The notes under the pieces: model-generated
Seen by the model: the letters and a program-made list of their open reading frames with translations, nothing else
Databases searched by the model: none
What the model was told of the DNA's origin: nothing
Position numbers and translations under genes: made by a program
In this document: piece by piece, positions 1 through 20,165 of the stretch
How positions within the stretch are numbered: position 1 is the first letter of the stretch
How the letters are laid out: every line of letters starts with the position of its first letter
Virus record (IMG/VR): IMGVR_UViG_2648501150_000043
Coordinates: 1 to 20,165 of that record
Length of the DNA stretch: 20,165 nt
Source of the DNA: a virus
Taxonomy: Duplodnaviria > Heunggongvirae > Uroviricota > Caudoviricetes
Reading direction: 5' to 3' (one strand)

Positions 1-93
1 GTCGATAGGACCGAGATCGATTACATCAGTAGAAGCTGCGGAAGCCGTAACCGCCTGCGCTTCGGAGAACATCAACAGTTTGTCGAGGATCAT
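1..93 (-). CDS. Hypothetical protein, N-terminal 31 codons only (gene continues beyond left window edge); probably a virion structural gene downstream of the capsid gene
   Basis: ATG at 93-91 (minus) preceded by GGAG about 8 nt upstream; open frame runs to position 1; translation MILDKLLMFSEAQAVTASAASTDVIDLGPID; sits directly after capsid gene in the same operon. Confidence 0.35.
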   Translation of the reverse strand, partial: MILDKLLMFSEAQAVTASAASTDVIDLGPID

Positions 94-108
94 TTTCTTT
101 CTCCATTC

Positions 109-128
109 ATGGGCCGGTTAAGGCCCAT
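109..128 (-). other. Stem-loop (ATGGGCC-GGTTAA-GGCCCAT) in the capsid/next-gene intergenic space; possible mRNA stabiliser or attenuator, no U-tract
   Basis: 7-bp perfect inverted repeat with 6-nt loop read directly from sequence at 109-128. Confidence 0.3.
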
Positions 129-144
129 CAGTTAATAACAGGCG

Positions 145-1131
145 TTAAACAACGCGCGCTTCTGTTTCCAGAATCGCATCGGTTTCACGGATAGGAATGC
201 CACGGAAAGTGGTCCACCATTCGCCTTCTGTCTCTTTGACGGACAGAGCCAGAGAGGCTTTATCCAGAGATTGCAGGTCGAGAGCCTGGGCAACGGTGCG
301 GTTCATGTAGAAAGCCGCACGGCCCATCTTCAGGTTAGGAACGCGGTGCAGAGCTTTAACCATCTGAGTGACGATGTTTGCAGCAGAGGCAGGAACAGAC
401 AGATCGCTTACATCGATGTTGGCGATACGAACAACGTAGCGCCAGTCACGAAGAGCCAGGCCGTTATCCCACTTATAGTGAGTGCGGTAGCCTTCATACT
501 GGCCACCATTGGCATCTTTAAGGGTCTGCTGGCCCTTATCTTCCATATGAAGGCCAGCCTTTTGACCTTTCGGGAAGATGCCGTGAACAGTGTTTTCACC
601 CCATACAACCAGCCAGATAGAAGTGTTATCTGTGCCAGTGCCACCAGCGTCGATAATGTTCTGGCCGTTACCAGCTGATTTGCTGGAATAACGAGACGCC
701 AGCCCCATAAACTGCTGCGGGTTAACACTGGTATCACCATAGAACAGGGTCTGAGCCATCTGCTGGTTCATAGCTTCAATGAATGCGCGGTCTTCAGACA
801 GACGGAATTCAGCGGTGTTGCCGTTCAGGTCAGCCAGAGACTTATCGATTTCGGCATAGGTTTCCAGCATTCCGCAGGAGTCTGTTACCTGTACAGTGGT
901 GGATTTGCTTGGCTGCACGCCATAGTTCAGCAGACGCCATGTTGCTGACGGCAGGCCTGAGCGGATAGTGGTACGGTGACCTGTAGGAAGGTTACCTTCA
1001 ACGATCAGCATATCCTGCAGGATAGGGTTGGTTTGTGCGAGAAGCTCGATAATCTTATCGACTTTCCCGTTCGGGTCGATGCGCTTGCCCCAGTCTGCCA
1101 GCGTCAGCGCAGTTAAGCCTTTAACAGCCAT
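145..1131 (-). CDS. Major capsid protein (328 aa)
   Basis: 328-aa ORF with GAGG RBS 7 nt upstream of ATG; position immediately after scaffold-like gene and downstream of portal; size and composition typical of a phage coat protein; followed by a stem-loop. Family assignment by recall, not by search. Confidence 0.75.
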   Translation of the reverse strand: MAVKGLTALTLADWGKRIDPNGKVDKIIELLAQTNPILQDMLIVEGNLPTGHRTTIRSGLPSATWRLLNYGVQPSKSTTVQVTDSCGMLETYAEIDKSLADLNGNTAEFRLSEDRAFIEAMNQQMAQTLFYGDTSVNPQQFMGLASRYSSKSAGNGQNIIDAGGTGTDNTSIWLVVWGENTVHGIFPKGQKAGLHMEDKGQQTLKDANGGQYEGYRTHYKWDNGLALRDWRYVVRIANIDVSDLSVPASAANIVTQMVKALHRVPNLKMGRAAFYMNRTVAQALDLQSLDKASLALSVKETEGEWWTTFRGIPIRETDAILETEARVV

Positions 1132-1145
1132 GGTTATTTCCTCTC

Positions 1146-1856
1146 TTATTTGCCATAGAGCACTTCGGCAGCACTACGCTGACCGCTTTCTTTCCCGGTT
1201 ACCATGCCGTCTTCTGACATGGCTTTACCGATTTTGATGAAAGCCTTCACCAGTTCAGGGTGATTACCCAGGCCGGTGCCTTCCAGATATTCTTTCAGTT
1301 CAGGTGTGCCGAACTGAGCAAGAGCACGCTGTGCTGCGCTCAGGTTACCGGTGAGATTGTCTCCGCCGATCTCCTTGTCTGCCTTAACGTCAGCAGCCCA
1401 CTGTTCGGTGGTTTTCTGCCAGGCTTCCGCCTGCTGCTGCTGGACCATTGGCATAATCTTGGTGCCGTACAGATCGACCATCTTCTGCGCCTGCTCATTA
1501 GTCAGGTTCAGTTCGCGGGCGATAGGCTCGAACTGCTCCAGAGCGGCAGCATCAAGTTCCTGACCTTCAGCTGGTTTGAACTCGTATTTCTCCGGAGCGC
1601 CTTCCGGCTTCTTATCCTTGTCTTCACCAGGCTTTTCCTCTTTTGGCTTATCGCCATCGATAGGCTTGTCGTCCTGAGGCTTGTCGCTTTCAGTGCCAGG
1701 ATGTGACTTATCGCCTTCTGGTTTAGCCGGATCGCCAGCGGGTGCCGGATTATCACCAGTTGATGCTGCGGGTTCAGATGCAGCAGGAGCTGCGCCACCA
1801 TCAGCAGGTTGCTCATTGCAAAGACGGCGATGCAGCAAACGATCAAATAAATTCAT
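1146..1856 (-). CDS. Scaffolding-like / head assembly protein (236 aa)
   Basis: Acidic, Pro/Glu/Lys-rich low-complexity N-terminal half and helical C-terminal half; AAGG RBS; located between portal-side genes and the capsid gene, the canonical scaffold position. Confidence 0.55.
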   Translation of the reverse strand: MNLFDRLLHRRLCNEQPADGGAAPAASEPAASTGDNPAPAGDPAKPEGDKSHPGTESDKPQDDKPIDGDKPKEEKPGEDKDKKPEGAPEKYEFKPAEGQELDAAALEQFEPIARELNLTNEQAQKMVDLYGTKIMPMVQQQQAEAWQKTTEQWAADVKADKEIGGDNLTGNLSAAQRALAQFGTPELKEYLEGTGLGNHPELVKAFIKIGKAMSEDGMVTGKESGQRSAAEVLYGK

Positions 1857-1870
1857 ACGTTACCTTCTTG

Positions 1871-2416
1871 TTAATCAATGCTGATGACGCGTTGAACCCT
1901 GACAGATACAGAGGTCAACGTGATGGTCTGGCCTGATTCATTTGAAAGGCCGACCTGAATTCCGCTGACGGTGAACGGATCAAGTTCATTCATGGTGAAA
2001 CTGGCAAGTACATCGTCACGGTTACTGATGCTGGTTCCGTTCACCTTCACGCTTGACTCGGATCCGACGATGTCGCCATTTGGGCGCCTGGTCTGAATCA
2101 TCCATTCCCTTGCCGTTCCTGACGCACCACCAACGGTACCGTTAATACGGGTACTGAAAAGAACCTGGCTCGGCGCTTCCTGAGCAGGGAATATAAGATT
2201 TCCCGAATTGATGCTGAGATTCGCGTTACCGTCAGCAGCTTTAACGATCCCGGAAAGTGAAAAGAAGTTCTGAAAAGCGGCATCAGCCACAACCTGAGAT
2301 CCAGTCCAGTTAAATATGTCCATCTGAAATGTCTGCGGCTCTTCATCCACTGCATAAAAGTCTGCAATGGTCGAGTTACCATCGTTTCTCAGCCTGATCA
2401 TGCGTTTACGGATCAT
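1871..2416 (-). CDS. Hypothetical head-module protein (181 aa), beta-rich, Gly/Ser/Asn/Thr-rich
   Basis: ORF with AGGAG RBS; ATGA start/stop overlap with upstream 99-aa gene; embedded in head operon between portal and scaffold. Confidence 0.6.
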   Translation of the reverse strand: MIRKRMIRLRNDGNSTIADFYAVDEEPQTFQMDIFNWTGSQVVADAAFQNFFSLSGIVKAADGNANLSINSGNLIFPAQEAPSQVLFSTRINGTVGGASGTAREWMIQTRRPNGDIVGSESSVKVNGTSISNRDDVLASFTMNELDPFTVSGIQVGLSNESGQTITLTSVSVRVQRVISID

Positions 2417-2712
2417 TTGTCTTTCTCCTGAGACTCAGCGGCCATTTTCAGATACTGTTCAGGACAGTGCGCCATGACGCGCTGAAACAATGCCAGTGCC
2501 AGGTTGCGCTGCCCTTCGTTGAATGCAGTTAAGTGCGAATCACCAGCGAAGCATGGTGAGAACACCTTTCCCCTCTCCAGCATCGACCAGATAACGCGGC
2601 GGCCTTGCTCGCTACCCATAACGAACTTGATGTCGTCGATATCACGCTGAGCCAGAAGTTGCTGTTTGGCGTCAAGCTCTGCTTTGCGTCCTTCGTCGTC
2701 GATATCCATCAT
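2413..2712 (-). CDS. Hypothetical small acidic head-module protein (99 aa)
   Basis: ORF whose ATG overlaps the portal stop codon (ATGA coupling at 2709-2712); no recognisable family. Confidence 0.55.
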   Translation of the reverse strand: MMDIDDEGRKAELDAKQQLLAQRDIDDIKFVMGSEQGRRVIWSMLERGKVFSPCFAGDSHLTAFNEGQRNLALALFQRVMAHCPEQYLKMAAESQEKDK

Positions 2713-4379
2713 TGCTGCGGTGCTCCTGCTGCATTAGCGATAGCAGTTAATGCGCTCGGGTCGCTGGTCTGCGTTTCGCTGAGAGTCTTGGCCCCCTGCG
2801 CTGCCGCCTGACCCATAGCCATTGCCTGTGCCGCCTGAGCCTGTTTAGCTCGCTCTTCACGAATACCCTGTACCTGCTCCTGCGGAACGATGACGGTTGG
2901 CGATACGCCTGACATTTCAGAGAACGCGTCGATAGCCTGATCCACATCAAGCTTGTCGAGCGCTTCAGGTTTGAACTGCGCCAGTTGCCCGATAAATCCA
3001 ACTGTCTGCGACAGGCTGGTGAGGCCGATAGATTTCTGAGCCTGAGCCATCACAGAGATGTACTCGATACGCAGCGGCATACCCTGAAGAACGTCAGGAG
3101 GTTCTGGCAACATGTTCTTGCGGGCCATGATTGAGAACACGCGATCGATAAGCGGGTTAAGCGCTTCGTCATTCAGGCGCTCAAGCACCGGGCCAAGCAT
3201 CAGCAGTTTCTCTTCCTTCATCTCGATCACCGCTTCCACCGGCATAGATCGGGTGTTGATGTTTTGCAGCATCATGAAGAGGTCAACGAAGTAGGCGCTG
3301 TTGATGGTCTGCCTAGTGTCCTGAATGTCAGCCAGCAGGTCGGCGGTATTCGGGTTTACCAGGTATGCAGGTTTGAAACCATCCTGACCGGTCAACACGT
3401 CGAGGTACGTCACATCGCCAGGCAACAGGGAAACCCGCTGATTCTTGAGCGATGTCGGGGCAACCATCGGCGGGTTAGTGGCTTTATCGATCAACTGAGC
3501 TTTGCGCTTCTGCTCAACCTGAAGGGCTTTAACCTGACCGAGTGCCAGCATTCCAGGACAGGATGAGGCGTAAACGTCTTCGCCATTCACTTCCCAGCGC
3601 GGCGCCAGAATAGGGAATTCATCAAATCCGGATTCACGCAGCAGCTTGTCAGCGTCACCGCCAGTTTCGAAATAGACAGAGCGGTAAGGCTTGTTCTTGC
3701 TGTCCATCTTACCGCTGTCGCGGTTGACGTTAGGCGTGATGCAGTGGTTAACCTCCACCCACGTTTCATACGTGCCATTTTCCCACATGCCTTTTACGGA
3801 TGTACTGACGTTATCCAGACCGAATTCCTGCACCATCTGGCGCACGGTCATGGAGAACTGGCGAATGCAGGTGTCTACGCTACCGCGCGGACTGTTAGCC
3901 AGGTAGTAACTGCCAATAGGGAAAGGCATTGTGCGGATCACGTCCTGGTCATCTTCCAGAACAGCCATAGCGCCGGTGCCGAAAGTACCCAGACTTGCGT
4001 ACATAACAGGCAGTGACTGATACAAATTCGATTTGTTGAACACTTCGTTCATGCGGCGCTGCACGACTTCCAGCCAGATTTTCACCGGGCCATAGTCCAT
4101 CATGTCAGGGTCAGGCGTTGCCAGTTTGAACCACGGTCGTGCCGGACTGGTGATGCCTGACATCATGCCGCTGGACAGAATGCGCTGAGCCATTGAGCCA
4201 GTGGGATCAACAATCTTGGTGTTACGGCGATCATCACGGTTTACATCAGATGTCAGAAAGCGGGAGCCACGCGGATTGATGAAGTCACTCAGATCACGCC
4301 AGTGCGATTCGAACGATGTGCGCTCATTCTTCAGCTGCGCAAGTTGCTTCAGCAGGCGCTCTTTTTCGGTTTCCGCCAT
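2709..4379 (-). CDS. Portal (head-to-tail connector) protein, 556 aa
   Basis: Long ORF of typical portal size downstream of the large terminase, upstream of scaffold and capsid; GGAG-type RBS; sequence recalls podovirus-type connector proteins (recall only). Confidence 0.85.
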   Translation of the reverse strand: MAETEKERLLKQLAQLKNERTSFESHWRDLSDFINPRGSRFLTSDVNRDDRRNTKIVDPTGSMAQRILSSGMMSGITSPARPWFKLATPDPDMMDYGPVKIWLEVVQRRMNEVFNKSNLYQSLPVMYASLGTFGTGAMAVLEDDQDVIRTMPFPIGSYYLANSPRGSVDTCIRQFSMTVRQMVQEFGLDNVSTSVKGMWENGTYETWVEVNHCITPNVNRDSGKMDSKNKPYRSVYFETGGDADKLLRESGFDEFPILAPRWEVNGEDVYASSCPGMLALGQVKALQVEQKRKAQLIDKATNPPMVAPTSLKNQRVSLLPGDVTYLDVLTGQDGFKPAYLVNPNTADLLADIQDTRQTINSAYFVDLFMMLQNINTRSMPVEAVIEMKEEKLLMLGPVLERLNDEALNPLIDRVFSIMARKNMLPEPPDVLQGMPLRIEYISVMAQAQKSIGLTSLSQTVGFIGQLAQFKPEALDKLDVDQAIDAFSEMSGVSPTVIVPQEQVQGIREERAKQAQAAQAMAMGQAAAQGAKTLSETQTSDPSALTAIANAAGAPQQ

Positions 4380-4393
4380 CTCTGCCTACTCCG

Positions 4394-4600
4394 TTACTGA
4401 CCAAGCAGCGTTTTACCGCTGGTGTTTGCGGTTGAGGTGTCACCCTGAGCACCAGTCAGCAGAGTGGAACTGCGTCCTGCTGCTGCACGGCGGCGGCGTT
4501 CTTCGTCGTCACGAGAACTGACAACTGCTGCATCCTGCTCCTGTGGCGCAGCCTGTACTTCTGGCGCTGCTGGCACTGATGGCTTGCTGCCGATACACAT
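4394..4600 (-). CDS. Hypothetical small protein (68 aa), Ala/Pro/Arg-rich low complexity
   Basis: ORF ending 14 nt before portal start; GGAG 10 nt upstream of ATG; low-complexity composition makes coding status uncertain. Confidence 0.35.
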   Translation of the reverse strand: MCIGSKPSVPAAPEVQAAPQEQDAAVVSSRDDEERRRRAAAGRSSTLLTGAQGDTSTANTSGKTLLGQ

Positions 4601-4689
4601 AGCAATAGCTCCGTACGCAATTAAATTATTACCAATTTAACCACATATGATTTATTTAGCGTAGGCTATTGACACTTATAACATCAGAT

Positions 4690-4706
4690 ATTACCTTTTA
4701 GGTAAT
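4690..4706. promoter_or_regulatory. Perfect 17-bp palindrome ATTACC-TTTTA-GGTAAT (operator-like site, isolated copy upstream of portal operon)
   Basis: Exact inverted repeat read in sequence; same motif family as the sites flanking the repressor gene; TTGACA at 4670-4675 lies just upstream. Confidence 0.5.
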
Positions 4707-5308
4707 TGATGTTGATGTAACGCAGTTGATGTACGGCATATGGCACATGTGCCGCAGCGGTCCGGATGGGTTCCATTGATGCTACTTCCCCAGCCGGGTA
4801 GCCGGAATGTGCAAGCCAGTGTCAGGTAAGCACGGACAGACGATTCACCATCGTGGCGATACGGTGTGACACCTCGGAAGAGACGAGGATGCAACGATGA
4901 GAGCATTGGGGTGACCGGTTAATCCCATGACGCTAACCGATACAGGCGCAGTGCTCTCAATGTTGTGGTTAATGGCGGGGCTGACCGTCAAACGGTTGAG
5001 AAAAGATAAGCAGGCGAAACGTTCTAAGCGAGCATACGGACTGATCGAACGCGGATGGAACGGGCGGTTACGATATTGAAACACCGCGCCACTGAGCTGG
5101 AGTTCAGCACCAGCCACCACAAACGAATCACGTTAGGACCGTGGTAAACCGTAGTGCCAATGTAATTGCTGTGTGACTTTGTCGGTGCCAGATTCATCCC
5201 GAGTTGCCCCTCGCTGGTACCGACACTTTTTTTACAGCAGAACGCCATTGCGATGACGTTGCGCTGTAAACCCGTAACTGCCATGGAAGGCACCCTTACT
5301 TCCAGTTC
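4707..5308 (+). other. About 600-bp region without ORFs of 60 aa or more on the plus strand, rich in local inverted repeats; candidate long structured leader or ncRNA, ending in intrinsic terminator
   Basis: Six-frame track shows no plus-strand ORF here; the three minus-strand ORFs are in three different frames with implausible composition; region bounded by promoter-like TTGACA (4670) and a strong terminator (5309-5332). Confidence 0.25.
4927..5079 (+). CDS. Possible 50-aa small protein MTLTDTGAVLSMLWLMAGLTVKRLRKDKQAKRSKRAYGLIERGWNGRLRY (hydrophobic N-terminus, strongly basic C-terminus)
   Basis: Found by manual translation (below ORF-track size cut-off); weak RBS (GGGGTG about 13 nt upstream); speculative. 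Confidence 0.2.
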   Translation: MTLTDTGAVLSMLWLMAGLTVKRLRKDKQAKRSKRAYGLIERGWNGRLRY

Positions 5309-5332
5309 GCCCACTTCGGTGGGCATTTTTTT
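5309..5332 (+). terminator. Rho-independent terminator: GCCCAC-TTCG-GTGGGC hairpin followed by ATTTTTTT
   Basis: Perfect 6-bp GC-rich stem with 4-nt loop and 7-T run on plus strand; the reverse strand lacks a T-run, so it is unidirectional. Confidence 0.65.
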
Positions 5333-5343
5333 AAGGTGAGATT

Positions 5344-5775
5344 ATGAGCAAAGACCTGTTTGACATGAAGCGCCTTCCGGTTGACCGGGTTGCTGCGAGA
5401 GTTGTTGGTAAGGGCGTGGATTGGACACCAAACAAAGTTATCCAGACAGGAGACAGCGATCTGCCGTTGCCAGTGTTTTCTGTGTATAACATTAAAAACC
5501 CGCAACAACGGCGAGAAGTGAAAGCAATGATCGGAAGAAAGCGCGGGAGATTGACAATAATTGGCCTTGCTGTCACGCAAGGAGCAAAAAATAAAGGTGC
5601 TCGCTATGTTGCTCGTTGTGTTTGCGGGATTTATACGTATCGCCGAGCAAAAAATTTCAAGAATAATTCCGATGAGTTTGATGGCTGCGAACGATGCAGG
5701 GAGTTGCTGTTTTTGAAACGAGATGAGGTCCATCGCAGAACTGGAAAATGGGTAGAATGGAAAGATTTGATATAA
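5344..5775 (+). CDS. Hypothetical basic protein with C-terminal Cys4 zinc-ribbon (C-x-C ... C-x2-C), 143 aa
   Basis: AAGGTGAG RBS 4 nt before ATG, immediately after a terminator; own terminator downstream; opposite strand to the surrounding late operon; Cys pairs CVCG and CERC about 21 residues apart. Confidence 0.65.
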   Translation: MSKDLFDMKRLPVDRVAARVVGKGVDWTPNKVIQTGDSDLPLPVFSVYNIKNPQQRREVKAMIGRKRGRLTIIGLAVTQGAKNKGARYVARCVCGIYTYRRAKNFKNNSDEFDGCERCRELLFLKRDEVHRRTGKWVEWKDLI

Positions 5776-5778
5776 CGC

Positions 5779-5792
5779 TGTGACATGTCACA
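5779..5792. promoter_or_regulatory. 14-bp perfect palindrome TGTGACATGTCACA
   Basis: Exact palindrome 4 nt after the 143-aa gene stop; a 12-bp copy GTGACATGTCAC recurs at 8296-8307, and GGCACATGTGCC at 4742-4753 shares the ACATGT core. Confidence 0.35.
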
Positions 5793-5795
5793 TTC

Positions 5796-5821
5796 AGCCC
5801 GCCGATGCGCGGGCTTTTTTG
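5796..5821 (+). terminator. Rho-independent terminator: AGCCCGC-CGATGC-GCGGGCT hairpin followed by TTTTTT
   Basis: 7-bp GC stem plus 6-T run on plus strand only. Confidence 0.65.
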
Positions 5822-5862
5822 TATGGCATAATCACTCATTCGATTATCACAGCGAGTGGACC

Positions 5863-6144
5863 ATGAAAATTAAACAAAAAATTGTTAATACCTTTGTGAA
5901 CTCAACCCATGAGTGGAACATGGCCATGCACAATGCCATTGAAAGAAAGGTATTTGAAGGATTTGAAAGCACATTCCCTAATGGATTAAAAGACCCTGCT
6001 GAGACCGGTGAAAGAATAGAGTCAATGCGTGCATTCTATTATCAGCGCATGATGAATACCGCATCACTTTTGCTAACTGGTGCGTCACTAATCATTGCAT
6101 TAGTTGCCTTGGTTGTAGCTCTGATATCAATTCACTATGCATAG
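5863..6144 (+). CDS. Hypothetical small membrane-anchored protein (93 aa) with C-terminal transmembrane helix; the track ORF starts earlier at 5785
   Basis: Hydrophobic stretch SLLLTGASLIIALVALVVALISI at C-terminus; visibly AT-rich codon usage compared with neighbours; 3' end overlaps terL 3' end convergently by 10 bp. Confidence 0.5.
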   Translation: MKIKQKIVNTFVNSTHEWNMAMHNAIERKVFEGFESTFPNGLKDPAETGERIESMRAFYYQRMMNTASLLLTGASLIIALVALVVALISIHYA

Positions 6145-7610
6145 GGGTCGTATTCTGTCAACGCCTTGCCCTGCTGGCTTTGCTGTCCTGGTATATTCAT
6201 ACGTTTCGACACCGGGAAAGCAAACGTCAGCAGCAGCGCATCACCCTTGCCAGGAGAACGGCCTAACCGCTCTTTGATATCTTCCTTCGGCTCAATAACT
6301 ATCTTGCCGTCCACCCTGACTTTGTACTCAGCCGCCGACAGGTCGTCAGCCGTTTCCTGGTCATCCAGTGCGCCACCAATTTTCAGCCACGTTTTGCAGC
6401 TGTTGAACATCTCGCCGCGCTTGTTGAGCATCTGCGGATCGGTAGAGCCGCCGCCGAAAGGTATCAGTTGCCAGGAACGGCCCCAGCCATCACCGATTGA
6501 CTTCAGCCCGGTACCATACCCGAAGTCGATGAATACAGCGTCAGCCTGGTACTGGTCTTCAAAATCAGCGATACGCTTTGCCATAATCAGATCATCGGTT
6601 GTCTTATTGCCGGTCCATAGCACTTTGCTGTGAAGCCCCTGGCGCAGGTATATCACCGCGTCATCCACACCGGAATACGCCGGGTCAACACCGATAATCA
6701 CCGGAGCGTGCGCCACCTGCCCGGCTGTCACCACGCGCTTCATTGCGGAATCAGTCAGGCCTGTCGGGATAAACTGGAGTTCAGACGCATCAGGGAAGAT
6801 CCCGCGTACACGAACTTTCACGAAGTCGCTATCCTCGCCGTAGTCATCAACCCACTTCTGCAACTGCTGCTTGTTGGTGCCTTCCACGGTGCGGCTGTCT
6901 ATCTGCGCGCACTTCCAGCGGTGTTTGTATTTGCGGAAGCATTCACGGAAACGCCCGGTGTTACGCGTAGGGTTCCCGAACGCCACCCAGATGATTTCGG
7001 TGTCTTCGTCCGTCAGCGCACCCTCGGCAACTTCCCACACCAGATCGGCAATGTTGGACGCTTCATCGAATACAACGATGATGCGCTTGCGTTCGTTGTG
7101 CAGACCGGCGAACGCCTCGGTGTTGTGTTCAGACCATGGAATAGCATCAGCGCGCCAGCGTTTGTCGTGACCGGGATCGTTGCTGTACATCGCGGTGGCG
7201 GTGCAGGTGAACCACTCTTTCGTGATAGCCAGGTTCGACCATTTGATGATTTCAGGCCATGTTTTGGTGCGCAGCTGGTTGTCGGTGTTGGCGGTCACCA
7301 CCACCTTGCAGTCTTCACAGGTAGACATGCCCCAGTTGATGAGCATCGAGATGAACGCAGATTTACCGATACCGTGGCCGGATGCGCGGGCCAACATCAG
7401 CGGCTGGTGACGCGTTGCTGGATTCTGCAGGTGATCGCGTATCTCGCGGAATGCGTCTGCCTGCCATTTTCGCGGGCCGGTGGCATGCGCCAGTTCTGTC
7501 CCCTCTTCGCCCCACGGAAACGCATACAGCGAATAGCCCAGCGGGTCATATGTGAACGATGCAATATCCTCGACAAGCTGCTCTTCCGGCGACATGGCTG
7601 CGGCTGTCAT
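6135..7610 (-). CDS. terL: Terminase large subunit (491 aa)
   Basis: Walker-A-like GHGIGKS near N-terminus, nuclease-like acidic C-terminal half, size, ATGA overlap with upstream small terminase gene. Confidence 0.9.
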   Translation of the reverse strand: MTAAAMSPEEQLVEDIASFTYDPLGYSLYAFPWGEEGTELAHATGPRKWQADAFREIRDHLQNPATRHQPLMLARASGHGIGKSAFISMLINWGMSTCEDCKVVVTANTDNQLRTKTWPEIIKWSNLAITKEWFTCTATAMYSNDPGHDKRWRADAIPWSEHNTEAFAGLHNERKRIIVVFDEASNIADLVWEVAEGALTDEDTEIIWVAFGNPTRNTGRFRECFRKYKHRWKCAQIDSRTVEGTNKQQLQKWVDDYGEDSDFVKVRVRGIFPDASELQFIPTGLTDSAMKRVVTAGQVAHAPVIIGVDPAYSGVDDAVIYLRQGLHSKVLWTGNKTTDDLIMAKRIADFEDQYQADAVFIDFGYGTGLKSIGDGWGRSWQLIPFGGGSTDPQMLNKRGEMFNSCKTWLKIGGALDDQETADDLSAAEYKVRVDGKIVIEPKEDIKERLGRSPGKGDALLLTFAFPVSKRMNIPGQQSQQGKALTEYDPYA

Positions 7611-8200
7611 TCTTCACCACCATCCAGCTCTTTCACGCGACGGCGGGCCTTCGCCATGCGGTCGGCAATCGTTACTGTGCCGGAAACCTCCATGCGCTCT
7701 TTGAACGCATTGACGTCGACGTGCTTACCGATAAGCTCGAGGTTCTTCACCTTGTCAGGCCATTTGATTTTTTTGAGGATTGTTTCTATCGAATCCTCGT
7801 TCATATTCATGATGGTCGATGACAAATCGAAACCGCTCAGTGTAGTACGCCATATCTTTGGCCACTCGCGGATAGGCTTCAGTGTGCCGTCATCGTTCAG
7901 GATATCGATCACGTCCATCTGGTCAATTTCCACCAGGCGGAGCAGTACGTAGTCCGCACTGACGCGCAAACGCTTGTTACGCTCTTCCATCAGTTCGGCG
8001 ATCCGTTTCTGGATACGCTCATCACGCATCATGACACTGGCCTTGACTGCCGCCGTATTTGGCGAAAATCCTGCGTTAATCGCTGCCTGAGTCTGATTCT
8101 CAGGGCATTTGGTATATTCCTGCGCGTAAGCCTCCTGCATCGCTGTAATTGGCTTATACTGCGTTGATTTGCGTTTTGGTGCTTTTGGTTCTGCGGGCAT
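7607..8200 (-). CDS. terS: Terminase small subunit, P27/Terminase_2-like (about 197 aa from ATG 8200; the track ORF extends to 8248)
   Basis: Motif QEAYAQEY...TQAAINAGFSPNTAAVKAS typical of small terminase DNA-binding domain; GGTGG RBS 5 nt upstream of ATG at 8200; the longer 8248 start would add a hydrophobic junk peptide and cover the operator. Confidence 0.85.
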   Translation of the reverse strand: MPAEPKAPKRKSTQYKPITAMQEAYAQEYTKCPENQTQAAINAGFSPNTAAVKASVMMRDERIQKRIAELMEERNKRLRVSADYVLLRLVEIDQMDVIDILNDDGTLKPIREWPKIWRTTLSGFDLSSTIMNMNEDSIETILKKIKWPDKVKNLELIGKHVDVNAFKERMEVSGTVTIADRMAKARRRVKELDGGEE

Positions 8201-8219
8201 TGTTACCACCGAAGTAATA

Positions 8220-8236
8220 ATTACCGTTTTGGTAAT
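8220..8236. promoter_or_regulatory. Perfect 17-bp palindrome ATTACC-GTTTT-GGTAAT about 20 bp upstream of the terS start codon, flanked by further TTACC/GTAAT half-sites (8203-8243)
   Basis: Exact inverted repeat; sits between a minus-strand terminator and terS RBS. Confidence 0.5.
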
Positions 8237-8240
8237 AGTA

Positions 8241-8272
8241 ACACGCAAAACAAAGCCGCCATAGTCGGCGGC
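8241..8272 (-). terminator. Hairpin GCCGCC-ATAGTC-GGCGGC with T-rich tract (TTTGTTTTG) on the minus strand; intrinsic terminator or possibly part of a packaging (cos-like) site
   Basis: 6-bp GC stem and T-run read on minus strand; location between upstream early genes and terS. Confidence 0.4.
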
Positions 8273-8303
8273 CTTTGCAATTTATTGTCTCTATCGTGAC
8301 ATG

Positions 8304-8642
8304 TCACACCGCTAGTTTAGTATCATGCCAGCCACGCGTCACCCAGCATGCCGAATCACCATCACACGGACACGACTCAACTGGCAGCGCATCGCCACAT
8401 TTCCCGCAACGGTTAGAGCTGATTGACTTGATGCGCCCACGAACCCGCGCATCATCCTGGCGTATAAGCAACGCGATGTACTCGTTCATGTCATACGGCG
8501 CCCGACCAGGGCGACGGGCGGCGCAGTTTCTCGCCAGCATCTCCAGTTCCTGCTCGTCTAGTTGCAATTCCAGCTTGCGGTTACCAGATTCAGCCTGGCG
8601 GGCACGCTGCGCTGCTTTGCGCTCTGCTGCGGATTTAGCCAT
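8304..8642 (-). CDS. Hypothetical protein with basic N-terminus and C-terminal Cys-rich zinc-ribbon (CGKCG ... CPCDGDSAC), about 112 aa from ATG 8642
   Basis: ORF with internal ATG at 8642 preferred over 8690; last gene before terminase; stop codon overlaps GTGACATGTCAC palindrome. Confidence 0.5.
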   Translation of the reverse strand: MAKSAAERKAAQRARQAESGNRKLELQLDEQELEMLARNCAARRPGRAPYDMNEYIALLIRQDDARVRGRIKSISSNRCGKCGDALPVESCPCDGDSACWVTRGWHDTKLAV

Positions 8643-8727
8643 CACCAAATCCCCATTCCAGAGGCAGCAATTAACTGGCAGATAGCGCACATAGCCAGCG
8701 TAATAACAACCACTTTAACTGGCGGCA

Positions 8728-9435
8728 TCACTTATCCCCTTCTGACAGTTTTTGCATAGCTCCGGCGTAACGCTGCATCCCATGTTCAAGCGCTGATTTC
8801 ACCTCCTGCTGCGGTGCTGCTGGAAGTGGCATCCAGTGAGTTGGCGTCCATGATGCGCCATACACTGTCCATTTCCCTGCGAGCCAATAACCTACCTTCT
8901 TGCGCCAGTCACCAGGACCATCAAATTCTTTGGTGCATAAAACTTCTTCGCTTCCTTCAGGTATCCGCTCGCTTACCGGAATCCAACCATCCGGAGTCAC
9001 CGGAGAGTTGCCAGTCTGAAGCATGGCAGAGCAGCATGCGTTACCTCTGCGCTCATACTGAATTCCATGCACTGCTAGCACAGCCATCAACTTTTCTATC
9101 TGAACAACGATACCCTCACTGCTGATGAATTCATTCGGTAGTTTCACTACTGGCGATGACTGCGGTCTGGCGTAAAGCGGTATACTCCTATGACTTGGTA
9201 CTCTGTCTCCATCTGAAATTTGATACCAATCGCCTGGTTTCTCTGCGTAGAAGTAACCAACAGGATCAGCACCAAACGAAGCAATCGCTCCATCAATCAC
9301 CTTCACAGCATCAACCATTGCGTAGCCGAGATTACCGCCGTCGCTTTGTGCTGCTGCTTTACTGAGTATTTCGCTTATCTGGTGCAGGCGATCGAGTGAT
9401 ACAGGGCCGTTCGCCGGGTGGTTGTTAGTTGTCAT
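8728..9435 (-). CDS. DUF551 domain-containing phage protein (235 aa)
   Basis: C-terminal GWIPVSERIPE ... THWMPLP motif characteristic of DUF551 (recall); ATGA overlap with HNH gene. Confidence 0.7.
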   Translation of the reverse strand: MTTNNHPANGPVSLDRLHQISEILSKAAAQSDGGNLGYAMVDAVKVIDGAIASFGADPVGYFYAEKPGDWYQISDGDRVPSHRSIPLYARPQSSPVVKLPNEFISSEGIVVQIEKLMAVLAVHGIQYERRGNACCSAMLQTGNSPVTPDGWIPVSERIPEGSEEVLCTKEFDGPGDWRKKVGYWLAGKWTVYGASWTPTHWMPLPAAPQQEVKSALEHGMQRYAGAMQKLSEGDK

Positions 9436-9803
9436 GCTGACGCTCCTTCTTGATATTTTTCGAACCAGAACACCACTGGGTCAGATTTCATTTCAACCAA
9501 CCCCATACGAACTAGCGCTTTTCCTTTCCCGGACACAAGGAATTCACGACGACCATCACCGATAATTCGCCGGTAATCTTCCAGGCTACTGCAGTGTTTA
9601 TGCAGATTGCATGGGTGACAGGCCGGAACCATATTTGCCTCATTGTCGTTTTCTGCATGAATCATGCCGCCTCCGTTCATGTGCCTAAGAACTGGCTTTA
9701 CATGGTCTGCATGCCATTTATCTCCAAGCTCACACCCACAGTAAGCACAGCGACCGCCAAACTTCATGCGTAGCTCTGCACGTTGTTTTTTCGTCAGTGC
9801 CAT
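9432..9803 (-). CDS. HNH endonuclease (123 aa)
   Basis: CAYCGC ... HADHVKP ... N ... H ... CHPCN zinc/HNH motif pattern; typical terminase-proximal HNH of cos-type phages. Confidence 0.85.
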   Translation of the reverse strand: MALTKKQRAELRMKFGGRCAYCGCELGDKWHADHVKPVLRHMNGGGMIHAENDNEANMVPACHPCNLHKHCSSLEDYRRIIGDGRREFLVSGKGKALVRMGLVEMKSDPVVFWFEKYQEGASA

Positions 9804-9804
9804 C

Positions 9805-10122
9805 TCAATCCCCCTTCACGCCAATGCCAGCGGCGCGGATTGCTTCGATAACATCATTCGGGCGATAGATTTTCACGCCAGCGTAACTGTTCAGTGCTTC
9901 AGGAAGATTGACCGTCCGAGATTCCAGCTCCCTGCACTTGCTCTCGGCGTTAGCGAGCTGTACTGCCATGCTGGTTGAGCGAACATGCTGCACTTCAAGT
10001 TGTGTAGCCAGATCGCTAATCAGTTGCGCCATGCTGCGCACGTCGACAGCACCGCATGATGCTTTCAGTTCAGCCGCGCGCTCATGTCCTAACTTCGCTA
10101 ACTCAATGATATTGCTTCCCAT
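9805..10122 (-). CDS. Hypothetical protein (105 aa)
   Basis: ORF tightly packed between resolvase and HNH genes; no family recognised. Confidence 0.55.
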   Translation of the reverse strand: MGSNIIELAKLGHERAAELKASCGAVDVRSMAQLISDLATQLEVQHVRSTSMAVQLANAESKCRELESRTVNLPEALNSYAGVKIYRPNDVIEAIRAAGIGVKGD

Positions 10123-10178
10123 TATTACCCTCGCTTACCCGTATAAGTTATTGATTAGTTTGATAACTAAAAGGATCG

Positions 10179-10643
10179 TTATTTGATACCGATCCCGTGC
10201 CTGGCGATTAACAGCGCATCAGCTATGGCCTGACCTTTCGCTTTTGCATCCAGCGCCCTGAGTTCCGGGTAGAGCTGAATTGCTCTGCTGCGTGCCGCGT
10301 CCTTGTCACTTCCGATGAGACCGGCTGACTTCTTCCAGGCCTGCGGCGTTACCAGCGTGTACGGAATGTTGAGACCCTGCAGGATCCCCTCCGCTACCCC
10401 AGCGGCATGACCGAACGTGAACATGCTCGCCGTTCCCTGCCCTGGCATTGCGCCCACCTGCTCGAGGTATGCGTGCGTAATTCCGTACTTACGCAGCCAT
10501 GCAGCCACCGCTGCGCCGTTGACTCTGGACTTTGTCCCAACCTTGATGGTCGGCATTGCCAGGTGGTCGATGTATCCGCCCTGCTCAGTTATCAGGACCA
10601 GAGATCCGCTGCATCCTGGGTCAATCCCTAATACTGCCGCCAT
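10179..10643 (-). CDS. RuvC-like Holliday junction resolvase (154 aa)
   Basis: N-terminal LGIDPG, central EQV, C-terminal DAADALLIA..H motifs matching RuvC-family catalytic residues (recall). Confidence 0.8.
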   Translation of the reverse strand: MAAVLGIDPGCSGSLVLITEQGGYIDHLAMPTIKVGTKSRVNGAAVAAWLRKYGITHAYLEQVGAMPGQGTASMFTFGHAAGVAEGILQGLNIPYTLVTPQAWKKSAGLIGSDKDAARSRAIQLYPELRALDAKAKGQAIADALLIARHGIGIK

Positions 10644-10707
10644 GATTTACCTCTCAGGTAATTTAAAACCACAAATGGGTTAATTTCAATAGCAATGCGC
10701 ATATTTT

Positions 10708-10724
10708 ATTACCCTTTTGGTAAT
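10708..10724. promoter_or_regulatory. Perfect 17-bp palindrome ATTACC-CTTTT-GGTAAT between the P-like gene and the resolvase gene; a degenerate copy (TTACC-N6-GGTAAT, 10646-10662) abuts the resolvase start codon
   Basis: Exact inverted repeat in intergenic region 10644-10760; weak hairpin plus T-run on minus strand at 10741-10756 just upstream. Confidence 0.5.
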
Positions 10725-10760
10725 TCATTGGATGTAAAAAAATGCGCTACTGCGCTGGTA

Positions 10761-11546
10761 TTACTTGATGAGTCCTGCTGCCTTCCCTCGCCTGCATTCC
10801 TCCATGAGCCACTGTGCAGGCGTTATCCCTCCCAGGGTGGCTGCGTTCGGCATGCATCCGAAACTTCGCCCTGGTGGATGGTAGGCGTTACCTGAGCCTG
10901 TCTGTGGTGTGCTCATTGGCTCTGGCTTGGCTTGTATGCTGAGTATCGGATCTGGAATCTGGTGACCGGATGCCACTTTTGCCGACCATTCATCCAGCAG
11001 CTTGCGAGCATGCTTCTCAACTTCAGCCTCACTCAGCTGGCGCTGATACATCGCCCTCCGGGTATCACACACAATCCAGTACATGACCGGGTGACGCCAC
11101 GGGAATCTCTCGGGCCCACCAGGCTGGAGGCTTTTCTCTTTGGCGTAACGGTGAAACTCCCCCATCACGTCATCAATGCTGATCCCCAGAACCATCTTGC
11201 TGTCTTTGCACCACTTGATGAATTGCCCAGGTGAAGGCCAGAACGGTGATTCACTGGCACGGGCATGTCGCATCCCTGCCGATACCTGCTCACGGGTACG
11301 GATGCCACCTTCGGCGAATGCAGCGATCCACTGTTGCTTTGCTGCTGTCTCCTGCGCCGGAGTCTTCAGGTTGGTCTGCTCAGCTGCCGGGAATAGCTGC
11401 TTAAGCTGTTTAAACAGGGCATCTACAAGGCGCTCTGCCGTGATGTTCACAACGTTGTCGCTGCCTGCATATTGACGGTCTGAACCGGTTAAGCTGGCCA
11501 TAGCCTCACCGTCTCGGTTCTGGATGGCGGTAAATACGTTATTCAC
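10761..11546 (-). CDS. Replication protein P-like helicase loader (about 261 aa from GTG 11546; alternative starts GTG 11561 or ATG 11501)
   Basis: Segment GGIRTREQVSAGMRHARASESPFWPSPGQFIKWCKD closely parallels lambda P (NGITTMEQVNAGMRVARRQNRPFLPSPGQFVAWCRE, from memory); GTGA overlap with O-like stop and GGGAGGA RBS. Confidence 0.8.
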   Translation of the reverse strand: MNNVFTAIQNRDGEAMASLTGSDRQYAGSDNVVNITAERLVDALFKQLKQLFPAAEQTNLKTPAQETAAKQQWIAAFAEGGIRTREQVSAGMRHARASESPFWPSPGQFIKWCKDSKMVLGISIDDVMGEFHRYAKEKSLQPGGPERFPWRHPVMYWIVCDTRRAMYQRQLSEAEVEKHARKLLDEWSAKVASGHQIPDPILSIQAKPEPMSTPQTGSGNAYHPPGRSFGCMPNAATLGGITPAQWLMEECRRGKAAGLIK

Positions 11547-12313
11547 AGGAAATCCTCCCACGCCTCTGGACTGTTCCAGTGCGGTACGTTGTTTTCAGGT
11601 GAGGTAAGTTTGTTCTGTCTGCTGATCTGCAGACGTCTGGCAAGTTTTTGCTCCCATTGCGCATGGTGGAAAGCCTTACCCTCGGCCATCCAGTAAACCC
11701 TGAACTCTGCAAGCTCCTGTGGCGTTGGCTGGCAATCCAGGTTAATGCCCTGCAATGAAGACACCCGGAGGAAATCATCCGATGGTGACCAGTGCTCATG
11801 CATGACAAATTTCCCGAATTGCCCCAGTCCACCAGGAGGGACAAAGTTGTTAATCACGGCGTTGTTAGCGTCAGTCCTCTGAGGCACTAAACCCCCAGTT
11901 TTATCGCCCCTCTCCTTCTCTTGGTTATATGACTGGTTAACTGATAGGTTCTGCATCCCGTTTTTGGGATCATTCAACTTCCCGTTTTTGGGATCATTCA
12001 ACTTCCCGTTTTTGGGTATATTCCCAATATTGGTAACATTACCGTTTTTGGGTATGTTTAAAGAGAAAACCCGGCCCCTTCTTGTTGCCCCTTTTCTTTC
12101 TCCTGTATCTGAAATTAGCCCCATTCCGATGAGCGAAATAAGACCAGCCTGAACTGTTTTTTTATTCAGGCTTGTGTCGGTAACCAGGCGTTCGATGCTT
12201 GGATAGCACAGGTTGTATTCATCGGCTCGATCAGCCATCGAGAGCAGGATGAGTTTCAGTGATGAGCTGCCCGGATTTGTTTTCCATGCCCACTCTGTTG
12301 CGTATCTGCTCAT
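11543..12313 (-). CDS. Replication initiator, lambda O-like (256 aa), N-terminal winged-helix DNA-binding domain
   Basis: Position immediately upstream of P-like gene; iterons located inside the coding sequence (encoding repeated PKNGKLND); N-terminal HTH-like region. Confidence 0.75.
   Translation of the reverse strand: MSRYATEWAWKTNPGSSSLKLILLSMADRADEYNLCYPSIERLVTDTSLNKKTVQAGLISLIGMGLISDTGERKGATRRGRVFSLNIPKNGNVTNIGNIPKNGKLNDPKNGKLNDPKNGMQNLSVNQSYNQEKERGDKTGGLVPQRTDANNAVINNFVPPGGLGQFGKFVMHEHWSPSDDFLRVSSLQGINLDCQPTPQELAEFRVYWMAEGKAFHHAQWEQKLARRLQISRQNKLTSPENNVPHWNSPEAWEDFL
11957..12056. repeat. Origin-like iteron array: four direct repeats with core CCGTTTTTGGG (two identical 24-bp copies CCCGTTTTTGGGATCATTCAACTT at 11957-11980 and 11981-12004, variants at 12005 and 12042) followed by AT-rich DNA (11900-11956)
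   Basis: Repeats read directly; located inside initiator gene, as for ori-lambda. Confidence 0.7.
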
Positions 12314-12328
12314 GGTAAATACCTGTCG

Positions 12329-12529
12329 TCAGCTTGAGTGTTGCAGGCTGGCTTCGGCCATGAGCTGCTTTATTTCTGCCTGGCGGCGCAGGCTCGTGTT
12401 GATGGCGCATGTAACGCAGTGCCCGTTGTAAACGTAGCGCTCACTGTCATGACCATGCTTACACTGTTTTCCGGTGTAATAACGCTTAAGACCTGCCTTT
12501 GCAGCGTCAAGGCGAGTAATAATCTCCAT
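12329..12529 (-). CDS. Hypothetical small Cys/His-rich (zinc-binding?) protein, 66 aa
   Basis: ORF with GAGG RBS between Cro-like gene and O-like gene; C-x-H-x-H ... C-x2-C pattern. Confidence 0.5.
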   Translation of the reverse strand: MEIITRLDAAKAGLKRYYTGKQCKHGHDSERYVYNGHCVTCAINTSLRRQAEIKQLMAEASLQHSS

Positions 12530-12677
12530 TGCACAACCTCATTAACGTTTACTATTACGATGATTTTGATGCAGGAAGAAAAAAAGATCAACCGTATATG
12601 GTTTTTTATTACCGAAAAGGTGTTTTATGCAGGAAGGAGCCGCCAGGTAATGACGGCATTGATGGGTTCAGGGAGGG

Positions 12678-12911
12678 TTATCGGTCGTAGAAGAAGAGCA
12701 CTAATTCAGGTTTAGACTTTGTCCATTCGCGGGAGCGACATGCTTTAAACAGCCCGTCCATCAGTCGCTTACCCGGCATCTTGCGGCGCCCGGTCAGGTG
12801 AGTCTGGATGTAATGACTGGTGGTTCCGGCTTCATCTGCAAATGCTTCACGCTCATCAGGAGACAGTCCCAGCCAGTGCTTTTTGAAATCAAATTTTTTT
12901 TCGTCACTCAT
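12678..12911 (-). CDS. Cro/cII-like HTH transcriptional regulator (77 aa), first gene of the rightward early operon
   Basis: Divergent from repressor gene across operator cluster; HTH-like segment AFADEAGTTSHYIQTHLTG; size typical of Cro. Confidence 0.55.
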   Translation of the reverse strand: MSDEKKFDFKKHWLGLSPDEREAFADEAGTTSHYIQTHLTGRRKMPGKRLMDGLFKACRSREWTKSKPELVLFFYDR

Positions 12912-12945
12912 ATTTTGCTTATCTCAGCCTGTCTATTCATATCTG

Positions 12946-13013
12946 AATTATTACCTTTCTGGTGAAAAAATCAATGATTATTACCGTTATGGTAACTTTA
13001 CCTTTATGGTAAT
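12946..13013. promoter_or_regulatory. OR-like control region: three ATTACC-N5-GGTAAT-type sites (12950-12966 imperfect, 12980-12996, 12997-13013) overlapping a minus-strand promoter (-35 TTGATT at 12974-12969, 17-bp spacer, -10 ATAATT at 12951-12946)
   Basis: Palindromes and hexamers read from sequence in the divergent intergenic region between Cro-like and cI-like genes. Confidence 0.6.
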
Positions 13014-13066
13014 ATTCATTTAAATTTAGTCAGTTAGGTAACATTAAATGGACAAATACAATAGCT

Positions 13067-13663
13067 ATGAAAAGTATTTATGACATAAGACGCAAAAACC
13101 TTAACGAAATCATTCGCCGGGATTTCGATGATACCCAGTTGCGCTTTGCCGAACGTGTGAAGCGTTCGCAGAACCTGGTCAACAGGTGGTGCACTGGCAT
13201 CAAAAACATCGGACCAAATGCAGCGCGTATCATTGAGGAAGCAGCGCGCAAAGAAAAGTTCTGGCTTGATGTCGATCACGAACTGGACGCGGTACAGGCT
13301 GATATCTTTATTCCGGCCACTGATGATGGCGAATGGACTGTAGAGAAGCAGGCTGCAGCCACGCTCAATGCCTGGATGAGAAAGAACACGGAAATGACAT
13401 CAGAAAAGAAAGTTGCTGTAGCAGCTGGTATTGGCCCGGCCACAGTTAACCGGATTATGAAAGCGGAAGTCAGCACAACTATCGGCGTTCTTTCCTCCCT
13501 GGCGCGCGCGTTCGGGCATGAAGCATACGAGATGATTATTCCCGTCGGCGCTCCTGGTGTTATCGACTACGACCACAGGTTGTATGCAGCTCTGCCTCAG
13601 GAAGAGAAAAACAAGATCACCTCATTCATTAACTTCGTGTTTGAGCAGAACAAAAGCAAGTAA
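13067..13663 (+). CDS. cI-like prophage repressor with two HTH-type regions and no LexA/S24 autocleavage domain (198 aa)
   Basis: Flanked on both sides by triplets of the same palindrome; divergent from Cro-like gene; HTH-like segments at N-terminus and around residues 120-150; no Ala-Gly/Ser-Lys protease signature seen; possible -10 TACAAT at 13057-13062 only 4 nt before ATG (leaderless-like). Confidence 0.65.
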   Translation: MKSIYDIRRKNLNEIIRRDFDDTQLRFAERVKRSQNLVNRWCTGIKNIGPNAARIIEEAARKEKFWLDVDHELDAVQADIFIPATDDGEWTVEKQAAATLNAWMRKNTEMTSEKKVAVAAGIGPATVNRIMKAEVSTTIGVLSSLARAFGHEAYEMIIPVGAPGVIDYDHRLYAALPQEEKNKITSFINFVFEQNKSK

Positions 13664-13730
13664 TCCCCCGCCATTCTGACGCTTTACCTGCCCGATGGCG
13701 GTAAGCTCGCGCCTCACGCAATTACCAAAA

Positions 13731-13876
13731 CGGTAATTTTTTTCTCGTCATACCTATTGACACAATCACTTTTTGATCTGATTATTACCCAAAAGGTAAT
13801 ACATGAGCGCATCGCTCAGGCAGAAACCACCACTTCGTGGTTTTCCTGCATCTCCAGGTATTACCAAAATGGTAAT
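13731..13876. promoter_or_regulatory. OL-like control region: three perfect ATTACC-N5-GGTAAT sites (13731-13747, 13794-13810, 13860-13876) with a plus-strand promoter (-35 TTGACA 13767-13772, 17-bp spacer, -10 GATTAT 13790-13795) overlapping the middle site
   Basis: Exact palindromes and consensus -35 read from sequence; regular 63-66 bp centre spacing. Confidence 0.6.
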
Positions 13877-13888
13877 AGAGAGGTTCGT

Positions 13889-14038
13889 ATGCAGTGGAAA
13901 GTCATCAATGGTTGGTACTGCGTTACAGCTTGCGGGCTGATGAGCTGGAAGTTCCGCACGCTGGGTGAAGCAATGAACTGGGTATTCGTCAGCAAGCTGG
14001 CGGTAAAAACGGAAATGGATATGGGGGTGAGTAAGTGA
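13889..14038 (+). CDS. Hypothetical small protein (49 aa), first ORF of the leftward early operon
   Basis: ATG at 13889 with AGAGAGG RBS 6 nt upstream, located just after last operator; the longer track ORF (13757) would span the operators and promoter. Confidence 0.4.
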   Translation: MQWKVINGWYCVTACGLMSWKFRTLGEAMNWVFVSKLAVKTEMDMGVSK

Positions 14039-15027
14039 GCGAATTAGCAATTATCGAAATTGCGCCAGATATGGCGCCAAGCATTTACGTAGAAAACGGT
14101 CTGGAAAAGTTCCTCGAACAGATCCGCGAAAGCGTTAACGAAGTTCCGGACCTGAGCACTGCCAAAGGTCGTGCCCGCATTGCATCTCTGGCAGCACAGG
14201 TTTCTCGCAGTAAAACAGCAGTTGAAAAGCCTGGTCGAGATTACCTTCGTCATCTGAAAGAAGCCGTCAAACCTGCTGAGGCTGAACTGCGTCGATTTGT
14301 ATCAGCTTGCGATGAGATGCGCGATGAGGTTCGCCGCCCACTTACCGAATGGGAGGCCGAGCAGGAACGCATCAAGGCTGAAGAAGCCATGAATGTGCTG
14401 CACGCCGAAGCACTGGAGATGAACATCAAGTTCGATCAGGAGCGGGCTGCCAAGTTCGAAGCGGATCACGAGATGGCCCTGCTGATGAACGACGCATTCG
14501 ACCGAGAAGCGAAGGCGAAAGCAGAAGAAGCAGAGCGCCAGCGCATTGCTCATGAAGAAGAGTTGAAGCGCCAGGCGGAAGAAAAGGCCAGGCGTGAAGC
14601 TGAAGAGAAAATAGAGCGTGAACGCGCTGAATCTGCCCGTCGTGAGGCTGAATTAAAGCTCAAGGCAGAGCAAGCAGAGCGTAACCGCATTGCCACAGAG
14701 CAAAAAGCTGAAGCAGAGAAGAAGGAAGCCGCAGATCGTGCCGAGCGCGAAAAACAGGAAGCTATCGCAGTTGAGCAACGCAAAGCGCAGGAAGAAGCCG
14801 ATCGCATCAAGCGTGAAGCTGAAGCGAAAGAAGTAGCCCGTCTGGCGGAAGAGAAGCGCATCGCTGATGAAGCGGCAGCACGCGCTGCTGATGTAGAGCA
14901 CCGTCGTGCCATTAATGCTGCTGCGGTTCAGGCGCTCATTGAACAGGGTATTCCTGATGACTGGGCGAAAGCATGTGTTGTCGCCATCGCTCGCGGGAAA
15001 GTTCCAGCAACAACCATCAACTACTGA
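14035..15027 (+). CDS. Hypothetical protein with long Glu/Arg/Lys/Ala-rich coiled-coil or single-alpha-helix-like central domain (330 aa)
   Basis: GTG start overlapping upstream stop (GTGA); about 200 residues of charged repeats (AEEAERQRIAHEEELKRQAEEKARREAEEK...). Confidence 0.7.
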   Translation: MSELAIIEIAPDMAPSIYVENGLEKFLEQIRESVNEVPDLSTAKGRARIASLAAQVSRSKTAVEKPGRDYLRHLKEAVKPAEAELRRFVSACDEMRDEVRRPLTEWEAEQERIKAEEAMNVLHAEALEMNIKFDQERAAKFEADHEMALLMNDAFDREAKAKAEEAERQRIAHEEELKRQAEEKARREAEEKIERERAESARREAELKLKAEQAERNRIATEQKAEAEKKEAADRAEREKQEAIAVEQRKAQEEADRIKREAEAKEVARLAEEKRIADEAAARAADVEHRRAINAAAVQALIEQGIPDDWAKACVVAIARGKVPATTINY

Positions 15028-15034
15028 GGTGGCT

Positions 15035-15337
15035 ATGCACATTCAGCAATTCAATAACCTGAAAAAAATAGCAACTCAGTTCAGCAATGACTACCAGCTG
15101 TCATCTGAACTGTACGACCGCCACGTTGAGCTGATCGAAGCAGTTGCTGGTTGCGAAATGGAAGAGTCATTCAAGCGGGCAATTCTCCGTGCCGGTGTTC
15201 GTTATGAAGTTCTGGAAGCGGCATTTGAAAGCGATGATTTCGAAGAGCTTATGTCGTCGTTCAAACGTGAATTAACTGGCGTCATCGCCCGTCTTGACCT
15301 GGCTGACCAGATCGACAGCAAAAGGAATGCGGCATGA
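15035..15337 (+). CDS. Hypothetical protein (100 aa)
   Basis: ATG at 15035 with GAGGTGG RBS; ATGA overlap with downstream nuclease gene. Confidence 0.6.
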   Translation: MHIQQFNNLKKIATQFSNDYQLSSELYDRHVELIEAVAGCEMEESFKRAILRAGVRYEVLEAAFESDDFEELMSSFKRELTGVIARLDLADQIDSKRNAA

Positions 15338-16155
15338 ATACCGGTATCTATTTCGACATCAGCAACGAGGACTACCACGCCGGTGACGGCGTGAGTAAGT
15401 CACAACTGGATATGGTGGCCAAGAACCCTGCCCTTCTGAAATGGGTCAAGGCAGCGCCGGAAGATGAAGAGAAAAAATCGGCACTGGACATGGGTACTGC
15501 TCTGCACTGCCTGCTGCTGGAGCCGAAGGAATTCGATAAGCGTTTCATCGTGGCGCCACAGTTCAACCGACGCACAAATCAGGGAAAAGCAGACGAAGAA
15601 GCATTCCTGAAAGACGTTGCCGACATGGGTATGACGGTGATGGATGCCGAGCAGGGCCGGAAACTGAAACTGATGCGCGACAGCGCAATGGCCCACCCTG
15701 CGGCGAGGTGGATGCTGGAAGCACCAGGTCACTATGAAGCGTCGATGTACTGGAATGACGAAGAGACTGGCGAACTGTGCCGAATCCGTCCAGATAAATG
15801 GCTGAATGAGCACAACGTGATCGTAGATGTGAAAAAAGTTGCAGACATGGATCGCTTTGCCCGTCACATCGAGGAATTCCGCTACCACGTCCAGGACGCC
15901 ATGTACCGCGAAGGCGCACTGAAAGTAACCGGGCAGCCACACGGATTCTTCTTCCTGGCTGTGAGCGAAACCATCGACTGCGGTCGATACCCTGTCCGCG
16001 TGTTCGAGCTGGATGCGCCAGATGTTGACGCCGGGCATCAGTTATTCCGCCGGGATCTGAACACCTATCACGAATGCCGCATCAGCGATGAATGGGGCGG
16101 CGTGGAAATTATTAAACGCCCTGAATGGGCACGAAAACAGGATATGTACGTATGA
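15334..16155 (+). CDS. PD-(D/E)XK-family nuclease (exonuclease-like partner of the recombinase), 273 aa
   Basis: Motif context ...RPDKW...VIVDVKK... consistent with D-x(n)-(D/E)-x-K nuclease core; position directly upstream of Bet/RecT-like gene with ATGA coupling. Confidence 0.65.
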   Translation: MNTGIYFDISNEDYHAGDGVSKSQLDMVAKNPALLKWVKAAPEDEEKKSALDMGTALHCLLLEPKEFDKRFIVAPQFNRRTNQGKADEEAFLKDVADMGMTVMDAEQGRKLKLMRDSAMAHPAARWMLEAPGHYEASMYWNDEETGELCRIRPDKWLNEHNVIVDVKKVADMDRFARHIEEFRYHVQDAMYREGALKVTGQPHGFFFLAVSETIDCGRYPVRVFELDAPDVDAGHQLFRRDLNTYHECRISDEWGGVEIIKRPEWARKQDMYV

Positions 16156-17033
16156 GCAACGATATCGCAATCACATCACAGCCAGGCGCTACCGTAGGGA
16201 CAGCGGCTGCAATATTCAGTCCTGAGGGTATGGACCGCCTGGTACGTTTCGCAACCCTGATGGCAGACAGTAAAGCAACCGTTCCTCAGCACCTGGCAGG
16301 AAAGCCTGCTGATTGTCTGGCAGTTACCATGCAGGCGGCGCAATGGGGCATGAACCCGTTCGCTGTTGCGCAGAAGACGCACGTTGTAAACGGAACTCTT
16401 GGCTATGAAGCACAACTGGTTAACGCCGTCGTGTCTTCTTCAAACCTGCTTTCAACTCGCCTGAATTACCGCTGGGATGGTGACTGGTCAAAGGTGAATG
16501 GCAAGAGCGACAAATCACCATCACTGACCGTAACAGTATCGGCAGTACTGAAAGGCGAAGCAGAGCCGCGCGAGCTTACCATCAGCATGGCTCAGGCAGG
16601 TGTCCGTAACTCTCCGCTGTGGGAACAGGATCCACGACAGCAGCTTGCTTACCTGTGCGTTAAGCGTTGGGCTCGTCTGCATGCACCTGATGTTCTGCTC
16701 GGAGTATACACCCCTGACGAATTGCAGGAGACAACACCGCGTGTTGAGCGCGACATCACGCCATCTGCGGCAACGGCTCATGGCATGAACAGCCTGATCA
16801 ACTCAAAACCAGAGCAGAAGCAGGAAGAGCGTCAGCAGCATAAAGACGATCGCGGTCCTGAAGAGATTTTGCACGCATTTTCCGGCGCGGCGATGAACTA
16901 CAACACCCAGGCTGACCTGGACAAAGCATACAAATACGTTGCCCAGAAACTGGCTGGTGATGATGACCTGCTGGCAAAAGCAACTGACGTTTACACCATT
17001 CGCTGCGACGAACTGAACGAAGTACCGATGTAA
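16152..17033 (+). CDS. Bet/RecT-family single-strand annealing recombinase (about 293 aa from ATG 16152)
   Basis: C-terminal region RQQLAYLCVKRWARLHAPDVLLGVY...ERDITP resembles lambda Bet (KRMLRHKAMIQCARLAFGFAGIY...ERDITP, from memory); start codon overlaps nuclease stop. Confidence 0.75.
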   Translation: MSNDIAITSQPGATVGTAAAIFSPEGMDRLVRFATLMADSKATVPQHLAGKPADCLAVTMQAAQWGMNPFAVAQKTHVVNGTLGYEAQLVNAVVSSSNLLSTRLNYRWDGDWSKVNGKSDKSPSLTVTVSAVLKGEAEPRELTISMAQAGVRNSPLWEQDPRQQLAYLCVKRWARLHAPDVLLGVYTPDELQETTPRVERDITPSAATAHGMNSLINSKPEQKQEERQQHKDDRGPEEILHAFSGAAMNYNTQADLDKAYKYVAQKLAGDDDLLAKATDVYTIRCDELNEVPM

Positions 17034-17076
17034 CCACCACTGCGGCGCCGCGCGCGTCGCAAATGCAAGAGAGGTA

Positions 17077-17328
17077 ATGATGAAAAGAGCATTTGGCAAA
17101 AAGGAACTGATGGCAGTGGTGCCGGTATCGATGAGCACCATTGACCGCATGGAGCGCAATGGCGAGTTCCCGCAGCGCTTCTGGATCACTGATAAACGTT
17201 GTGCATGGAATGCTGAAGAGGTTGAAAACTGGCTTGATGAGCGTCAGGCCACCAGCCCGGCAGAGTTCACCGGAAAAAAGCCGCCGGTTGATCAGCGTGT
17301 TTACCGCCCAGTAAGTAACGCCGCATGA
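17077..17328 (+). CDS. AlpA-family phage regulatory protein / excisionase-like HTH protein (83 aa)
   Basis: MSTIDRMERNGEFPQRFWITDKRCAWNAEEVENWL matches the AlpA/Xis-type HTH pattern (recall). Confidence 0.75.
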   Translation: MMKRAFGKKELMAVVPVSMSTIDRMERNGEFPQRFWITDKRCAWNAEEVENWLDERQATSPAEFTGKKPPVDQRVYRPVSNAA

Positions 17329-17441
17329 CAGCGCTGATCAGGCACTGGGAAAAATGGTCAGGATGGTACTTATTCCTGACCGCCGTTTCCGCCTGGCTGT
17401 ATCTGCTGGCGGTAATTTTCAGAGAAGGCTGGATCCGATGA
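17325..17441 (+). CDS. Putative 38-aa single-pass membrane peptide MTALIRHWEKWSGWYLFLTAVSAWLYLLAVIFREGWIR
   Basis: Manually translated; start overlaps AlpA stop (ATGA at 17325-17328) and stop overlaps next gene start (ATGA at 17438-17441); hydrophobic core of about 19 residues. Confidence 0.35.
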   Translation: MTALIRHWEKWSGWYLFLTAVSAWLYLLAVIFREGWIR

Positions 17442-17737
17442 GCAAATTAACCCGTCTTGAAAAGTATCACCTGAACTATGTGTCTCAGCGTCAGGCTTCA
17501 AAGGTTGTCGCCGTAACTCCTGCGGCGATGGAGGTAGAAAAGCGCGCTGTTGAGCGAGAATCGAAAGGCCAGTTCCGCATTGCAGCCAGGCTTTGGTTGC
17601 TGTGCATGGATGCAGCAGTCGGTGAGGTTGAACGCGCCAGAATAGCGATACGCCGTGATCAGTGCATATCGAGAGGTAACGGCCTGCGCCGAGGCGAATA
17701 TGCAGGGATCGGATGTCGTGGGGTGGTGTATGACTAA
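17438..17737 (+). CDS. Hypothetical protein (99 aa from ATG 17438)
   Basis: ORF in operon context; GAGAAGG upstream; no family recognised. Confidence 0.5.
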   Translation: MSKLTRLEKYHLNYVSQRQASKVVAVTPAAMEVEKRAVERESKGQFRIAARLWLLCMDAAVGEVERARIAIRRDQCISRGNGLRRGEYAGIGCRGVVYD

Positions 17738-17894
17738 CCCTCACGACAATATCCGCGTAGGTAGCATCACGCTGGTTTATTCAGCTCTTCGTTGCGGATG
17801 GATTGTGCCAGGCAGAAAGGTTATCAAAAACCCATTAAAGGCTCAGCGCATTGCTGAGCTGATGAACATTTTCGTGAAAGGCGGTGCAGAATGA
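17730..17894 (+). CDS. Hypothetical small protein (54 aa from ATG 17730; alternative ATG 17700)
   Basis: GGGTGG RBS 4-5 nt upstream of ATG 17730; stop overlaps methyltransferase start (ATGA). Confidence 0.4.
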   Translation: MTNPHDNIRVGSITLVYSALRCGWIVPGRKVIKNPLKAQRIAELMNIFVKGGAE

Positions 17895-18484
17895 CCGGTA
17901 AATACACTCTTATCTACGCAGATCCACCCTGGACATACCGCGACAAAGCAGCCGACGGCGAGCGCGGAGCAGGGTTTAAATACCCGGTGATGAACGTGCT
18001 GGATATCTGCCGCCTGCCAGTGTGGGATCTTGCCGCCGACGATTGCCTACTGGCAATGTGGTGGGTTCCTACTCAGCCGGTTGAGGCGTTGAAAGTGGTC
18101 GAATCGTGGGGCTTCAAGCTGATGACCATGAAGGGATTCACCTGGCACAAGACGAATAAGCACAAAGGTAACAGCGCGATCGGCATGGGCCACATGACAA
18201 GGGCGAACAGCGAAGACTGCCTGTTTGCGGTGCGTGGGAAACTACCGGCCCGCATGGATGCGTCAATCTGCCAGCACGTCACGGCGCCGCGCATGGAAAA
18301 CTCGCGCAAGCCTGACATCATCCGCGAAAAACTGGTGCAGTTGCTGGGCGATGTTCCGCGCATTGAGCTATTCGCCCGCCAGTCGTCACATGGTTTCGAC
18401 GTATGGGGCAATCAGTGCGAAGGCCCGTCGGTGCAGTTGCTACCAGGCTGCTCTGTTCCGGTTGTAAGGACGGAGGCAGCATGA
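17891..18484 (+). CDS. MT-A70-family N6-adenine DNA methyltransferase (197 aa), no cognate restriction gene seen
   Basis: DPPW catalytic motif at residues 11-14 (YADPPWTY) and overall size typical of phage MT-A70/Dam-like methyltransferases. Confidence 0.85.
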   Translation: MTGKYTLIYADPPWTYRDKAADGERGAGFKYPVMNVLDICRLPVWDLAADDCLLAMWWVPTQPVEALKVVESWGFKLMTMKGFTWHKTNKHKGNSAIGMGHMTRANSEDCLFAVRGKLPARMDASICQHVTAPRMENSRKPDIIREKLVQLLGDVPRIELFARQSSHGFDVWGNQCEGPSVQLLPGCSVPVVRTEAA

Positions 18485-18657
18485 CCATGTTCAATGAGGC
18501 GGAGTTAATCCGCCAACTGGAAGAGCAGCGCGCTGTGATTGTTCAGCGCGACGATGAAATTAACCGGTTACGCGGTGATGTTGAGATGCTAACAGCGGCA
18601 CTTAATAACTCTGCGCCATCAACATCTAATATTTGCGGGAAGGAACGAACAGTATGA
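18481..18657 (+). CDS. Hypothetical small protein (58 aa from ATG 18481)
   Basis: ATG overlaps methyltransferase stop; coiled-coil-like composition. Confidence 0.45.
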   Translation: MTMFNEAELIRQLEEQRAVIVQRDDEINRLRGDVEMLTAALNNSAPSTSNICGKERTV

Positions 18658-18908
18658 GCACGGTGACCATGCAAATGAAAAAAGTCTGGTTTTCTCCTTC
18701 TCGCGGTCGACATTTTTTGACGCGCAGGGCAGCGGTAAGAGCGGAGGCGCATGCAAAAATATTGGCTAAATATCCGATTGAGAAACCATATTACGAACAT
18801 GGCGGACTTTGCGATCCAGGATTCTCTATTGAGTTCGATGAACCAGATCGATACAAAAAAATGCTCAGACGCATGATGCGGCTAATCGATAAGAATACGG
18901 AGAAATAA
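18654..18908 (+). CDS. Hypothetical protein (84 aa from ATG 18654)
   Basis: ATG overlaps upstream stop; last gene before the convergent integrase. Confidence 0.5.
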   Translation: MSTVTMQMKKVWFSPSRGRHFLTRRAAVRAEAHAKILAKYPIEKPYYEHGGLCDPGFSIEFDEPDRYKKMLRRMMRLIDKNTEK

Positions 18909-18911
18909 ATA

Positions 18912-20165
18912 TCAACCAATCCCTTCCATCCACTTCTCAAACTTCGACGGGGAGAACGGCACCAGATCGGTGTGATCCCCGTTAATCCAGGCATCGACCA
19001 TATCTGCCCACTGCTGCAACATGTAGGCACGTTGCCGGGCATACTCCGCTTTGTTGTATACCGCTCGCACTCCCTTCTGTTCATGCGCCAGCGCCTTTTC
19101 AATCCAGTCAGATGGATAACCAGCCTCATGCAACAGTGTGCTGGCAGTGCGGCGCAGGTCGTGCACAGAGAAGTCATCCAGATGCCCGCCAGCCTCATTC
19201 ACCGATTCGACAGTGACATTGATCAGCCTGTTCAGTGCGGCGTTGGATAATGGCTTGCTCACTGAGTAGCGCCCAGGCAAAAGGTATTCACTTCCACCGG
19301 CACACATCTGCAGGCCAATCATCAGATCCTGCGCCTGTTTTGGCAGATAGATAACGTGCGCCCGACTTCCCTTCATGCGGTCTGAAGGTATGGTCCATGT
19401 CCATTTTTTGAAATCAACCTCTGACCATGTGGCATGGGTGAATTCACTTTTTCGGACCAGGGTAAGAAGAACCAGTTTTAATGCCAGTTTCATCGTGGCC
19501 ATAGTCCCGACGTGATCCAGAGCGCGGAAGAATACACCGATCTCTTCAGGCTGTAGCGTACGGTCGCGCGGCTTAAACATGGCTATCGATGAAGGCTTGA
19601 TGTCAGCAGCCGGATTAAACAGGCCGTGCCCGCGGTCATTCGCATAACGGTATACGCTGCTGATTATTTCTCTGGCCTGCACCGCCGTCGCCCGGCCGCC
19701 ACGTTCAACAATGCGATCGCACAGGTCACGAACCATGCCAGTGGTTATCTCAGCCATCATCTTGTTACCCAGAACCGGCATGATATCGCGTTCGATAACG
19801 GCCTGTTTCATTGCCCGGGTACTGTCAGCCAGAATGACGTGTTTCATATAGCTGTCGGTATGTACCGAGAATGTCTCAGCGCCACGGATCTTTTTGATAC
19901 CGTCACGTTTTGCCGCAGCTGGCGACTGGCCTGCCTTTAACAGCTTTTTTGCAGCAATTAGTTCTTCACGCGCTTCCGCCAGACTGATACCGTCACGACC
20001 ATACTGACCGATGACCAGCGTTTCCCGTCGCCCGTTAATGCGGTAGTCGTACCGGAACGAGACAGAGCCGGAAGTAAGCACGGCTACATACAAGCCGTCA
20101 CGATCCGAAACCTTATACAGTTTGTCCTGCGGTTTGAGGTTTTTTAATTTTGTATCAGTAAGCAC
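18912..20165 (-). CDS. int: Tyrosine integrase (site-specific recombinase, P4-like N-terminal arm-binding domain), at least 417 aa; N-terminus at or just beyond the right window edge
   Basis: N-terminal LTDTKLKNLKPQDKLYKVSDRDGLYVAVLTSGSVSFRYDYR pattern and C-terminal HDLRRTAST...LAH...Y catalytic region; GTG codon at the very last window codon. Confidence 0.9.
   Translation of the reverse strand: MLTDTKLKNLKPQDKLYKVSDRDGLYVAVLTSGSVSFRYDYRINGRRETLVIGQYGRDGISLAEAREELIAAKKLLKAGQSPAAAKRDGIKKIRGAETFSVHTDSYMKHVILADSTRAMKQAVIERDIMPVLGNKMMAEITTGMVRDLCDRIVERGGRATAVQAREIISSVYRYANDRGHGLFNPAADIKPSSIAMFKPRDRTLQPEEIGVFFRALDHVGTMATMKLALKLVLLTLVRKSEFTHATWSEVDFKKWTWTIPSDRMKGSRAHVIYLPKQAQDLMIGLQMCAGGSEYLLPGRYSVSKPLSNAALNRLINVTVESVNEAGGHLDDFSVHDLRRTASTLLHEAGYPSDWIEKALAHEQKGVRAVYNKAEYARQRAYMLQQWADMVDAWINGDHTDLVPFSPSKFEKWMEGIG

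Follow-up and report, generated by a model that had tools for sequence, protein, structure and literature searches.

A predicted tRNA-like RNA gene within an exchangeable accessory slot at the terminase-portal junction of epsilon15-like phages

The head and packaging genes of the tailed phage recorded as IMG/VR IMGVR_UViG_2648501150_000043 (positions 1 to 20,165, the whole stretch analysed here and called the window) lie on the minus strand, with the exception of about 1.5 kb between the portal and terminase large subunit genes that carries plus-strand elements. What is this counter-oriented stretch, and which of its elements are likely to be functional? A preliminary description, made from the letters of the window, had read it as an island inserted into this phage and as an autonomous protein-coding moron. 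The stretch is present at 4601-6144, with its elements at or near the positions given in that description, and is flanked by the following genes.

2709-4379, minus strand: portal gene, flanking the slot
4394-4600, minus strand: gp3-like 68-aa gene, left border of the slot and first gene of the portal/head unit (phrog_831, E 6e-34)
6135-7610, minus strand: terL, right border of the slot; records of epsilon15 and others call its homologue terminase large subunit

An opposite-strand slot was present at the terL/gp3 junction of every epsilon15-like relative examined, epsilon15 included, with differing cargo. The layout was the same in epsilon15, E. coli E2348/69, SEC470, ET846, Salmonella virus PAT1, and Enterobacter and Kluyvera prophages: the slot lies between the terS-terL unit and the gp3-portal-head unit, on the strand opposite to the structural genes and the same as the repressor gene, and the gp3-like gene adjoins the portal gene in epsilon15 and all relatives examined. 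Across these relatives the control end and the terminators were kept and the cargo was swapped. The idea of an island inserted into this phage did not survive the comparison, as the slot, its promoter/operator end and its terminators occur in all relatives examined, including epsilon15. Judged from these sequences, the segment at 4601-6144 appears to be a standard exchangeable accessory slot of epsilon15-like (Uetakevirus) phages and not a phage-specific insertion, and the island as first described is an ordinary, though hypervariable and uncharacterised, feature of such phages.

The preliminary description had proposed a presence/absence comparison at the terL/portal junction; when this was run, the slot was always present and the cargo genes came and went. 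Protein cargo at the junction among the relatives comprised a 143-aa zinc-ribbon protein, Phage_gp49_66, DUF7739, several genes without a Pfam match, or none. Among the loci compared (numbered here with the prefix L), the 143-aa gene was confined to the window, L002, L005 and L006, and a gene for a 93-aa protein was found in the window and L006-L013 and was absent from L001-L005. GC content was 0.41-0.47 over 5300-6200, which holds these two cargo genes, versus 0.52-0.60 in the portal and terL genes; the part of the slot holding the RNA described below, at 0.52-0.55, did not deviate from the flanking structural genes. In so far as they come and go among relatives, the cargo genes behave like morons.

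Upstream of the 143-aa gene, the preliminary description had noted about 600 bp without a long open reading frame. Frames of 50-100 aa do exist in 4690-5340, and the statement stands insofar as none of them is conserved as a reading frame. This non-coding stretch is the most conserved part of the island and carries a predicted gene for a structured tRNA-like RNA of about 165 nt with the following parts.

4962-5123, plus strand: core of the predicted tRNA-like RNA (covariance-model match spanning 4960-5133)
4964-4969 pairing with 5116-5121, plus strand: P1, acceptor-like, closing stem of the core
4973-4978 pairing with 4985-4990, plus strand: P2, D-arm-like, loop GGCTGA
about 100 nt between P2 and P6, plus strand: central module
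5096-5100 pairing with 5110-5114, plus strand: P6, T-arm-like, loop AGTTCAGCA

A block of about 215 bp that includes the RNA was essentially identical among phages whose flanks were just about 80% identical, and the RNA core itself barely varied across more than 45 viral contigs whose upstream sequences are unrelated. This near-identity of the 165-nt subtype could partly be due to recent spread rather than constraint. The position of the RNA is that of a tRNA-Arg gene in L004, which sits between the same leader and trailer with its acceptor stem in the matching place. Across relatives, this position is occupied by tRNA-Arg(UCU) or a 113-nt tRNA-like gene, and annotations there include a pseudogenic tRNA-Gly.

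That the region instead encodes a small protein, from a 50-aa (or 35-aa) plus-strand frame at 4927-5079 or from a minus-strand frame across the region, is barely credible. Such frames exist, and the 50-aa product would have a hydrophobic N-terminus followed by a basic tail, but its N-terminal part falls outside the conserved block, most variants have a TGA stop just before the internal ATG, and a divergent copy shows 1-nt indels and differences that avoid third codon positions. When the window was aligned with L015, most differences hit the first or second position of a codon in the open frame, and there were 1-nt indels; protein-coding readings of the RNA region were rejected on these indels and this codon-position pattern.

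ARAGORN, run on the window and on 13 loci, reported no tRNA or tmRNA at the element. Rfam was equally negative for it, in the window at gathering scores and with E allowed up to 10, and in 15 loci at gathering scores. The true tRNAs in L004 and L097 were picked up with these tools. Rfam 15 and ARAGORN are blind to this RNA family. The element did not present itself to ARAGORN or RF00005 as a tRNA, that is, as a cloverleaf with an anticodon arm. A histidine-tRNA-like acceptor (G-1:C73 then CCA) was considered and dropped, as family members differ in their 3' tails. Given the lack of a conserved encoded CCA and of any Rfam tRNA or tmRNA score, tRNA-like processing is no more than an analogy. Single-sequence folds of 4700-5340 (both strands) and of the core were no more stable than those of shuffled sequences; the fold of the RNA gave z -0.54.

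The structure emerged from comparison between members of the family. These share a 5' GUUGUGGU-GAAUG motif, a hairpin of 6 bp whose loop is GGCUGA, a centre that varies, a 5-bp hairpin with loop AG(A/U)UCAGCA and a 3' ACCACA that completes the closing stem; the window carries all of these motifs, save a U for G in GAAUG. In an alignment of 28 sequences, 99.5% of cells in the consensus fold were paired, five pairs showed double changes, and none of 500 shuffles reached the observed value. In a 76-sequence alignment, whose pairing counts are inflated as it was fitted to the model, the corresponding figures were 98.6%, 22 double-change pairs and 0 of 500. Our covariance model R1 scored 4960-5133 at 212.9 bits, by construction, since the window is among the 28 sequences from which R1 was built; R1 also found divergent members of 97-222 nt outside its building set, which provides independent support. 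In divergent members the P2 and P6 stems were altered on both sides and the loops were unchanged. Helices P3-P5 found support only within the subtype of the window, in which there is very little variation.

The 5' motif alone occurred in at least 120 viral contigs among the matches listed. At least 32 types of central module were distinguished among 70 RNAs, and the same types recurred in different genomic contexts. Three sites recurred: the terL/gp3 slot, a same-strand position immediately after cI-type repressor genes, and the position downstream of ninG. One phage carries two family RNAs in tandem, followed by three true tRNAs. By this alignment evidence, the family appears to be built on a conserved acceptor/D/T-like scaffold with a hypervariable central module. 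We found no description of this RNA in the literature on epsilon15 regulation, prophage tRNA-like RNAs and Pas sRNAs, or by searching for the scaffold strings; it could be among the roughly 10,000 candidate structured RNAs of viruses catalogued in PMC10690425.

The presence of tRNA-Arg or an annotated pseudogenic tRNA-Gly at the same position in relatives, together with the failure of ARAGORN and Rfam to see a tRNA in the window, might suggest a decaying pseudogene, a functionless remnant of the tRNA gene carried here by relatives. This is very improbable, since the element is nearly invariant in dozens of phages and in three unrelated genomic contexts, its helices are maintained by compensatory changes, and at least 32 module types are found on one scaffold. 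We consider it equally hard to sustain that the block acts as DNA, whether as a recombination, integration or protein-binding site or as a small mobile element with inverted repeats. Terminal inverted repeats (GTTGTGGT...ACCACAAC) are present and homology breaks sharply at the block ends, implying cassette-like behaviour. Yet the covariation includes G-U intermediates, which are meaningful only in RNA, the orientation relative to neighbouring genes is constant, a terminator follows wherever the downstream flank was read, and leader and trailer are common to a true tRNA gene.

The predicted RNA is embedded in a series of hairpins and palindromes.

4707-4961, plus strand: leader region, conserved only among epsilon15-like phages
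4742-4753, plus strand: leader palindrome GGCACATGTGCC
4892-4908 pairing with 4949-4965, plus strand: leader hairpin
from 5124, plus strand: RNA trailer, beginning AATCACGTTAGGACCGTGG
5180-5191 and 5214-5225 (arms), then a T-run, to 5234, plus strand: terminator T1, the RNA's own predicted terminator
5231-5270, plus strand: hairpin between T1 and T2
5305-5324 (stem), T-run to 5332, plus strand: terminator T2, directly abutting the ribosome-binding site of the 143-aa gene
5779-5792, plus strand: 14-bp palindrome TGTGACATGTCACA, in a 5779-5821 block with T3
5796-5815 (stem) and T-run, to 5821, plus strand: terminator T3, downstream of the 143-aa gene

Leader identity was 97% to L002 and L003 and 79-88% to L006-L009. 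The class of the leader palindrome had 3 matches versus 0.08 expected, compensatory variants of the leader hairpin were seen in other contexts, and the trailer was semi-conserved in all contexts. The stem of T1 varied between loci with compensatory changes and was always followed by a T-run. T2 and T3 are the two strong plus-strand terminators of the preliminary description, which were borne out by their stems, by T-runs on the plus strand and by conservation in relatives, as was the 14-bp palindrome before the second of them; the hairpin of T1 (5180-5225 with its T-run) is a third that had been missed. The T2 block was 94-97% conserved in epsilon15, L004 and others, and its stem variants (CCCAC/GTGGG versus CCCGG/CCGGG) represent compensatory changes. 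The palindrome/T3 block was 87-90% conserved in all relatives irrespective of cargo, and an exact second copy of GTGACATGTCAC is located upstream of terS, at 8296. In addition, 5515-5499 resembles a weak terminator on the minus strand.

The terL/gp3 region of epsilon15 (AY150271.2) is directly homologous, sharing position, orientation, operator site, T2, the T3 block and one opposite-strand cargo gene. It differs in having neither the RNA cassette nor the 143-aa and 93-aa genes, in carrying a Phage_gp49_66 gene, and in an extra stretch of about 210 bp annotated as an RNase III site. The retention of T2 in epsilon15, which is without the RNA, bears on whether the structured RNA is a cis-acting leader, an antiterminator or attenuator controlling how much transcription passes T1 and T2 to reach the 143-aa gene. 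Between the RNA and that gene's ribosome-binding site there are indeed two terminators and no promoter, as such a leader would predict. We nevertheless consider this improbable: besides the behaviour of T2, the RNA and its own terminator precede unrelated genes (a 167-aa gene, DUF2303) or none (L008), and the RNA also occurs in tandem within a tRNA cluster.

The control end of the slot combines a candidate promoter with a putative operator.

4669-4697, plus strand: candidate promoter, TTGACA at 4669-4674, 17-nt spacer, TACCTT at 4692-4697
4690-4706, no strand assigned: putative immunity operator copy ATTACCTTTTAGGTAAT, a perfect palindrome overlapping the candidate -10

Both the operator-like palindrome and the TTGACA hexamer of the preliminary description were found. 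The hexamer was invariant in relatives of about 80% identity. A sigma-70 consensus scan of 4300-6400 yielded no significant promoter (1 found versus 2.1 expected); the candidate -10 agrees with the consensus at 3 of 6 positions and hence was not reported by the scan. TTGACA-17-TACCTT is nevertheless the only plausible plus-strand promoter that we could read from the sequence. The 17-bp palindrome ATTACC-N5-GGTAAT had 13 matches in the window versus 0.29 expected by chance, three or four of which cluster in the cro/repressor switch (12950-13013) between the cro-like and HTH repressor genes, and the site homologous to 4690-4706 is annotated as a repressor site in the epsilon15 record. The repressor gene of the window is at 13067-13663. 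These matches argue for 4690-4706 being a copy, albeit putative, of the epsilon15-type immunity operator. As the candidate -10 lies inside this copy, autonomy and prophage expression are doubtful for the promoter-proximal unit. The slot has clear, conserved terminators of its own, and the sole promoter found has a weak -10 and an operator overlap. This overlap speaks against prophage expression of the promoter-proximal unit; the position of the RNA after cI in other phages speaks for prophage expression.

Downstream, the two protein genes are arranged as follows.

5344-5775, plus strand: 143-aa Cys4 zinc-ribbon gene with an AAGGTGA ribosome-binding site; variable cargo
5824-5832, plus strand: possible extended -10 TGGCATAAT for the 93-aa gene
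5863-6144, plus strand: 93-aa gene, convergent with terL, with a 10-bp overlap at the terL stop codon

The zinc-ribbon gene with its strong ribosome-binding site and the low-GC small membrane-protein gene overlapping the 3' end of terL (GC 0.41-0.43, 10-bp overlap) were both as previously described. The 143-aa protein has conserved Cys92, Cys94, Cys115 and Cys118 and had been said to resemble no nameable family; it matches phrog_18493 at 1e-61 and has 23 close homologues and 9,516 distant cluster representatives. It represents a very large protein family without a Pfam model, and its distant homologues are located inside early operons. Its structure model (pLDDT 77.6) gave, in Foldseek searches against viral structures, only weak partial matches, which were to the N-terminal modules found in AP2/HNH homing endonucleases. 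Similarity to the HNH homing endonuclease profile phrog_374 (E 9e-6) was confined to residues 52-109 and to the N-terminal portion of the profile, and no Pfam HNH domain was matched in the protein, a pattern short of an assignment to that class.

The 93-aa protein is predicted to form two long helices and a C-terminal membrane anchor (model pLDDT 88.7), and its length is conserved among homologues. A Foldseek search of this model against viral structures returned no match. Its score against the holin-like toxin family PF16935 was 18.1 bits, below the cutoff of 23.3, with the membrane helix alone matching. Pfam and NCBIfam gave nothing significant for either protein, and PADLOC gave no match for either at E up to 1. 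The 93-aa gene was found in the same place, with the same terL overlap, in relatives down to 45% identity, a stability that is atypical of a sporadic moron.

In a classic protein moron, the stretch would be transcribed autonomously in the prophage, its two proteins would confer superinfection exclusion, defence or conversion, and the non-coding part would be merely a regulatory leader. We regard this as possible but doubtful. It would fit the lower-GC cargo genes, the slot's own terminators, the variation among relatives, the orientation shared with the repressor gene, and the small membrane protein encoded by the 93-aa gene; moreover, other phages carry this RNA immediately after cI and in the cI orientation, a position typical of lysogen-expressed genes. 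Against it, the only promoter candidate has its -10 in the immunity operator, the gap from T2 to the start of the 143-aa gene is too short for a promoter (nor was one found directly before that gene), PADLOC was without a match, the RNA and not the proteins is the most conserved element, the 93-aa gene is fixed beside terL down to 45% identity, and distant 143-aa homologues lie within early operons. The earlier moron assignment thus holds for a non-structural, counter-oriented segment with its own terminators, lower GC and cargo that varies among relatives. It is weakened by the doubtful autonomy of the promoter-proximal unit, whose candidate -10 lies inside the immunity operator, and by a 93-aa gene that is too stable.

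The best overall explanation, and in our estimate a probable one, is an accessory slot made of four exchangeable cassettes, one of which would encode the tRNA-like RNA. The first would be the control end, with the TTGACA-17-TACCTT candidate and its -10 within the immunity operator copy; the second would comprise the leader hairpin, the RNA of about 165 nt, its trailer and T1; the third T2, the ribosome-binding site, the 143-aa zinc-ribbon gene and T3; and the fourth the gene for the membrane-anchored 93-aa protein, set close against the 3' end of terL. On the comparative evidence above, the predicted RNA is the best-supported functional element of the slot. It would keep a tRNA-like scaffold in which a long central module, differing among members, replaces the anticodon region. 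We infer that it may be cut from its transcript like a tRNA, be stable, and act in trans with the variable module setting specificity, the scaffold serving processing, stability or a common partner. Its role would be accessory, in phage-host or phage-phage interactions and not in virion assembly. Both protein genes might be reached through partial read-through of T1 and T2, and the 93-aa gene may also have its own weak extended -10 promoter.

A bolder extension is that these RNAs form an undescribed class of phage-borne 'programmable' tRNA-like RNAs, each a tRNA-elbow scaffold with a specificity module, that move as cassettes among the classic moron hot spots (behind cI or ninG, or at terL/portal) of temperate enterobacterial phages and determine immunity, defence or counter-defence; we offer this as speculation that is unlikely to hold. 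What stands out here is a widespread family of predicted structured tRNA-like RNAs, found at three accessory hot spots, in which one fixed scaffold carries any of at least 32 interchangeable modules. Phage accessory functions are usually explained by protein morons and true tRNAs. If the RNAs are made and work by way of their variable modules, they would extend these functions with a layer based on RNA and would also account for the "pseudogenic tRNAs" called at this locus by annotation pipelines.

Several known systems offer partial parallels. Lambdoid morons, such as lambda rexAB downstream of cI and the HK97 morons, are likewise accessory genes with their own terminators and deviating base composition, found at fixed hot spots and differing among relatives; in the present slot, by contrast, the main conserved cargo would be an RNA, an immunity operator lies across the candidate promoter, and prophage expression is not evident. 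The tRNA cluster of T4 includes stable non-tRNA RNAs, species 1 and 2. The family resembles phage tRNAs and these T4 RNAs in its tRNA slot, in the leader and trailer shared with tRNA-Arg, in the row with three tRNAs and in its acceptor/D/T-like parts, but unlike phage tRNAs it has a variable insert of 23-148 nt instead of an anticodon arm, has no conserved CCA and is unseen by tRNA models. The C4 RNAs of P1 and P7 and the CI RNA of P4 are immunity RNAs that RNase P excises and that work by means of variable loops. They too are small structured RNAs of temperate phages, often in an immunity region, with variable parts on a conserved frame, and by analogy the variable parts of the present family could set specificity; size and fold differ, however, with no Rfam match and no complementary target nearby. 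Complementarity of the RNA to other parts of the 20-kb window was at chance level (6 complementary ten-mers versus 6 expected), which sets it apart from the C4/CI antisense class.

Finally, tmRNA and the bacterial Y RNA-like YrlA also join a tRNA-like acceptor/T-arm module to a non-tRNA body. The element differs from both in having no ARAGORN or Rfam match, and its acceptor-like stem has U-A or G-C at the positions of the G3-U70 pair. A five-codon frame, AGETF followed by a stop, shows mostly synonymous variation, a weak hint of a tmRNA-like tag.

The window DNA is that of a temperate phage or prophage of the epsilon15-like (Uetakevirus) kind. Matches to the island at 4601-6144 and its flanks came from the Salmonella phages epsilon15, PAT1 and SPN1S and, among 5,426 complete E. 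coli genomes, from prophages in 548 of them. The surrounding genes are laid out as follows, with the cro-like and HTH repressor genes divergent at 12911-13067.

Genes around the island
145-1131, minus, major capsid gene
2709-4379, minus, portal
4394-4600, minus, gp3-like gene (68 aa)
6135-7610, minus, terL
beyond terL, minus, terS
to the right of terS, early genes: RuvC-like, and lambda P-like and DnaT/O-like replication genes
12678-12911, minus, cro-like gene
13067-13663, plus, HTH repressor gene

All of the features listed in the preliminary description of the island were found in the sequence and had been described accurately. GC content was 0.41-0.47 across the two protein genes compared to 0.52-0.60 in portal and terL.

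Features of the island
4669-4674, plus, TTGACA hexamer
4690-4706, perfect palindrome ATTACCTTTTAGGTAAT
5305-5324, plus, stem of terminator T2
5344-5775, plus, 143-aa ORF with an AAGGTGA ribosome-binding site and four conserved cysteines
5779-5792, palindrome TGTGACATGTCACA
5796-5815, plus, stem of terminator T3
5863-6144, plus, 93-aa ORF with a 10-bp overlap with the terL stop

The proposal that the island was inserted between these genes was not borne out, as a plus-strand stretch between gp3 and terL is also present in epsilon15, E. coli E2348/69, SEC470, ET846, Salmonella virus PAT1 and Enterobacter and Kluyvera prophages. Pairwise comparison of the window with its relatives showed this slot to be a mosaic: the gp3/operator end (4301-4708) was 76-99% conserved, blocks containing T2 (5230-5349) and T3 (5770-5820) were kept in nearly all relatives, and the cargo between these two blocks varied. 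The cargo was the 143-aa gene in the window and three related loci (L002, from E. coli E2348/69, L005 and L006), a Phage_gp49_66 gene in epsilon15 and many E. coli, and otherwise DUF7739, several genes with no Pfam match, or none. The 93-aa gene abuts terL with an identical 10-bp overlap in Enterobacter and Kluyvera prophages, is still adjacent to and convergent with terL in metagenomic relatives of 45% identity whose slot is otherwise free of cargo, and is missing from epsilon15 and loci L002-L005. These comparisons indicate that the island is a shared, ancestral, modular slot and not an insertion. The accessory, moron-like label is reasonable for the protein cargo. The control end of the slot is tied to the phage immunity operator.

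The operator palindrome, ATTACC-N5-GGTAAT, occurs 13 times in the window compared to 0.29 copies expected (at 1859, 4690, 8202, 8220, 10646, 10708, 12608, 12950, 12980, 12997, 13721, 13784 and 13860), and the copy at 4690-4706 is no chance match; for epsilon15, the GenBank record annotates the homologous site as repressor-binding. The copies cover both early and late regions, with several in the cro/repressor switch and others ahead of terS and early genes. Several of the palindromes stop 1-5 nt short of a start codon, their right half doubling as ribosome-binding site (for example terS, at about 8201, the gene at 1856, the gene ending at 10643, and 13803). These features suggest either one protein directly controlling many units or an RNA-level hairpin masking the ribosome-binding site. 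ACATGT is the centre of a second palindrome class, which has three matches in the window compared to 0.08 expected (4742-4753, 5780-5791 and 8296-8307; GGCACATGTGCC once, GTGACATGTCAC twice). An intrinsic terminator follows closely after two of the three (T3 on the plus strand; on the minus strand, the one preceding terS), and the class may be a candidate site for some regulator.

The approximately 600 bp described as free of long ORFs indeed held no credible ORF, but they contain a structured tRNA-like RNA, which sequence comparison marks as the island's most constrained component and as a member of a large cassette-like family. At this position related locus L004 has a tRNA-Arg(UCU), and loci L002 and L014 have a 113-115-nt gene annotated by NCBI as a pseudogenic tRNA-Gly. 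ARAGORN found no tRNA in the window, and no Rfam family matched the window even at E up to 10. Aligning the window with two relatives ~80% identical to it exposed a ~215-bp block (about 4948-5176) that is near-identical in all three. With 0-5 differences, the RNA core is also present in GenBank LN889992 and more than 45 IMG/VR contigs, where upstream flanks are unrelated; in every context with a downstream flank read, it is followed by a semi-conserved trailer, a hairpin with compensatory changes in its stem and a T-run. The true tRNA-Arg of L004 is surrounded by the same leader (AGTGCTCT...) and trailer (AATCACG...TTAGGACCGTG...) and has its acceptor stem at the same position, and we therefore consider the RNA element a cassette in a tRNA slot.

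Features of the RNA
4962-5123, plus, RNA core, from GTTGTGG to CCACAA
4964-4969 with 5116-5121, plus, P1, acceptor-like closing stem
4973-4978 with 4985-4990, plus, P2, immediately after the P1 5' strand, loop GGCUGA
P3-P5, three central helices
5096-5100 with 5110-5114, plus, P6, T-arm-like hairpin with loop AGUUCAGCA, abutting the P1 3' strand
5180-5191 and 5214-5225, plus, arms of a third terminator, T1

The consensus fold of 28 variants (RNAalifold) contained six helices. In this alignment 99.5% of cells were paired and five pairs had changed on both sides, a value reached by 0 of 500 shuffles; sliding the partners along as a control gave pairing of only 24-58%. A covariance model, R1, built from the alignment had one match in the window (4960-5133, 212.9 bits), which follows by construction from the inclusion of the window among the model inputs. 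A further R1 match was a 213-nt homologue in the slot of the Kluyvera prophage, with four P2 and two P6 pairs changed on both sides and the loops the same. A scan for the 5' motif (GTTGTGGTNAATG-N4-GGCTGA-N4-CA) gave at least 120 viral contigs, and R1 matched 76 RNAs of 97-222 nt in 75 sources (the window and 74 fetched loci). In the alignment of these 76, whose pairing figures carry the caveat that it was fitted to R1, 98.6% of cells were paired and 22 pairs showed double changes, again with 0 of 500 shuffles reaching the observed value. P1, P2 and P6 are anchored by invariant flanking motifs; support for P3-P5 is confined to the window's own subtype, which has very low variation. We take this comparative evidence to demonstrate the existence and structure of the RNA family.

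ORFs of 50-100 aa occur on both strands of the RNA region, and a protein-coding reading was rejected. The 50-aa plus-strand ORF starts outside the conserved block, in most variants a stop directly precedes the internal ATG, the divergent copy has 1-nt indels, and differences avoid third codon positions. A five-codon frame, GCA GGC GAA ACG TTC TAA (5012-5029), lies inside the RNA after an A-rich stretch, as with tmRNA resume codons; across variants its changes are mostly synonymous and its stop is kept (TAA/TAG), with too few variable sites to conclude. We regard the frame as a curiosity and do not count it in favour of a tmRNA-like function; the acceptor-like stem has no G3-U70 pair and no tmRNA model matched.

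The scaffold is constant across the family and the central region wholly different between members, with at least 32 module types of 23-148 nt among 70 RNAs and the same types in different genomic settings. Members lie in the terL/gp3 slot of epsilon15-like phages, directly after a repressor gene of cI type (HTH plus S24), or 1.4-2.5 kb beyond ninG, in these last two settings on the same strand as the repressor gene or ninG. One terL/gp3 slot (L031) holds two different scaffold RNAs (3957-4130 and 4347-4488), and another locus (L097) has two in tandem (49-170 and 240-368) followed by three true tRNAs (500-747). None of the 5,426 E. coli genomes has the 165-nt subtype, and among 185,579 species-representative genomes a single one gave a match to its core motif. 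The 3' tail as encoded is variable, with no conserved CCA. No Rfam 15 family matched any member tested, and the family was not found in Rfam or the searchable literature.

In two loci (L119 7838-8019, L087 4898-5081) the central module itself holds a canonical tRNA T-arm sequence (GGCAGGTTCGATTCCTGC), resembling a fragment of a tRNA placed inside the scaffold. Beside cI, the gene after the RNA usually encodes either a DUF2303 protein or a conserved 167-aa protein without a Pfam match (L018 7787-8290, L016 8935-9705). LN889992.1, an unannotated record named 'Pseudomonas phage 15b' that has no host entry, carries at 2972-4180 a homologue of lambda NinG together with a copy of the enterobacterial RNA element at 82% identity. 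The "pseudogenic tRNA-Gly" genes (L002 3354-3466, L014 1398-1512) are 113-115-nt cloverleaf-like RNAs with normal D- and T-arms, a long extra arm and an oversized anticodon loop, and share acceptor sequence, leader and trailer with the window's RNA. R1 did not match them, and rather than dead genes they may represent a second type of cassette derived from tRNA.

The only plus-strand promoter candidate of the island is TTGACA-17-TACCTT. Its TTGACA is invariant in relatives and its -10 is weak and lies inside the operator, so it should be shut off by the operator-binding protein. A similar layout, TTGACA-17-GATTAT running into an operator, precedes plus-strand genes at 13756-13800. T2 adjoins the ribosome-binding site of the 143-aa gene, so that expression of this gene would depend entirely on transcription reading through T1 and T2. 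For the 93-aa gene, a TGGCATAAT motif after T3 could be a candidate promoter element. The claim that both terminators act only on the plus strand held, all three strong terminators being unidirectional, so that minus-strand transcription from terL could cross the island, but there is also a weak minus-strand terminator-like site at 5515-5499. The sole sigma-70-like match of a scan of 4300-6400 (TTGACA-16-CATAGT, 6134-6161, minus, at the terL 3' end) faces into the island on the strand opposite the 93-aa gene and is at chance level (1 compared to 2.1 expected). As to expression, processing and role, we infer as the best-supported account that the RNA would be transcribed from the plus strand, ending at T1, trimmed like a tRNA, and act in trans via its variable centre, and that the 143-aa and 93-aa genes would be separate accessory cassettes reached by read-through or their own weak promoter.

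PADLOC recognised neither protein. The 93-aa protein had no family or fold match and was confidently predicted to form two long helices, with a hydrophobic membrane anchor at the end of the second. Besides a match to phrog_18493 (1e-61), the 143-aa protein showed a weak one to the N-terminal part of an HNH-endonuclease profile; distant homologues lie among early genes of other temperate phages, and it is plausibly a small nucleic-acid-binding protein with no nuclease domain. Its zinc-ribbon module defines a very large family: with E up to 0.001, a profile search gave 9,516 representatives of clusters at 50% identity, most of 125-150 aa. In none of ten matches scanned did a Pfam model cover the module, and of ten whose clusters were looked up none had an informative name. 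Some large family proteins (among P0042-P0187) repeat the module up to 11 times in tandem, and one protein with the module is fused to an HTH_3 domain.

Follow-up and report, generated by a model that had tools for sequence, protein, structure and literature searches.

Palindromes of operator type in the immunity region and at lytic operon starts of a Uetakevirus prophage

A family of 17-bp palindromes, ATTACC-N5-GGTAAT, real and conserved, is spread over the 20,165-nucleotide stretch of DNA analysed here (the window), which is a Uetakevirus (epsilon15-like) prophage, about 92% identical to PAT1 over 73% of the window. We consider it very probable that these palindromes are operators of the master repressor Rep, forming OL and OR and recurring where every other lytic transcription unit begins. 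Within the window those other units would be three operons: post-replication (resolvase), terminase and gp3/portal-capsid. In the epsilon15 record (AY150271; RefSeq NC_004775) the depositors gave the label 'protein_bind: repressor / lysogeny' to the corresponding perfect sites, those before terS (12-27), gp3 (2931-2947), the tailspike gene and the resolvase gene and those of the OL triplet. It follows that the arrangement is already known, dispersed operators being the annotated norm of the genus Uetakevirus, and that the first-pass annotation, which took the isolated copies at the packaging, portal and resolvase operons for sites of the immunity repressor, gains support; fixed positions and promoter overlap point the same way, at the level of sequence. 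A literature search, with the primary epsilon15 and SPC32H papers beyond its reach, returned no binding, footprinting or reporter data on the dispersed sites.

The palindrome family and its repressor

An exact scan of the window finds six perfect sites (4690, 8220, 10708, 13721, 13784 and 13860), against none in 100 dinucleotide-preserving shuffles. With up to two mismatches allowed there are 13 sites where 0.29 are expected, the imperfect additions lying at 1859, 8202, 10646, 12608, 12950, 12980 and 12997. The repeated palindrome recognised at first reading is thus genuine, and its coordinates and sequences stand, save that 13731 and 13794 were each off by 10 and become 13721 and 13784. Non-coding DNA, counted with homology-corrected gene starts (for terS, ATG 8200), makes up only 11.5% of the window, yet 12 of the 13 sites lie wholly inside it. 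For terS, TTG 8248 had been considered as start and was rejected on homology. The thirteenth site is the following (here and below, operators and palindromes are listed without strand):

1859..1875: palindrome with two mismatches, straddling the gene junction before the scaffold/protease gene

It is probably a chance match; its counterpart was not found in a scan of epsilon15, and an equivalent site is found in PAT1. All 12 real sites are intergenic (p ~5e-12), which is the point that a motif scan of the complete prophage and its relatives, proposed in the first-pass annotation, was to check. Similarity is confined to 17-19 bp, information content having fallen to background one base outside the 17-mer, which identifies a short binding-site family rather than a longer repeat. 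A MITE-type repeat, named at the outset as something that could undo the reading, finds no footing within the window, as similarity stops at the palindrome edges and the flanks share none. More generally, we give almost no credence to the idea that the pattern arose by chance or from a mobile or host-wide short repeat (MITE-like or REP-like) unrelated to phage regulation: to the shuffles, the shortness of the similarity and the intergenic placement must be added that positions relative to phage genes are kept in 12 genomes from five host genera, and that a motif with 12 specified bases should, by calculation, turn up about 0.3 times in a 5-Mb genome.

The repressor gene lies between two triplets of sites, OR (12950, 12980, 12997) and OL (13721, 13784, 13860):

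13067..13663, + strand: Rep, master repressor, 198 aa, with 97% identity to SPC32H Rep (PDB 5D50) along the whole protein

This identity bears out the view that the triplets beside the cI-like gene are immunity operators. Rep is also 98.5% identical to the epsilon15 repressor (tblastn) and consists of an N-terminal DNA-binding domain, a second helix-turn-helix domain and a C-terminal tetramerisation region; Pfam detects in it HTH_3/HTH_31 only, and no S24 (RecA-cleavage) peptidase domain. The recognition-helix segment LVNRW is invariant in seven Reps with identity down to 42%, and the same half-site is found in all relatives compared, so that an invariant recognition helix (Reps 42-100% identical) matches an invariant half-site. 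In a secondary source, PMC9638917, SPC32H Rep is described as a tetramer on palindromic sites, its DNA-binding pairs drawn from different dimers, and another, PMC9986798, places its tetramerisation domain in the looping type. In the relative ZX5, overexpression of the repressor reduced the transcripts of holin and endolysin by over 99.9% (PMC9782041).

Operators and predicted promoters

Promoters were called as consensus matches, those of terS and gp3 by eye from alignments; a window-wide promoter scan gave no enrichment (11 found against 10.1 expected in shuffles). The OR side reads as follows:

12950..12966: OR operator nearest the cro-like gene, two mismatches, overlapping the PR spacer and -10
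12947..12974, - strand: PR promoter, TTGATT, 16-nt spacer, AATAAT (consensus match)
12980..12996: middle OR operator, one mismatch, abutting the operator at 12997
12997..13013: OR operator nearest rep, one mismatch, overlapping a possible extended -10 of rep
12678..12911, - strand: gp39-like protein of 77 aa, first PR gene, in the Cro position; phrog_35 'transcriptional repressor', E = 3e-11
12608..12624: weak site, two mismatches, between the gp39-like and gp40-like genes

PR, whose TTGATT is invariant in seven genomes, is predicted to serve the gp39-like gene and the replication genes. The possible extended -10 of rep (TGgTAATAT, 13007-13015) was seen by eye only, and a weak site equivalent to that at 12608 recurs among relatives. 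The Cro-like gp39 may bind the same palindromes. On the other side of rep are:

13721..13737: perfect distal OL operator, with 20 bp between its end and the PL -35 downstream
13757..13785, + strand: PL promoter, TTGACA, 17-nt spacer, GATTAT (consensus match)
13784..13800: perfect proximal OL operator, sharing the final 2 nt of the PL -10 and overlapping the predicted start site
13860..13876: third OL operator, perfect, centred 21 bp before ATG 13889

ATG 13889 begins the gp37-like gene, first in the PL operon. The PL -35 context, CTATTGAC, is invariant in eight genomes, and the proximal and distal operators are 63 bp apart, centre to centre. The third operator is absent from the four genomes with a phiV10-type Rep and from a K. 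pneumoniae prophage.

The post-replication operon, which begins with a RuvC resolvase (ATG 10643), is headed by a similar set:

10708..10724: distal operator, perfect, after a short hairpin and T-run at 10755-10736
10660..10689, - strand: post-replication promoter, TTGAAA, 18-nt spacer, TAAATT (consensus match)
10646..10662: proximal operator with one mismatch; the -10, predicted start site and resolvase ribosome-binding site GAGAGG all overlap it

Here the operators are 62 bp apart and the promoter context TATTGA is invariant. PL and the post-replication promoter share a common layout, in the order terminator, distal operator, -35, -10 and proximal operator, with operators 62-63 bp apart. The late region follows:

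8304-8642: phrog_536 'transcriptional regulator', gp49-like, small and conserved, directly before terS, in the position of lambda Q
8252..8275, - strand: intrinsic terminator closing the post-replication operon, immediately ahead of the terS control region
8235..8243, - strand: predicted extended -10 of terS, TGtTACTAT, from alignment by eye
8220..8236: perfect terS operator, centred 28 bp before ATG 8200; it shares 2 nt with the end of the predicted -10 and overlaps the predicted start
8202..8218: degenerate site, two mismatches, abutting the terS operator and covering the terS ribosome-binding site GGTGG
4690..4706: perfect gp3 operator heading the portal/capsid operon, 98 bp upstream of ATG 4600 of gp3

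Three promoters, PL, the post-replication promoter and that of terS, have an operator that reaches 2-3 nt into the -10 hexamer and spans the predicted start site, which should let bound Rep block RNA polymerase at each of them. The gp3 site differs in its surroundings: a weakly conserved extended -10 (TGtTATAAG, 4683-4675, - strand) lies near it, and so does an invariant TTGACA (4669-4674, + strand), better conserved and facing the opposite way, for which reason the operator may serve mainly for a transcript that diverges from gp3, or as a roadblock.

We infer from this placement that Rep occupies the dispersed sites and acts there at the promoter level, possibly with looping. The pairs at 62-63 bp would suit a tetramer with two DNA-binding units holding a small loop. 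With an operator at each lytic unit, each would be directly silenced, and all would be shut off by Rep itself in the lysogen. In SPC32H, a LexA-controlled antirepressor is reported to dismantle the Rep tetramer and so to cause induction; the same event in this prophage would free all sites simultaneously.

Positional conservation and competing readings

Positions were compared in 12 related genomes from five host genera, with Reps 42-100% identical. The core TTACC-N5-GGTAA occurs at matching positions in PAT1, SPC32H, TL-2011b, phiV10, BUCT554 and Tyrion, as well as in Citrobacter, Klebsiella and Scandinavium prophages, and across the 12 genomes the dispersed sites keep their positions exactly or to within 2 bp. 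The terS operator lies 28 bp before the ATG (29-30 bp in two genomes), and the second terS site 10 bp from it in 11 of the 12, the SPC32H copy falling below the scan threshold; the gp3 operator lies 98 bp before the ATG in all eight genomes with a detectable gp3. In the six genomes whose first post-replication gene is RuvC, sites stand 11 and 73 bp ahead of its ATG, and the 62-bp pair is kept in the four aligned genomes with another first gene. Operator and promoter elements are invariant, including the terS pattern TGnTAnTAT (eight genomes), while the surrounding intergenic DNA diverges. In complete relatives the family extends further, to the antirepressor/tailspike, lysis/conversion and integrase regions.

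Loops between OL and OR are familiar from lambda, and it might be thought that only OL and OR work as operators, the isolated perfect sites serving mainly as distant loop anchors that strengthen repression there. Rep as described in PMC9638917 and PMC9986798, tetrameric with two DNA-binding units and a looping-type domain, would be suited to this; a lone site, such as that of gp3 or, in relatives, that of the tailspike gene, would engage just one of the two units, and the pairs with conserved 62-bp spacing suggest that two-site binding is in use. We nevertheless hold this reading to be unlikely: an anchor has no need of a fixed distance to gene starts or of overlap with conserved -10 and start elements, and at terS and the resolvase gene the ribosome-binding sites are covered as well. 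An anchor role and local promoter repression are mutually compatible.

Somewhat less likely still is that the dispersed sites are stoperator-like roadblocks against read-through from the preceding operon, acting without local promoter occlusion. The terS operator does come right after an intrinsic terminator and the distal resolvase operator after a hairpin and T-run, the gp3 promoter is poorly defined, and the RNase III processing site annotated on the late strand upstream of gp3 in epsilon15 fits a long read-through late transcript. Against these features, the sites depart from L5 stoperators in being palindromic and in never falling within a gene, the invariant TGnTAnTAT abuts the terS operator, and the resolvase operators bracket a -35/-10 pair.

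In lambdoid phages Cro and CI use common operators, and another phage protein might mainly bind the dispersed palindromes, timing lytic expression rather than maintaining lysogeny. The window offers candidates, the gp39-like (phrog_35), gp49-like (phrog_536) and PerC-like (phrog_868) regulators, and the terS and gp3 promoters are without a good -35, which is typical of activator dependence. We regard this as improbable, since the dispersed sites have the same form as the OL sites (8220 and 13721, read along transcription, are the identical 17-mer), the half-site tracks the invariant recognition helix of Rep, the epsilon15 depositors assigned the sites to the repressor, and there is no sign of a second protein with this specificity. 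Operators of Rep remain the preferred account. An additional late regulator may exist, given the phrog_536 gene in the Q position; the remark made at first reading on missing Q and lysis functions is weakened by this gene, and by the lysis cassette of Uetakevirus lying elsewhere, after the tailspike and conversion genes, outside the window.

Comparison with known systems

The closest system is that of epsilon15 and its gp38 repressor (Kropinski et al. 2007, Virology 369:234), which belongs to the same genus and has the same 17-bp sites in the same places. The window is a different mosaic, with other post-replication genes and cargo, and the epsilon15 record leaves unmarked the imperfect OR and degenerate partner sites that our scans detect in epsilon15 and the window alike. 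SPC32H, known for its Rep-Ant switch (Kim & Ryu 2013, J Virol 87:11775; Kim et al. 2016, PNAS 113:E2480; PDB 5D50, 5D4Z), carries the same set of operators in its genome, and by analogy the properties of that Rep (tetramer, no SOS cleavage, antirepressor release) should carry over to ours. The window does not reach the antirepressor gene with its LexA-controlled promoter, and it has no counterpart of the tRNA-Arg that SPC32H carries in the gap beside the gp3 operator.

As with lambda CI, the repressor gene sits between multi-site operators over divergent early promoters, rep is co-oriented with the PL operon and a gene in the Cro position comes first in PR; cooperative binding to multiple sites is likely. 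Lambda has operators at OL and OR alone, and its late genes depend on antitermination by Q, whereas here operators also head packaging, structural and post-replication operons, and Rep has no detected S24 autocleavage domain. P1 C1 is likewise one master repressor that directly controls several lytic functions from scattered operators. Those are asymmetric 17-bp sites bound by a monomer, in contrast with the palindromes and helix-turn-helix tetramer of the window, and we take C1 to be unrelated in sequence to Rep. The stoperators of L5 gp71 are asymmetric, oriented 13-bp sites, often within transcription units, that block elongation. The window resembles L5 in having many probable repressor sites beyond the immunity region and, as proposed here, genome-wide silencing of the prophage (cf. 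PMC1934351). The likeness to stoperators drawn in the first-pass annotation goes no further: palindromic, strictly intergenic and mostly on promoters, the sites resemble the operators of common promoters, in a dispersed arrangement. A further parallel is the c repressor of Streptomyces phage phiC31, which binds a 17-bp inverted repeat found at many intergenic loci ahead of lytic operons; it shares with the window intergenic 17-bp repeats and a single immunity repressor, in a lineage and with a protein that we take to be unrelated.

The prophage, its repressor and its palindromes

The window is a temperate podovirus prophage, epsilon15-like and belonging to the genus Uetakevirus. It is best matched by three phages of Salmonella, PAT1, 65FD and 66FD, which cover 73% of the window at about 92% identity; SPN1S, SPC32H, epsilon15, phiV10, TL-2011b and others come next. 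The backbone of the genus is present (terS, terL, gp3, portal, protease, capsid and a guaA-type integrase), with a gene order that agrees.

Gene order along the window (gp39-like stands in the position of Cro)
Minus strand: capsid, protease/scaffold, two small genes, portal, gp3
Plus strand: beyond gp3, a 740-bp gap, then two cargo genes
Minus strand: terL, terS, post-replication operon (its first gene, closest to the replication genes, being a RuvC-type resolvase), replication genes, gp40-like, gp39-like
Plus strand: rep, then the PL operon with gp37-like, exonuclease, RecT, AlpA-like, PerC-like and methylase genes
Minus strand: integrase gene, after the PL operon

In the PL operon, the position of epsilon15 gp36 is held by a 330-aa protein (14035-15027, plus strand; phrog_1376), probably a coiled coil, with a very high content of Glu, Ala, Lys and Arg.

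The 198-aa master repressor, Rep, is 97% identical over residues 1-198 to SPC32H Rep (PDB 5D50, E = 4e-128) and 98.5% identical to epsilon15 gp38 (tblastn), and PDB 5D4Z, a solved fragment of SPC32H Rep, matches its C-terminal part. Pfam places in it helix-turn-helix families only (Cro/C1-type), and the same search returned no Peptidase_S24 domain, which would mark RecA-dependent autocleavage. For the published properties of SPC32H Rep and of the epsilon15 sites our sources are the GenBank annotation and citing papers: as presented there, Rep is a tetramer on palindromic DNA, its DNA-binding pairs being drawn from different dimers, and an antirepressor dismantles this tetramer (PMC9638917). 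Ant, the small, LexA-controlled antirepressor adjoining the tailspike gene, is present in complete SPC32H and epsilon15, in a region that lies beyond the 20-kb window.

An exact scan of the window finds six perfect ATTACC-N5-GGTAAT palindromes (sites are named by their start coordinate: 4690, 8220, 10708, 13721, 13784 and 13860), and 100 dinucleotide-preserving shuffles contain none. With up to two mismatches 13 sites are observed against 0.29 expected, those added being 1859, 8202, 10646, 12608, 12950, 12980 and 12997. The palindrome family noticed in the first-pass annotation is therefore real, and its sites are as described there, save that 13731 and 13794 were slips for 13721 and 13784. 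Homology-based correction of gene starts puts that of terS at 8200 (ATG), and 12 of the 13 sites then lie wholly within non-coding DNA, a fraction that makes up 11.5% of the window; the other, 1859, with two mismatches and straddling a gene junction, is probably a chance match. Oriented by the genes that follow them and aligned, these 12 sites drop to background in information content one base outside the 17-mer, and it is on this ground that we read the palindromes as a family of short binding sites and not as a longer mobile repeat.

Both arms are palindromic and asymmetry is confined to the 5-bp spacer (e.g. 8226-8230, 13727-13731 and 13790-13794), which is A-rich toward the downstream lytic genes in nine of the 12 sites, distal ones included; read in that direction, 8220 and 13721 are the identical 17-mer. 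In promoter-proximal sites the A-rich spacer places an A at the predicted start, and it may be explained there by the start site falling in the spacer; distal sites have the same polarity, but to them this explanation does not apply.

That the copies might belong to a repeat such as a MITE had been allowed for at the outset. As far as the window and its relatives go, chance, or a MITE- or REP-like repeat, is ruled out by the shuffles, the intergenic location and the background level of similarity beyond 1 bp of the 17-mer, and the copies, moreover, track phage genes in 12 genomes. In a host chromosome the 12-base pattern would be expected about 0.3 times per 5 Mb.

Operator positions in epsilon15 and its relatives

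The epsilon15 record in GenBank (AY150271) and its RefSeq copy carry features labelled 'protein_bind: repressor / lysogeny' at operator positions.

Annotated repressor-binding features of epsilon15
12-27: before terS, counterpart of window 8220
2931-2947: before gp3, counterpart of window 4690
19895-19911: between the ant homologue and the tailspike gene
32479, 32554 and 32616: OL triplet, counterparts of window 13860, 13784 and 13721
35906-35922: before the resolvase gene, counterpart of window 10708

With these features, counterparts of the window sites, the epsilon15 depositors had already assigned to the repressor an operator at the start of the packaging, the structural and the post-replication operon. 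The dispersed-operator arrangement is the annotated norm of the genus, already in 2007-era GenBank records. In the full-text literature searched, which for epsilon15 and SPC32H means papers citing the original studies, nothing describes these sites. The whole-genome motif scan proposed in the first-pass annotation gives 18 sites in each of complete epsilon15 and SPC32H (at most two mismatches), where about one is expected. In epsilon15, by its gene table, all except two weak sites are intergenic. Those of epsilon15 stand at terS, gp3, the ant/tailspike region, OL and OR and, as a pair, the post-replication operon, with weaker ones in the lysis/conversion region (one mismatch), the attP/integrase region (two mismatches) and the gp39-gp40 gap (weak).

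The core TTACC-N5-GGTAA recurs at equivalent places in TL-2011b, phiV10, BUCT554 and Tyrion, and in prophages that the Rep protein led to in Citrobacter werkmanii, C. braakii, Klebsiella pneumoniae and Scandinavium. Its distance to the gene downstream is constant to within 2 bp.

Distance from operator centre to ATG (12 genomes, Rep 42-100% identical to that of the window)
terS, main site: 28 bp (29-30 in two genomes), 12 of 12 genomes
terS, degenerate partner: 10 bp, 11 of 12 genomes, the SPC32H copy falling outside the scan threshold
gp3 site: 98 bp, all 8 genomes with a detectable gp3 homologue
Post-replication pair: 11 and 73 bp, all 6 genomes with RuvC as first gene

Where the first gene is not RuvC the same 62-bp pair is found (alignment of four genomes, and site scans), reduced to 61 bp in Scandinavium, and window and epsilon15 have the same distances throughout (28/10, 98 and 73/11 bp). 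Alignments show that the flanking intergenic DNA has diverged while operators and adjoining promoter elements are invariant. LVNRW, presumed to be the recognition helix, is likewise unchanged in all seven aligned Reps, which fits the invariant operator half-site. We looked for a relative with another repressor specificity, and every one examined (Rep at least 42% identical) has the TTACC/GGTAA core; the distant N-terminal homologues of Hydrogenovibrio and Thiomicrospira, which are not of this phage type, lack such a motif. Together, the match to SPC32H Rep, the epsilon15 annotation and the conserved positions make the operator interpretation of the first-pass annotation essentially correct.

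Two further observations belong here. Reps down to 42% identity retain both recognition helix and operator core; immunity specificity among these phages might come from the operator spacer with the outer bases, from the second helix-turn-helix domain or from the antirepressor. In addition, every relative covering the attP region has, ahead of its integrase gene and close to attP, a site with one degenerate half (one or two mismatches in the outer half, e.g. TATACC-N5-GGTAAT; L009 18005, L011 16444, L012 16368, L001 22218, L002 26881), which suggests that Rep may also touch integrase or attP control.

Predicted promoter geometry and the proposed mode of Rep action

Two operator triplets, OR (12950/12980/12997) and OL (13721/13784/13860), lie on either side of rep, in the same layout as in epsilon15 and SPC32H. 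OR has three operators in all seven aligned genomes, and the one nearest gp39 overlaps the spacer and -10 of the early promoter PR; a PDB sequence search with the Cro-like gp39 gave no match. The other promoters are as follows.

Predicted promoters and their operators
13757-13785, plus strand: PL (TTGACA, 17 nt, GATTAT); its proximal operator, 13784, starts within the -10, and its distal operator, 13721, lies further upstream and ends 20 bp before the -35
Post-replication promoter: short hairpin with T-run, distal operator 10708, TATTGAAA, 18 nt, TAAATT, proximal operator 10646
8275-8252: intrinsic terminator ahead of terS, then the extended -10
8243-8235: terS extended -10, TGnTAnTAT, invariant, before the operator
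8236-8220: terS operator, then an abutting degenerate site covering the ribosome-binding site

The centres of the PL pair are 63 bp apart in the window and 62 bp in most relatives; 10708 and 10646 are 62 bp apart in a layout that repeats that of PL, and 10646 also includes the resolvase ribosome-binding site. At PL, the post-replication promoter and terS, the operator reaches 2-3 nt into the -10, an arrangement that would put the start site within the operator spacer. Predicted starts lie near 13792 (+), 10653 (-), 8228 (-), 4669 (-) and 4704 (+). These promoter assignments rest on alignments; a window-wide promoter scan gave no enrichment over shuffles. Just past the rep stop codon (13684-13704, plus strand) we also observe a hairpin, TTACC-TGCCCGATGGC-GGTAA, with no T-run behind it, which consists of two operator half-site cores 11 nt apart; in phages whose Rep is of the phiV10 type, an ordinary terminator stands here.

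The best-supported model is direct promoter occlusion: Rep would occlude the promoter at each lytic unit, one tetramer binding both operators of each 62-bp pair. We infer occupancy by Rep, looping and the exact promoters. When the repressor of a relative was overexpressed, transcripts of holin and endolysin fell by more than 99.9% (PMC9782041), a result that agrees with occlusion by Rep and does not tell direct and indirect control apart. Were the dispersed sites (4690; 8220 with 8202; 10708 with 10646) looping anchors and nothing else, their fixed overlap with start sites would be left unexplained, and anchorage is better seen as a possible added role. Rep may form roadblocks at gp3 and, to some extent, at terS; a role as roadblocks only, though, is contradicted by the conserved promoter elements and by the strictly intergenic, palindromic character of the sites. 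The main ligand might conceivably be another protein, the Cro-like gp39, the gp49-like or the PerC-like one, the sole argument for this being the general rule that Cro shares its repressor's operators.

At gp3, a -10-like element with upstream TG, loosely conserved, lies directly downstream of operator 4690, and on the opposite strand an invariant TTGACA (4669-4674) is directed through the operator into the gap, where relatives have tRNA-Arg or tRNA-Gly. The gp3 operator may control a divergent promoter pair, or be a roadblock to read-through from terL. The gap has features of its own: from the operator to the cargo gene at 5344 runs a GC-rich, ORF-free stretch of ~640 nt (4707-5343, plus strand) that closes with a strong intrinsic terminator (5305-5331), and about 4949-5143 is matched, at 81% identity, only by Pseudomonas phage 15b / Bacteriophage 15G. 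Relatives fill this slot with tRNA-Arg(TCT) or tRNA-Gly; tRNA and Rfam scans of the window found nothing, and the stretch looks like a Rep-controlled tRNA/cargo slot with an insert in it. On the other side, the gp3 leader contains a near-palindrome (4621-4640, minus strand), TTAAATT-GGTAAT-AATTTAA, with an operator half-site as its loop. All eight aligned genomes have this near-palindrome unchanged, along with most of the ~70-nt leader ahead of the gp3 ATG; it may form an RNA hairpin or bind a second protein.

Reports describe Rep as a tetramer that has two separate palindrome-binding units, while several lytic operons carry a single strong operator (gp3/portal in the window; tailspike, lysis and integrase in relatives). 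It is because of this mismatch that one may imagine Rep tetramers bridging distant single operators into a looped, cooperatively silenced hub of all lytic promoters, with late genes controlled by derepression alone, an extension of the occlusion model that we consider unlikely. If the terS and gp3 promoters were ordinary extended -10 promoters for sigma-70, with Rep as their one gate, late genes would run by derepression alone, and late timing would be set by operator strength and antirepressor titration, with no dedicated late activator or antiterminator. The missing Q gene and lysis cassette, taken in the first-pass annotation as consistent with another scheme of late control, are not strong evidence: the lysis genes of the genus sit after the tailspike and conversion genes, and the conserved regulator phrog_536 (8304-8642) stands in the position that Q occupies in lambda. 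This gp49-like protein (minus strand, 112 aa, 'transcriptional regulator'), encoded by the last gene before the terminator and terS promoter, has a Cys-rich C-terminus (CGKCG...CPCDGDSAC) and no match in Pfam, NCBIfam or, by sequence search, PDB; a single-sequence AlphaFold2 model (mean pLDDT 45.7) was too poor for a fold search.

Significance and comparison with known repressor systems

What we add to the existing annotation is modest: operator positions are conserved to the base pair in 12 genomes, the promoters have one geometry in common, in which the operator starts inside the -10 and the start site would fall in the A-rich spacer, and one layout (terminator, operator, promoter, operator, the operators 62 bp apart) occurs twice. 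What would be new is the action of Rep at dispersed sites, the looped hub, and late control by derepression alone. In these widespread prophages of enterobacteria, which our genomes show in Salmonella, E. coli, Citrobacter, Klebsiella, Enterobacter and Scandinavium, one repressor is predicted to control all lytic operons directly, unlike in lambda. This bears on the prediction of prophage inducibility, on genetic parts made from Rep and its operators, and on the reading of the tetrameric Rep structure.

The window displays all the testable features of the epsilon15/SPC32H Rep-operator system. With lambda it shares multi-site operators flanking the repressor gene over divergent early promoters; it differs in that the perfect sites 4690, 8220 and 10708 are not confined to OL/OR, lying 2.3-8.4 kb from rep, and in that no S24 autocleavage domain was detected in Rep. 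As with P1 C1, L5 gp71 and phiC31 c, a single repressor has many dispersed sites. The window nevertheless falls outside these families, their sites being asymmetric (P1, L5) or their repressors and hosts unrelated. P1 C1 operators are asymmetric 17-bp sequences, whereas the window site is palindromic and its Rep belongs to the SPC32H Rep family. The likeness to L5 stoperators suggested in the first-pass annotation does not hold, since those are asymmetric, oriented with transcription and placed inside transcription units, whereas the sites of the window are palindromic in both arms and all intergenic, at the heads of operons.

What the first reader, a model, noticed from the sequence alone, without database searches (positions are those of the whole stretch)
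4707..5332. About 600 bp without a long ORF, ending in a terminator directly upstream of a gene RBS: candidate large structured RNA or regulatory leader
No plus-strand ORF of 60 aa or more exists here, and the three minus-strand ORFs are in different frames with implausible composition. The stretch is dense in local inverted repeats (for example GGCACATGTGCC at 4742-4753 and CCGGG-TAG-CCGG near 4790). It ends with a textbook intrinsic terminator (GCCCAC-TTCG-GTGGGC plus T7) placed only about 10 nt before the Shine-Dalgarno sequence of the 143-aa gene. A terminator immediately before an RBS is the architecture of riboswitch or attenuator leaders and of type III toxin-antitoxin loci. Alternatively the region is an independent non-coding RNA or a decayed gene. 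I found no tandem direct repeats of the ToxI type.
Basis: partly seen in the sequence, partly recalled or inferred. Interest (0 to 1): 0.55.

Follow-up and report, generated by a model that had tools for sequence, protein, structure and literature searches.

The report
Non-coding early RNA operon of phage
The 600-base "gap" is the untranslated front of an early transcript of an epsilon15-like temperate phage. The two terminators must be read through to express the gene behind them.

Summary
Window 4707-5332 has no conserved ORF and ends in an intrinsic terminator (5309-5332) that abuts the RBS of a 143-aa gene.

The window is a Uetakevirus (epsilon15/SPN1S-like) phage. The interval lies between gp3/portal and TerL, on the opposite strand.

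It is neither a pseudogene nor a type III toxin-antitoxin locus. It is the leader of a transcript from a promoter whose -10 overlaps the operator annotated in epsilon15. In order it holds:
1. A 170-nt RNA (4733-4890) with covarying hairpins and an H-type pseudoknot. It has no Rfam family.
2. A "CAAC" hairpin, of the family that also precedes dicF in E. coli K-12 Qin.
3. A 160-nt tRNA-derived element, in the slot where relatives carry tRNA-Arg(UCU).
4. A DicF-like unit ending in terminator T1.
5. A second sRNA-like unit ending in terminator T2.

The 170-nt RNA recurs in at least 120 viral contigs. It sits at the 5' end of PL-type operons right after the cI gene of lambdoid phages (no N gene seen there), in phage P1 just upstream of ban, and in epsilon15-like phages.

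Best guess (about 0.35-0.4): it acts in cis like HK022 put RNA, letting polymerase pass T1 and T2. It is not a detectable put homologue.

The parts
4669..4706 (+). Inferred early promoter: -35 TTGACA (4669-4674), 17-nt spacer, -10 TACCTT (4692-4697). The -10 overlaps the inverted repeat ATTACCTTTTAGGTAAT (4690-4706). The inferred transcript start is near 4704.
   Evidence: The TTGACA-N17-TACCYT layout is kept in diverged Uetakevirus relatives. The inverted repeat equals the feature annotated 'repressor, lysogeny' in epsilon15 (L001:3091-3107 maps to window 4690-4706). The consensus scan did not call this promoter, so it is inferred, not shown.
4733..4890 (+). 5' module, a ~170-nt pseudoknotted RNA (new family, model R1). 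Helices:
- H1: 4734-4740/4748-4754, loop UGGCACA.
- H2: 4761-4764/4795-4798, closing the variable hairpin V1.
- Helix 4815-4817/4855-4857, closing V2 and H3.
- H3: 4840-4844/4850-4854.
- Pseudoknot: H3 loop 4846-4849 with 4863-4866.
- H4: 4872-4876/4884-4888, loop GAAGAGA.
- Invariant strand CGGGUAGCCGGAAUGUGCAAG: 4795-4815.
   Evidence: The 5' conservation boundary is sharp, at about 4732. Covariation: 97% of cells paired, 18 pairs changed on both sides, 0/500 shuffles. The pseudoknot was not in the model, yet it is 98.9% paired, with switches from CACC/GGUG to AACC/GGUU and GGUC/GACC. The covariance model scores the window at 172.5 bits. No Rfam match even at E<=10.
4892..4965 (+). 'CAAC' hairpin: CAAC (4892-4895) and GAGAGCA (4899-4905) pair with UGCUCUC (4952-4958) and GUUG (4962-4965). 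It is a likely processing hairpin.
   Evidence: It belongs to a family of ~78-nt hairpins found before or after the 5' module in at least 63 of 129 loci. The family covaries, for example A-U in 34 copies against C-G in 32. The same hairpin lies upstream of dicF in K-12 Qin. In epsilon15 it is annotated as an RNase III site. In phiV10 its 3' strand abuts the 5' end of tRNA-Arg.
4963..5122 (+). tRNA-derived element of ~160 nt. An acceptor-like helix (4963-4969/5116-5122) encloses several hairpins and a T-arm-like hairpin (5096-5100/5110-5114, loop AGUUCAGCA).
   Evidence: It is not called as a tRNA. Relatives carry in the same slot tRNA-Arg(UCU) or a 113-nt 'pseudogenic tRNA-Gly'. A near-identical element occurs in 32 viral contigs. 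An 82.6% identical copy in phage 15G has compensatory changes. The 50-aa ORF inside it (4927-5079) is interrupted in most copies.
5129..5143 (+). Small conserved hairpin CACG/CGUG with loop UUAGGAC, in the 3' trailer position of the tRNA slot.
   Evidence: It is conserved directly after the tRNA or tRNA-like element in all aligned relatives.
5169..5233 (+). DicF-like unit with terminator T1. The 5' arm is GCUGUGUGACUUUG. An 11-bp stem (5181-5191/5214-5224) is followed by T7 (5227-5233).
   Evidence: The stem changes on both sides between relatives: GGCGGUGGCAG/CUGACCACCGCC, GUCGGUGCCAG/CUGGUACCGAC, GGCGGUACCAG/CUGGUACCGCC. It aligns with K-12 dicF in position and in the 5' arm (about 14 of 18 by my count). 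The homologue in E. coli EC2 hits Rfam DicF at 23 bits, E 0.65, which is below the 48-bit threshold. The window copy gives no DicF hit.
5234..5332 (+). Second sRNA-like unit:
- Domain D2: 5234-5238/5263-5267 and 5241-5244/5257-5260, with the invariant loop GCCAUUGCGAUGAC.
- Hairpin: 5285-5289/5299-5303.
- Terminator T2: 5309-5314/5319-5324, then T7 at 5326-5332.
   Evidence: The block is 93-97% identical in all Uetakevirus relatives, including epsilon15. T2 has two pairs that change on both sides in 8 of 27 sequences. The terminator scan finds it.
5333..5775 (+). RBS AAGGTGA (5333-5339) and a 143-aa cargo gene (5344-5775) of unknown function. The operon-end terminator T3 follows at 5796-5822.
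   Evidence: ORF list. The protein matches phrog_18493 (unknown function) and weakly an HNH-endonuclease PHROG (E 9e-6). It has no Pfam or NCBIfam hit. No sigma-70-like promoter was found between T1 and the ATG (plus inspection).

Best explanation
The interval is the untranslated first ~640 nt of an early transcription unit of an epsilon15-like temperate phage.

**Shown**
- It is non-coding.
- It is a chain of separable, structurally conserved RNA modules: the 5' pseudoknotted RNA, the CAAC hairpin, the tRNA-derived element, the DicF-like unit with terminator T1, and the sRNA-like unit with terminator T2.
- A protein gene follows whose RBS touches T2. I found no promoter of its own for it.

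**Inferred**
- Transcription starts near 4704, from a promoter whose -10 overlaps the operator annotated in epsilon15. It therefore fires only on infection or induction.
- Polymerases that stop at T1 or T2 release small RNAs, as happens for DicF in the dicBF operon.
- The CAAC hairpin and the tRNA-like element are cut by host RNases (RNase III, P and E).
- Only polymerases that pass both terminators express the 143-aa gene.

**Proposed mechanism (probability about 0.35-0.4)**
The 170-nt 5' RNA folds on the nascent transcript and acts in cis on the elongating RNA polymerase. It would be a functional analogue of HK022/HK639 put RNA. Polymerase could then complete a long untranslated, Rho-exposed transcript and read through T1 and T2.
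For: **Placement**
- In every context the module sits at, or within about 55 nt of, the start of a repressor-controlled early transcript. In lambdoid loci clear sigma-70 promoters with operators lie just after the terminator of a cI-type gene (HTH_3 plus Peptidase_S24). In the window the -10 overlaps the epsilon15 'repressor' operator.
- This is where HK022 and HK639 place putL.

**Terminators downstream**
- 70 of 87 distinct loci have at least one intrinsic terminator between the module and the first ORF of 80 aa or more.
- In Uetakeviruses T2 is fused to the RBS of whatever cargo gene follows. Gene expression there therefore needs read-through.

**No N protein seen**
- The lambdoid hosts of the module have yfdQ/ParB-type early-left operons, and no N-like gene lies between PL and those genes.
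- A 2025 paper notes that lambdoid phage LLS, with an early-left operon of this type, lacks an N homologue, and guesses at a put-like RNA (PMC12315714).

**Works without a shared phage protein**
- The same RNA is kept in three unrelated phage types: lambdoid, P1-like and Uetakevirus. No phage protein shared by all three was seen, although this was not searched for systematically. This suggests it works with host machinery only.

**Structure**
- Structure is strongly selected, including a pseudoknot, and a 21-nt strand is invariant across the sequences examined. That search used an exact match to this 21-mer, but P1, cdtI and the species genomes were found without it.

**One copy**
- There is one copy per phage, on the PL side. 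In the HK639 record only a single, left-operon put-like RNA is annotated.
Against: - There is no detectable homology to put. The model gives no hit in HK022 or HK639 with filters off. Local alignments reach z of 2.4 at most.
- In P1 the module lies about 2.4 kb downstream of Pban, after a dicF-like region and three tRNAs. It is only about 60-90 nt before ban, and I saw no terminator in between.
- Epsilon15 has lost most of the module but keeps T2 and the gene.
- K-12 Qin reads from dicF into dicB without the module. Leaky termination alone could therefore suffice.
- CAAC hairpins flank the module on either side in many loci. That fits excision of a discrete, stable RNA that acts in trans.
- If polymerase became terminator-resistant, it would also ignore T3 (5796-5822) and run antisense into TerL.
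- No transcript data were available.
Confidence: 0.4

Rival explanations
1. The 5' module is one more cargo RNA of a non-coding early operon. It would be cut out of the precursor at the flanking hairpins and tRNA ends as a stable ~170-nt RNA, and act in trans, for example by binding or titrating a host protein or RNA. Read-through of T1 and T2 would simply be leaky, as at dicF.
For: - The other units of the operon are trans-acting RNA types: tRNA-Arg in relatives, and a DicF-like sRNA.
- CAAC hairpins, annotated as RNase III sites in epsilon15, lie before or after the module in at least 63 of 129 loci.
- In P1 the module starts about 6 nt after the 3' end of tRNA-Ile. tRNA processing there would create its 5' end.
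- DicF is known to arise by early termination plus RNase E and RNase III processing, while the operon continues to dicB (PMC9438474).
- Epsilon15 keeps T2 and its gene without the module.
Against: - Apart from P1, the module was the promoter-proximal unit of the array in the loci examined. A free-standing cargo RNA need not be.
- There is no terminator or poly-U at its 3' end.
- No target or partner can be named.
- No complementarity search gave a lead.
Confidence: 0.3
2. The 5' module is a ligand-sensing RNA (riboswitch) or a self-cleaving ribozyme. It would control or process the early transcript.
For: The design is typical of aptamers and ribozymes: invariant junction strands, a pseudoknot, and peripheral hairpins (V1, V2) that vary in sequence and length.
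Against: - No adjacent expression platform exists. What follows the module differs between contexts: a CAAC hairpin, other hairpins, or the ban RBS region in P1.
- The terminators lie 290-420 nt away.
- No Rfam riboswitch or ribozyme family matches.
- The downstream genes are unrelated to each other, so they suggest no common ligand.
Confidence: 0.1
3. The interval would be a classical attenuator or riboswitch leader of the 143-aa gene, with terminator 5309-5332 as its expression platform.
For: The terminator abuts the RBS, and the stem covaries. No promoter lies between T1 and the gene.
Against: - The D2-T2-RBS block is shared, nearly unchanged, in front of unrelated genes of 88 to 201 aa.
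- I found no alternative antiterminator pairing with either arm of T2 (inspection of 5234-5308).
- No leader peptide is present.
- No Rfam cis-regulatory family matches above noise.
Confidence: 0.07
4. The interval is a decayed protein gene (pseudogene), or a type III toxin-antitoxin locus.
For: The interval is long with no ORF. A terminator before a gene is also the layout of ToxIN loci.
Against: - Compensatory base changes occur throughout.
- Conservation alternates between invariant strands and variable hairpins with indels that are not multiples of three.
- The only sizeable + strand ORF is broken in relatives.
- There are no tandem repeats.
- The downstream protein has no ToxN/AbiQ-like hit.
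Confidence: 0.02

Closest known systems
put RNAs of phages HK022 (putL, putR) and HK639 (putL-like): cis-acting RNAs that make RNA polymerase resistant to terminators
   Same: - Placement is the same: just downstream of the repressor-controlled early-left promoter, right after the cI gene, in lambdoid phages where no N gene was seen, and ahead of intrinsic terminators.
- There is a single copy on the left side, as annotated for HK639.
- No shared phage protein partner is evident.
   Different: - It is about 170 nt with five helices and an H-type pseudoknot. put is about 70 nt (126 nt annotated in HK639) with two stems.
- No significant sequence or model similarity was found.
- It also occurs outside lambdoid phages, in the P1 ban operon and in Uetakeviruses.
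- Its activity is untested.
dicBF operon of the E. coli K-12 Qin prophage (ydfABC-dicF-dicB), where an sRNA is made by early termination and RNase E/III processing inside an early-left operon
   Same: - The order is the same: CAAC hairpin, then a GUUGUGG-initiated domain, then an sRNA whose hairpin is a Rho-independent terminator, then a downstream gene.
- The 5' arm of T1 resembles that of DicF.
- Production of an sRNA alongside read-through mRNA is documented for DicF (PMC9438474).
   Different: - The window's T1 unit does not reach the Rfam DicF threshold. There is no hit in the window and 23 bits against 48 in a relative.
- Its stem is longer and its loop is different.
- Qin has protein genes (ydfABC) upstream of the hairpin, where this phage has the 170-nt RNA. 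Qin has no copy of that RNA.
tRNA gene cassettes in early or late leaders of temperate phages (tRNA-Arg(UCU) of SPN9TCW and phiV10; tRNA-Asn, -Thr and -Ile of the P1 ban operon)
   Same: The 4963-5122 element occupies exactly the slot of tRNA-Arg(UCU) in relatives. It keeps an acceptor-like helix and a T-arm-like hairpin, and it has the same flanking hairpins.
   Different: It is not recognised as a tRNA by ARAGORN or Rfam. The D and anticodon arms are replaced by about 100 nt of other hairpins. It is nonetheless conserved nearly unchanged in 32 viral contigs, so it is not simply a decaying pseudogene.
Lambda nutL and the N-leader region (boxA/boxB and an RNase III hairpin downstream of PL)
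   Same: The position is the same, at the start of the PL transcript. A short hairpin carries a purine-rich loop (H4, loop GAAGAGA) and large hairpins follow it.
   Different: No N-like protein is encoded nearby. H4 is replaced in a subset of family members. The resemblance of H4 to boxB is from memory and was not tested.

Membership tests
put antiterminator RNA (HK022/HK639) | Located just downstream of the early promoter, before terminators, in a lambdoid phage that lacks N | tested here: met
   Promoter and operator lie directly upstream, and the cI-type gene before that. Terminators lie downstream in 70 of 87 loci. No N-like ORF was seen.
put antiterminator RNA (HK022/HK639) | Sequence and structure homology to putL/putR (two-stem RNA of ~70 nt) | tested here: not met
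   Model R1 gives no hit in HK022 or HK639 with filters off (best 5.8 bits). Local alignments against shuffles give z of 2.4 at most. The architecture differs: five helices and a pseudoknot.
put antiterminator RNA (HK022/HK639) | Promotes terminator read-through in cis without protein factors, and is blocked by mutations in the RNA polymerase beta-prime zinc-binding domain | not testable with these tools
   This needs reporter assays and in-vitro transcription.
DicF sRNA (Rfam RF00039) | Reaches the Rfam gathering score (48 bits) | tested here: not met
   The window gives no DicF match even at E<=10. The homologous unit in E. coli EC2 scores 23 bits, E 0.65.
DicF sRNA (Rfam RF00039) | Synteny: inside an early-left operon, after the CAAC hairpin, with a 3' hairpin that is a Rho-independent terminator followed by further genes | tested here: met
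   Alignment with K-12 ydfC-dicF-dicB. T1 has an 11-bp stem and T7.
DicF sRNA (Rfam RF00039) | Represses ftsZ and other targets by base pairing, dependent on Hfq | not testable with these tools
Target prediction was not attempted.
tRNA | Cloverleaf recognised by ARAGORN or the Rfam tRNA model | tested here: not met
   No tRNA is called in the window. Relatives have tRNA-Arg(UCU) in the same slot.
Type III toxin-antitoxin (ToxIN-like) | Tandem direct repeats of the antitoxin RNA upstream of a terminator and a ToxN/AbiQ-type toxin gene | tested here: not met
   No tandem repeats in 4600-5343. The 143-aa protein has no such family hit.
Known riboswitch, leader or ribozyme families (Rfam 15) | Match to a curated covariance model | tested here: not met
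   No hit at gathering thresholds over the whole window. Only chance-level hits to the terminator hairpins at E<=10.
Large prophage ncRNAs that sit next to tRNAs (GOLLD, ROOL) | Match to the Rfam models | tested here: not met
   No match. The resemblance is only that a tRNA lies inside a long phage ncRNA locus, and that link is from memory.

The most novel reading that the evidence does not exclude
The 170-nt pseudoknotted RNA would be a new class of host-polymerase-directed, protein-independent processive antiterminator (or anti-Rho element). It would stand in for N in a large group of lambdoid phages, including cdtI, mEp390, mEp460, Ayreon, 2H10 and Stx2a/Stx2c/Stx2k-converting phages. It would also have been recruited by the P1 ban operon and by epsilon15-like phages.
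Probability: 0.33. Interest if true: 0.85.

Novelty: new variant of a known kind. Interest (0 to 1): 0.66.

Why it matters
**An open question it could settle.** How lambdoid phages without an N protein get through their early terminators is open outside HK022 and HK639. A 2025 survey could only guess at a put-like RNA for one such phage, LLS (PMC12315714). This window points to a concrete candidate that can be modelled.

**What the candidate is.**
- A conserved 170-nt pseudoknotted RNA sitting exactly where putL or nutL would be.
- DNA from the interval matches about 10% of complete E. coli genomes (527 of 5426 match some part of window 4600-5350).
- It is also present in Shiga-toxin-converting phages, in P1, and in epsilon15-like phages of Salmonella and E. 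coli O157.
- It is absent from Rfam, and unannotated or called 'hypothetical protein' in the phage records examined.

**Annotation.** The locus also shows that 'empty' gaps next to terminase genes in these phages are early RNA operons holding tRNA-like, DicF-like and other sRNAs. This corrects several database annotations, including opposite-strand 'hypothetical proteins' and a 'pseudogenic tRNA'.

Tried and rejected
- **Rfam.** Searches at gathering and at permissive thresholds gave nothing for the 5' module, and only chance-level hits on the terminator hairpins.
- **tRNA/tmRNA search of the window.** None found.
- **Homology to put.** The covariance model built here does not find HK022 putL/putR or the HK639 put-like RNA. 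An eye-catching shared string (ACGGCG..CAUGCGUCG..AGCG) is not significant against shuffles. I therefore dropped the claim of homology.
- **A second, putR-like copy on the PR side.** None lies within the flanks held.
- **Coding hypotheses.**
  - The 29-aa frame that starts in H1 has no SD, and the element shows an RNA-type conservation pattern.
  - The 50-aa ORF at 4927-5079 is broken by TGA in most copies and has no family hit.
- **Whole-leader fold energy.** Not exceptional (z = -1.4), so single-sequence folding is no argument either way.
- **RNAalifold's long-range pairing** of the H1 loop with 4809-4812. It involves invariant bases only, so it is neither supported nor refuted.
- **Resemblances I recalled** to RNase P RNA, SRP RNA, CsrA sites and boxA/boxB. 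None is backed by a model hit or by conservation.
- **Literature.** Full-text searches for the element's sequence strings gave nothing. Searches on put, P1 ban and dicF context turned up no description of the element. The P1 genome paper was not available.
- **Counts on the 3' part.** My first count mis-registered the inner D2 helix by one base, and MAFFT shifted T1 between length variants. Only the T2 result from that call is used. T1 covariation is read directly from the aligned sequences.
Full report
**1. Where the window comes from**

The window is a Uetakevirus (epsilon15/SPN1S-like) temperate phage or prophage.
- The minus strand carries TerS (7607-8248), TerL (6135-7610), gp3 (4394-4600) and the portal gene (2709-4379).
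- The finding lies in the gap between TerL and gp3, on the opposite strand. A + strand 143-aa gene follows at 5344-5775, with its own terminator at 5796-5822.

**2. The observation**

There is no + strand ORF of 60 aa or more. The named palindromes and the terminator-T7-SD-ATG arrangement are at the stated coordinates. There are no tandem repeats.

Folding energy of the whole stretch is unremarkable (z = -1.4). The case for function rests on comparison with relatives.

**3. The region is a mosaic of modules**

Relatives align in blocks:
- 4600-4710 is conserved.
- 4731-4907 is very strongly conserved.
- 4908-5115 is variable.
- 5115-5230 is moderately conserved.
- 5230-5349 is 93-97% identical.

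The variable slot holds different things in different relatives:
- a genuine tRNA-Arg(UCU) in SPN9TCW, the H10407-type prophage and phiV10;
- a 113-nt 'pseudogenic tRNA-Gly' in E2348/69;
- in the window, a 160-nt tRNA-derived element.

**4. The 5' module (4733-4890)**

*Distribution.* A 21-mer from it (4795-4815) hits at least 120 IMG/VR contigs, and that scan stopped at its limit. A 19-mer hits 24 species-representative genomes. All are Enterobacterales except two probably contaminated MAGs.

*Boundary.* Conservation starts sharply near 4732.

*Structure.* On 53 sequences below 90% identity, the helices I derived are 95.8% paired, with 13 pairs changed on both sides. No shuffle of 500 reaches this, and slid controls collapse to 24-40% paired.

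On a second set aligned to covariance model R1, the figures are 97% paired and 18 such pairs. That set includes two helices that were not part of the model:
- the 4815-4817/4855-4857 closing helix;
- an H-type pseudoknot between the H3 loop (4846-4849) and 4863-4866.

The pseudoknot switches from CACC/GGUG to AACC/GGUU in several sequences and to GGUC/GACC in one.

*Databases.* Rfam 15 has no match even at E<=10. In the phage records examined the element is unannotated or lies under 'hypothetical protein' calls. Full-text searches for its sequence strings found nothing.

**5. Genomic contexts of the module**

*Uetakevirus.* About half of the loci have the window's context.

*Lambdoid.* The other half are lambdoid. 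The module lies directly downstream of, and in the same orientation as, a cI-type repressor gene (HTH_3 plus Peptidase_S24). Genes of a yfdQ(DUF2303)/ParB-type early-left operon follow it. No N-like gene is present.

The upstream sequences show textbook promoters with operators just after the cI terminator. One example is TTGCGT-N17-TATCTT, with the start about 5 nt before H1. Another is TTGACC-N17-GATACT, with a 45-nt leader.

*P1-like.* In P1, P7 and D6 the module lies between tRNA-Ile and ban, inside the C1-controlled ban operon. That operon also holds a 'dicF-like region' and two more tRNAs.

*The window's own promoter.* A perfect -35 (TTGACA, 4669-4674) is followed after 17 nt by TACCTT (4692-4697). 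This layout is kept in diverged Uetakeviruses. It overlaps the inverted repeat ATTACCTTTTAGGTAAT (4690-4706), which the epsilon15 record annotates as the lysogeny repressor's operator. The promoter is inferred; the consensus scan did not call it.

*Conclusion.* The module belongs to the start of repressor-controlled early transcripts.

*Copy number.* There is one copy per phage. One locus has two in tandem. HK022, HK639 and K-12 Qin have none.

**6. The rest of the leader**

*CAAC hairpin (4892-4965).*
- It is one of a family of ~78-nt hairpins with a covarying stem.
- Copies lie before or after the module in at least 63 of 129 loci.
- The insertion that epsilon15's authors annotated as an RNase III site is such a hairpin.
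- The same hairpin precedes dicF in K-12 Qin.
- In phiV10 its 3' strand overlaps the first bases of tRNA-Arg.

*tRNA-derived element (4963-5122).*
- It occurs almost unchanged in 32 viral contigs.
- Phage 15G carries an 82.6% identical copy in its late region, without the 5' module.
- The 50-aa ORF inside it is interrupted in most copies. A 35-aa basic frame remains, and I could not settle whether it is read (see items noticed in passing).

*T1 unit (5169-5233).* It aligns with dicF in position and in its 5' arm. A relative reaches only 23 bits on the Rfam DicF model, and the window gives no hit. I therefore call it DicF-like, not a DicF member.

*Second unit (5234-5332).* It has the build of an Hfq-type sRNA: a stem-loop with an invariant loop, a second hairpin, and a terminator with poly-U. 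Its terminator covaries.

*Promoter for the gene.* No promoter is visible between T1 and the ATG.

**7. How it most likely works**

*Shown.* The stretch is non-coding and modular, its structure is under selection, and a terminator abuts the RBS.

*Inferred from the DicF precedent* (early termination plus RNase E/III processing, while the operon continues; PMC9438474). Polymerases that stop at T1 or T2 release small RNAs. Those that continue express the cargo gene.

*The cargo genes.* They differ between relatives (88 to 201 aa) and none has a known function. All are fused to the same D2-T2-RBS block.

*The open step* is the role of the 170-nt RNA. I favour a cis action on the transcribing polymerase, like put, at about 0.35-0.4. 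Four points support this:
- It sits where putL sits.
- Terminators lie between it and the genes in 70 of 87 loci.
- Its lambdoid hosts show no N gene. A published survey could only guess at a put-like RNA for one phage of this type, LLS (PMC12315714).
- It is kept in three unrelated phage lineages.

The long untranslated leader would also need protection from Rho, although it is G-rich rather than C-rich.

*Against.* The points are listed under the best explanation: no homology to put, the P1 placement, the epsilon15 deletion, Qin read-through without the module, the flanking hairpins, and the T3 problem.

*Main rival (0.3).* The module is a further trans-acting cargo RNA released by processing.

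*Other rivals.* A riboswitch or ribozyme (0.1), a classical attenuator of the 143-aa gene (0.07), and a pseudogene or type III toxin-antitoxin locus (0.02) are less likely, for the reasons listed with each.

**8. Comparison with known systems and novelty**

- *Works like:* put (placement and proposed role), and the dicBF operon (sRNA made by early termination inside an early operon).
- *Membership:* it is not a put family member, since homology was tested and not met. T1 is not a DicF member by the Rfam criterion. The tRNA-like element is not a tRNA.
- *What is ordinary:* the tRNA slot, the DicF-like unit and the hairpins are known kinds of things.
- *What is new:* the 170-nt RNA appears to be an undescribed family.
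- *Rating:* I rate the whole as a new variant of a known kind (an early-leader RNA system of temperate phages), with interest 0.66. The antiterminator reading has probability about 0.33 and would merit about 0.85 if true.

Noticed in passing
window 4927-5079 (internal ATG at 4972); L136:3011-3181: A very basic small ORF lies inside the tRNA-like element (35-aa core MAGLTVKRLRKDKQAKRSKRAYGLIERGWNGRLRY). In most copies a TGA just upstream removes the first 15 codons. Phage 15G keeps a similar C-terminal peptide after two compensating indels. There is no SD. Coding is unlikely but not excluded.
   Followed up: partly
L016:3990-4162 and 4797-4967 (minus strand): One lambdoid contig carries two tandem copies of the 5' module about 800 nt apart. 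A cassette of opposite-strand genes separates them.
   Followed up: no
L001 (epsilon15) 3307-3390: The type phage epsilon15 has lost most of the 5' module (41 bits, 84 nt). It keeps the D2-T2-RBS block and its gene. This is a natural deletion that could be compared with phiV10 or SPN1S.
   Followed up: partly
L161 (phiV10) 1626-1877: The annotated CDS PhiV10p04 (minus strand) lies over a tRNA-Arg(UCU) gene and the DicF-like terminator on the other strand. It is probably a mis-annotation. mEp390 and Tyrion likewise have 'hypothetical protein' calls over the RNA modules.
   Followed up: partly
L004 (E. coli E2348/69) 2054-2166: A 113-nt 'pseudogenic tRNA-Gly' sits in the same slot. It has intact acceptor, D and T arms, but a long insertion where the anticodon arm should be. 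It is another tRNA-derived variant.
   Followed up: no
L131:200-388 and L134:631-819 (minus strand): Phage cdtI and an Stx2a phage carry Rfam C4 antisense RNA and IsrK on the PR side of the immunity region, opposite the module-bearing PL side.
   Followed up: no
L145, L157: Two metagenome-assembled genomes labelled Oscillospiraceae and Bacillota contain the element. L157 scores 186 bits on the model. This is most likely enterobacterial contamination or mis-binning.
   Followed up: no
window 5823-6161: About 310 nt between the operon-end terminator (5796-5822) and the TerL stop codon have no convincing ORF. A promoter-like site (TTGACA-16-CATAGT) lies on the minus strand at 6161-6134, inside the end of TerL.
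   Followed up: no
L009 (Enterobacter phage Tyrion) 3897-3961: An Rfam int-alpA RNA match (44 bits, above threshold) lies in the same TerL-portal gap, downstream of the module.
   Followed up: no

Follow-up and report, generated by a model that had tools for sequence, protein, structure and literature searches.

A small Cys4 protein in the terL/portal slot of a uetakevirus belongs to a very large phage family whose core appears distantly related to the CapR zinc-finger domain

Silencing by domesticated DNA-binding domains of homing endonucleases is a recently recognised weapon in the conflicts among phages, satellites and hosts. PLE CapR, described in 2021, is a 15.5-kDa stand-alone protein derived from such domains; the capsid operon of ICP1 is repressed by it, and mutation of its four cysteines abolishes DNA binding (PMC8096241). 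CapR, DUF723 and DUF4397 are related, repeated zinc-finger DNA-binding domains of T5orf172 endonucleases (PMC10448857). The CasPR anti-CRISPRs, reported in a 2026 preprint, are monomers that bind specific sites inside cas genes and block transcription. They require the cysteines of their CapR domain and also an AP2 domain for activity, and they are encoded in acr loci and are reported as largely confined to Bacillota, where prophages carry them (bioRxiv 10.64898/2026.02.23.707548).

The window analysed here is a whole stretch of 20,165 nt (IMG/VR record IMGVR_UViG_2648501150_000043) from an enterobacterial epsilon15/phiV10-like (Uetakevirus) phage. Its + strand carries, at 5344-5775, a coding sequence with an ATG start and a TAA stop (5773-5775) for a protein of 143 amino acids and 16.5 kDa. 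As an earlier note on this DNA had described, the protein is basic (pI 10.1; 31 Lys and Arg versus 16 Asp and Glu) and contains two cysteine pairs, CVCG at residues 92/94 and CERC at 115/118. Twenty residues separate the pairs, giving the pattern C-x-C-x20-C-x2-C, and there is a single histidine. When the sequence was compared with those of 10 homologues, substitutions fell mostly on the third codon position (e.g. 10/1/39 and 20/10/59 for the three positions). The ORF is a real gene and, judging from these codons, is under strong purifying selection.

The same note regarded the protein as an orphan without a clear match, a description that no longer holds. The HMM of PHROG 18493 matches it from end to end (E = 1.1e-61), with residues 2-142 covering positions 1-135 of the 136 in the profile, and this family comprises thousands of clusters: a profile search retrieved 9,401 protein clusters at 50% identity, 2,092 of them at E ≤ 1e-10. 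A profile scan of genome contigs with alignment A1 gave 14 loci. All of the 125 sampled homologues match phrog_18493 end to end. Outside the uetakeviruses, homologues lie in Proteobacteria, with a few in MAGs of Acidobacteriota and Verrucomicrobiota; the well-studied strain EPEC E2348/69 also carries a homologue (WP_000031196.1), in a region 88% identical in DNA. No papers were found in a literature search by accession and PHROG id, and Pfam, NCBIfam and PADLOC scans of the 143-aa protein matched nothing. The family phrog_18493 is a very large, uncharacterised phage family without a Pfam, NCBIfam or PDB representative. Homologues in Rhizobium phages are named 'HNH endonuclease protein', and the HNH motif is absent there too.

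Conservation in the family is concentrated at the cysteines. C92, C94, C115 and C118, together with R100, are invariant across the 125 homologues, whose identities range from 28 to 91%, so the zinc-ribbon proposal of the earlier note agrees with the conservation of its cysteines. The codons of the first pair (C92-V-C94) lie at 5617-5625 (+) and are followed by G95, which is invariant or nearly so; those of the second pair (C115-E-R-C118) lie at 5686-5697 (+). R91 and D113, the latter just ahead of the second pair, are near-invariant. Basicity is also a family trait, with a pI above 9 in 99% of the 125 members and a median of 9.7.

Three parts can be distinguished in the protein. The N-terminal ~50 residues (5344-5493, +) carry the motif P12..R15.A17A18.V20...G24 ... 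P41.P43, whose columns are near invariant in alignments A1 and A3. Residues ~52-120 (5497-5703, +) form a module that resembles the CapR zinc finger, as delimited by the mapping of array repeats, by hhalign and by the phrog_374 matches discussed below. The C-terminal part (5689-5772, +) is a basic helix with near-invariant columns (L121, K125, E128, R131 R132. G134 K135). Both terminal parts are found in the small-protein family only. This full architecture of 125-150 amino acids is kept in more than 100 of the best 150 cluster representatives, which are mutually less than 50% identical, and across several phyla.

The central module is shared with larger proteins. In tandem-array proteins, which contain 2-11 copies of it, the repeat unit maps to family profile positions ~52-118, and the N-terminal ~50 residues of the small proteins are missing from the internal repeats. 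Some of the arrays are fused to HTH_3 (P0027) or HNH (P0061) domains, and P0050 shows a weak DUF2726 match. The arrangement is like that of the tandem CapR/DUF723/DUF4397 arrays of T5orf172 and HNH homing endonucleases, where residues ~52-118 correspond to one repeat unit; unlike in those arrays, the module stands here in a single copy and without a nuclease domain. Moreover, 118 of the 125 family members match positions 187-242 (non-catalytic) of the 617 positions of phrog_374, annotated as 'HNH endonuclease', and the 143-aa protein matches that profile only there. A Pfam search of the protein for HNH (PF01844), GIY-YIG and T5orf172 gave no match at E ≤ 10.

Profile comparison points from this module towards CapR. 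In hhalign, family alignment A3 aligned with a set of 22 modules of the type DLTGQRFGRLTVI..WxCxCDCG..SCGC (alignment A6) at a probability of 98.9% (E = 3.3e-17; 59 columns; query residues 57-120), with C115 opposite the second cysteine of 'SCGC' and D113 opposite the first. The CapR homology domain, PF21817, in turn matches five of these 22 FGRLTVI..WxCxCDCG..SCGC modules at E ≤ 0.01, the best with 24.9 bits. P0188, P0199 and P0256 score 24.9-31.7 bits, and these three and the best of the modules reach the PF21817 gathering score of 24.2 bits. As a positive control, ICP1 gp53, a published homing endonuclease with CapR domains, was matched with 71.7 bits (5.6e-20) in three copies. Since the 143-aa protein itself gave no match to PF21817, DUF723 or DUF4397 in the Pfam scan even at E ≤ 10, its link to CapR is transitive, through the intermediate module family. 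The N-terminus of ICP1 gp53, used as a single sequence, did not align significantly with A3 or A6 (probability below 1%). The cysteine patterns also differ, being CxC-x20-CxxC in the 143-aa protein versus CxxC-x24-26-CxC in CapR (PMC8096241) and CxCxC-x18-CxC in modules of the CasPR type. Regarding these data, the four-cysteine core would be distantly related, at the level of profile homology, to CapR, the zinc finger with which phage homing endonucleases bind DNA.

The AlphaFold model of the protein (pLDDT 87.5) consists of the N-terminal region, one module and the C-terminal helix, and the N-terminal ~50 residues reach 82-91 with a deep alignment. The modelled module (~52-120) contains a helix, a three-stranded sheet, a CxCG knuckle and a CxxC motif that starts a helix. 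C92 and C94 lie in a β-hairpin turn, at the end of strand 87-92 and leading into strand 97-101, and C115 and C118 lie at the N-terminus of helix 116-133, which is followed by a further helix (139-142). In the model, the cysteine arrangement is treble-clef-like, in line with what the earlier note had suspected. The matches of a Foldseek search against BFVD were weak and are a lead only; some were phage proteins without characterisation, others bore the names AP2, HNH or homing endonuclease.

The zinc finger of I-TevI provides a further comparison; it acts mainly as a spacer or distance determinant. Its motif logic, CxCG ... CxxCR, is like that of the 143-aa protein, and hhalign against PDB 1I3J lines the motifs up as expected. 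However, that match is not significant (probability 0.6%) and the spacing between the pairs is 20 residues here versus 10 in I-TevI, so the likeness is an analogy only. In the literature, the I-TevI finger has been called a degenerate treble clef, and CapR has been compared to it.

The 143-aa protein is thus like PLE CapR in being small (16.5 vs 15.5 kDa), stand-alone, nuclease-free and encoded on a mobile element, and in containing a Cys4 module of a type with which phage homing endonucleases otherwise bind DNA. It differs in lacking a direct PF21817 match, in its CxC...CxxC rather than CxxC...CxC order, in the extra conserved N-terminal ~50 residues and C-terminal helix, and in coming from an enterobacterial temperate phage. 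Like the CasPRs, it is phage-encoded and nuclease-free, and its family aligns with the module type of those proteins (WxCxCDCG...SCGC) in the comparison given above; CasPR also offers a model for its effect, monomeric site-specific binding that blocks RNA polymerase. Unlike the CasPRs, it has no AP2 domain (no Pfam match), its second knuckle is D-x-C-x2-C instead of C-x-C, and its gene lies in the terL/portal slot of an enterobacterial uetakevirus and not in a Bacillota acr locus.

With a CapR-like core, the protein is most likely a silencer of a gene, acting at a specific DNA site, and not an enzyme that cuts DNA. As a catalytic domain is missing, the most likely effect of binding is repression of transcription, as in PLE CapR and the CasPRs. 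We give about an even chance to the reading that the gene product is a nuclease-free, single-module, CapR-like zinc-finger DNA-binding protein, domesticated from homing endonucleases, that works as a repressor or a roadblock. In this mechanism, C92/C94 and C115/C118 would hold one Zn2+ in a treble-clef-like knuckle, which would rigidify the small three-stranded sheet. R91 and R100, the basic C-terminal helix (RRTGK) and the sheet would form a very basic surface for the binding of a specific DNA site, the protein probably being a monomer, and once bound it would repress either by promoter occlusion or as a roadblock inside a gene. The target could belong to the host, as a defence gene or some other gene, to a competing phage or satellite, or to the phage itself. 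Of the three roles first suggested (a regulator of late genes, an anti-defence factor or a nucleic-acid-binding defence factor), the affinity to CapR makes a transcriptional silencer, possibly with an anti-defence function, the best one. The more general idea of a small basic Cys4 protein that is probably a DNA-binding regulator is supported, with zinc binding being a prediction.

The terminal parts of the protein leave room for another explanation, since the conserved N-terminal 50 residues and C-terminal helix have no counterparts in characterised CapR proteins and could make protein rather than DNA contacts. The zinc module would then be a scaffold, and the N-terminal segment and C-terminal helix would bind and inhibit a host protein, for example one that acts in defence, RNA polymerase or a nuclease, as in a conventional anti-defence or host-takeover factor. 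This would fit with the family-specific, highly conserved nature of both parts, which CapR and CasPR lack, and with the position of homologues in other phages, which sit in early or accessory parts of the genome, with small genes without assigned function around them, near methyltransferases or upstream of Q-like and NusG-like genes. Nevertheless, we consider it unlikely: strong basicity runs through the whole family, whereas acidity is frequent in inhibitors that are proteins or DNA mimics, the core module is common to arrays linked to nucleases or HTH domains whose evident job is DNA recognition, and PADLOC found no match.

Among the neighbours at more than 60 loci, only typical early or 'nin-region' genes were seen (DUF1376-like, NinG-like, Q-like, NusG-like and RusA-like, assigned by reading the sequences after a crude ORF caller), and no conserved partner gene was found with that caller. 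The 93-aa membrane ORF downstream (5863-6144) was discarded as a toxin-antitoxin or other partner, as only three of 15 related loci have it. The 'ORF4 anti-repressor' of ZX5 (PMC9782041) was also considered as a counterpart, but its product is of the Bro-N type and the two genes are not the same.

As the earlier note had indicated, the gene is antisense to the late operon. It lies on the + strand between terL (6135-7610) and the portal gene (2709-4379), the neighbouring packaging and head genes, including gp3 (4394-4600), being on the - strand. In epsilon15 the same slot is occupied by an unrelated phrog_322 gene, and many uetakeviruses do not have the gene. By comparison of these sequences, the gene is an exchangeable accessory cassette of the terL/portal slot.

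Such a slot would also suit a selfish element, and a homing endonuclease could have inserted between terL and portal, the gene being its DNA-binding half in decay, with no function for the phage. The module does derive from homing-endonuclease architectures, the cassette is exchangeable and patchily distributed, with other cargo in epsilon15, the terL beside the gene is much longer in some relatives, and nuclease genes are established markers of exchange boundaries (PMC10448857). This origin without function is, nonetheless, improbable when set against the strong purifying selection on the gene, the end-to-end match of every sampled member to a single PHROG and the retention across several phyla of a full architecture with parts that endonucleases lack; furthermore, PLE CapR shows that a stand-alone domain of this kind can be functional.

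A tRNA-Arg(UCU) gene or tRNA remnants occur upstream of the gene in the uetakevirus slot, and about a quarter of the other loci have tRNA genes at a distance of no more than 1-3 kb. Together with the best PDB sequence match of the first profile, which was the ribosomal protein bL31 (E = 0.022, with the CxCG...CxxC motifs aligned), they could suggest an RNA- or ribosome-directed protein, either a zinc ribbon like that of L31 or a factor that acts on the tRNA or transcript next to it. We regard this as very improbable. Relatedness to bL31 was rejected because the weak PDB sequence matches fade with a deeper profile, and a functional tie to tRNA genes was not supported beyond the common position at module junctions.

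A perfect palindrome, TGTGACATGTCACA (core GTGACATGTCAC), lies at 5779-5792, 3 nt after the stop codon, in the conserved stretch that flanks the cassette slot on its right. The earlier note had named it as a DNA target to test. The 10 bp of its core, GTGAC-NN-GTCAC, do not change among 13 loci, one of which is epsilon15 with its unrelated cargo, and only the two central bases vary, in two loci. Because it is invariant in epsilon15, whose slot gene is unrelated, the palindrome is a feature of the phage backbone that is not tied to the 143-aa gene. A second exact copy is found at 8296-8307, and a copy stands upstream of terS in every uetakevirus locus; most of these loci have two copies, and the other 83 loci fetched, most of them with homologues in other kinds of phage, have none. 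Hence, GTGACATGTCAC was rejected as the operator of the 143-aa protein. The gene directly upstream of terS is of phrog_536, annotated as 'transcriptional regulator'.

The palindrome also bears on the likeness to Ogr/Delta that had been proposed. The cysteine spacing of Ogr/Delta is C-x2-C-x22-C-x4-C. Like these activators of P2 and P4, the 143-aa protein is small, basic, phage-encoded and Cys4, and a late-gene activator of this type acting on the adjacent palindrome would be in keeping with the position of the gene among late genes. This explanation is hardly credible, given that the Pfam search, which included Ogr_Delta, gave no match at E ≤ 10, that the cysteines are spaced differently, that the palindrome behaves as backbone and that the phrog_536 regulator already stands at terS. 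In addition, the gene is not universal in the phage genus; as many uetakeviruses lack it, its product cannot be an essential late activator.

Concerning the expression of the gene, the earlier note described an RBS of its own, intrinsic terminators on both sides and, from these, an independent expression. The RBS is present (AAGGTGA, 5333-5339, +, 4 nt ahead of the ATG) and is identical in 15 uetakevirus loci, including epsilon15 with its other gene. The terminators, found by a terminator scan, are also there as + strand hairpins with T-runs. The upstream one (5305-5332; GCCCAC-UUCG-GUGGGC followed by U7) ends 1 nt before the RBS, and five of 11 sequences show compensatory double changes at two stem positions; the downstream one (5796-5821) is conserved in 12 of 13 aligned loci. 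A larger + strand hairpin can be read from the sequence further upstream (5181-5233), with an 11-bp stem that includes one G.U pair and a T-run after it. Related loci form the same hairpin from different sequence, and it is in the + strand RNA alone that the G.U pair can form.

The promoter scan found no sigma-70-like + strand promoter within 4300-6400. Since there is no space for a promoter between the hairpin at 5305-5332 and the RBS, the supposed independent expression is probably read-through from further upstream. As for the moron definition (own promoter and terminator), the downstream terminator is present, whereas on the upstream side a strong terminator ends just before the RBS. A candidate + strand promoter under the threshold of the scan lies ~650 nt upstream of the gene (TTGACA at 4669-4674, a 17-nt spacer and TACCTT, to 4697), and a putative operator, ATTACCTTTTAGGTAAT (4690-4706), overlaps it. 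The layout from TTGAC to operator is kept in locus L015 although the spacer has diverged, the 10-mer CTATTGACAC is common to this site and to an operator-associated site near 13784, and the site equivalent to ATTACCTTTTAGGTAAT is annotated as repressor-binding in the epsilon15 record. The gene is probably transcribed from this candidate repressor-controlled promoter, with reading through two + strand terminators.

On a wider scale, PHROG 18493 could be the Proteobacterial counterpart of CapR and the CasPRs, a very abundant and so far undescribed class (more than 2,000 clusters at 50% identity, E ≤ 1e-10) of nuclease-free, single-module zinc-finger proteins. With them, temperate phages would have programmable, sequence-specific means to shut off transcription of defence genes in the host, or of rivals among phages and satellites, and the N-terminal 50 residues and the basic C-terminal helix would replace AP2 as the second DNA contact. 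We consider this idea doubtful.

What is new here is the tie to the CapR domain class of a large family of small proteins that phages and prophages of Proteobacteria encode and that has so far had no annotation, some of its members being mislabelled as 'HNH endonuclease'. If its members do not bind specific host or phage sites, the result would still be a useful correction of annotation and a candidate for a new Pfam family. If they do, the range of DNA-binding proteins directed against defences and competitors would be wider, and the family would provide compact monomeric DNA-recognition modules.

The DNA of the window is that of a temperate podovirus resembling epsilon15 and phiV10 (genus Uetakevirus), or of such a prophage. 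With 4300-6300 as query, megablast matched the Salmonella phages PAT1, SPN1S and epsilon15 as well as E. coli phages, and an IMG/VR prophage contig is identical to it across 4300-6400. The gene encoding the 143-aa Cys4 protein (5344-5775, + strand) sits in the 1.5-kb gap between terL (6135-7610, - strand) and a gp3-like gene (4394-4600, - strand), on the strand opposite to both; terS and the portal gene (2709-4379) are also on the - strand. A homologue is found at the equivalent prophage position in EPEC E2348/69.

The earlier note described this gene accurately. The ORF with its ATG start, the RBS AAGGTGA (5333-5339, ending 4 nt 5' of the ATG), the cysteine pairs (C92 and C94 in CVCG, C115 and C118 in CERC), the basicity (pI 10.1; 31 K+R versus 16 D+E), the strand and the flanking hairpin/T-run terminators (5305-5332 and 5796-5821, both +) were all found again, together with an additional large hairpin with a T-run (5181-5233, +). 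Compensatory changes in the 5305-5332 stem in 5 of 11 related sequences indicate a selected RNA structure. Compared with ten homologues, substitutions fall overwhelmingly at third codon positions (e.g. 10/1/39 and 20/10/59 by codon position); the ORF is under purifying selection in its own frame, and this bias makes the antisense 145-aa ORF (5296-5733) spurious. Inside the gene, at codons ~50-57 (NPQQRREV), there is a terminator-like hairpin with a T-run on the - strand (5499-5515), which homologues retain with 8-9 bp via G.U pairs and compensatory changes valid solely in the - strand RNA; convergent terL transcripts may be halted by this hairpin.

Concerning expression, the bracketing terminators stand. 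The independent regulation deduced from them probably amounts to read-through from further upstream, since the upstream terminator abuts the RBS and the interval between them is too short for a promoter. No sigma-70-like + strand site was found by a promoter scan of 4300-6400. The best candidate, below the scan threshold, pairs TTGACA (4669-4674, +) with TACCTT across 17 nt and overlaps the 17-bp operator ATTACCTTTTAGGTAAT, annotated as a repressor site in the epsilon15 record, and the same geometry is present in the related locus L015 though the spacer has diverged; the 10-mer CTATTGACAC was found again at another operator-associated site. Expression would thus need derepression plus read-through of two terminators. 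The operator-like inverted repeat ATTACC-N5-GGTAAT occurs nine times in the window (4690, 8220, 10646, 10708, 12608, 12997, 13721, 13784 and 13860) versus 0 expected in shuffles, with copies upstream of gp3/portal and of terS and three clustered at 13.7-13.9 kb. The repressor site annotated in epsilon15 is the equivalent of the 4690 copy. This suggests that the repressor also touches promoters within the late region.

The upstream region (4731-5230, +) is mosaic. In relatives, this strand bears a tRNA-Arg(UCU) (L015 5718-5794), tRNA 3' fragments of the form GGTTCGAATCC...ACCA or, in E2348/69, a 'pseudogenic tRNA-Gly' (another corresponding segment is L088 2296-2408), which argues that the + strand is genuinely transcribed as a unit; the window lacks any tRNA. 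This region also contains a perfect palindrome, GGCACATGTGCC (about 4741-4752), and a 50-aa ORF (4927-5079, +) with a hydrophobic N-terminus, a basic C-terminus and no PHROG match.

The slot that the gene fills takes exchangeable cassettes. Both of its flanks are conserved, with hairpins, a terminator and the RBS on the left (5229-5343) and the palindrome and a terminator on the right (5776-5820), and in epsilon15 they enclose an unrelated phrog_322 protein of 121 aa. Further cargo is an ORF for 93 aa (5863-6144, +), with a C-terminal transmembrane segment, a weak Hol_Tox match (E 0.004) and an extended -10-like TGGCATAAT directly after the terminator. Only 3 of 15 related loci have it, and it is hence regarded as an independent insertion.

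The 12-bp palindrome of the right flank, GTGACATGTCAC, had been tied to the 143-aa gene as a possible binding site. It has two exact copies in the window (5780-5791 and 8296-8307; about 0.002 matches expected by chance in 20 kb), each at or just past a stop codon, with an intrinsic terminator a few nt further on. For the second copy, this stop codon belongs to a phrog_536 'transcriptional regulator' gene (8304-8642, -) and overlaps the palindrome, which is followed by the terminator just upstream of terS. The pair brackets terS-terL in most uetakevirus loci, none of 83 other loci has a copy, and the 10-bp core is invariant in epsilon15 despite the unrelated cargo. Because of this distribution and invariance, the palindrome is a backbone element of the genus and was rejected as the operator of the 143-aa protein, a role also disfavoured because characterised CapR-type proteins bind asymmetric sites as monomers. 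The pair might serve as a regulator or processing site, or mark a recombination boundary. The 112-aa phrog_536 protein, whose gene lies directly 5' of terS, has many cysteines at its C-terminus (CGKCGD..CPCDGDSAC); it is a candidate regulator of late genes and might bind the palindrome. The distance between copies is ~4.5 kb in L012 versus ~2.2-2.9 kb in other loci, and the PAT1 TerL (L002 2976-5426) is annotated with 816 aa versus 491 aa in the window, which suggests that the terL of some relatives contains an intein or an inserted homing endonuclease.

The protein had been considered an orphan, yet it is a member of the already catalogued, uncharacterised PHROG 18493, which it matches end to end (E 1e-61). 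It has 23 word-indexed homologues (lowest identity 29%). Homologues occur in the Salmonella phages PAT1, 65FD and 66FD (82%), the Klebsiella phage SopranoGao (55%), a Proteus phage, and Vibrio and Rhizobium phages. A 20-sequence profile searched against 1.8 billion cluster representatives retrieved 9,401 proteins at E<=1e-3, of which 2,092 reach E<=1e-10; hosts are chiefly Gamma- and Alphaproteobacteria, and a few members come from MAGs of Acidobacteriota and Verrucomicrobiota. In a 125-member alignment (28-91% identity), all four cysteines and R100 are invariant, P12, A17, V20, G24, P41, G64, G68, G74, R91, G95, D113 and G134 are near-invariant, and 99% of members have a pI above 9. None of the source names is informative. 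Two Rhizobium phage entries (RHph_N28_2, QIG70463.1, L005 3956-4417; RHph_TM3_3_3) are named 'HNH endonuclease protein' with no HNH motif in the translated sequence, a label probably derived from likeness to the DNA-binding module of genuine HNH endonucleases.

In other phage types, the homologues belong to early or accessory regions. They precede the integrase in SopranoGao, adjoin a methyltransferase in a Proteus phage, follow DnaA-like and DUF1376 genes in Rhizobium phages and, in one lambdoid group, lie between NinG-like and Q-like genes (identified by eye). No conserved partner gene appeared among the neighbourhoods examined. In many Rhizobium-type loci (L059, L062, L067, L069, L070, L072, L073, L081, L087, L095 and others) a tRNA-Met(CAT) follows 1-2.5 kb downstream on the same strand, probably reflecting a common position at the early/late module junction and not a functional link.

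The AlphaFold model built from the deep alignment is confident (mean pLDDT 87.5). It predicts an N-terminal segment with a short helix (residues 15-21), a helix (53-62), a three-stranded sheet (70-76, 87-92, 97-101) and then three more helices, one short, one long (116-133) and a final one (139-142).

In many profile hits, profile positions ~52-118, and only these, are matched 2-11 times in tandem. Such arrays are joined to an HTH_3 domain in P0027 and to an HNH nuclease in P0061, one has a weak DUF2726 match (P0050), and 118 of the 125 family members match the non-catalytic segment 187-242 of the phrog_374 'HNH endonuclease'. With such relatives, the gene could be the remnant of a selfish endonuclease, although this is improbable. 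A search with the array-module profile gave 3,740 proteins, mostly of ~115 aa with two modules of the form 'DLTGQRFGRLTVI..WxCxCDCG..SCGC', some annotated with PF21817, the CapR homology domain. When the family alignment was compared by hhalign with 22 such modules, the window sequence being left out, the probability was 98.9% (E 3.3e-17) over residues 57-120. Of these modules, five match PF21817 at E<=0.01; its gathering score is reached by the best of the five and by the proteins P0188, P0199 and P0256. As a control, ICP1 gp53, a published CapR-domain homing endonuclease, matches PF21817 in three copies (5.6e-20), plus T5orf172.

By this profile-profile comparison, PHROG 18493 is linked to CapR-class zinc-finger DNA-binding domains, which derive from homing endonucleases. 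The likeness to the Ogr/Delta class noted earlier was not accurate, and an Ogr/Delta-type late activator is the least probable reading of all. The protein itself gives no match to PF21817, DUF723 or DUF4397 at thresholds up to E<=10. The N-terminus of gp53, taken singly, does not align significantly with the family or the 22 modules, and the cysteine pattern of the 143-aa protein, CxC-x20-CxxC with D113 replacing one Cys of 'SCGC', differs from published patterns. For these reasons it is a distant and distinct branch of the CapR-like zinc-finger superfamily, outside the Pfam family as now defined. PMC10448857 describes CapR, DUF723 and DUF4397 as zinc-finger DNA-binding domains of homing endonucleases that are related to each other, often occur as repeats and tend to be shuffled and co-opted. 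The CapR of PLE binds the promoter region of the ICP1 capsid operon and represses it, mutation of its four conserved cysteines abolishes DNA binding, and its motif was likened by the authors to the degenerate treble-clef finger of I-TevI (PMC8096241). The motifs of I-TevI and of the 143-aa protein align (FCKCG/RCVCG; CSKCR/CERCR) in a comparison that is not significant. CasPRs, which combine CapR with AP2, are anti-CRISPRs that bind as monomers to specific sites within cas8b or cas9 and block transcription. They depend on the cysteines of CapR, and their binding to heparin is better with zinc (bioRxiv 10.64898/2026.02.23.707548).

Regarding these data, the 143-aa protein is most likely a zinc-stabilised DNA-binding repressor or roadblock. 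It would be a domesticated homing-endonuclease recognition module, acting as a sequence-specific monomer with no catalytic activity. The first 50 residues and the basic helix at the C-terminus (RRTGK), which are specific to the family, may give a second DNA contact, as AP2 does in CasPRs, or may contact a protein; that the whole protein is a protein-binding inhibitor is unlikely, though the least so among the alternatives. An RNA- or ribosome-directed, L31-like function is very unlikely, as the L31 match weakens with a deeper profile (from E 0.022 to E 0.59). All four alternatives have less support than a CapR-like DNA-binding protein. The family's homology, conservation, basicity and fusion partners were shown by the analysis; zinc binding, DNA binding and repression are inferred. 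While the function of the 143-aa protein itself is predicted, the link to CapR would provide a testable function for hundreds to thousands of 'hypothetical proteins' and would extend a newly recognised silencing strategy to Proteobacterial phages.

Follow-up and report, generated by a model that had tools for sequence, protein, structure and literature searches.

A low-GC gene convergent with terL in an epsilon15-like prophage: a probable moron for a predicted tail-anchored inner-membrane protein with a tentative role in protection of the lysogen

The DNA analyzed in this work, called the window hereafter, is a stretch of 20,165 nucleotides within an epsilon15-like (Uetakevirus) prophage. Among deposited phages, Salmonella virus PAT1 is the closest, with 91.6% identity across 73% of the window. 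The features of interest are collected in Table 1. An island of approximately 1.5 kb separates the 68-aa gene from terL, the gene for the large terminase subunit, and the last gene of this island is an open reading frame (ORF) that encodes a protein of 93 aa. The product is exactly the protein deposited as WP_052930699.1 under the name "hypothetical protein", and a near-identical variant of it is present on 254 Salmonella contigs. A longer reading of 119 aa, starting at an ATG at position 5785, was considered and rejected; it would cross the terminator hairpin and is not conserved, and the homologs keep the MKIKQK start. An initial annotation of the locus had described the ORF as richer in AT than its flanking genes and as ending in a hydrophobic helix. 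Both descriptions were correct: the GC content of the ORF is 0.387 (GC3 0.372) versus 0.564 for terL and 0.520 for the window, and the hydrophobic segment spans residues ~67-91, with a 19-residue Kyte-Doolittle mean of up to 2.85. Neither Rfam (at the gathering threshold and at E ≤ 1) nor ARAGORN revealed RNA genes in or around the region.

Table 1. Coordinates of the features discussed in the text, numbered from the first nucleotide of the window
Feature	Position	Strand	Basis or remark
Portal gene	2709-4379	-	Head-tail_con
68-aa gene	4394-4600	-	
100-aa ORF	5024-5326	-	Weak match to phrog_4647
Terminator-like hairpin, GTTCGCCCACTTCGGTGGGC then T-run	5305-5324	+	Shortly before the start of the 143-aa gene; within the 5' end of the 100-aa ORF
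143-aa cargo gene (phrog_18493)	5344-5775	+	CxC...CxxC motif
Intrinsic terminator, AGCCCGCCGATGCGCGGGCT then T6	5796-5815	+	Strong; ends the upstream 143-aa cargo gene
Segment of ~315 bp missing from the closest relatives	5820-6134		Holds the promoter and nearly the whole 93-aa ORF
Predicted extended -10 promoter, TGgCATAAT	5824-5832	+	Read from sequence; no recognizable -35
93-aa ORF including the stop codon	5863-6144	+	ATG 5863, TAG 6142-6144
Residues 1-66, predicted cytoplasmic helical hairpin	5863-6060	+	AF2 model, conservation
Residues 67-91, predicted transmembrane helix	6061-6135	+	Hydropathy, AF2 model, column statistics
10-nt overlap of the two stop regions, palindrome CTATGCATAG	6135-6144		
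terL, large terminase, 491 aa	6135-7610	-	phrog_2 and phrog_5902; terminase annotation in relatives; convergent with the 93-aa ORF
terS, small terminase	7607-8248	-	Terminase_2

The family to which the 93-aa protein belongs was delimited by sequence searches. A search of 5.8 billion proteins returned 18 clusters at 45-98% identity, nearly all of 93 aa, from Salmonella, Enterobacter, E. coli and Kluyvera. When 1.84 billion representatives were searched exhaustively with a profile, 61 clusters (50% identity) were obtained, of which 48 had E ≤ 1e-10; their lengths were almost all between 87 and 105 aa. Members from Serratia, Klebsiella, Rahnella, Burkholderia, Caballeronia and Paraburkholderia were added by a second indexed search, in which all source names were "hypothetical protein" and no Pfam domain was recorded; the family ranges over the Enterobacterales and the Burkholderiaceae. 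Comparison of the window with an Enterobacter copy (L003) gave a pN of 0.08 and a pS of 0.76, the latter saturated, which indicates strong purifying selection on the protein. Over all comparisons of the ORF, pN (0.08-0.23) remained far under pS (0.72-1.0). A lack of conservation had been named initially as an observation that would speak against the gene, and the opposite was found. By these sequence comparisons, the ORF is a genuine gene, conserved beyond chance. It is a member of an uncharacterized family and an ordinary kind of element.

The segment that contains the gene is missing from the closest relatives of the prophage. The megablast matches to PAT1 and to the E. coli E2348/69 prophage end at window position 5819 and restart in terL, and the alignment with both shows a clean gap at this point. 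PAT1 and E2348/69 carry the same 143-aa gene, palindrome and terminator upstream, and the T-run of their terminator continues straight into the terL stop codon (GGGCTTTTTCATGCATAGGGATCG). The window has, then, approximately 315 bp of extra DNA between genes that are adjacent in related phages. The 93-aa ORF is carried by 4 of the 5426 complete E. coli genomes, 109 of which have a match to this region, mostly owing to the end of terL. The 50,697 deposited phage records contain no copy, even when searched by tblastn at E ≤ 1, and the ORF is missing from the closest functional phages, PAT1, epsilon15 and SPN1S. When 21 epsilon15-like sequences (20 fetched loci and the window) were compared, the region between terL and the portal gene measured 715-1763 bp and was mosaic in content; the 93-aa ORF was present with or without the 143-aa gene and vice versa, which is independent assortment. 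The terL-portal island behaves as a hotspot for cargo genes. Horizontal acquisition, at first suggested by base composition, is now upheld by the presence or absence of the segment relative to PAT1 and E2348/69, by the low GC content and by the independent assortment with the neighboring cargo. An origin by microhomology or target duplication from the similar sequences ATGGCATA (5823-5830) and ATGCATA (6137-6143) was considered as well and found to be unsupported; a simple deletion between them destroys the terL stop codon.

Some other differences were observed among these loci. The large terminase of PAT1 (L002 3021-5471) is annotated as a protein of 816 aa, compared with 491 aa in the window and ~493 aa in E2348/69, and the extra length could reflect an insertion, such as an intein or fused gene, or else a mis-annotation. 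In E2348/69 (L001 2228-2340), RefSeq lists a pseudogenic tRNA-Gly at a place that corresponds to about positions 5025-5137 of the window, where the 100-aa ORF is located; neither ARAGORN nor Rfam finds a tRNA in the window. The 143-aa cargo gene weakly resembles an HNH-endonuclease PHROG (E 9e-6) and matches nothing in Pfam, NCBIfam or PADLOC.

The arrangement of transcription signals suggests that the 93-aa gene is expressed independently. The terminator that follows the 143-aa gene is predicted to insulate it from upstream transcription. The putative extended -10 element begins eight bases past this terminator and 30 nt upstream of the ATG, and transcription would start near position 5839. 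In close relatives the sequence TGGCATAAT is kept, whereas the 5'UTR diverges. The same order of elements, a terminator, a TGn followed by a -10-like hexamer, a spacer of 29-32 nt and the ATG, was found in four diverged lineages whose coding sequences are only 45-66% identical; the element reads TGgTATTAT in L014, TGtGATAAT in L009 and TGaTATCAT in L018. A generic promoter scan did not list the element in the window because it has no -35. The recurrence of the extended -10 is good evidence, at the level of sequence, for an autonomous predicted sigma-70 promoter. The gene would then have a host-type promoter of its own and be transcribed against the phage late genes, and these two properties imply that it is probably expressed in the lysogen.

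Transcription on both strands would extend beyond the individual genes. No terminator-like site was found on the plus strand between 6144 and 7100 and, since no intrinsic terminator follows the ORF, its transcript must enter terL in antisense. This agrees with the initial proposal that the island transcript is antisense to the 3' end of terL. The plus strand across terL is C-rich and G-poor (C/G 1.34), and Rho-dependent termination within the antisense of terL is possible. Conversely, read on the minus strand, the 5796-5815 terminator lacks a T-run, and the phage late transcript must cross the 93-aa ORF in antisense to reach the portal gene. One distant relative, L009, has its own terminator downstream of the family member.

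Morons classically carry their own terminator. The Juhala/Hendrix definition of these elements, which includes expression from the repressed prophage, is summarized in PMC3594210. The 93-aa element fits this definition in its extra DNA and deviant GC content and, if the promoter predicted from the sequence is active, would fit it in having its own promoter; it has no terminator of its own. Well-known examples are bor and lom of lambda, accessory genes located in or beside late operons and transcribed from their own promoters in the lysogen; bor also runs against late transcription. The 93-aa gene resembles them (their roles are described in PMC3594210) in its position beside the late operon and its predicted promoter, and resembles bor in its orientation too. 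Unlike bor and lom, which encode outer-membrane proteins or lipoproteins with signal peptides, it encodes a protein without a signal peptide and with a predicted inner-membrane tail anchor.

An exact 12-bp palindrome, GTGACATGTCAC, occurs twice in the window, at 5780-5791 and at 8296-8307, as part of an extended inverted repeat (5773-5791 / 8296-8314). The chance recurrence of an exact 12-mer in 20 kb was estimated at ~0.002. The first copy is located 4 nt past the stop codon of the 143-aa gene, just before the terminator at 5796-5815; the second overlaps the stop codon of a regulator-like gene on the minus strand (phrog_536, 8304-8690) that precedes terS, and is followed by a terminator at 8275-8252 on the same strand. 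Each module of palindrome and terminator is directed into the block formed by terS and terL. Epsilon15-like relatives retain both copies, and the one in the island persists regardless of the cargo gene in front of it. The palindrome could be the operator of a late regulator, a site of recombination at module boundaries, or a packaging-related element. A CRP site was rejected for its wrong spacing and a LexA site because the CTGT half is not conserved. LexA-box-like sequences, ACTGTATATACATACAGTA and TACTGTATATAATCACAGTA, were found just upstream of terS in L006 (~8680-8700) and L014 (~3260-3280), respectively, between the terS-side palindrome and terS; the window has the terminator 8275-8252 at this position.

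The junction of the ORF with terL was described initially as a shared palindrome that includes both stop codons, with both proteins ending in Tyr-Ala, and this was confirmed. The plus-strand ORF and terL, on the minus strand with its stop codon at 6135-6137, both end with TAT GCA TAG. The initial annotation had gone further and proposed that the overlap could couple island expression to that of the packaging gene. In such a case the palindrome or the overlap would itself be a selected device, acting as a protein-binding site or as a bidirectional RNA structure. Convergent transcription over these ten positions is unavoidable if both promoters fire, and the 10-nt overlap is retained in many Salmonella, Enterobacter and Kluyvera copies. 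However, perfect 10-bp palindromes are no more common than chance in the window (26 observed versus 19.2 ± 4.5 in shuffled sequences), and the symmetry follows from the coding constraint: when two convergent ORFs that both end in Tyr-Ala-stop overlap by 10 nt, self-complementarity is imposed on 8 of the 10 positions, following the pattern YTA-Y-GC-R-TAR derived from the codon register. Furthermore, the same terL end exists in phages without the ORF, where terL already ends in ...DPYA-stop; their plus strand contains ATGCATAGGG and reads ...CATGCATAGGG, so that a TAG is pre-made in the frame of the ORF.

The variation among relatives points in the same direction. Besides the perfect palindromes CTATGCATAG and TTATGCATAA, the overlap has the imperfect natural variants CTATGCATAA in L024 and TTATGCGTAA in L006, and the variants differ at synonymous positions or by the choice of stop codon. 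The overlap is only 4 nt in the Klebsiella lineage, in which terL ends in DPWA and the ORF in KYS or KFS, and also in L014; in L009 the two genes are separated by a gap of 63 bp that includes the terminator; and terL is not a neighbor of the family members located in P2-like prophages or chromosomal islands. In the wider family the protein ends 0-4 residues past the transmembrane helix and no C-terminal residues are conserved. The proposed functional coupling did not survive these comparisons, and a selected role for the palindrome appears to be largely refuted and very improbable. Convergent transcription would be a physical fact of the arrangement, and nothing indicates selection on the overlap or on its symmetry. 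The ORF runs into the end of terL, with its last codons and stop borrowed from the antisense of ...Pro-Tyr-Ala-stop, and the palindrome and the 10-nt overlap are very probably an accident of the joining of the cassette to the terL end. A promoter-like site, TTGACA-16 nt-CATAGT, was observed at 6161-6134 on the minus strand. The match extends to 10 of 12 positions, and the stop-codon palindrome forms the -10; an RNA initiated here would be antisense to the 93-aa ORF and run towards the portal gene. The -35 falls within the coding part of terL and is not shared by relatives.

The AlphaFold2 (AF2) model, built with a 46-sequence alignment (mean pLDDT 91), consists of a helix at residues 3-37, a loop at 38-44 and one long helix at 45-92, that is, a hairpin whose second helix continues into the transmembrane segment. 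Residues 67-91 are the sole hydrophobic stretch of the 93. Arg51, Arg56 and Arg62 precede the transmembrane helix, only the uncharged HYA end (two residues past the helix) follows it, and there is no signal peptide; together these features predict an N-in, tail-anchored topology. The single C-terminal helix thus agrees with the membrane anchoring suggested initially, and the cytoplasmic N-terminal domain is that expected of a tail-anchored protein, the topology being predicted. Among 43 diverse members a conserved cluster lies next to the membrane, formed by W18, N19, H23 and E27 of helix 1 and by M55, R56, F58, Y59 (invariant), Y60, R62 and M63 of helix 2 (M55-R56-x-F58-Y59-Y60-x-R62). In the transmembrane helix, every one of the 43 aligned sequences has a small residue (A/S/G/T) at positions 72, 75, 79, 82 and 86, and most have one at position 89, a spacing of 3-4-3-4-3 that places them on one face. 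This stripe suggests tight helix-helix packing, in a homo-oligomer or with a binding partner, and the helix is probably more than a passive anchor. The protein of the window would be a tail-anchored inner-membrane protein with a conserved two-helix hairpin at the cytoplasmic face. ElaB, YqjD and YgaM (DUF883) are similar in size (~100 aa) and build: their N-terminal portion is helical and cytoplasmic, one transmembrane helix lies at the extreme C-terminus, and scarcely any tail reaches the periplasm. The likeness is one of architecture only; neither DUF883 nor any other Pfam family was matched at E ≤ 1 by the 46 members.

Searches for function gave little. Barring two weak matches, to Hol_Tox and to phrog_8560 (a PHROG without known function), no family in Pfam, NCBIfam, PADLOC or PHROGs was matched by the ORF, the 46 members or the island neighbors. 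In particular, neither the ORF nor its neighbors in the island matched any defense family of PADLOC-DB v2 at E ≤ 0.01. A profile search of PDB sequences gave hydrophobic-helix noise (best E 0.08), and Foldseek found no match at E ≤ 0.001 in BFVD or PDB. A search for a common upstream partner gene across contexts found none with mutual similarity. In L012 (5196-6282, a non-phage chromosomal island) and L020 (6535-7273, a Burkholderia element), the family member starts exactly 19 nt after the upstream gene; these genes, of 261 and 148 aa, are membrane-protein-like by eye and unrelated to each other, and in those contexts each may form a two-gene operon with the family member. The only functional clue to the 93-aa protein is its genomic context.

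The match to Hol_Tox (PF16935) raises the possibility that the protein is a membrane-damaging toxin curbed by antisense transcription from the terL side, as in a type-I-like addiction or abortive module. The match covers residues 67-89 and recurs below threshold in 11 of the 46 members. The convergent arrangement without a terminator would suit such a module, the promoter-like site at 6161-6134 would make the antisense RNA, and the Ala/Ser stripe could line an oligomeric pore. Nonetheless, the score of 18.1 bits is below the cut-off of 23.3 and reflects the hydrophobic helix only. Type I toxins are usually shorter than 60 aa and have no conserved soluble domain of 65 residues, and type I holin-like toxins of the Hol_Tox kind, of ~35 aa, pass the gathering threshold and have an antisense RNA partner; the protein described here has 93 aa and a conserved soluble domain. 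Moreover, no conserved antisense promoter against the ORF was found in the relatives compared, in which the -35 of the promoter-like site is not conserved, and there are members in P2-like and chromosomal contexts without a convergent partner. A toxin of this kind is improbable.

The protein could also be a late-expressed accessory of the lytic cycle, silent in the lysogen, that acts in lysis timing, as a holin-like protein or antiholin, or as a membrane anchor for packaging or assembly. The gene adjoins the packaging genes; the palindrome ~50 bp upstream of its promoter (5780-5791) is identical to the one upstream of terS (8296-8307), which could mean co-regulation; and a distant homolog (L044) is beside ORFs that were read, without a family search, as lysis- and tail-fiber-like. 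A holin PHROG is weakly matched (E 0.0096) by one of the 46 members. On the other hand, the gene is oriented against late transcription, is missing from PAT1, epsilon15, SPN1S and all the deposited phage records, and the 12-bp palindrome is present as well in phages without it. Holins are expected in a lysis cassette on the endolysin side and with a charged C-terminal tail; here the neighbors are terL and island cargo, with no endolysin gene, and the C-terminus, ...SIHYA, has no charged tail. We consider a lytic function hardly likely.

The contexts in which the family recurs bear more directly on function. Homologs at 44-47% identity are located between gpA and the portal gene of Serratia-type P2-like prophages, directly after hicAB. 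In P2 this slot is the old/tin anti-phage hotspot (PMC9122126; bioRxiv 10.1101/2024.10.15.618418). Further members are found in chromosomal islands, close to MqsA-like or HigA-like antitoxin genes, and the L012 member lies outside prophages. The element in the window thus resembles the old/tin cargo in that its homologs occupy exactly that slot and that the terL-portal island is equally mosaic and swappable; it differs in being part of a podovirus-type prophage and in belonging to a family that is not among the PADLOC models. Location in a hotspot is a circumstantial argument. In a recent survey, protection was observed for most of the unknown P4 hotspot loci that had been picked at random, and only 15-32% of the unknown P2 hotspot proteins were predicted by machine learning to be antiviral (PMC13586616). 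By analogy with such cargo, we propose that the 93-aa protein may protect the lysogen from other phages, acting at the inner membrane either by blocking genome entry or through an abortive membrane effect. Of the roles considered we place this one first, but tentatively, as a possibility of some weight that falls short of likely.

Superinfection exclusion by gp15 of HK97 was reportedly described by Cumby et al. in 2012. This moron-encoded small inner-membrane protein excludes superinfecting phages by blocking genome entry (PMC3594210). Both gp15 and the 93-aa protein are small inner-membrane proteins, known in one case and predicted in the other, encoded by a cassette within a late structural or packaging operon of a temperate enterobacterial phage; both genes have a GC content unlike that of their neighbors, are missing from related phages and have homologs outside prophages. 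Unlike gp15, the 93-aa protein has no YebO-type or other Pfam match (46 members, E ≤ 1), combines a C-terminal anchor with a 65-residue conserved cytoplasmic hairpin, and its gene is without its own terminator and points against the late operon. In addition, hardly any of it would reach the periplasm, in contrast to several known exclusion proteins. HK97 gp15 would be the closest working analog, with no homology.

Many small enterobacterial membrane proteins modulate host membrane proteins. Like these, the 93-aa protein could be a lysogenic-conversion or host-fitness factor with no part in defense, modulating for instance a sensor kinase, a transporter or a stress response. The moron anatomy fits this explanation equally well, the presence of the family outside prophages (L012) and across the Enterobacterales and Burkholderiaceae is compatible with it, and the conserved cytoplasmic hairpin and the packing face of the transmembrane helix would suit the binding of a host partner. 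Morons have diverse roles (PMC3594210). However, the repeated placement of the family in hypervariable hotspots, including P2 old/tin, and beside toxin-antitoxin genes favors a role in conflict, and the conserved neighborhood points to no host partner. A host-directed function seems rather unlikely.

Taken together, it is very probable that the 93-aa gene is a genuine, horizontally mobile moron gene for a tail-anchored inner-membrane protein, and that the palindrome at its end is incidental. The segment would be an independently transcribed, horizontally acquired cargo in the terL-portal variable island of an epsilon15-like prophage. Within the protective role proposed above, a more specific suggestion, which we regard as doubtful, is that the family may be a new single-gene anti-phage module, in which a tail-anchored protein, oligomerized in the inner membrane by an Ala/Ser zipper, would act through its conserved juxtamembrane hairpin (W18, N19, H23 / F58, Y59, R62), either stopping the entry of the genome or collapsing the membrane on infection, and which would move between the hotspots of unrelated temperate phages. 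A more general lesson of the locus is that palindromes in tail-to-tail overlaps can be forced by coding, and they should not be called regulatory without comparative support. If the role of the protein is another one, the gene would be one more uncharacterized lysogenic-conversion gene. If it is protective, a very small single-gene membrane system would be added to the anti-phage repertoire, and the epsilon15-like terL-portal island would be a cargo hotspot comparable to P2 old/tin and useful for the mining of such systems.

Follow-up and report, generated by a model that had tools for sequence, protein, structure and literature searches.

A conserved extended -10 motif overlapped by a putative repressor operator at the probable early/packaging junction of an epsilon15-type prophage

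The segment between positions 8201 and 8307 of a 20,165-nucleotide prophage sequence (the window, by which we mean the whole stretch of DNA that was analysed) is probably the junction of the early (replication/nin-like) operon with the packaging/head operon of an epsilon15-type temperate phage, an assignment that we make as part of the best overall explanation of the data. We consider it rather likely that early transcription ends at a hairpin in this segment, that transcription of the packaging operon restarts at an extended -10 promoter immediately behind it, and that the phage repressor Rep controls this restart from two adjacent operators, O1 and O2. A terminator and the main repressor site before terS are already annotated in epsilon15, and the arrangement is thus known in kind and in orthologous position; because it re-derives the annotation of the epsilon15 record from raw sequence, this finding adds little by itself. 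What goes beyond the existing records is the conserved extended -10 motif overlapped by the operator, a second dyad over the ribosome-binding site, and a module composed of a palindrome and a terminator.

The window was identified as an epsilon15/phiV10-type (Uetakevirus) prophage by a megablast search with positions 7000 to 9500, which returned terS and terL of epsilon15, SPN1S, SPC32H, phiV10, Tyrion, PAT1 and others with 80 to 91% identity. Genes are located on the minus strand from position 1 to about 12,900 (Table 1). Reading along this strand, the gp49-like stop codon within the palindrome GTGACATGTCAC is followed by the predicted terminator, the extended -10 motif, O1, O2, and the terS ATG (8200). 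For comparison, relatives were fetched by terS similarity from genomes and viral contigs, giving 88 and then 79 loci, 167 in total with some contigs present in both sets; besides Salmonella and E. coli types they came from Citrobacter, Pseudocitrobacter, Erwinia, Scandinavium, Klebsiella, Superficieibacter, and Pseudescherichia. The layout before terS was invariant in these 167 relatives, which belong to at least eight enterobacterial genera, and the gp49-like gene was found upstream of terS in 86 of the first 88. Positions 8201 to 8248 are non-coding, as relatives differ there by indels of 1 to 2 nt. terS starts with the ATG at 8200, not with the TTG farther upstream (8248); the same indels mark the longer terS annotations of phiV10 and PAT1 as over-extensions. 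The hairpin, the dyad, the extra half-sites, and the 12-bp palindrome that a preliminary description of this DNA had listed are all present and non-random, and the interpretation that it gave them is partly supported by the results below.

Table 1. Positions of genes and predicted control elements in the window
Feature	Position	Strand	Remarks
terS, small terminase, 197 aa	7607..8200	-	Pfam Terminase_2, E = 2.9e-27; first gene of the packaging/head operon
terL	6135-7610	-	phrog_2; directly after terS
gp49-like ORF, 112 aa, Cys-rich C-terminus	8304..8642	-	phrog_536 'transcriptional regulator', E = 5.6e-52; last gene of the early/nin-like operon
DUF551 ORF	8728-9435	-	
HNH ORF	9432-9803	-	Pfam PF01844; ~1.2 kb upstream of terS
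RuvC-like ORF	10179-10643	-	
cro-like gene	12678-12911	-	
Prophage repressor (Rep)	13067..13663	+	97% identical over the full length to SPC32H Rep, PDB 5D50 (E = 4e-128)
Predicted intrinsic (rho-independent) terminator, end of early operon	8247..8275	-	Stem-loop 8275-8252, then tract UUUGUUUU
Candidate extended -10, TG-t-TACTAT (P_terS)	8235..8243	-	TG-n-TA-nn-AT invariant in 167/167 related loci
Putative operator O1, ATTACC-N5-GGTAAT, 0 mismatches	8220..8236		Orthologous to epsilon15 protein_bind 'repressor; lysogeny' 12-27 (= window 8235-8220)
Putative operator O2, degenerate dyad, 2 mismatches	8202..8218		ATTACTTCGGTGGTAAC (ATTACT-TCGGT-GGTAAC) on the minus strand
OR-like cluster	Sites 12950, 12980, 12997 (12950..13013)		Between the cro-like and repressor genes
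PR-like promoter TTGATT-16-AATAAT	12974-12947	-	Overlaps the dyad at 12950
OL-like cluster, three perfect dyads	Sites 13721, 13784, 13860 (13721..13876)		Just downstream of the repressor gene; orthologous to three epsilon15 sites, 32479-32632
PL-like promoter TTGACA-17-GATTAT (then TACC)	13757-13785		Overlapped by the dyad at 13784
Operator-like pair upstream of the RuvC-like gene	10646 and 10708, 62 bp apart (10646..10724)		Epsilon15 site at 35906 annotated
Promoter-like TTGAAA-18-TAAATT	10689-10660	-	Between dyads 10646 and 10708
Perfect operator dyad before the gp3-like and portal genes	4690..4706		Orthologous to annotated epsilon15 site 2931-2947
GTGACATGTCAC, exact 12-bp palindrome	8296..8307		Recurs beside terminators
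Second palindrome and terminator module	5780..5815	+	GTGACATGTCAC at 5780-5791, plus-strand terminator 5796-5815

The preliminary description had proposed that early transcription, read on the minus strand, stops at the hairpin. On this strand the DNA reads AAGGCCGCCG-ACTA-TGGCGGCTTT at 8275-8252, followed by GTTTTGCG, and the corresponding RNA AAGGCCGCCG-ACUA-UGGCGGCUUU, followed by GUUUUGCG. A G+C-rich stem-loop is thus placed directly before a U-rich tract on the transcribed strand, the same strand as that of the gp49-like gene, and starts 28 nt past the TGA of this gene (8306-8304). The hairpin was the top-scoring terminator-like site of the whole window (10 pairs, 6 of them G-C, 4-nt loop), and its predicted RNA fold of -18.2 kcal/mol (z = -3.3) was equalled by only 2 of 200 shuffled sequences. 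In the epsilon15 record the orthologous stem-loop is labelled as a rho-independent terminator (39646-39672), and phiV10 carries a putative terminator feature at the same junction, at the end of its record. In agreement with the proposal, the hairpin has the form of a canonical minus-strand terminator and is predicted to end transcription. It was kept in 52 of 70 unique relative contexts. In the remaining 18, all of which retain terS, a UmuD-like gene is inserted upstream of terS and no terminator separates terS from upstream transcription, which indicates that read-through evidently can feed terS too. Two relatives (L005 and L043) were considered as cases with a divergent upstream gene, a situation that would force a promoter before terS, but the gene proved to be the same-strand UmuD-like one.

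The inverted repeat between the terminator and terS belongs to a family of sites. The 17-bp dyad ATTACC-N5-GGTAAT, with up to 2 mismatches allowed, had 13 matches in the window versus 0.29 expected, and none of 100 shuffled sequences reached 13. Matches are clustered on both sides of the repressor gene, where they overlap promoter-like sites, and the cognate repressor is encoded in the same element. The triplets around the repressor gene are, as read from the sequence, the classical OR/OL layout, and the product of 13067-13663 is the presumed binder of the dyads. Further dyads lie elsewhere in the window, and those at 1859, 8202, 10646, and 13784 are situated directly upstream of start codons. 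Besides the terS region, overlaps between dyads and promoter-like sites were noted at three places (13757-13785, 12974-12947, and 10689-10660). In the epsilon15 record (GenBank AY150271.2), protein_bind features labelled 'repressor; lysogeny' are given at 12-27, 2931, 19895, 32479/32554/32616, and 35906, and these sites cover the orthologous terS, portal, tailspike, OL, and RuvC positions. phiV10 has the motif at the same places, including a terS-proximal pair at 86 and 104, and in both phages dyads also precede the tailspike and lysis genes. The phiV10 repressor was reported to be only 42% identical to that of epsilon15 (PMC9782041). Rep is described in the discussion of PMC9638917 as a tetramer that binds palindromic DNA, in keeping with the paired arrangement of neighbouring dyads, for example O1/O2 and 12980/12997, whose centre-to-centre distances are 18 bp and 17 bp, respectively.

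The sequence at 8220-8236, ATTACC-GTTTT-GGTAAT, had been called a perfect palindrome. Its 6-bp inverted arms are indeed perfect, but because the 5-bp spacer is non-symmetric, the palindrome is not perfect throughout and O1 is an interrupted dyad. It is a real member of the putative operator family and had been annotated before, its position being orthologous to the epsilon15 site at 12-27. The extra TTACC/GTAAT half-sites, described as reaching the ribosome-binding site and the start codon, are real as well and together build O2, the degenerate dyad at 8202-8218, which ends 1 nt ahead of the terS ATG and overlaps the Shine-Dalgarno sequence GGTGG (8210-8206). Its counterparts are found at 29-45 in epsilon15 and at 104-120 in phiV10. 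Across the relatives the arms of O1 are conserved and its spacer is variable, and the arms of O2 are mostly conserved; conserved arms combined with variable spacers and no compensatory changes are the pattern expected of a protein-binding site. Rep would thus be expected to bind at O1 and O2, and the earlier suggestion that the packaging operon is under direct repressor control is consistent with both the membership of the dyad in the family flanking the repressor gene and the annotated repressor site in epsilon15. The model is weaker at O2, which is degenerate, has been replaced in some relatives (the L034/L109 variant), and stands at a distance from O1 that shifts by 1 to 2 nt among relatives; a cooperative occupancy of both sites is therefore uncertain.

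The preliminary description held that the packaging operon would need a promoter overlapping the operator, and a candidate, P_terS, is present: the last two bases of its hexamer are the first two bases of O1. TG-n-TA-nn-AT followed directly by TACC-N5-RGTAA was found before terS in 167 of 167 related loci. The nine-mer occurred in the variants TGTTACTAT, TGGTACTAT, TGATAGTAT, TGATACTAT, TGTTAGTAT, TGTTACCAT, TGTTACAAT, and TGGTATTAT, with the hexamers TACTAT, TAGTAT, TACAAT, TATTAT, and TACCAT. Throughout the 167 loci the TG and the hexamer bases T1, A2, A5, and T6 never varied, and variation was confined to the base at -13 and to hexamer positions 3 and 4. As these are the positions at which a promoter tolerates exchanges, the pattern is that of an extended -10 promoter. 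The motif also has the composition of a sigma-70 extended -10 element, with TG at -15/-14, one intervening base, and a hexamer with T1, A2, and T6. It persists in the 18 of 70 unique contexts that have no terminator and a different, UmuD-like upstream gene, and its register relative to the operator is the same as at the PL-like promoter (13757-13785), where GATTAT is directly followed by TACC. No -35 element accompanies the -10 at 8243-8235, and a simple sigma-70 scan called no promoter between the hairpin and terS; for these reasons P_terS is put forward as a candidate, with a start that would lie near 8228. With 4 of 6 matches in its hexamer, the promoter could be weak or activator-dependent. 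Another sigma-70 site, GTGACA-17-TAAATT (8307-8279, minus strand), was considered as a late promoter. It was not adopted: its start would fall within the terminator stem, it matches at just 9 of 12 positions, and its spacing is not kept at the other copy of the palindrome.

In the scheme that we favour, minus-strand transcription from the early promoter near cro would end at 8275-8247, after the gp49-like gene, and would restart near 8228 from TGtTACTAT (8243-8235), which abuts the U-tract. The two adjacent 17-bp dyads would cover the promoter and the whole 28-nt leader, with O1 overlapping the -10 by 2 bp and containing the presumed start, and O2 overlapping the ribosome-binding site. In the lysogen, Rep, as a reported tetramer, would occupy O1 and O2 and keep terS and terL silent, and the terminator would insulate the packaging operon from upstream read-through. 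Induction would then lead to direct derepression of the packaging operon. A separate late regulator or antitermination may exist, which would delay late expression if all structural operons were simply repressor-controlled.

It is also conceivable, although we regard it as unlikely, that no promoter exists at this place. The dyads would then be sites for the repressor or Cro, and early transcripts, once antiterminated at the hairpin, would continue into the packaging operon. Repressor bound to O1/O2 would block or silence this transcription in the manner of the mycobacteriophage L5 stoperators, or would merely mask the region of the ribosome-binding site on the DNA. The missing -35 element and the negative result of the promoter scan between hairpin and terS would be explained in this way, as would the relatives with a UmuD-like insertion and no terminator before terS. 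The conserved palindrome upstream of each terminator could mark an antitermination system; however, none of the ORFs scanned could be recognised as an N- or Q-type antiterminator. Nor does an operon without its own promoter account for the invariance of TGnTAnnAT in 167 loci, with the variable positions being exactly those that a -10 element tolerates, or for the dyad overlapping this motif with the register that is also seen at the clear PL-like promoter. The position of dyads right before the start codons of several genes (1859, 8202, 10646, 13784) recalls L5, in whose lysogens many dispersed gp71 repressor sites in short intergenic gaps silence structural genes. Each L5 site is an asymmetric 13-mer blocking elongation in one orientation, and this asymmetry and orientation dependence were reportedly established by Brown and co-workers in 1997. 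In contrast, the sites in the window are symmetric 17-bp dyads, several of which lie over promoter-like elements. We therefore prefer a restart of transcription at P_terS under the control of Rep.

Very improbable, in our view, is a function of the segment as a DNA-packaging site, either with the GCCGCC/GGCGGC hairpin as part of an HNH-assisted cos site, as the preliminary description had offered as an alternative, or with TTACC/GGTAA as TerS-binding pac repeats. The segment adjoins terS, and clustered short repeats are known from packaging sites such as the lambda cosB R sites and the P1 pac hexamers; yet a packaging site should be unique, and the dyad is repeated in at least nine further places within the 20-kb window, including both flanks of the repressor gene. 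The HNH gene was correctly placed about 1.2 kb upstream (ORF 9432-9803, PF01844), and an HNH gene near the terminase genes is also a feature of HK97-type cos systems. Here, in contrast, two ORFs lie between HNH and terS, and the gene was found in the upstream flanks of only 9 of 88 relatives, so that it is neither conserved nor adjacent to the terminase genes. The hairpin, absent in 18 of 70 unique contexts that retain terS, is dispensable. A number of GenBank records of relatives have their first base in this stretch, but their starts differ by depositor (window positions 8200, 8246, 8275, 8282, 8301, and ~8321), which identifies them as annotation choices and not as mapped ends. Record annotations liken TerL to Sf6 gp2 and P1 PacB. 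Both of these are headful enzymes. Terminal redundancy and circular permutation are described for the virion DNA of the close relative Tyrion, whose terS is 92% identical (PMC5754475); they indicate headful packaging in this family and, judged on this relative, argue against unique cohesive ends. TerL itself gave no Pfam, NCBIfam, or PDB sequence match, which leaves the record annotations and the Tyrion paper as the basis of the headful assignment. The reading as a cos site is not supported.

Control at the RNA level, in which the inverted repeats would form hairpins in the terS leader that sequester the Shine-Dalgarno sequence and regulate translation, is hardly credible: the predicted fold does pair UUAUUAC with GUGGUAA round a UUCG loop and covers GGUGG, but its energy is just -3.7 kcal/mol (z = -0.75), a value matched by 38 of 200 shuffled sequences, substitutions in the arms (GGTAAC in the E. 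coli type, AGTAAT in L007) disrupt the pairing in relatives and are not compensated, and the dyad is also present around the repressor gene at sites that are sensible only as DNA operators. No Rfam family matched positions 7900-8700 at E <= 1. As the leader and the palindrome fold no better than shuffled sequences, RNA-level readings were dropped.

A comparison with known systems places these elements in context. In epsilon15 (AY150271.2) the orthologous elements occur in the same order and with the same spacing, with hardly any sequence difference in the terminator, O1, O2, and the start of terS. In contrast to the present analysis, the epsilon15 record contains no annotation of the second dyad (29-45), of a promoter at this place, or of GTGACATGTCAC. 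The flanking nin-region genes differ, the window having the HNH gene and the DUF551 gene. The Rep/Ant immunity system of SPC32H is said to have been described by Kim and Ryu in 2013 and by Kim and colleagues in 2016. Its Rep (PDB 5D50/5D4Z) is the protein to which the window repressor is 97% identical; unlike that system as a whole, the 20-kb window excludes the region of the ant gene. The resemblance to the OR/OL regions and the tR terminators of lambda lies in the several dyad operators over promoters that flank the repressor gene and in the intrinsic terminators that separate operons. Unlike in lambda, packaging, portal, and RuvC genes are preceded by operator dyads too, as are the tailspike and lysis genes of relatives. 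The late operon of lambda is governed by Q antitermination at PR' and not by CI operators.

The palindrome GTGACATGTCAC at 8296-8307 had been counted among the control elements clustered before terS. It is an exact 12-bp palindrome, as described, but it is not part of the operator cluster and recurs next to terminators. Within the window it is present exactly twice (5780 and 8296). We counted 145 exact copies in the 88 related loci (468 kb); epsilon15 and SPC32H have three copies each and phiV10 has two. In these three phages and at both window copies it is located 0 to 21 nt upstream of a terminator, in an orientation matching the T-run of the terminator, and in every case inspected it follows a stop codon or contains it via its own TGA. 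The latter holds true for the copy at 8296-8307, which includes the stop codon of the gp49-like gene (8306-8304). The copies mark the ends of the gp49-like gene, of an antisense moron beside terL, and of a gp18-like gene before the tailspike region. As RNA, the palindrome forms a weak hairpin (-2.9 kcal/mol, z = +0.55). It is annotated in none of the relatives' records examined, and scanning viral contigs for it with a 14-mer returned Uetakevirus matches mixed with chance matches and added nothing. To judge from this distribution, GTGACATGTCAC is a genus-wide element that is separate from the operator cluster.

The gp49-like protein is a candidate for binding the palindrome by its position only. 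Its homologues start at MAKSAAERK, and those among the matches listed are all at least 83% identical and unnamed. Searches of Pfam, NCBIfam, and PDB gave no match beside the assignment to phrog_536 ('transcriptional regulator'), and the AlphaFold model, with a pLDDT of 55, was too poor for a fold search. We tentatively suggest, as an idea that is more likely to be wrong than right, that Uetakeviruses may lack a lambda-style late activator and that a unit composed of stop codon, GTGACATGTCAC, and intrinsic terminator closes each transcription unit before the structural and lysis operons, with a Rep-controlled promoter opening the next. The palindrome would then be the DNA site of a dedicated termination-modulating factor that acts at three or so boundaries and sets late timing. 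The gp49-like protein would be the best positional candidate for this factor, since one copy of the palindrome contains the stop codon of its gene.

The module of palindrome and terminator is the one element described here that could lead to something new. If confirmed, direct repressor control of the packaging, head, tail, and lysis operons would represent a design unlike the lambda cascade.

The 12-bp palindrome GTGACATGTCAC was found beside terminators in the window and in the phages epsilon15, phiV10, and SPC32H. At each of the copies listed for these four sequences, an intrinsic terminator follows 0 to 21 nt downstream, and a stop codon lies either directly before the palindrome or within it. 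Across the 88 related loci retrieved by terS similarity, 145 exact copies were counted; the palindrome carried no annotation in the database records examined.

Coordinates of the features discussed, by sequence
Feature	Sequence	Position	Strand	Remark
Palindrome GTGACATGTCAC, exact, 12 bp	window	5780-5791, 8296-8307		
Exact copies	epsilon15 (L094)	2142, 19517, 39612		
Exact copies	phiV10 (L095)	2262, 19493		
Exact copies	SPC32H (L096)	2145, 19634, 38629		
Deposited terS, over-long	phiV10 (L095)	41-715		
Deposited terS, over-long	PAT1 (L002)	1503-2174		
UmuD-like ORF	L043	2112-2441		further carriers L007, L107-L130
UmuD-like ORF	L005	2083-2442		
HNH endonuclease ORF	window	9432-9803	-	phrog_2118
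Terminator	window	5796-5815	+	
TGGCATAAT, extended -10-like	window	5824-5832	+	directly after the terminator
Small antisense ORF between terL and portal region	window	5863-6144	+	

The deposited terS genes of phiV10 and PAT1 begin with 26 to 27 extra codons that span the operators and reach into the terminator. As this upstream stretch contains indels in relatives, it is non-coding. Some of the relatives carry, inserted between the gp49-like gene and terS, a UmuD-like ORF with the N-terminus MGFPSPAADY, which replaces the terminator and leaves the promoter/operator block unaltered. A short conserved frame, M(H/R)DEFDGF*, was observed between palindrome and terminator in E. coli/Klebsiella-type loci (e.g., L009 and L048), 40 to 90 nt upstream of terS; it looks like a remnant of a longer gene found in other relatives. 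Further upstream, the HNH ORF was present in only 9 of the 88 relatives within 2.5-kb upstream flanks, and it is an accessory gene of the nin-like region.

The right arm GGTAA of the operator dyads at 1859, 8202, 10646, and 13784 of the window ends 1 to 2 nt upstream of an ATG and is also part of the Shine-Dalgarno region. The dyads at 10646/10708 and at 13721/13784/13860 have centre-to-centre spacings of 62, 63, and 76 bp. The first two spacings correspond to about six helical turns and could permit looping by a tetrameric repressor.

The plus-strand module between terL and the portal region has the same order as that before terS, a terminator followed by an extended -10-like (TGn) element, but unlike the terS layout it lacks an operator. 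For the antisense ORF behind it, 5863 is a more probable start than the 5785 given in the ORF list, because an ORF starting at 5785 would cross the terminator. This ORF may represent a moron that is expressed in the lysogen.

Follow-up and report, generated by a model that had tools for sequence, protein, structure and literature searches.

An epsilon15/SPC32H-type immunity repressor lacking an S24 autocleavage domain in a Uetakevirus prophage segment, and its probable control by a distant LexA-regulated antirepressor

Repressors of the lambda cI/LexA family consist of a helix-turn-helix (HTH) or winged-helix N-terminal domain joined to a C-terminal Peptidase_S24 domain. A second kind of lytic switch, the Rep/Ant system of Salmonella phage SPC32H, was reportedly the subject of papers by Kim and Ryu in 2013 (J Virol 87:11775) and by Kim et al. 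in 2016 (PNAS 113:E2480). The abstracts of both papers are said to agree that Rep is inhibited by a LexA-controlled antirepressor, Ant, and that of the 2013 paper reportedly sets Ant apart structurally from the antirepressors of 186 (Tum) and of Gifsy/Fels-2. The system is already described both genetically and structurally (crystal structures 5D4Z and 5D50), and what we report here about the switch itself is already known.

In the descriptions published for several Salmonella prophages, including the SPC32H group, self-cleavage of LexA permits synthesis of an antirepressor, which then inhibits the phage repressor through protein-protein contact. Rep is the demonstrated repressor of SPC32H, and the published descriptions attribute its inactivation to Ant, not to repressor cleavage: Rep occupies DNA as a tetramer, an Ant tetramer engages two Rep dimers, disrupting the Rep tetramer, and Rep is trapped in a non-functional state. 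As outlined in one account (PMC9986798), Rep of SPC32H binds DNA through its N-terminal domain and dimerises through a middle domain, which is followed by a C-terminal association domain (CAD); the last of these forms tetramers, binds Ant and is structurally akin to the tetramerisation domain of p53. The repressor Rco of plasmid pLS20 resembles Rep in having an N-terminal HTH DNA-binding domain and a C-terminal strand-helix tetramerisation domain, but the middle dimerisation domain is an addition found in Rep; the shared TetDloop architecture (Rco of pLS20, p53) has been associated with looping of DNA and with regulation through antirepressors (PMC9986798). Non-cleavable repressors that are neutralised by a small protein expressed from a LexA-box promoter are also known from the 186 Tum and Gifsy/Fels-2 systems (Lemire et al. 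2011, PMC3121763). SPC32H Ant differs from these in that, as far as its published description goes, it hits the oligomerisation domain of the repressor instead of competing for the DNA-binding surface.

The sequence analysed here (hereafter the window) is the whole stretch of 20,165 nucleotides corresponding to positions 1 to 20,165 of IMG/VR virus record IMGVR_UViG_2648501150_000043. It is a segment of an epsilon15-like (Uetakevirus) prophage that runs from the capsid genes to int and is collinear with SPC32H read backwards, in the order capsid, portal, terminase, genome end, early-right, replication, cro-like, rep, recombination and int; in relatives, int abuts guaA. The DNA around rep is 94-95% identical to that of Salmonella phages epsilon15, SPN1S, SPC32H, SPC32N and their relatives, and a prophage of Escherichia coli E2348/69 is similarly close. 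The window and SPC32H share the same gene order from capsid to int and match almost base for base in the operators flanking rep and in the intergenic regions; they differ in five conservative or surface-type substitutions in Rep and in the accessory early genes, which are mosaic. Contig JHRJ01000003.1 (GCA_001267345.1) is almost identical to the window, the differences across 19.4 kb being two mismatches and a single indel of 48 bp, and the window-specific 235-aa protein is encoded both there and in a second near-identical contig, SRR21136863_91. An exact 32-mer scan of species-representative genomes located the same immunity type in Citrobacter braakii and C. werkmanii at 89-97% identity. No known RNAs were detected in the window, as both an Rfam scan and a tRNA scan were empty.

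An earlier note on this DNA, written from the sequence alone, had placed an immunity repressor gene at positions 13067-13663, and this assignment is confirmed. The open reading frame (+ strand) encodes 198 aa from an ATG codon at 13067, the earliest possible start after the upstream stop, and its product is similar over its full length to SPC32H Rep, with which it shares 193 of 198 residues (97.5% identity); the five substitutions are L17R, E86D, D107N, I165V and M172L. The product is also 98.5% identical to the epsilon15 repressor (AAO06101). A phmmer search aligned residues 1-198 with PDB entry 5D50_A, the Rep-Ant complex (E=4e-128), and residues 92-198 are identical at 103 of 107 positions to the crystallised fragment 5D4Z (Rep 92-198). 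In the SPC32H GenBank record the corresponding genes are annotated as rep and ant (the latter SPC32H_020). The assembly collection lists an identical protein in 258 blocks, and 44 homologues are 41-98% identical and all about 195 aa in length. Full-length similarity, a three-part architecture and TTACC-N5-GGTAA operators, the marks of the SPC32H/epsilon15 Rep family, are all present in the window. On these sequence grounds, we consider it very probable that the gene is the rep of an epsilon15/SPC32H-like (Uetakevirus) prophage and encodes a non-cleavable repressor that would be switched off by a distant, LexA-controlled Ant.

The three domains outlined for SPC32H Rep can be laid over the gene with approximate boundaries (all on the + strand). 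Codons 1-70 (13067-13276) would specify the N-terminal HTH DNA-binding domain, as judged from conservation, the structural model, PHROG matches and the literature. Codons 92-160 (13340-13546) correspond to the HTH-fold middle dimerisation domain on the evidence of Pfam, the model, 5D4Z and the literature, and codons 161-198 (13547-13660) to the C-terminal tetramerisation and Ant-binding domain (the CAD, a p53-like TetDloop) on that of conservation, the model and the literature. The HTH-like segments that had been noticed in both halves of the protein are real. Pfam HTH_3 matches residues 109-150 in two stretches (E=1.6e-8), while the N-terminal half has weak Pfam matches only, to YdaS_toxin (residues 25-61) and HigA (residues 23-78). 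Repressor families of the PHROG collection match both halves, the N-terminal match covering residues 1-86. The AlphaFold model of Rep (14 family members) is all-helical and contains two bundles, at residues 4-59 (helices 4-19, 24-31, 35-43 and 50-59) and 92-156, which are separated by a disordered linker at approximately 60-91 and followed by a long helix at 178-196. Following the domain plan published for SPC32H, the second HTH-like half is the middle dimerisation domain and not a second DNA-binding domain. A recent duplication as the origin of the two HTH domains was considered and dropped: BLASTP of residues 1-90 against residues 91-198 gave no significant similarity (E=0.21).

Conservation follows the same plan. 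In the alignment of the Rep family, conservation is highest over the first 70 residues, which include 25 invariant positions, among them N36, L37, R40 and W41 within one helix, which we predict to be the recognition helix. A further conserved stretch lies at the C-terminus (I166, Y168, L176, F187, I188, F190 and Q194).

Rep was said in the earlier note to have none of the features of a LexA/cI-type peptidase, and the one structural finding named there as contradicting this, an S24 fold in the C-terminal half, was sought by Pfam, AlphaFold modelling and Foldseek with a negative outcome each time. Peptidase_S24 is unmatched in Rep by Pfam even at E≤1 and is absent from all 44 homologues (0/44). 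A Foldseek search of the PDB with the model returned, among the best 50 matches listed, only Rep itself followed by XRE-type HTH regulators, with no S24 structure among them. Rep contains a single Ala-Gly dipeptide, A120-G121, and no Cys-Gly dipeptide anywhere; linker residues 71-91 contain neither. A120-G121 is not a linker cleavage site, as it sits between helices 113-120 and 124-131, where the second HTH turns; G121 is invariant across the family. A Ser-Lys dyad is likewise missing, because there is no S24 domain in Rep to hold one. Rep is therefore not a member of the LexA/lambda cI S24 family, having neither the S24 domain nor the cleavage site nor the dyad, each of which was looked for.

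These results also bear on the proposal that Rep is a cryptic LexA/lambda cI-type repressor, with an S24 domain that has diverged in the C-terminal half and retains RecA-stimulated self-cleavage. The lone Ala-Gly at 120-121 is the sole point in favour of such a protein, and its location in an HTH turn speaks against it. So do the failure of S24 to match either Rep at E≤1 or any of the 44 homologues, the 103/107 identity of the C-terminal half to crystallised 5D4Z, the all-helical model (the S24 fold is made of beta-strands) and a fold search whose best 50 listed matches are HTH proteins only. We regard this proposal as effectively refuted and its probability as negligible. The resemblance of Rep to the lambda cI/LexA family lies elsewhere: in its role as immunity repressor, in the operator triplets that flank its gene, in a repressor gene that is co-directional with a PL-like operon and in oligomerisation through the C-terminal part. 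The difference is that Rep lacks the S24 domain, the cleavage site and the Ser-Lys dyad, and its inactivation would be a reversible sequestration and not proteolysis.

The operator triplets reported on both sides of rep were recovered by pattern search, with three predicted sites on each side. Over the whole window, TTACC-N5-GGTAA has 13 matches with no more than one mismatch, against an expectation of 0.18 derived from dinucleotide-preserving shuffles of the window. The left triplet lies between the cro-like gene and rep (12951-12965, with one mismatch, 12981-12995 and 12998-13012), and the right triplet is 3' of rep and 5' of the early recombination operon (13722-13736, 13785-13799 and 13861-13875). 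Dispersed predicted Rep operators are found upstream of the gp3/portal operon (4691-4705; equivalent to epsilon15 2931-2947), just upstream of the start of the small-terminase gene (8221-8235; equivalent to epsilon15 12-27) and upstream of a RuvC-like gene (two sites, 10647-10661 and 10709-10723, for which one equivalent is annotated in epsilon15, at 35906-35922). Repressor-binding sites in epsilon15 were reportedly annotated by Kropinski et al. in 2007. The epsilon15 record (AY150271.2) lists the equivalents of the right triplet as 'repressor' protein_bind features, and as it annotates the equivalent dispersed sites too, both sets are already known. In the positions of the right triplet and of the sites preceding the terminase gene, the RuvC-like gene and the portal operon, epsilon15 agrees with the window. 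The left triplet, on the gp39 side of rep, has no annotation in the epsilon15 record; it is nevertheless present, and its sites are conserved in 11 relatives. TTACC-N5-GGTAA still occurs on both sides of rep in loci where Rep is only 41-65% identical.

Two candidate lytic promoters, both recognised by consensus match in a promoter scan, overlap these operators. A PL-like early promoter (TTGACA-17-GATTAT, 10/12 consensus; 13757-13785, + strand) is conserved in relatives and directed at the recombination operon; the predicted operator at 13785-13799 overlaps both its -10 hexamer and its start region. The leftward candidate (TTGATT-16-AATAAT, 9/12 consensus; 12947-12974, - strand), which points to the cro-like and replication genes, overlaps the operator at 12951-12965. 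The cro-like gene itself (12678-12911, - strand) is divergent from rep and encodes a Cro/CII-like regulator of 77 aa, the equivalent of epsilon15 gp39 (phrog_35, 'transcriptional repressor', E=3e-11); every related locus has a gene of 76-81 aa in the same place. The overlap of operator and promoter on either side of rep suggests that the lytic promoters are targets of Rep.

The earlier note had observed that no antirepressor candidate is evident in the window, and our searches bear this out. A tblastn search with SPC32H Ant gave nothing significant (best E=0.27), and a CTGT-N8-ACAG LexA box is absent throughout the window. The sequence CTGTTTTTTTATTCAG at 12154 was considered as a LexA box and dismissed, being inside a replication gene and lacking the ACAG arm. 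In SPC32H, epsilon15 and E2348/69, ant is flanked by the tail genes on one side and the tailspike gene on the other, and in E2348/69 its end is 12.2 kb left of the base aligned with position 1 of the window. With ant expected 12.2 kb beyond position 1, its absence from the window is a boundary effect and is to be expected.

Among the relatives, rep and ant occur together in 12 of 12 phage records, those with this rep being the very ones with ant, and in all six E. coli genomes that carry this rep; in E2348/69 the two genes are 25.1 kb apart. The SPC32H ant gene encodes 86 aa; epsilon15 gp19 is identical to its product at 82 of 86 positions and is preceded by the same LexA box. In nine copies of ant that were examined, the Ant proteins are 80-100% identical to one another, a Rep operator is present at approximately -91 (9/9) and a perfect LexA box, CTGTATGTTTATACAG, ends 21 nt before the ATG codon (8/9). 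The exception is the copy of E2348/69 (NC_011601), which has one extra T within the box. Ant homologues (n=172) were found in Salmonella, E. coli, Citrobacter, Klebsiella, Enterobacter and Yersinia, and for three pairs of a diverged Rep and a diverged Ant, the longest contig has an identical length (239,482, 192,146 and 96,023 bp), an indirect sign that the two may be encoded on one contig.

It is conceivable that the source prophage kept rep intact and lost or crippled the module of ant and its LexA box, which would leave it non-inducible or constitutively leaky. Its ant region falls outside the window, the LexA box of E2348/69 (NC_011601) contains a one-base insertion, and SPC32N is reported by Kim and Ryu in 2013 to be set apart from SPC32H by a point mutation in the LexA box, with constitutive Ant as the outcome. 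Against such a loss stand the finding of ant in every one of the 18 relatives that carry this rep, the perfect box in eight of the nine copies examined and the appearance of the segment itself, which looks intact, with full-length open reading frames for int, recombination, replication, terminase, portal and capsid proteins. We consider the loss or crippling of ant improbable. The suggestion that induction depends on a separate, LexA-controlled antirepressor instead finds support in the 97.5% identity to SPC32H Rep, the presence of ant in all 18 relatives and the Rep/Ant mechanism as published; from that identity in particular, we infer that the prophage represented by the window probably follows the route from LexA to Ant.

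A working model for the lysogen can be drawn from these comparisons. Rep tetramers bound to the TTACC-N5-GGTAA palindromes would keep the lytic genes off, the triplets on either side of rep blocking the divergent promoters, leftward for the cro-like and replication genes and rightward (PL-like) for recombination. Single operators before the packaging, morphogenesis and ant/tailspike transcription units would add further repression. Upon DNA damage, inactivation of host LexA would release the promoter of the 86-aa ant, and the Ant tetramer would bind the C-terminal domains of Rep and take the Rep tetramer off the DNA; RecA-stimulated self-cleavage of Rep would play no part in induction. The repressor of phage ZX5 is a 42%-identical homologue; in that phage, overexpression of Rep abolishes free phage, and overexpression of Ant lowers lysogeny and prophage titres about 1000-fold.

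A separate question concerns the transcript from which Rep is made during maintenance of lysogeny. The hexamer TACAAT (13057-13062, + strand), described in the earlier note as a -10-like element that ends 4 nt before the ATG, was read directly at this position, where it is followed by AGCT and then by the rep start codon. It is a candidate -10 element for a maintenance promoter, with a poor -35 (TAGGTA) and a combined score of 8/12. The proposal that rep mRNA is leaderless, with the A of the start codon as its first base, in the manner of lambda cI from PRM, has several points in its favour. TACAAT matches the -10 consensus at five of six positions, and none of AGGA, GGAG, GAGG and AAGG occurs within 20 nt of the start codon in the window. 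In eight lineages, the only Shine-Dalgarno-like sequence within this distance of the ATG is a GAGG at -19 in lineage L020, which is too distant to act. Comparable hexamers stand at the same distance in L013 (CATAAT), L015 (TTCAAT) and L019 (TTTAAT), so that together with the window/SPC32H lineage, four of seven non-redundant lineages have one, and the first nine codons of rep are almost invariant across the family. Moreover, overexpression of Ant in ZX5 cuts the rep transcript by 75%, which would fit a PRM-like promoter activated by Rep.

The spacing is unfavourable to a leaderless transcript. E. coli RNA polymerase usually initiates 6-9 nt downstream of the -10 element, with an optimum of 7, which is also the distance at lambda PRM. 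Counted from the last base of the hexamer, the A of the rep ATG is at 5 nt, two bases too close; at the optimum of 7 nt, initiation would be expected at G13069 or beyond, which would leave the transcript without its AUG. The poor -35 counts in the same direction, as does the fact that the TACAAT promoter was not called in the promoter scan. With an equal score, TTTACC-18-TAAATT at 12997-13026 is an alternative candidate whose transcript would carry a leader of approximately 34 nt. Furthermore, no hexamer is found by the ATG in L017, L018 and L020, the least conserved upstream of the seven lineages. Close relatives are too alike to inform this comparison and the distant lineages gave a mixed answer, and our literature search found no mapped transcription start for rep. 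On balance, we hold a leaderless start at the ATG to be possible but somewhat doubtful.

More broadly, rep mRNA may be leaderless or lack a Shine-Dalgarno sequence, and may be transcribed from a weak, Rep-dependent, PRM-like promoter whose discriminator, at 4 nt, is very short. The p53-like tetramerisation domain of Rep may bridge the two operator triplets across the 0.7-0.9 kb between them, forming a repression loop around rep, and the first right-hand operator may double as a terminator hairpin for the gene. It is rather unlikely that both a leaderless or Shine-Dalgarno-less rep mRNA and a repression loop bridging the triplets apply here; both are possibly undescribed.

The inference drawn in the earlier note from the raw sequence was sound, and the finding itself brings no new biology. 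Its use lies in annotation: the window would be described as part of an SOS-inducible, epsilon15-like prophage whose switch is probably composed of Rep and a distant LexA-controlled Ant and is not of the cI type. The case also illustrates how a repressor without an S24 domain predicts an antirepressor, whose own gene may be over 25 kb away, as in E2348/69 (25.1 kb).

Pattern matching with the operator consensus of the immunity repressor Rep (TTACC-N5-GGTAA) places sites at 4691-4705, 8221-8235, 10647-10661 and 10709-10723, in addition to six sites around rep and an operator-like site with one mismatch at 8203. In the window, such dispersed operators stand before the transcription units for packaging and morphogenesis and before the early-right units. 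When read on the plus strand, the 5-bp spacer at the centre of the operator is rich in T or pyrimidines in all seven of the sites preceding minus-strand genes and A-rich in all three of those preceding plus-strand genes. Because the composition of the spacer tracks the strand of the genes that follow, the predicted Rep palindromes have a polarity that follows the direction in which the lytic genes are transcribed. Dispersed operator sites are already annotated in the record of the related phage epsilon15; no description of their polarity was found in the literature searched.

A TTACC-N11-GGTAA element lies directly past the rep stop codon (13684-13704). It is followed by the first right-hand operator and a T-run (13721-13744; AATTACC-AAAAC-GGTAATT, then seven T), which as RNA is predicted by folding to form a weak hairpin with a U-run. 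This operator could have a second role as the rep terminator; its fold is no better than that of shuffled sequence (z = -1.1).

The replication-initiator gene (11543-12313, minus strand) carries a 24-bp unit that is repeated perfectly in tandem for 2.5 copies (11956-12016) and encodes a reiterated KNGKLNDP-type peptide. This repeat looks like an iteron-type origin within the initiator gene, as is likewise found in lambda O. Its copy number appears to vary between isolates: contig JHRJ01000003.1, which is nearly identical to the window, carries two extra copies (a 48-bp indel). Between the initiator and the cro-like gene is a 66-aa Cys/His-rich ORF (CKHGH...CVTC; 12329-12529, minus strand) matching phrog_1081 (unknown function, E=4e-36), and several of the relatives examined have a 64-67-aa gene in the same position. 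Directly downstream of the PL-like promoter, a plus-strand gene (14035-15027) encodes a 330-aa protein assigned to phrog_1376 (unknown function), with no Pfam match. Its very long middle part is rich in Glu, Ala, Lys and Arg and is probably a coiled-coil. The protein is found in only some relatives.

In the E. coli E2348/69 record NC_011601 (11400-11441 of that locus, L011), the LexA box 5' of the antirepressor gene ant contains one additional T (CTGT-N9-ACAG), and the same insertion is inferred from match length in LT827011 and LT903847. A newer assembly of this strain, CP059840.2, has the normal N8 box. The extra T reflects one of two things: a sequencing error in a homopolymer, or variation between stocks that would derepress Ant.

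In Rep homologues down to 41% identity, the TTACC/GGTAA half-sites and 5-bp spacer are unchanged (L013, L015 and L017-L020, diverged rep loci compared with 12912-13066 of the window), as is the predicted recognition helix. A single DNA-binding specificity may therefore be common to the whole Rep family of Salmonella, E. coli, Klebsiella, Enterobacter and Cronobacter. If true, this poses the question of what determines immunity specificity.

Follow-up and report, generated by a model that had tools for sequence, protein, structure and literature searches.

A conserved module of small early genes with an orphan MT-A70 methyltransferase in an epsilon15-like prophage

Temperate phages of the epsilon15 type (Uetakevirus) carry a run of small genes between RecT and a convergent P4-type integrase, annotated as gp33 to gp29 in epsilon15 and as SPN1S_0037 to SPN1S_0031 in SPN1S. 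In lambda and the Stx phages, the exo-xis region likewise consists of small early genes that are non-essential and lie between the genes for recombination and int/xis. The exo-xis genes belong to the early pL genes (PMC8614690) and deletions of one of them, orf60a, alter lysogenisation and induction (PMC6213356). Stx phages also hold an MT-A70 methyltransferase gene in this region, and two such prophage enzymes have been studied. M.EcoGV of E. coli O104:H4 methylates GATC when overexpressed, with GATC as its listed specificity (PMC6602927). M.EcoPA8orf6770P of phiPA8 acts on DNA near background level in vitro, forms a 1:1 complex with the protein PNB-2 that prefers 16S rRNA, a preference given without a mapped modified base, and controls spontaneous induction together with PNB-2, raising its rate; shorter C-terminal variants that occur without PNB-2 are described in the same study (PMC10810198). 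Here, we compared a seven-gene region of one prophage with these systems.

Prophage setting and the seven-gene region

The window, i.e., the whole stretch of DNA analysed here, comprises 20,165 nucleotides (IMG/VR record IMGVR_UViG_2648501150_000043). Its DNA matched epsilon15, SPN1S and further Uetakevirus genomes at 88-92%, with an identical annotated gene order, and matched the prophage located at guaA in E2348/69 at 96%. Judged from these comparisons, the window is an epsilon15-like (Uetakevirus) prophage integrated next to guaA, with Salmonella enterica as the probable host. The attachment region falls outside the window. guaA was found directly past int in loci L087, L088 and L003, and the attachment site adjoins guaA as seen in an identical contig. 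PHROG, Pfam and PADLOC scans assigned the rest of the window to head, portal, terminase, replication, repressor and RecE/RecT genes, and a generic HNH endonuclease was found beside DUF551 and resolvase genes. The features of the region are as follows.

17034-17076, plus strand: intergenic spacer between RecT and AlpA, containing a GC-rich hairpin and, for AlpA, the ribosome-binding site AGAGAGG
17077-17328, plus strand: AlpA-family winged-helix protein, 83 aa (Pfam Phage_AlpA, PF05930, 25.6 bits against a gathering score of 21)
17325-17441, plus strand: single-pass membrane peptide, 38 aa (phrog_17484 'membrane protein', 1.2e-28)
17438-17737, plus strand: PerC-like small basic protein, 99 aa (phrog_868 'transcriptional activator', 2.2e-55, full length)
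17730-17894, plus strand: DUF1317 protein, 54 aa (Pfam DUF1317, 77 bits, 8.8e-22)
17891-18484, plus strand: orphan MT-A70 N6-adenine methyltransferase (beta-class, DPPW), 197 aa (Pfam MT-A70, PF05063)
18481-18657, plus strand: acidic coiled-coil protein (orf6), 58 aa (phrog_4701, residues 1-31 only)
18654-18908, plus strand: basic protein (orf7), 84 aa (phrog_21496, 9e-21)
18912-20165, minus strand: P4-type tyrosine integrase (Pfam Arm-DNA-bind_3, Phage_int_M and Phage_integrase), convergent with the cluster

The seven plus-strand open reading frames and their tight coupling, as described in the initial annotation, were confirmed by the coordinates and junctions: five junctions are ATGA start/stop overlaps, PerC and DUF1317 share an 8-nt overlap (ATGACTAA), and the orf7 stop lies 3 nt from that of the convergent integrase gene. 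Measured against distinct homologues in 90 related loci, pN/pS ranged from 0.09 to 0.34 for all seven frames, which are real genes under purifying selection. The statement that only two of them belong to recognisable families was wrong, since Pfam recognises four (AlpA, PerC as a borderline case, DUF1317 and MT-A70) and PHROG all seven.

The Uetakevirus early-left synteny RecT-AlpA-gp32-gp31-gp30-MT-A70-int is present in the window at high identity, and we place the seven genes on this basis in the distal third of an early-left operon belonging to an epsilon15-like temperate phage. Their location at the integrase-proximal end of this operon, as first proposed, was borne out, the genes following RecE/RecT and meeting the convergent integrase. 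Order and orientation are those of epsilon15 and SPN1S. Identity to the proteins of these two phages was 100% for the 38-aa peptide, 97% for the PerC-like protein, 94-98% for MT-A70 and 76% for AlpA. The window differs from both phages by an empty slot, another orf6 C-terminus and the rare orf7. In epsilon15, a 60-aa membrane protein annotated as 'transacetylase repressor' replaces orf6 and orf7; in SPN1S, DUF1317 and MT-A70 are separated by a DndB/DGQHR gene, and orf7 is absent.

No promoter-like sites were found within the cluster, and its terminator-like matches were limited to two weak 5-bp stems, fewer than in shuffled sequence, which fits a single polycistronic unit. In and near the cluster, internal promoters, terminators, repeats, Rfam families and tRNAs did not rise above chance. 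A promoter-like site was located at 13757-13785, downstream of the repressor gene. The hairpin of the RecT-AlpA spacer (-13.6 kcal/mol) was no better than shuffled sequence (z = 0.47) and is not followed by a T-run; the epsilon15 annotation has a 'transcriptional pausing' stem-loop at the equivalent site.

Lineage core, variable slots and the lambda exo-xis comparison

Gene presence and order were compared over the 90 related loci. A fixed order emerged: AlpA, the 38-aa membrane peptide, PerC-like, DUF1317, a variable slot, MT-A70, a coiled-coil protein of about 60 aa, rare extras and the integrase. Since AlpA, the 38-aa peptide, PerC-like, DUF1317 and MT-A70 kept their order in 75-89 of the 90 loci, these five of the seven genes are the lineage core, and variable cargo in the window is confined to the orf6 C-terminus and orf7. 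The region had been described as an accessory hotspot; this stands for the two variable slots that flank MT-A70 in relatives and fails for the five core genes. The first slot, between DUF1317 and MT-A70, is the main cargo site and is empty in the window. In relatives, the slot beside MT-A70 carries ASCH, DndB/DGQHR, PAPS-reductase-like, PD-(D/E)XK or another SAM methyltransferase gene, and in some of them DUF1382 (lambda Orf63). The second holds the mosaic orf6 C-terminus and the rare orf7 in the window. Conservation of the small genes in related phages, a point on which the initial annotation had staked its proposal, held for the lineage core, with the orf6 C-terminus and orf7 (7/90) as the exceptions. 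The gene set is already annotated in epsilon15, SPN1S, EPEC E2348/69 and many IMG/VR prophage loci and is a routine module.

The DUF1317 protein was 67% identical to lambda Orf60a over 46 aa (E = 3e-24), and on this similarity we regard it as an Orf60a homologue of the exo-xis type. It is the one representative in the window of the five conserved lambda exo-xis genes, orf63 occurring in relatives only. BLASTP of the seven frames against the lambda exo-xis proteins returned no homologues of orf61, orf73, ea22 or ea8.5, and we accordingly rejected the presence of the conserved block orf60a-orf63-orf61-orf73-ea22, of which the orf60a homologue alone was found. The order of the window also departs from that of lambda: its Xis-like gene is proximal instead of adjacent to int, its int is convergent and not co-directional, and it additionally encodes a PerC-like protein and a membrane peptide. 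Overall, the region can be read as the counterpart of the lambda exo-xis region, by position and partly by homology, the correspondence being mostly positional. DUF1317 is missing from seven related loci, in which PerC abuts the methyltransferase gene.

The 38-aa peptide is the counterpart of epsilon15 gp32 and is hydrophobic by its GRAVY value (+0.55). Its pN/pS was 0.24 in its own frame and rose to 1.25 and 1.50 when the two alternative frames were read. The PerC-like protein (pN/pS 0.26) is the counterpart of gp31, a 'transcriptional activator', and copies from E. coli with 96% identity bear the RefSeq name 'PerC family transcriptional regulator'. It shares the central PerC motif region (residues 34-79) with PerC/Pch of EPEC and EHEC; unlike these, it scores just below the Pfam threshold (PF06069, 21.7 bits against a gathering score of 22.6) and belongs to a narrow, phage-specific subfamily, for which 1.8 billion proteins yielded 34 representatives at 50% identity. 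An exhaustive search for PerC-like fusions and distant relatives gave these 34 representatives and no informative architectures. The protein was also found in Salmonella and Klebsiella prophages, where the LEE target of PerC is not expected, and its native role is probably directed at the phage.

For orf6 (pI 4.7, pN/pS 0.34), the N-terminal 22-35 aa are conserved and the C-terminus is mosaic and differs from that in SPN1S and E2348/69. Translational coupling links the gene to the methyltransferase, and a match to its N-terminus was present in 74/90 loci, usually starting at the MT-A70 stop. As for orf7, its DNA had no match in 5,426 complete E. coli genomes, and 12 homologue clusters were recovered from 5.8 billion proteins. 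A P22-like Salmonella phage and a phage of Yersinia carry homologues in their early-left operons, a distribution that marks orf7 as a rare, mobile early-operon gene. Homology searches, proposed earlier for the small proteins together with structure prediction, gave PHROG families for all of them; the orf7 model (AlphaFold2, pLDDT 80) had no fold match. A toxin-antitoxin or defence role for orf6, orf7 or the other small frames was considered and rejected, as none had a significant PADLOC match (the sole match was AlpA to mad1, E = 0.006) and orf7 homologues occur in plain early operons.

The AlpA-like protein and its integrase partner

The AlpA-like protein, counterpart of epsilon15 gp33, was present in 80/90 related loci (pN/pS 0.22). 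It matched PDB entry 8c3t, an 'AlpA family phage regulatory protein' (4.4e-11), on which a literature search gave nothing usable, and phrog_66, 'excisionase and transcriptional regulator' (2.8e-15), which PHROG places under 'integration and excision'. As with the AlpA, TorI and Vis excisionases, a Phage_AlpA domain above the Pfam threshold is accompanied by an Arm-DNA-bind_3 integrase on the same element. Unlike these systems, the gene of the window lies five genes from int and is transcribed towards it.

Known AlpA proteins also act on transcription: that of CP4-57 activates integrase expression and that of P. aeruginosa is an antiterminator. Together with the position of the gene at the proximal end of the block, and with AlpA alleles (identity classes of 100%, 76-79% and 71-73%) that assort freely with integrase alleles and show no strict co-variation, this would speak for a protein that is chiefly a regulator, either an int activator or an antiterminator, with directionality of excision coming from another source. 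We consider this unlikely, because the protein is the only Xis-like one detected in the window, the usual partners of P4-type integrases are directionality factors of the AlpA/Vis/TorI type, and the best PHROG match falls in the excision category. The pairing with a P4-type integrase favours a role as excisionase (recombination directionality factor), which we regard as probable, possibly combined with a regulatory one. The initial preference for a regulator over an excisionase was overstated, given a sole candidate directionality factor in the window, its integrase partner and a phrog_66 annotation that carries both labels.

The orphan MT-A70 methyltransferase and its possible role

The methyltransferase matched the whole Pfam MT-A70 profile (positions 1-172 of 172; 89.7 bits against a gathering score of 23.9, 2.8e-25) and the PADLOC model MTase_II (6e-76). 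Catalytic motif IV, YADPPW at residues 9-14 (DPPW at 11-14), is nearly or fully invariant among 34 homologues, and a pN/pS of 0.09 is the strongest constraint in the cluster. The protein consists of little beyond the catalytic core. Among solved structures, it comes closest to Tetrahymena MTA1 (1.8e-13) and METTL3, and an AlphaFold2 model built with the 34 homologues was too poor for a fold search (pLDDT 57.5). Over residues 1-186, it shares 73% identity with the Stx-phage enzyme M.EcoPA8orf6770P/M.EcoGV, from which it diverges in the loop at residues ~85-100 and by a shorter, unrelated C-terminal tail. GATC specificity and rRNA preference are thus at most putative for the enzyme of the window. 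The genes for M.EcoPA8orf6770P-PNB-2 in phiPA8 and M.EcoGV in O104:H4 are likewise prophage genes near the integrase end, translationally coupled to a small upstream frame. In locus L005, the gp7/gp6 terminator is exactly the one that was published for phiPA8, which links its homologue to the published experiments (PMC10810198). Literature on a Uetakevirus methyltransferase yielded nothing usable.

That the methyltransferase is an orphan was upheld: the PHROG, Pfam and PADLOC scans revealed no nuclease in the 20 kb besides the generic HNH endonuclease and RecE, and no restriction partner was detected among the unannotated frames of the window. A recognisable type II restriction-modification system was rejected, the neighbours being the 54-aa DUF1317 and 58-aa coiled-coil proteins, with no detectable restriction enzyme; a novel nuclease could escape these scans. 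An orphan enzyme could shield phage DNA from host restriction, as first proposed, within a cluster that would mainly be an anti-defence island. Phage orphan methyltransferases are established as counter-restriction devices (PMC4738411), and this one, an adenine methyltransferase with a DPPW motif, matches PADLOC type II MTase models, has no nuclease partner found in the window, travels into unrelated phage backbones (four loci at ~91% identity) and neighbours a slot that holds nucleic-acid-modification or modification-sensing genes in relatives. However, its closest studied relatives, 73% identical, point elsewhere: their listed target is GATC, already methylated by Dam (PMC6602927), or their DNA activity in vitro is near background (PMC10810198). 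An enzyme with the GATC specificity of M.EcoGV would duplicate host Dam methylation. Moreover, the window shows neither avoidance nor enrichment of GATC, whose O/E of 0.78 is in the middle of the range for 4-mer palindromes; the 197-aa protein has no recognisable target-recognition domain; and its gene is an early one, located distally in a long operon. We consider protection from restriction rather unlikely; a regulatory role, exerted on induction frequency as the closest studied relatives suggest, is more likely.

The substrate of such a regulator of induction frequency could be RNA, e.g., 16S rRNA, with orf6, the Orf60a-like or the PerC-like protein, all encoded nearby, as a lineage-specific partner. 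The 73% identity to the phiPA8-type enzyme (PMC10810198) points this way, as does the second subunit typically needed by MT-A70 enzymes (PMC10810198, PMC7544214). A small upstream frame (DUF1317, PerC-like, PNB-2 or a 94-aa frame) is translationally coupled to the gene in all its genomic contexts, a downstream frame of ~60 aa is usually coupled to it as well, and database proteins fuse PerC to MT-A70 (P0052, P0046) or MT-A70 to orf6 (P0014, phage SPNIS2). These fusions are, however, rare, each being known from 1-3 sequences, and may have arisen as artefacts of indels where genes overlap. The window, translated in six frames, contained no match to PNB-2, located at 2648-3004 of L005 via the published terminator (best E = 8.6), and none to the 94-aa upstream frame of other MT-A70 contexts. 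No candidate partner is universal, as epsilon15 is devoid of orf6 and several relatives of DUF1317, and the phiPA8 study itself describes the shorter variants that lack PNB-2 (PMC10810198). Taken together, we hold an RNA methyltransferase of this kind to be improbable.

We favour, as the probable explanation, an early-left distal module of an epsilon15-like prophage whose small genes tune induction and whose MT-A70 enzyme is regulatory. Upon induction or infection, the block would be transcribed in full from the early-left promoter into a single mRNA. The AlpA-like protein would serve the integrase as excisionase and may also regulate, and the Orf60a-like, PerC-like and other small proteins would tune the lysis-lysogeny or induction decision in the manner of the lambda and Stx-phage exo-xis genes. 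MT-A70 would belong to the M.EcoGV/M.EcoPA8orf6770P lineage and be active on its own as an adenine-N6 methyltransferase, regulating induction frequency via methylation of GATC-type DNA or of RNA. Functions beyond family assignment stay putative because they are transferred from lambdoid phages.

A further, speculative proposal, which we see as quite doubtful, makes MT-A70 the catalytic subunit of a small heteromeric methyltransferase of RNA/rRNA or regulatory DNA, in which a lineage-specific partner replaces PNB-2, the activity sets induction frequency and the cargo slot supplies readers or effectors of the mark. If true, it would give the exo-xis small proteins and the phage PerC-like proteins a biochemical role. 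With its empty slot and without PNB-2, the window is a clean minimal case of a widespread prophage MT-A70 enzyme whose substrate is disputed between GATC DNA and 16S rRNA. This lineage could show whether MT-A70 enzymes regulate induction, and whether their small neighbours, including the Orf60a homologue, are their cofactors.

Gene layout, transcription and genomic context of the cluster

The cluster and the convergent integrase gene are arranged as follows.

17077-17328, plus strand, AlpA-like ORF, 83 aa
17325-17441, plus strand, membrane peptide ORF, 38 aa
17438-17737, plus strand, PerC-like ORF, 99 aa
17730-17894, plus strand, DUF1317 ORF, 54 aa
17891-18484, plus strand, MT-A70 ORF, 197 aa
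18481-18657, plus strand, orf6 (coiled-coil protein), 58 aa
18654-18908, plus strand, orf7, 84 aa
18912-20165, minus strand, integrase gene, convergent with the cluster

These coordinates bear out the initial annotation, which described seven plus-strand ORFs mostly coupled by ATGA: this overlap was observed at five junctions, and that between the PerC-like and DUF1317 ORFs is an 8-nt overlap of another type. We observed no promoter-like site within the cluster, the two terminator-like matches were weak 5-bp stems, fewer than in shuffled sequence, and the nearest plus-strand promoter-like site lies at 13757-13785, directly after the repressor gene. Therefore, the cluster fits a single long early-left transcript. 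A GC-rich hairpin in the RecT-AlpA spacer had no T-run, and its stability did not exceed that of shuffled sequence. Since the stops of orf7 and of the integrase gene are 3 nt apart and no terminator was found between them (18906-18914), early-left transcription should continue antisense into int. In SPN1S, the last early-operon gene and the integrase gene overlap by 4 nt instead of being separated by such a gap, and in epsilon15, RNase III sites are annotated at the equivalent of the orf7/integrase junction.

The DNA of the region is 88-92% identical to epsilon15, SPN1S and other Uetakevirus genomes and 96% identical to the EPEC E2348/69 prophage, and the deposited annotations of these relatives have an identical gene order from RecT to the convergent integrase. 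The cluster belongs to the early-left module of the epsilon15 type. In contigs identical to the window, guaA is found directly beyond the integrase, and the closest orf7 cluster carries a Salmonella enterica name. Elsewhere, the window holds head, protease, portal/adaptor, terminase, replication, resolvase, repressor and RecE/RecT genes. The stretch of about 1.7 kb separating the portal/adaptor gene from the large terminase gene (4400-6140), partly of low GC (0.43 at 5501-6000), looks like a moron or an insertion within the packaging module. Two plus-strand ORFs there, at 5344-5775 (143 aa) and 5785-6144 (119 aa), had no significant family match, the latter reaching only a Hol_Tox match below threshold, close to its C-terminus. 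In the early part of the early-left operon, where AT and GC skew are strong, a 330-aa ORF (14035-15027) belongs to phrog_1376 (unknown function) and had no match in Pfam, PADLOC or PDB. It is apparently absent at this position from epsilon15 and SPN1S, whereas the E2348/69 prophage has a related 319-aa ORF.

Small ORFs, core genes and variable slots

Recognisable families had initially been assigned to only two of the ORFs, which was wrong. Pfam matches were obtained for Phage_AlpA (over threshold), PerC (sub-threshold at 21.7 bits, the gathering score being 22.6), DUF1317 (77 bits) and MT-A70 (89.7 bits, complete domain covered), and all seven ORFs matched a PHROG family. The 38-aa peptide belongs to phrog_17484 ('membrane protein'), the PerC-like protein matches phrog_868 ('transcriptional activator') over its full length, and both orf7 and orf6, the latter by its N-terminal 31 residues only, match families of unknown function. 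The DUF1317 protein is 67% identical to phage lambda Orf60a over 46 residues. Separately, 15 stretches of a 1,693-aa database protein (P0135) match PerC-like residues 10-63 at 24% identity; this is either a protein made of repeats or an artefact of low complexity.

The cluster was compared with 90 related loci, namely 80 IMG/VR loci retrieved via the methyltransferase, four contigs with the exact orf7 protein and six annotated records. Aggregate pN/pS was lowest for MT-A70 (0.09), the most strongly constrained gene of the cluster, followed by orf7 (0.19), AlpA (0.22), PerC-like (0.26), DUF1317 (0.29), the 38-aa ORF (0.31) and orf6 (0.34). The 38-aa ORF overlaps a potential upstream extension of the PerC-like ORF; pN/pS there was 0.24 in its own frame, compared to 1.25 in the extension frame and 1.50 in the third frame, and therefore the peptide gene is real and the PerC-like ORF starts at 17438. 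On these sequence comparisons, all seven small ORFs are genuine genes.

MT-A70 was present in 89 of the 90 loci, having served as search bait, AlpA in 80 and the orf6-type N-terminus in 74. The peptide gene was present in 78/90, the PerC-like gene in 81/90 and the DUF1317 gene in 75/90; orf7 was present in only 7/90. Recombination hotspots were found at two junctions, slot A (DUF1317 to MT-A70) and slot B (MT-A70 to int). In the window, as in 39 loci, slot A is empty (≤27 bp); other loci carry there an ASCH-like 254-aa protein (21 loci), DUF1382, the lambda Orf63 family (11 loci), a PDDEXK_5-like 170-aa protein (six loci), DndB/DGQHR (three loci), an MmcB-like nuclease-fold protein (two loci), a PAPS-reductase-like protein or a small SAM methyltransferase (one locus each) and, in further loci, proteins of unknown family. 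This cargo is varied and tied to nucleic-acid modification (L067 4052-4816, L011 3937-5004, L063 4493-5005, L076 4135-5004, L085 4150-5004 and L064 4522-5004), and ASCH genes in operons with N6-adenine methyltransferases have been noted earlier (PMC4738411). Slot B typically holds one coiled-coil gene of about 60 aa, with the first 22-35 residues kept and a variable C-terminus; orf6 departs from the SPN1S and E2348/69 versions past residue 22, and orf7 comes next. A further cargo variant of slot B was seen in one locus (L033 5591-6361), where a 256-aa ORF with no Pfam match separates MT-A70 from the orf6-type gene. The proposed accessory hotspot thus applies to slots A and B, but most of the cluster, five genes out of seven, is lineage core, and the window's main slot carries no cargo.

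The product of orf7 is basic (84 aa, pI 9.9). A search of 5.8 billion proteins gave only 12 clusters of homologues, and none of 5,426 complete E. coli genomes had a DNA match to it. A P22-like Salmonella phage and a Yersinia phage carry homologues in their early-left operons, and Pseudomonas phages have more distant ones. The AlphaFold2 model (pLDDT 80) shows two helices plus a hairpin and had no significant structural neighbour. The gene orf7 behaves as a mobile early gene.

The AlpA-like protein is the sole Xis-like candidate within the window, which it shares with a P4-type (Arm-DNA-bind_3) integrase, and this favours a role as excisionase. It matches PDB 8c3t, 'AlpA family phage regulatory protein' (4e-11), and its family, phrog_66, is labelled 'excisionase and transcriptional regulator'. 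Strict co-variation of AlpA and integrase alleles was absent among the relatives.

The MT-A70 methyltransferase

The enzyme (METHYLTRANSFERASE) is essentially a catalytic core alone (197 aa), with DPPW at residues 11-14. Its nearest solved structures are the catalytic subunits of ciliate MTA1 and human METTL3, which both function within heteromers (PMC7544214). As initially described, it has no restriction partner: PHROG, Pfam, PADLOC and PDB sequence searches revealed no restriction endonuclease candidate in the window, which makes it an orphan within the reach of such searches.

Its closest characterised relatives, from Stx phages, are 73% identical over residues 1-186, and divergence from the Stx-phage enzyme is greatest in the loop at about 85-100 and in the C-terminal tail. 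In phage P13803 (L005), the exact published phiPA8 terminator sequence lies upstream of the Stx-type methyltransferase gene; therefore, ORF08 of this locus is PNB-2 and ORF07 the orthologue of M.EcoPA8orf6770P. Alone, M.EcoPA8orf6770P shows non-specific, near-background activity on DNA and RNA (Gong et al., PMC10810198). With its partner PNB-2 it forms a 1:1 complex that prefers 16S rRNA and 30S subunits, and it increases spontaneous prophage induction (PMC10810198). No PNB-2 homologue was found in the window. M.EcoGV, 'highly similar' to M.EcoPA8orf6770P, is listed as GATC-specific (PMC6602927). GATC methylation would be redundant with host Dam methylation. The divergent loop and tail, the lack of a PNB-2 homologue and the ordinary frequency of GATC in the window (O/E 0.78) call for caution when these findings are applied to the window's enzyme.

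The small upstream ORF to which MT-A70 is translationally coupled changes with the genomic context: it is DUF1317 in the window, a PerC-like ORF in phage TP9 and in L088, PNB-2 in the Stx phages, and in L049, L053 and L066 an ORF of 94 aa beside SSB. The gene is also found, at about 91% amino-acid identity, in unrelated phage backbones without AlpA, PerC and int genes (L049, L053, L066 (4717-5594), L085 (4150-5594)), where the 94-aa ORF beside SSB, or a PAPS-reductase-like gene, is coupled to it. The methyltransferase gene moves independently, as its own module. In rare database proteins, PerC is fused to MT-A70 (P0052, 297 aa; P0046, 263 aa), and in P0014 (270 aa, phage VB_ST_SPNIS2) MT-A70 is fused to the orf6-type coiled coil; the locus L093 3456-4268 is listed with them. 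These fusions weakly hint at a partnership of MT-A70, and could equally be annotation errors or indels where genes overlap. We consider it unlikely that MT-A70, instead of protecting DNA, regulates induction as an RNA or regulatory methyltransferase dependent on a partner.

Comparison with the lambda/Stx exo-xis region

Position and the Orf60a homologue (in relatives, Orf63 too) liken the cluster to the lambda/Stx exo-xis region, but exo-xis orf61, orf73 and ea22 have no counterparts in it. The cluster would therefore work like the exo-xis region, but is not a copy of it. The exo-xis genes are early and non-essential, and modulate lysogenisation and induction (PMC6213356, PMC8614690). Of the first interpretation, the hotspots and the orphan methyltransferase stand, but not an accessory character of the cluster as a whole. 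The cluster is real but ordinary, a further example of a prophage module that is already known and widespread, in which the substrate and partner of the prophage MT-A70 lineage are the point of greatest interest.
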